Made by a program: the position numbers and the translations under genes. Positions 1-6,656 of a DNA stretch of 6,656 nt are shown here, one piece after another. Every line of letters begins with the position of its first letter. The stretch's first letter is position 1. Source of the DNA: Candidatus Iainarchaeum sp. (GTDB lineage Archaea; Iainarchaeota; Iainarchaeia; Iainarchaeales; 0-14-0-20-30-16); the NCBI GenBank assembly GCA_903916665.1, contig CAIWXP010000118.1:1-6656 (forward strand). The letters run 5' to 3'. The notes under the pieces are model-generated. The model was given only the letters and a program-made list of their open reading frames with translations. It ran no database searches and had not been told where the DNA came from.

Positions 1-934
1 AGAAAAACTCAAATTTGTAATATTGCTTTACTCGAAATACAAATAAATCTGCAATTCCACCAAATCTATCCTTTACTAAATTTATTATATCCTCTAATTC
101 TGAATAATTCTGAACTTCAACATTTAATTCAAAATAAAATCTACTATAACAATAATCAACAAATATAGTATTATCTAAATTTGCGGCAAAACTAATTAAA
201 TCATTAAATTTTACATTATTTGTAAATACAAAACCAATTTTATAATACTCTATTCCTACTTTTTCATAATTTAAATTTATAGAATATCCCATAATAATTT
301 TAGTCTTTTCTAAATTTGCTATTCTATAGGTAATGGTTCTTAAAGGAGCATTTAATTTTAAAGATATTTCTCTCTTACTAGACCTTGCATCTTTACTTAA
401 TAAACTCAATATTTTATAATCTAGATCATCATATTCAACGCTTTCATTACTTCCAGTTGAGAAATAATTCCTATCTTTTTCATCAACTAAATAATTTCTG
501 TTAAAAAAATAGGTTTTCAAATAATAGGTTGGTTCAAAATCAATAATGTATTTTCCATATTTTTCTCTTAAGGTTTTTACTAGTTCATCAATTTCTTTTG
601 AACTTTTTAACCAATTAATACAAGCAACATTAATATCACCAGAACAAATGCCCACAACATCAGTATATTTATTATTAATTAGCCAATCTCTAATTTCAAT
701 TTCTTCTCTTGTAGTTGTATTTTGAAAATTAAAATAAAATCTATAGGCTTGATAACCTAATTTTGAAAAATCAACAATAGCATGCGTTCCCAAAATAATT
801 TTTTCTTTATATAAATTATTTAATCTATAGATAGTAGATGATTCACTTAATTTAATTTTCTTTGATAATTGCTTTATTCCTAATTTTGCATTTCTAGTTA
901 ATTCAAATACTATCTGTTTGTCCTTTTTGTCCAT
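1..934 (-). CDS. Tandem-duplicated Lrp/AsnC-family (feast/famine) transcription regulator; the C-terminus lies beyond the left window edge
   Basis: Hand translation of the minus strand from ATG (934-932) gives 311 codons with no stop down to position 1. The ORF is absent from the supplied track because it has no in-window stop. The product starts MDKKDKQIVFELTRNAKLGIKQLSKKIKLSESSTIYRLNNLYKEKIILGTHAIVDFSKLGYQAYRFYF. A second homologous module starts near aa 169: DDLDYKILSLLSKDARSSKREISLKLNAPLRTITYRIANLEKTKIIMGYSINLNYEKVGIEYYKIGF. Both match the Lrp/AsnC pattern: D.KIL..L..[DN]AR.s..eLa..l.lS..tv..Ri..Le..gvI.gy.a.vd..klG, followed by a beta-alpha-beta RAM-like half. No SD precedes the ATG, so the transcript may be leaderless. 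Confidence 0.75.
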   Translation of the reverse strand, partial: MDKKDKQIVFELTRNAKLGIKQLSKKIKLSESSTIYRLNNLYKEKIILGTHAIVDFSKLGYQAYRFYFNFQNTTTREEIEIRDWLINNKYTDVVGICSGDINVACINWLKSSKEIDELVKTLREKYGKYIIDFEPTYYLKTYFFNRNYLVDEKDRNYFSTGSNESVEYDDLDYKILSLLSKDARSSKREISLKLNAPLRTITYRIANLEKTKIIMGYSINLNYEKVGIEYYKIGFVFTNNVKFNDLISFAANLDNTIFVDYCYSRFYFELNVEVQNYSELEDIINLVKDRFGGIADLFVFRVKQYYKFEFF

Positions 935-1059
935 AATTAGAATAATAATACAAATTATTTAAGAATCTTTGCCAAAAATTCTAATTTTGATAAATAATTA
1001 ATAAATATCACTCACCAACCAAATATCTCTTTGATTCAAATAATCAAAGAGGTGAATAA
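935..1059. promoter_or_regulatory. Divergent intergenic region expected to hold promoters for the Lrp-like gene (minus) and the solute-binding protein gene (plus)
   Basis: This 125-bp non-coding spacer lies between two divergently oriented starts. On the minus strand, TTAAATAA (plus coordinates 955-962) is centred about 24-25 nt upstream of the ATG at 934, which fits an archaeal TATA box driving a leaderless mRNA. An A/T block near 995-1010 (AATTAATAAATAT) is a candidate TATA for the plus-strand gene. The whole region is so AT-rich that the individual box calls are weak. Confidence 0.35.
1027..1051. promoter_or_regulatory. Perfect 10-bp inverted repeat with a 5-nt spacer (CTCTTTGATT caaat AATCAAAGAG): candidate operator or 5'-UTR hairpin overlapping the Shine-Dalgarno site
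   Basis: Read directly: 1027-1036 CTCTTTGATT is the exact reverse complement of 1042-1051 AATCAAAGAG. The right arm overlaps the SD AGAGGTGA (1048-1055), which sits 4 nt before the ATG at 1060. The core TTGATT-N5-AATCAA resembles the A/T-centred palindromes bound by archaeal Lrp-family proteins. Confidence 0.5.
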
Positions 1060-2169
1060 ATGGAAAAGAAAACAATCTTCGGATTGATATTAGGAATAGT
1101 TATAATTGCAATTATAGCAATAATTGGGGTAAATACAAGTGGATTATTTACATTAACAAATAATAATGAAATTAAAATAGGTTTTGCAAGTCCATTAACA
1201 GGAGACGCGAGTTCATGGGGTCTACAAGAAAAGGCCGGTTTTGAATATGCCATTACTCAAATTAATTCAAATAATGGAATTAATGGTAAAAAAATTAATG
1301 TAATTTATGAAGATGATAAATGCGATGCGCAAACCGCAGTAAATGTTTATTCTAAATTTATAAATTTAGATAATATAAAAATAGTTACTGGACCAGTATG
1401 TTCAAGTGTGGCAAAATCTGTTATACCAATAACTGAAAAAAATAATGTGTTTTATTTAGCATCTGGCGCAAGTGAAGATTCAATACCTAGACAAGGAAAA
1501 TTAATTGCTAGACTTTGGATTTCTGATGCCTACGAATCAAAAGCAATTGCAGAATATATTGCAAGGAATTCAAATTGGAAAACCTCTGCAACAATTTATT
1601 ACGCAGATAATCCAGCAGGATTAAGTTCAAAAGACAAATTTGAAAATACAATAAAAGAAAATAATAAAGAAATATTATTAACAGAGGGAATATTAAGAAG
1701 CAATAAAGATTATTCAACATTAATATCAAAAATCTTAGATAAAAACCCAGATACAATTTACATTATTGTTTATCCTGAACAAATTACAGATATAATTAAT
1801 GGATTAAAAGCCTCAGGATATAATGGAACAATATTTGCCTATTCCCCATCATTGTTATCTGAAGGCATAATAGATAAAATAAAAATTAAAAAAGATATTT
1901 ACTATGCACAACCAGTAAAAACACATCAAACCAATTTTTGGGTTAATTATCAACAAGATACAAATAAAATTCCTGATGATGTAACTGCTTTAGGCTATGA
2001 TTCTGCAATGTTTTTAAAATTTTTGTTAGAGCAATGTGGTGAAAATCCTGTTTGCATAAAAGAACAGGTTATAAAAACAGTAAATTGGCAAAGTACAAGA
2101 GGAAACTTTTCCTTTGATCAATATGGTGATTTAAAAGAAATACCTTTTGAAATAAAACAATTAGAATAA
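1060..2169 (+). CDS. Membrane-anchored ABC-type solute-binding protein, LivJ/LivK-like (branched-chain amino acid / type I periplasmic-binding-protein fold)
   Basis: 369-aa ORF with a strong SD (AGAGGTGA) 4 nt upstream. The N-terminus has a hydrophobic anchor (IFGLILGIVIIAIIAIIGV). The mature part matches the LIV-binding protein pattern: IKIGFASPLTGDASSWG..., INSNNGINGKKINVIYEDDKCDAQTAVNVYSKFINLDNIKIVTGPVCSS. Compare E. coli LivJ ...YDDACDPKQAVAVANKVV...GHLCSS, including the conserved disulfide Cys pair. Confidence 0.85.
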   Translation: MEKKTIFGLILGIVIIAIIAIIGVNTSGLFTLTNNNEIKIGFASPLTGDASSWGLQEKAGFEYAITQINSNNGINGKKINVIYEDDKCDAQTAVNVYSKFINLDNIKIVTGPVCSSVAKSVIPITEKNNVFYLASGASEDSIPRQGKLIARLWISDAYESKAIAEYIARNSNWKTSATIYYADNPAGLSSKDKFENTIKENNKEILLTEGILRSNKDYSTLISKILDKNPDTIYIIVYPEQITDIINGLKASGYNGTIFAYSPSLLSEGIIDKIKIKKDIYYAQPVKTHQTNFWVNYQQDTNKIPDDVTALGYDSAMFLKFLLEQCGENPVCIKEQVIKTVNWQSTRGNFSFDQYGDLKEIPFEIKQLE

Positions 2170-2206
2170 ATCTCTTTTGAGATTTATTTTTCTTTTTATT
2201 TTTTTA
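2168..2206 (+). terminator. Weak hairpin plus oligo-T tract in the convergent gap between the solute-binding protein gene and ftsY
   Basis: AAATCTC (2168-2174), loop TTTT, GAGATTT (2179-2185), followed by TTTATTTTTCTTTTTATTTTTTT on the plus strand. Oligo-T tracts are the usual archaeal termination signal. The stem is only 7 bp and AT-rich. The 37-bp gap is shared with the ftsY stop codon (2207-2209). Confidence 0.45.
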
Positions 2207-4267
2207 TTAAATAACTTGCTCTAAAAAATCTTTATCGAAGAAAGCAATATCTTTGTATTCTTGTCCAACTCCTAAAAAAAGAATTGGTTTCTTTAAACCT
2301 AAAGAAATTGATAATAAAGTTCCACCTTTCTCATCAACATCTGCTTTTGTTAAAATGAATGCATCAAAATTAATATATTTATTAAATGATTCTGCTTGCG
2401 CCAAAGCTGTTTGACCAGCAATAGCTTCTGCAACAAATACAGTAAAATCAGGATTAATAACTTTCTTAATTTTTTCTAATTCTTTCATTAAACTTTGTGA
2501 ATTATCCTGTCTTCCAGAAGAATCCACTAAAACAAAATCTAGATTTTTACTTTTAGCAAATGCTACAGCATCATAGGCCACAGATGCAGGATCTTGCCCA
2601 TATTTCCCTTTTATTATTGGCACTTGTAACTTTGTTGCATGACCCTCTAATTGATCAATGGCTGCTGCTCTATAGGTGTCTGATGCTGCCAAAACTAAAC
2701 TCTTACCATGTTGTTTTAAATAATAGGCTAATTTAGCAATATTAGTTGTTTTTCCACCACCATTGGTTCCTACAAATAAAATAGTAAATGGTTTTTTATT
2801 TTGTTTAAAAAAGCTCTCGTCTAAAGATTTGGGATAGTTTTCAAAAACAATATCTAAAAATAATTTCTTTAAGTATTCTTCTTGATGTGATTTTGATACT
2901 CCTTCTTTTTTTATTTTATCTTTTAATGATTTAGTTAATAATTCACAAACTTGTAAAGATACATCACTTTGTAACATAGACATTTCAAACTGTTCAATTA
3001 ATTCAGAGATTTCTGAGTCGCTTAATAAATACTTATCTGCAAATATAGATTTTAATTTTGTAAAAATAGATACTTTCTTTTCAATTTTGGTTTCTTGAAT
3101 TTCTTCTTTTGAAAGTTCTAATTTAATTTCTTTTTTTGGCTCTTCAACTTTAATTTGCGGTTTAACAATTTCTTTCTCTTGTATTTGTTCTAATTCTTTT
3201 TGTAATTGTGAAAATTCATTTGGTAATTCTGTTTTCTTTGGTTGTGCAAAAACGGCTTCTTTTTGAGAAAAGCTTTTTGCAACCTGTGAAGATTTTGATT
3301 CTTCTGATTCTAAATTTTCACTGGCTTTAGGTTCTTCAACTACTTTTTGTTGTTCTATTGGTTTTACTATTTCTTTTTGTATTTCTTCTTTAACTTTAAC
3401 CTTACTTTTAATAGTATAATTCCAACCTGGTTGCCATGCTTTTGGATTCTTTGCACGCCAATCATCTTCTATGGCTTGTTCCCAACTTATATTTTTTAAT
3501 AAAACATCCATTGCTAATTGAGTATATTTATGCGCAACAATTGCAACATGTTTTCCTCTATATTCAGAATATAAAAAGTTTAAAAATTCTGCAATTCTTA
3601 TTTCAACATCTTTTAATGATTCGCCATTTGGAAACGGATTTTGAATTCTATCAAATATATTTGATTCAACTAATTTGACATCTTTGCTATTTAAATCACC
3701 ATGATTACATTCTCTTAATCGTTCATCTTGATTTGCTTCAACATCTTTATCTTCAAATACAATACTTACTGTTTCTATTGCTCTTTCTAAATCAGAACAA
3801 TATACAACATCAAAATCAATATCTTTAATTAAATCTTTTAATTTATTTGATTCGTCAATACCTTTTGAAGATAATTTAATTTGTGACCAACCACTTGCTT
3901 TGTGTTGTTCATTATCTTTAGTTGTACCATGGGCAAAATAAGTAATTAAAACTTCATTTCTATTTACAATTGGTTTTTCTTTTTTAATTTCAGGTATAAC
4001 TATTTCTTTAATTGATTCTTCTTGTATTTCTTTTACTTCAATTGGTTTAGAAATAGGCTGTTCAATTTTAGGTTCAATAAAAATAGGTTCGTCTTTTTTA
4101 ATTTCTGGTTTAGGTTCTTGTGTCAAAATGGATTCTTTTTCTGGAATACTTTTGACATCCTGTGGGAATTTTGATTCTTTAGAGTCTAAATTTTCACTGG
4201 CTTTGGGTTTAGATAGACCTAACTTCTCTCCAAGAGATTGTAGGCCTTTCTTTAACATACCAAACAT
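2207..4267 (-). CDS. ftsY: Signal recognition particle receptor FtsY with an inserted histidine-phosphatase-like domain in the N-terminal (A-domain) region
   Basis: The C-terminal half is a clear SRP-GTPase NG domain. The N-domain reads SDSEISELIEQFEMSMLQSDVSLQVCELL. G1 is GTNGGGKTT (2744-2770), G2 is DTYRAAA, G3 is DSSGRQ, G4 is TKADVDEKGG and G5 is GVGQEY. The N-terminus MFGMLKKGLQSLGEKLG is the typical FtsY amphipathic start. I prefer the ATG at 4267 because GGTGG (4273-4277) lies 5 nt upstream of it. The GTG at 4276 used by the ORF track sits inside that SD. The ORF is continuous with no stops or frameshifts for more than 2 kb. Confidence 0.9.
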   Translation of the reverse strand: MFGMLKKGLQSLGEKLGLSKPKASENLDSKESKFPQDVKSIPEKESILTQEPKPEIKKDEPIFIEPKIEQPISKPIEVKEIQEESIKEIVIPEIKKEKPIVNRNEVLITYFAHGTTKDNEQHKASGWSQIKLSSKGIDESNKLKDLIKDIDFDVVYCSDLERAIETVSIVFEDKDVEANQDERLRECNHGDLNSKDVKLVESNIFDRIQNPFPNGESLKDVEIRIAEFLNFLYSEYRGKHVAIVAHKYTQLAMDVLLKNISWEQAIEDDWRAKNPKAWQPGWNYTIKSKVKVKEEIQKEIVKPIEQQKVVEEPKASENLESEESKSSQVAKSFSQKEAVFAQPKKTELPNEFSQLQKELEQIQEKEIVKPQIKVEEPKKEIKLELSKEEIQETKIEKKVSIFTKLKSIFADKYLLSDSEISELIEQFEMSMLQSDVSLQVCELLTKSLKDKIKKEGVSKSHQEEYLKKLFLDIVFENYPKSLDESFFKQNKKPFTILFVGTNGGGKTTNIAKLAYYLKQHGKSLVLAASDTYRAAAIDQLEGHATKLQVPIIKGKYGQDPASVAYDAVAFAKSKNLDFVLVDSSGRQDNSQSLMKELEKIKKVINPDFTVFVAEAIAGQTALAQAESFNKYINFDAFILTKADVDEKGGTLLSISLGLKKPILFLGVGQEYKDIAFFDKDFLEQVI
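2210..3076 (-). other. ftsY: FtsY core: second amphipathic membrane-targeting motif plus the NG (SRP54-type GTPase) domain
   Basis: ORF-track residues about 401-689. KVSIFTKLKSIFADK precedes the N-domain helices, and the G1-G5 motifs are as listed for the CDS. This part alone corresponds to a complete short archaeal FtsY. Confidence 0.85.
3257..3334 (-). repeat. Linker repeat copy B (EPKASENLESEESKSSQVAKSFSQKE), C-terminal to the phosphatase domain
   Basis: Direct-repeat partner of 4133-4210, in the same reading frame and 876 nt away. See copy A for the alignment. Confidence 0.8.
3407..3955 (-). other. Histidine phosphatase superfamily (branch 1, phosphoglycerate-mutase-like) domain embedded in FtsY
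   Basis: ORF-track residues about 108-290. EVLITYFAHGTTKDNEQHKASGWSQIKLSSKG matches hhLvRHGeT.wN....qGw.D.pLt..G. FDVVYCSDLERAIETVSIVF matches the S.L.RA.qTA motif. DERLRECNHGDL matches d.rL.E..fG.weG. HVAIVAHKYTQLAM matches vlvVsHgg.ir.l. The order and spacing of all four motifs fit the family, but the first motif reads AHG rather than RHG. Confidence 0.7.
4133..4210 (-). repeat. Linker repeat copy A (KPKASENLDSKESKFPQDVKSIPEKE), N-terminal to the phosphatase domain
   Basis: By hand alignment, the 26 codons are about 79% identical in nucleotides (62/78) and 16/26 identical in amino acids to 3257-3334. A 20-nt exact match, tctaaattttcactggcttt, occurs at 4185-4204 and 3309-3328. Confidence 0.8.
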
Positions 4268-4289
4268 GTAAGCCACCTATTGAAAAGAA

Positions 4290-4838
4290 TTATGCCTTCT
4301 TTTCAGCATTTTGTGTTTGTTGTAATTGAGATAAATATTTATACAAGCTATTTATATTGCTTTGAGTTTGTACTAATAATTCATTTACTTTTTTTGCATT
4401 TGCTATTCCTCTTTGTTTTCTCTTTTCTAAAATCGCAATCATATCTTTAGAGGTCTTTGTTAGCATTGCTTTTGATCCGGTATTAACAATAAATTTAGTA
4501 TTATCATCTAATTTTGCTTTTGAAAATATTCCATTTCCAAAATTAATTAAAACTTCTTTATCTTTAGCATATTCTAATTCTGTTAATGCGAAAATTGTTT
4601 TATCTAATTCAAATAAAACTTCTTCTGTTTGTTGCAAATCTGCATTTAATTGTTCCAATCTCTTTTGTTCTTCCTGAAAAAATTTATAGGCTTCTTGAGG
4701 TTTCAATTGAATTGCATCATTATTCGGTTTTCTTTCTTGTTTTTGTTCTGCATTTTCTGCAATTTTTGCTTTTATTTCTTCTTTAACTTTAAGATCTAAT
4801 TTTTTCTTATCATTATCTTTAATATTCTTTTGTGCCAT
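4290..4838 (-). CDS. pfdA: Prefoldin alpha subunit with a Lys/Glu-rich N-terminal extension
   Basis: The layout is coiled-coil / two beta-hairpins / coiled-coil: QEEQKRLEQLNADLQQTEEVLFELDKTIFALTEL ... EVLINFGNGIFSKAKLDDNTKFIVNTGSKAMLTKTSKDMIAIL ... VNELLVQTQSNINSLYKYLSQLQQ. Two hairpins indicate the alpha class. The position between aIF6 and ftsY is the conserved archaeal context. I chose the ATG at 4838, which is preceded by GGCGTGGT. The ORF-track start at 4853 is a TTG lying 2 nt after the aIF6 stop codon. Confidence 0.8.
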   Translation of the reverse strand: MAQKNIKDNDKKKLDLKVKEEIKAKIAENAEQKQERKPNNDAIQLKPQEAYKFFQEEQKRLEQLNADLQQTEEVLFELDKTIFALTELEYAKDKEVLINFGNGIFSKAKLDDNTKFIVNTGSKAMLTKTSKDMIAILEKRKQRGIANAKKVNELLVQTQSNINSLYKYLSQLQQTQNAEKKA

Positions 4839-4855
4839 AAATACCACGCCCAATA

Positions 4856-5515
4856 CTAATCATACAATATATCATTAATTCTAATTAATTCATAACCGGT
4901 TGTTTTACTTCCAACAATTATTCCTTTATCATTTGCTAACATTCCATTGGCAACAAAACTATCACCATAATTTATTGTTGCAATATTACCTTTTACTTTT
5001 AGAATTGTTTCAATTTTTTTAATATCTGTTGGCCCTGCATTTGGAAGAACTGCAAAACCATTTTTATTTGCAACCAAATAACTACCTATTGCTGGTAATT
5101 GTGGAATTTGATATTGAATAACATCTGTGTCTAAAAATTCACCAATTCGTTTAACTGTTTTTGTATCAAACTCTTTACTTACAATTACTGTTTTTTGATC
5201 AGTAAAAATTAAATTACCAATTGCAAAATAAGCATCCAAAAGTAAAACTTCAAAACCTTTCTTTTTAAAAAAATCAACATCTTCTTTATCACTGGTTTTT
5301 GATAATATTATTTTTTTATGAAATACTTTTGCCATTACCCCATTCATCTGAGAACCAGCTATGTTATAACGAATACATTTTACTTTTAAAATATTTTCAA
5401 TTACTTTTTCTTCTTTATCAGTAAGGATATCTGGAACTATTGCAAAATCCTTTCCCAATGCAACAAATATACCAATATGTGGCATATTGTCAATGTCTAA
5501 TTTTGCAATTTCCAT
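4856..5515 (-). CDS. eif6: Translation initiation factor 6 (aIF6/eIF6)
   Basis: The 219-aa product has the pentein-repeat pattern typical of aIF6: PHIGIFVALGKDFAIVP, NIAGSQMNGVMAKV, FAIGNLIFTDQKTVIVS, PAIGSYLVANKNGFAVLP, SFVANGMLANDKGIIVGSKTTGYEL. Length and gene context match. A GGT SD-like motif lies 6 nt before the ATG. Confidence 0.9.
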   Translation of the reverse strand: MEIAKLDIDNMPHIGIFVALGKDFAIVPDILTDKEEKVIENILKVKCIRYNIAGSQMNGVMAKVFHKKIILSKTSDKEDVDFFKKKGFEVLLLDAYFAIGNLIFTDQKTVIVSKEFDTKTVKRIGEFLDTDVIQYQIPQLPAIGSYLVANKNGFAVLPNAGPTDIKKIETILKVKGNIATINYGDSFVANGMLANDKGIIVGSKTTGYELIRINDILYD

Positions 5516-5523
5516 ATTAAAAC

Positions 5524-6072
5524 CTACTTTTTACTTTCTTTTTTTTCTACTTTATGTTCTATTTTATGTTCAACAACATGTTCTTTTGGTTTATCAGTTT
5601 TTATTTCTACTTTCTGTTCTAAATTATGTTTTACAGCCTGTTGTGCTTTATGTTCAACATTAGATTTTACTGCTTTTGCAGTTTTATTTGTTGATTTTTT
5701 AACTGCAGGTTCTTTAACAGGGTATACTTTCTTTTTAACTTCGGAAACTTTACCTGAAACAAATTCTTCTTTTTTAATTTGATCTTCTTTAGTATCTAAA
5801 AATAAATATACTTTACCATTTTTTTCAACACTTGTGAAACTAACTTTGCTTGGCGCATTAACTCTACCTTTACCCCAAATAAATAAATTTATTCCTGGTG
5901 ATACAATACATTCTTTATTTCTAAAATGTTTTTTTAATTGTACTTTAAAAGCAGTCATAGCGTGTTTTGCTTTATGATTAAAATTTTTTCCTCTAATATC
6001 CAATCCAACAGTAATTTTCTTTTCTGTACTTTTTTCAACAACCTTTTTATCGGCAACTTTCTTGTCTACCAT
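5524..6072 (-). CDS. rpl31e: 50S ribosomal protein L31e (eL31) with a long Lys/Glu/His-rich C-terminal extension
   Basis: The core (aa about 20-95), ITVGLDIRGKNFNHKAKHAMTAFKVQLKKHF...INLFIWGKGRVNAPSKVSFT, matches archaeal L31e (compare Haloarcula ...NHKRADKAM...AWARGRANTPSKIRVR). The SD GGTGA lies 6 nt upstream, inside the L39e gene. The ATG overlaps the L39e TAA by 1 nt (TAATG). Confidence 0.9.
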   Translation of the reverse strand: MVDKKVADKKVVEKSTEKKITVGLDIRGKNFNHKAKHAMTAFKVQLKKHFRNKECIVSPGINLFIWGKGRVNAPSKVSFTSVEKNGKVYLFLDTKEDQIKKEEFVSGKVSEVKKKVYPVKEPAVKKSTNKTAKAVKSNVEHKAQQAVKHNLEQKVEIKTDKPKEHVVEHKIEHKVEKKESKK

Positions 6073-6275
6073 TAATTATCACCTTTGTTTTTTTCTCTTC
6101 TTTCAAACTCGTGACCAAATTCAGTTCTTTTCCAAGTTCTCTTAGATTTATCATTGTACAATCTTGTACCTGTTTTTTGCATTACCCAAACAGGCGCACT
6201 AAATAATCCCTTTGGTGTTTTTCTTCTTGCAGTTCTTAAAAATGTTTTTTTCTCTAATGTTTTATTTGAAGACAT
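6072..6275 (-). CDS. rpl39e: 50S ribosomal protein L39e (eL39)
   Basis: The 67-aa basic protein contains SAPVWVMQKTGTRLYNDKSKRTWKRTEF, matching the L39e signature (compare [26 protein letters not shown]). The SD GAGGAAGTGA lies just upstream. The protein is about 16 aa longer at the C-terminus than typical L39e. Confidence 0.85.
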   Translation of the reverse strand: MSSNKTLEKKTFLRTARRKTPKGLFSAPVWVMQKTGTRLYNDKSKRTWKRTEFGHEFERREKNKGDN

Positions 6276-6281
6276 ATAAGT

Positions 6282-6542
6282 TCACTTCCTCACTATATTA
6301 AAATCTCTTGAATTTACTGCTTGCATTAAAATTTGTTTCAATGTTGAATCATCAACTGGCAAATCAAATTTATTTTGTTGTGCAGCATTCACTAAGAAAT
6401 TTGCAACTTGCAAATATCTATCTAAATTTACTAAACGTACGTTATTTAATCGTTCTCTTGCTTGAGAATCTAAAATTTTATAAAGCATTAAATCAATTTT
6501 CTTCATTTCTTCTGTAGTCAATTGATTTTCTTGCTCACTCAT
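6282..6542 (-). CDS. PDCD5/TFAR19-like DNA-binding protein (MTH1615 family)
   Basis: The 86-aa product contains ILDSQARERLNNVRLVNLDRYLQVANFLVNAAQQNKF...VDDSTLKQILMQAV...RDFNIVRK. This parallels the archaeal family pattern ILTPEARsRLanlrL..p......E..Li.lAq.g.....itdeqLkelL......r..kI.rk. The position between S19e and L39e is the conserved context. Confidence 0.8.
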   Translation of the reverse strand: MSEQENQLTTEEMKKIDLMLYKILDSQARERLNNVRLVNLDRYLQVANFLVNAAQQNKFDLPVDDSTLKQILMQAVNSRDFNIVRK

Positions 6543-6656
6543 AGTTTCACTTTTTCTTGTGCAACTATTTTTGCAAATTTATCTAAATATGTTCTTCCTT
6601 TAGGAGTTATTTTTCGTCCTTTGTCTGCTTTTACTATAAATCCTTCTTTTTCTAAT
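6539..6656 (-). CDS. rps19e: 30S ribosomal protein S19e (eS19), C-terminal 38 codons only; the N-terminus lies beyond the right window edge
   Basis: Hand translation of the minus strand from 6655 gives LEKEGFIVKADKGRKITPKGRTYLDKFAKIVAQEKVKL*. This matches the S19e C-terminus pattern (LEkaGlvek...GR.iTpkGrslLD..A). Its TGA overlaps the ATG of the next gene (ATGA, 6539-6542). It is not in the ORF track because it is truncated by the window. Confidence 0.75.
   Translation of the reverse strand, partial: LEKEGFIVKADKGRKITPKGRTYLDKFAKIVAQEKVKL

Follow-up and report, generated by a model that had tools for sequence, protein, structure and literature searches.

In FtsY (SR-alpha) proteins of the E. 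coli type, an N-terminal amphipathic helix is followed by a charged, variable A region, a helix at the A/N junction and an NG domain with all of the G motifs. PhoE, PspA and CobC, members of the histidine phosphatase superfamily, comprise about 180-210 aa and have no C-terminal tail of the dPGM kind. The window analysed here (the whole stretch of DNA under study, 6656 bp) encodes an FtsY that shares each of these receptor elements but differs in that its A region holds a folded enzyme domain of 185 aa, which resembles these phosphatases in its size and in the lack of the dPGM tail. A first, sequence-only reading of the window did not recognise this architecture as a described one, and literature searches indeed revealed neither a paper on an FtsY with an inserted phosphatase nor a described FtsY with a catalytic domain in its A region. 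We consider it slightly better than an even bet (probability about 0.55) that the gene is an orthologous ftsY that carries a complete His-phosphatase of ~181 aa in frame in its A region, as a facultative and likely active passenger.

Results

Domain layout of the FtsY protein and its genomic context

The gene lies on the minus strand, as do all features described below, and its reading frame is uninterrupted over 2207..4276 in the ORF listing when begun at GTG (689 aa). This in-frame GTG at 4276 adds three residues relative to the ATG at 4267, and the translation from the latter (MFGMLKK..., 686 aa; 2207..4267, stop codon 2207-2209) is identical to the database protein P0001, so that the extent 2207-4267 originally assigned to the gene is correct. 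Pfam, NCBIfam and AF2 also bear out the proposed division of this single ORF into five parts, namely an amphipathic helix, a linker, a His_Phos_1 domain, a second linker and an NG domain. The N-terminal helix (MFGMLKKGLQSLGEKLG; 4217..4267), the membrane-targeting motif of FtsY, is predicted at residues 3-16 in the full-length AF2 model, has a hydrophobic moment of 0.37 and is conserved in both insert-free and insert-bearing orthologues; by analogy with known FtsY proteins, it probably binds the membrane. Linker 1 (3959..4216) is rich in K, E and P and predicted to be disordered (pLDDT ~30-37), and linker 2 (3077..3403), rich in K and E, is mostly disordered with one short predicted helix. In the full-length model, pLDDT falls below 50 at residues 18-93, 295-349 and 365-405, and there is a folded domain at about residues 100-290 (pLDDT 95-98) in addition to the NG domain (pLDDT 85-98); the inter-domain packing is not confident, and no docking of the insert onto NG is predicted (pTM 0.48). 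A short N-terminus leading directly into NG, which had been taken as the archaeal norm, is not what is found locally, as the insert-free FtsY proteins of this clade already possess a K/E/P linker of ~120 aa.

The C-terminal part of the protein, comprising the junction helix (VSIFTKLKSIF) and a complete NG domain (2207..3076; Pfam, TIGR00064, AF2), matches the Pfam families SRP54_N (E=1.1e-5) and SRP54 GTPase (E=8.8e-67) and scores 281.2 bits against the NCBIfam model for FtsY (TIGR00064), above its cut-off of 260.7. Its GTPase motifs G1-G5 (GTNGGGKTT, DTYRAAA, DSSGRQ, TKAD and GVGQ) are intact and invariant in an alignment of relatives. Upstream, a co-oriented gene block (4290..6542) corresponds to the canonical archaeal ftsY slot, with genes for a prefoldin-alpha-like protein (4290-4853), eIF6 (4856-5515), L31e (5524-6072), an L39e-like protein (6072-6275) and a dsDNA-binding PDCD5-like protein (6282-6542). 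The order S19e-dsDNA_bind-L39e-L31e-eIF6-prefoldin-FtsY, as read from Pfam labels, is common to five insert-free loci (L001-L005) and two insert-bearing ones (L006, L007). Judged by these sequence features, the host protein is the orthologous SRP receptor (FtsY) of a DPANN-type archaeon.

The inserted phosphatase domain

The inserted His_Phos_1 domain, delimited by Pfam, AF2 and Foldseek to a core of 185 aa (P0001 residues 104-288; 3404..3958), matches its Pfam profile at E=7.1e-28 (98 bits, cut-off 21.7). An AF2 model of the domain reaches a pLDDT of 96.9, and Foldseek aligns it with PhoE, PspA and CobC at TM 0.78-0.81 (rmsd 2.0-2.8 Å, probability 1.00), so that the assignment to the histidine phosphatases, first made by eye, is borne out by both profile and fold. 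The four catalytic motifs claimed for the domain stood up except in one detail: H113, R162 (3782-3784), E186 (3710-3712) and H246, the distal His of the phosphate pocket (3530..3532), are all present, but the first motif reads A112-H113-G and not RHG, with Ala preceding the phospho-acceptor His (A112-H113 codons, 3929..3934) where the superfamily has Arg. A112-H113 aligns with R8-H9 of 4ij5. The position of the Arg is occupied by Val in 71 and by Ala in 7 of the 80 fused copies; on this alignment, the Arg has been replaced throughout the clade, and its absence from the window's copy is no local defect. The insert keeps 24/24 invariant columns of alignment A1, and residues H113, N119, R162, R183, R185, E186, E216, R224 and H246 are invariant in the 80 fused copies as well as in a 38-sequence alignment. 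Since the clade-invariant residues are all kept, among them both catalytic His residues (phospho-acceptor and distal), the Glu and the second Arg, we infer that the insert is most likely an active enzyme, specifically a phosphomonoesterase.

The clade to which the insert belongs is marked by the signature motifs VHGTTxDNE and, at the C-terminus, DWR...WQPGWxY. When the insert was compared with named equivalogs (CobC TIGR03162, PspA NF045917, dPGM TIGR01258/NF038349 and GpmB), its NCBIfam scores stayed below the respective cut-offs for CobC (77.8 vs 162.9), PspA (57.9 vs 350), pgm_1 (51.7 vs 81.7) and dPGM_arch (42.4 vs 225). Profile and PDB sequence searches returned no characterised member of the clade, and the PDB sequence search no solved structure of one (best match E=9e-21). 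The dN/dS of the window's insert amounts to 0.50-0.70, as opposed to 0.09-0.18 for its own NG domain, and that of the insert between L006 and L007 to 0.20. The window's copy evolves fast, and constraint may be relaxing here.

Insertion boundaries and distribution among FtsY proteins

The presence of FtsY sequence on both sides of the domain had been taken to indicate an in-frame insertion and not the read-through of two genes, and this view holds. Insert-free orthologues align both with the MFG.LKKG helix at the N-terminus and with the SIFTKLKS... motif at the junction, and the segment that they lack is equivalent to an entire free-standing protein of ~181 aa, set inside the linker. Capture of a neighbouring gene by loss of a stop codon was rejected because, in insert-free relatives, a free-standing His_Phos gene does not occur within 10 kb of ftsY. 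An intein was also rejected, as Pfam gave no Hint, Intein_splicing or LAGLIDADG match at E<=0.1; the insert junctions (...PIVNR/NEV... and ...TIKS/KVK...) do not show the Cys/Ser/Thr...His-Asn junction residues of inteins. A foreign composition can be dismissed as well, with GC and GC3 values of 0.277 and 0.10 for the insert and 0.284 and 0.14 for the NG domain, a match that the sequence-only reading had already perceived.

Two copies of a direct repeat (family D1), one in linker 1 (KPKASENLDSKESK...; 4092..4209) and one in linker 2 (EPKASENLESEESK...; 3216..3333), share 75% DNA identity and, being placed in this manner, flank the insert. The similarity is significant for this ~110-nt repeat (z=16), with a protein local score of 125 against a shuffle maximum of 100 (0/2000 shuffles reach 125) and a DNA score of 90 against a shuffle maximum of 43. 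L006 and L007, the closest of the insert-bearing relatives, show no such flanking repeat, nor do the GlyRS and ValRS loci, and in insert-free relatives the motif is single-copy, at one position or the other. Inverted repeats were not detected at the boundaries of the window's insert (z=2.1).

The combination of FtsY with His_Phos_1 occurs in 49 protein clusters at 90% identity, including P0002 (Logan SRR7616076), P0003 (JGI 3300005077) and 46 further clusters, and the FtsY fusion is seen at 9/80 of the best species-level genome loci; the architecture is thus not rare. As these clusters come from independent assemblies, an assembly artefact was rejected. A scan of metagenomes for close relatives of the window's FtsY gave only three distant loci. 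The NG domain encoded in the window shares 90% identity with those of the insert-free proteins P0004 and P0005, but only 84% and 79% with those of the insert-bearing P0002 and P0003, respectively. Within the tight clade, only 3 of 12 members carry the insert, each having an insert-free sister, which indicates that the insert is facultative. Likewise, the existence of FtsY proteins with a 90% identical NG domain and no insert indicates that the SRP receptor works without it.

Free-standing copies and other host proteins

The insert clade consists overwhelmingly of free-standing proteins of ~181 aa in DPANN archaea and CPR bacteria. A profile search yielded more than 7000 clusters at E<=1e-10, the best 120 of which are all free-standing phosphatase-fold proteins of ~181 aa, and free-standing copies make up 66/80 of the best species-level loci. 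Their genes have no conserved neighbourhood. The best neighbours among 64 loci are NUDIX (8/64) and SDR (7/64), with Ser_hydrolase as another weak link, and guilt by association was rejected for the free-standing gene. Free-standing copies occasionally lie within ribosomal-protein clusters (uL11-[gene]-L37ae at L095), some adjoin genes for a class II aaRS, EF-G or the CCA enzyme, and in one bacterial genome the gene is located beside resolvase, HNH and Ymh genes.

Fusions of the same clade involve no fewer than 10 unrelated host proteins, which besides FtsY (49 clusters) include GlyRS (20 clusters), class I aaRS, GyrA, uL22, an amidase, NYN, ValRS, HD, an alpha/beta hydrolase (Ser-hydrolase), the thermosome and IleRS. 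ValRS proteins with 2-4 His_Phos_1 copies were set aside, as these domains belong to a different clade with the canonical RHGES and provide no evidence on the clade of the insert. The insert domains do not group by host, with a mean identity of 0.60 for FtsY-FtsY and FtsY-GlyRS pairs alike, and the distances of NG and insert are weakly correlated (Spearman 0.21; nearest neighbours agree in 23/47 cases). Taken at the level of sequence, the fusions are polyphyletic and would represent many independent graftings to housekeeping proteins.

One free-standing subclade resides in a cassette of ~730 bp bounded by nested inverted repeats. Its DNA is 87-94% identical across archaeal contigs (L024, flanked by an LSm gene, and L085, labelled as a Woesearchaeota MAG) and bacterial contigs (L083, flanked by uL11-NusG, and L041, by DnaG) whose flanks are unrelated. 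Found at about 7-9 of the 64 free-standing loci, the cassette is confined to this subclade and was therefore discarded as a general feature. In the tree of the insert clade, archaeal and bacterial copies interleave. Inverted repeats and target duplications were not found at the fused copies in GlyRS, ValRS, L006 and L007, the gene was absent from viral, plasmid and phage collections, and no association with a transposase or homing endonuclease was found.

Discussion

Our results are most readily explained by a scenario in which a complete copy of a DPANN/CPR-specific gene for a ~181-aa phosphatase-fold protein entered the disordered A region of FtsY in frame. The product would resemble beads on a string, with an amphipathic helix, a linker of ~85 aa, the compact phosphatase, a linker of ~110 aa and the NG GTPase. 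As suggested by its motifs and family membership, the NG domain would pair with SRP54 in a GTP-dependent manner and deliver ribosome-nascent-chain complexes to the translocon, whereas all that the phosphatase would gain from the fusion is expression together with ftsY and tethering close to the membrane and the ribosome. The insert would then be one of many independent fusions of a promiscuous, horizontally spreading gene, not needed for targeting, and looks like an optional passenger rather than a novel component of the protein-targeting machinery. The specific link to the translocon put forward in the sequence-only reading is not indicated, given that the domain is mostly free-standing, has multiple unrelated hosts and is facultative in FtsY. 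As a counterpoint to the passenger interpretation, however, most of the hosts function in translation or targeting, and this bias could reflect real functional coupling rather than passive tethering.

In such a coupling, the phosphatase would act locally on a phosphoprotein, a nucleotide or an RNA end at the ribosome or translocon and could, for instance, relieve FtsY, aaRS or ribosomal proteins of an inhibitory phosphorylation, which would explain its repeated fusion to such hosts. The dominance of FtsY, GlyRS, class I aaRS, uL22, a GatA-like amidase and the thermosome among the hosts argues in this direction, together with the occasional free copies in ribosomal-protein clusters or next to translation genes and the strong conservation of the catalytic residues. 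However, FtsY proteins that are nearly identical to one another differ in whether they carry the insert, most copies are free-standing with no conserved neighbourhood, the GyrA, HD, NYN and Ser_hydrolase hosts are unrelated to translation, and docking onto NG is not predicted. Moreover, informational genes are abundant in CPR and DPANN genomes, and the enrichment of such hosts may therefore be a sampling effect. We therefore regard functional coupling as rather unlikely. A further proposal, unlikely in our estimate as well, sees the 'VHGTT' phosphatase as a horizontally mobile CPR/DPANN module, carried on the ~730-bp cassette in one lineage or more, that lodges time and again, in frame, in essential information-processing proteins (FtsY, GlyRS, ValRS, IleRS, GyrA, uL22 and the thermosome), with the FtsY insert as one such event, and that possibly persists as a cis-tethered 'guardian' phosphatase for its hosts.

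A selfish or neutral mobile module, which would settle in frame where an essential gene has a linker or loop that tolerates it and would bring the host no advantage, would account for the inverted-repeat cassette with its high DNA identity between unrelated archaeal and bacterial flanks, for the interleaving of archaeal and bacterial copies and the polyphyly of the fusions, for the patchy presence among close relatives and for the resolvase, HNH and Ymh genes beside one bacterial copy. We nevertheless judge it improbable, because the cassette is limited to a small fraction of the free-standing loci, the GlyRS, ValRS, L006 and L007 fusions lack inverted repeats and target duplications, neither a transposase or homing endonuclease nor a presence in viral, plasmid or phage collections was detected, and strong, clade-wide purifying selection on the active-site residues argues for a cellular function. 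In addition, we know of no mechanism that inserts an ORF alone and in frame. A pseudo-enzyme, in which a catalytically dead phosphatase fold serves as a binding module or spacer, would fit the missing Arg of RHG (A112 in the window, Val in most copies) and the raised dN/dS of the window's copy; however, the invariance of nine active-site-type residues is what characterises an active site rather than a scaffold, making this alternative very unlikely. In favour of a chimeric assembly or frameshift that artificially fused ftsY with a phosphatase gene, the window consists of one short contig, and the exact protein P0001 occurs on only one contig and has no record in the gene-position index. Yet the recurrence of the architecture in independent assemblies, the FtsY sequence on either side of the insert and the uniform composition of the gene reduce its probability to a negligible level.

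Both FtsY and the phosphatase are members of known families, and their fusion alone is thus a modest curiosity. The wider pattern is that of a phosphatase clade nearly confined to the ultra-small and probably symbiotic CPR and DPANN lineages, which in its free-standing form spans thousands of these archaea and bacteria, crosses the domain boundary with high DNA identity and has been grafted repeatedly into core translation, targeting and replication proteins. If these grafts are functional, they would be the sign of a phospho-dependent layer, so far unrecognised, that surrounds the translation apparatus of CPR and DPANN organisms; if selfish or neutral, they would represent a new way of gene persistence in minimal genomes. 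Either way, the clade comprises an abundant protein that lends itself to expression and assay.

Compared with known phosphatases, the insert has the fold of the small broad-specificity enzymes PhoE/YhfR (1H2E, 1EBB), the phosphoserine phosphatase PspA/iPSP1 (4IJ5) and the alpha-ribazole phosphatase CobC (6NRU, 6E4B) and shares their nucleophile His, second Arg, RLxE Glu and distal His. However, it is only 24-27% identical to them, its clade has replaced the Arg of RHG by Val or Ala and carries the HGTTxDNE and DWR...WQPGWxY motifs, and it falls below every named equivalog cut-off. The joining of His_Phos_1 to an unrelated enzyme has parallels, as weak matches, in PFK-2/FBPase-2 (1BIF) and the mycobacterial RNase H/acid phosphatase (NF005567). 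Whereas these are terminal, lineage-fixed fusions with a clear metabolic or nucleic-acid logic, the FtsY insert lies within a linker, is facultative and recurs in many hosts. Like inteins, the phosphatase domain sits in frame in conserved housekeeping genes (those for FtsY, aaRS and GyrA), is patchily distributed among close relatives and shows signs of horizontal spread, and a mobile 'VHGTT' module would occupy the same niche, but with no splicing. Unlike inteins, the insert has no Hint domain, keeps a metabolic-type active site and presumably remains part of the mature protein.

Domain layout of the FtsY protein

The window contains a single, unbroken ftsY ORF on the minus strand, which spans 2207..4276 when read from a GTG. 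An alternative ATG at 4267, from which residues are numbered, yields a 686-aa protein (MFGMLKK...) identical to database entry P0001. This protein matches the Pfam families His_Phos_1 (E=7.1e-28), SRP54_N (1.1e-5) and SRP54 GTPase (8.8e-67), and its C-terminal 290 aa are identified as FtsY by the NCBIfam model TIGR00064 (281 bits; cut-off 260.7). In an AlphaFold model of full-length P0001, based on 51 relatives, an N-terminal helix (residues 3-16) is followed by a first linker (residues 18-93; pLDDT <50), the folded insert domain (residues ~100-290; pLDDT 95-98), a second linker (residues 295-349 and 365-405; pLDDT <50) and the C-terminal GTPase part, or NG domain (pLDDT 85-98), with a pTM of 0.48 that gives no confidence to inter-domain packing. 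Pfam, TIGR00064 and the AlphaFold layout agree on the five-part architecture proposed by the sequence-only reading, whose structural interpretation, an FtsY with an internal phosphatase domain, was right. Insert and NG domain are alike in composition (GC 0.277 and GC3 0.10 vs GC 0.284 and GC3 0.14).

An in-frame insertion at a conserved locus

Upstream of ftsY lie the genes for prefoldin, eIF6, L31e, L39e and a dsDNA-binding protein, and the C-terminus of S19e is encoded at the right end of the window, its gene running off the edge. This order is conserved at five insert-free loci (L001-L005) and two insert-bearing ones (L006 and L007); the window gene is a real ftsY with a real insertion. Alignment with insert-free orthologues reveals three shared elements, namely the MFG.LKKG helix at the N-terminus, parts of the K/E/P linker and the K.SIFTKLKS junction motif; the extra segment matches a whole free-standing protein, minus the start and stop codons. 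The 10 kb around the insert-free ftsY genes contain no separate phosphatase gene, which excludes a simple fusion of neighbouring genes.

Several observations concern the surrounding genes. The window's L31e (5524-6072) has 182 aa and a long K/E/H-rich C-terminal tail, its relatives having 134-150 aa, and its prefoldin (4290-4853) carries an N-terminal extension rich in K/E; charged low-complexity extensions seem to be general in this genome. Two further ORFs were given putative functions from their sequences alone: one on the minus strand (1-930), incomplete at the left edge, has two Lrp/AsnC-like HTH-plus-ligand-domain repeats (MDKKDKQIVFELTRNAKLGIKQLSKKI...), and one on the plus strand (1060-2169) would encode a periplasmic substrate-binding protein of lipoprotein type. 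A Peripla_BP_6 homologue is found near ftsY in L006 as well.

The last 290 aa of P0001 are 90% identical to those of its close insert-free relatives P0004 and P0005, and 84% and 79% identical to those of the insert-bearing P0002 and P0003. Within this tight clade, the insert is present in 3 of 12 members, and every carrier has an insert-free sister, so that its presence in FtsY is facultative. Since the inserts of P0001, P0002 and P0003 are mutual closest relatives, the simplest history is that the insert was gained once and then precisely lost several times, or that alleles were exchanged. In the window, the insert is flanked by a significant direct repeat (4092-4209 vs 3216-3333; 75% DNA identity), whose protein score was reached by none of 2000 shuffles and whose DNA score was 90, compared with a shuffle maximum of 43. 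Such repeats could provide a route of insert loss. We do not read them as a target-site duplication, because they are absent at L006, L007 and the GlyRS and ValRS loci, and the motif is single-copy in insert-free relatives, at either one or the other of the two positions. The window's insert evolves faster than its own NG domain, with dN/dS values of 0.50-0.70 vs 0.09-0.18 (0.20 for the inserts of L006 vs L007). These Nei-Gojobori estimates are rough at a GC3 of ~0.1.

A widespread phosphatase clade with many hosts

At E<=1e-10, over 7000 clusters match a profile built from 38 fused copies. Each of the top 120 is a free-standing protein of ~181 aa, named solely 'histidine phosphatase family protein'; these come from Patescibacteria and from Nano-, Woese-, Pace- and Aenigmatarchaeota. 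Species-representative genomes hold at least 543 matching loci, the best 80 of which comprise 66 free-standing and 14 fused copies (FtsY, 9; GlyRS, 2; ValRS, 2; Ser_hydrolase, 1). Further fusion hosts are GyrA, uL22, a GatA-like amidase, NYN, HD domains, an alpha/beta hydrolase, the thermosome, IleRS and other class I aminoacyl-tRNA synthetases. The free-standing genes show no conserved neighbourhood, the top neighbouring families being NUDIX (8 of 64 loci) and SDR (7 of 64). At L092:65-3116 (Pacebacteria GCA_028697015.1), L093 and L094, the phosphatase gene begins 3 nt past a PF09509 (Ymh) gene, upstream of which lie HNH-endonuclease, HTH and resolvase genes, a context that resembles a mobile or defence island.

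The alpha/beta-hydrolase domain PF06821 (Ser_hydrolase) accompanies the phosphatase in fusions to FtsY (P0017, P0026, P0057, P0252), GlyRS (P0095) and ValRS (L074), and the two also occur together at L044:4995-5802 and L059:3941-4555; the hydrolase is fused straight to the phosphatase in a Micrarchaeaceae contig and encoded by the adjoining gene in some Saccharibacteria. This recurrent association suggests a two-enzyme module.

The phosphatase domains do not group by host (mean identity 0.60 for both FtsY-FtsY and FtsY-GlyRS pairs). Across 47 FtsY proteins with the fusion, distances between NG domains and those between inserts correlate weakly (Spearman 0.21; Mantel p=0.019), and the nearest neighbour is the same in 23 of 47 cases. 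Inheritance therefore looks vertical between close relatives and uncoupled at greater depth, a picture that is suggestive only, the trees being neighbour-joining trees that carry no support values.

Other observations were made among the carriers. Four ValRS proteins (P0362, P0327, P0382, P0386) contain one to four copies of a separate His_Phos_1 clade with a canonical RHGES motif, interleaved with segments of the catalytic core, an independent instance of phosphatase insertion in ValRS. In P0086, a patescibacterial ValRS, the peptide MQNAECRMQN / NAECRMQNAEC occurs at ~430-445, directly before the phosphatase insert, and again at ~700, ~250 aa on, apparently the translation of a short DNA repeat that entered the gene in frame. 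Many MAG records with this CPR/DPANN gene bear the labels Clostridia, Gammaproteobacteria, Omnitrophota, Gastranaerophilales or Methanosarcinales (L016, L019, L076, L078, L027, L030, L083, L041, L049, L008, L009, L025). Judging from the flanking genes and the FtsY fusions, several of the labels are probably erroneous, through mis-binning or automatic naming.

A probable mobile cassette in one subclade

Seven free-standing copies (L024, L040, L041, L049, L060, L083, L085) share 87-94% nucleotide identity across ~730-850 bp only. The block (L040:2486-3222, with equivalents in the six other loci and, more distantly, in L023 and L036) comprises the ORF, ~85 nt upstream and ~110 nt downstream, starting with GTTAAACGAAATCGAGAAAAGAGC and ending with ...TCGTTTAAC; its outer flanks are unrelated. 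On either side of the ORF lie the arms of three nested inverted repeats (GTTAAACGA...TCGTTTAAC, TCGAGAAAAGAGC...GCTCTTTTCTCGA and GGGGCAAAACTT...AAGTTTTGCCCC; z=7-11 vs shuffles). The flanking genes, named by reading their ORFs, are archaeal in L024 (LSm) and L085 (Mre11/Rad50-like; labelled a Woesearchaeota MAG) and bacterial in L083 (uL11-NusG) and L041 (DnaG). The cassette looks like a tiny single-ORF mobile element and shows that the phosphatase gene moves between the two domains of life. It is limited to one subclade, has no match in collections of viruses, plasmids and phages, and leaves the origin of the ORF-only, in-frame insertions unexplained.

In L041, a tyrosine-recombinase-like ORF (379-1191, minus strand; read from the ORF) adjoins the cassette. 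A motif of ~48 nt (CACCCAAATTTTTCTTCC...GAAAAACTTCGTATATCCC) flanks the cassette of L049 as a direct repeat (1512-1560 and 2327-2375) and lies downstream of the cassette in L040 (3251-3298) and L041 (positions 2070-2117 and 4789). It may represent an att-like site.

Interpretation and relation to known histidine phosphatases

Taken together, we favour, with a probability of roughly 0.55, the view that the window encodes an ordinary SRP receptor with a phosphatase that is optional and probably active, and that this is one among numerous fusions of a promiscuous gene of ultra-small bacteria (CPR) and archaea (DPANN). The disordered linkers would tether the phosphatase, with the membrane helix on one side and the NG domain on the other. 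A true functional coupling of the phosphatase to the translation and targeting machinery, as the FtsY, GlyRS and ValRS fusions might be taken to indicate, is unlikely. The specific idea of a regulator at the translocon, raised from the sequence alone, finds no support, because FtsY plainly works without the insert. Somewhat less probable still is a selfish or neutral mobile module, a reading to which the cassette lends itself in its one subclade and against which stand the catalytic residues that are invariant among fused copies. An artefact can practically be dismissed: clustered at 90% identity, FtsY proteins with the insert form 49 clusters and stem from independent assemblies, which excludes an assembly chimera. 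The significance of these findings is moderate and rests mainly on the clade-wide pattern, less on FtsY. Public databases annotate the fused sequences simply as FtsY, and neither the architecture nor the phosphatase clade turned up as described in full-text literature searches, whose incomplete coverage makes this absence of evidence only.

The remaining alternative, a pseudo-enzyme, is improbable. The insert core (185 aa; window 3404-3958, minus strand), modelled separately with a pLDDT of 96.9, scores under the curated cut-offs of the named NCBIfam enzymes CobC, PspA, dPGM and GpmB, and the PDB holds no closer solved structure (top sequence match, E=9e-21) than those on which it superposes, namely PhoE (1H2E), the phosphoserine phosphatase PspA (4IJ5) and CobC (6NRU, 6E4B), with TM scores of 0.78-0.81 but an identity of only 24-27%. 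P0001 retains the catalytic residues, with H113 as the nucleophile and R162, E186 and H246; these and N119, R183, R185, E216 and R224 are invariant in 80 fused homologues, and the clade is marked by the signature VKITYFVHGTTxDNE ... SDLxRA ... RLRECNYG ... PNGES ... AIVAHKAPQLA ... DWR..K.WQPGWxY. A feature that could speak for a pseudo-enzyme is the Ala preceding H113, in place of the Arg in the 'RHG' motif of the histidine phosphatase superfamily (the pair aligns with R8-H9 of 4IJ5). Because Val (71 of 80) and Ala (7 of 80) prevail at this position among the fused homologues, the departure from the superfamily motif is not a local defect of the window's copy.
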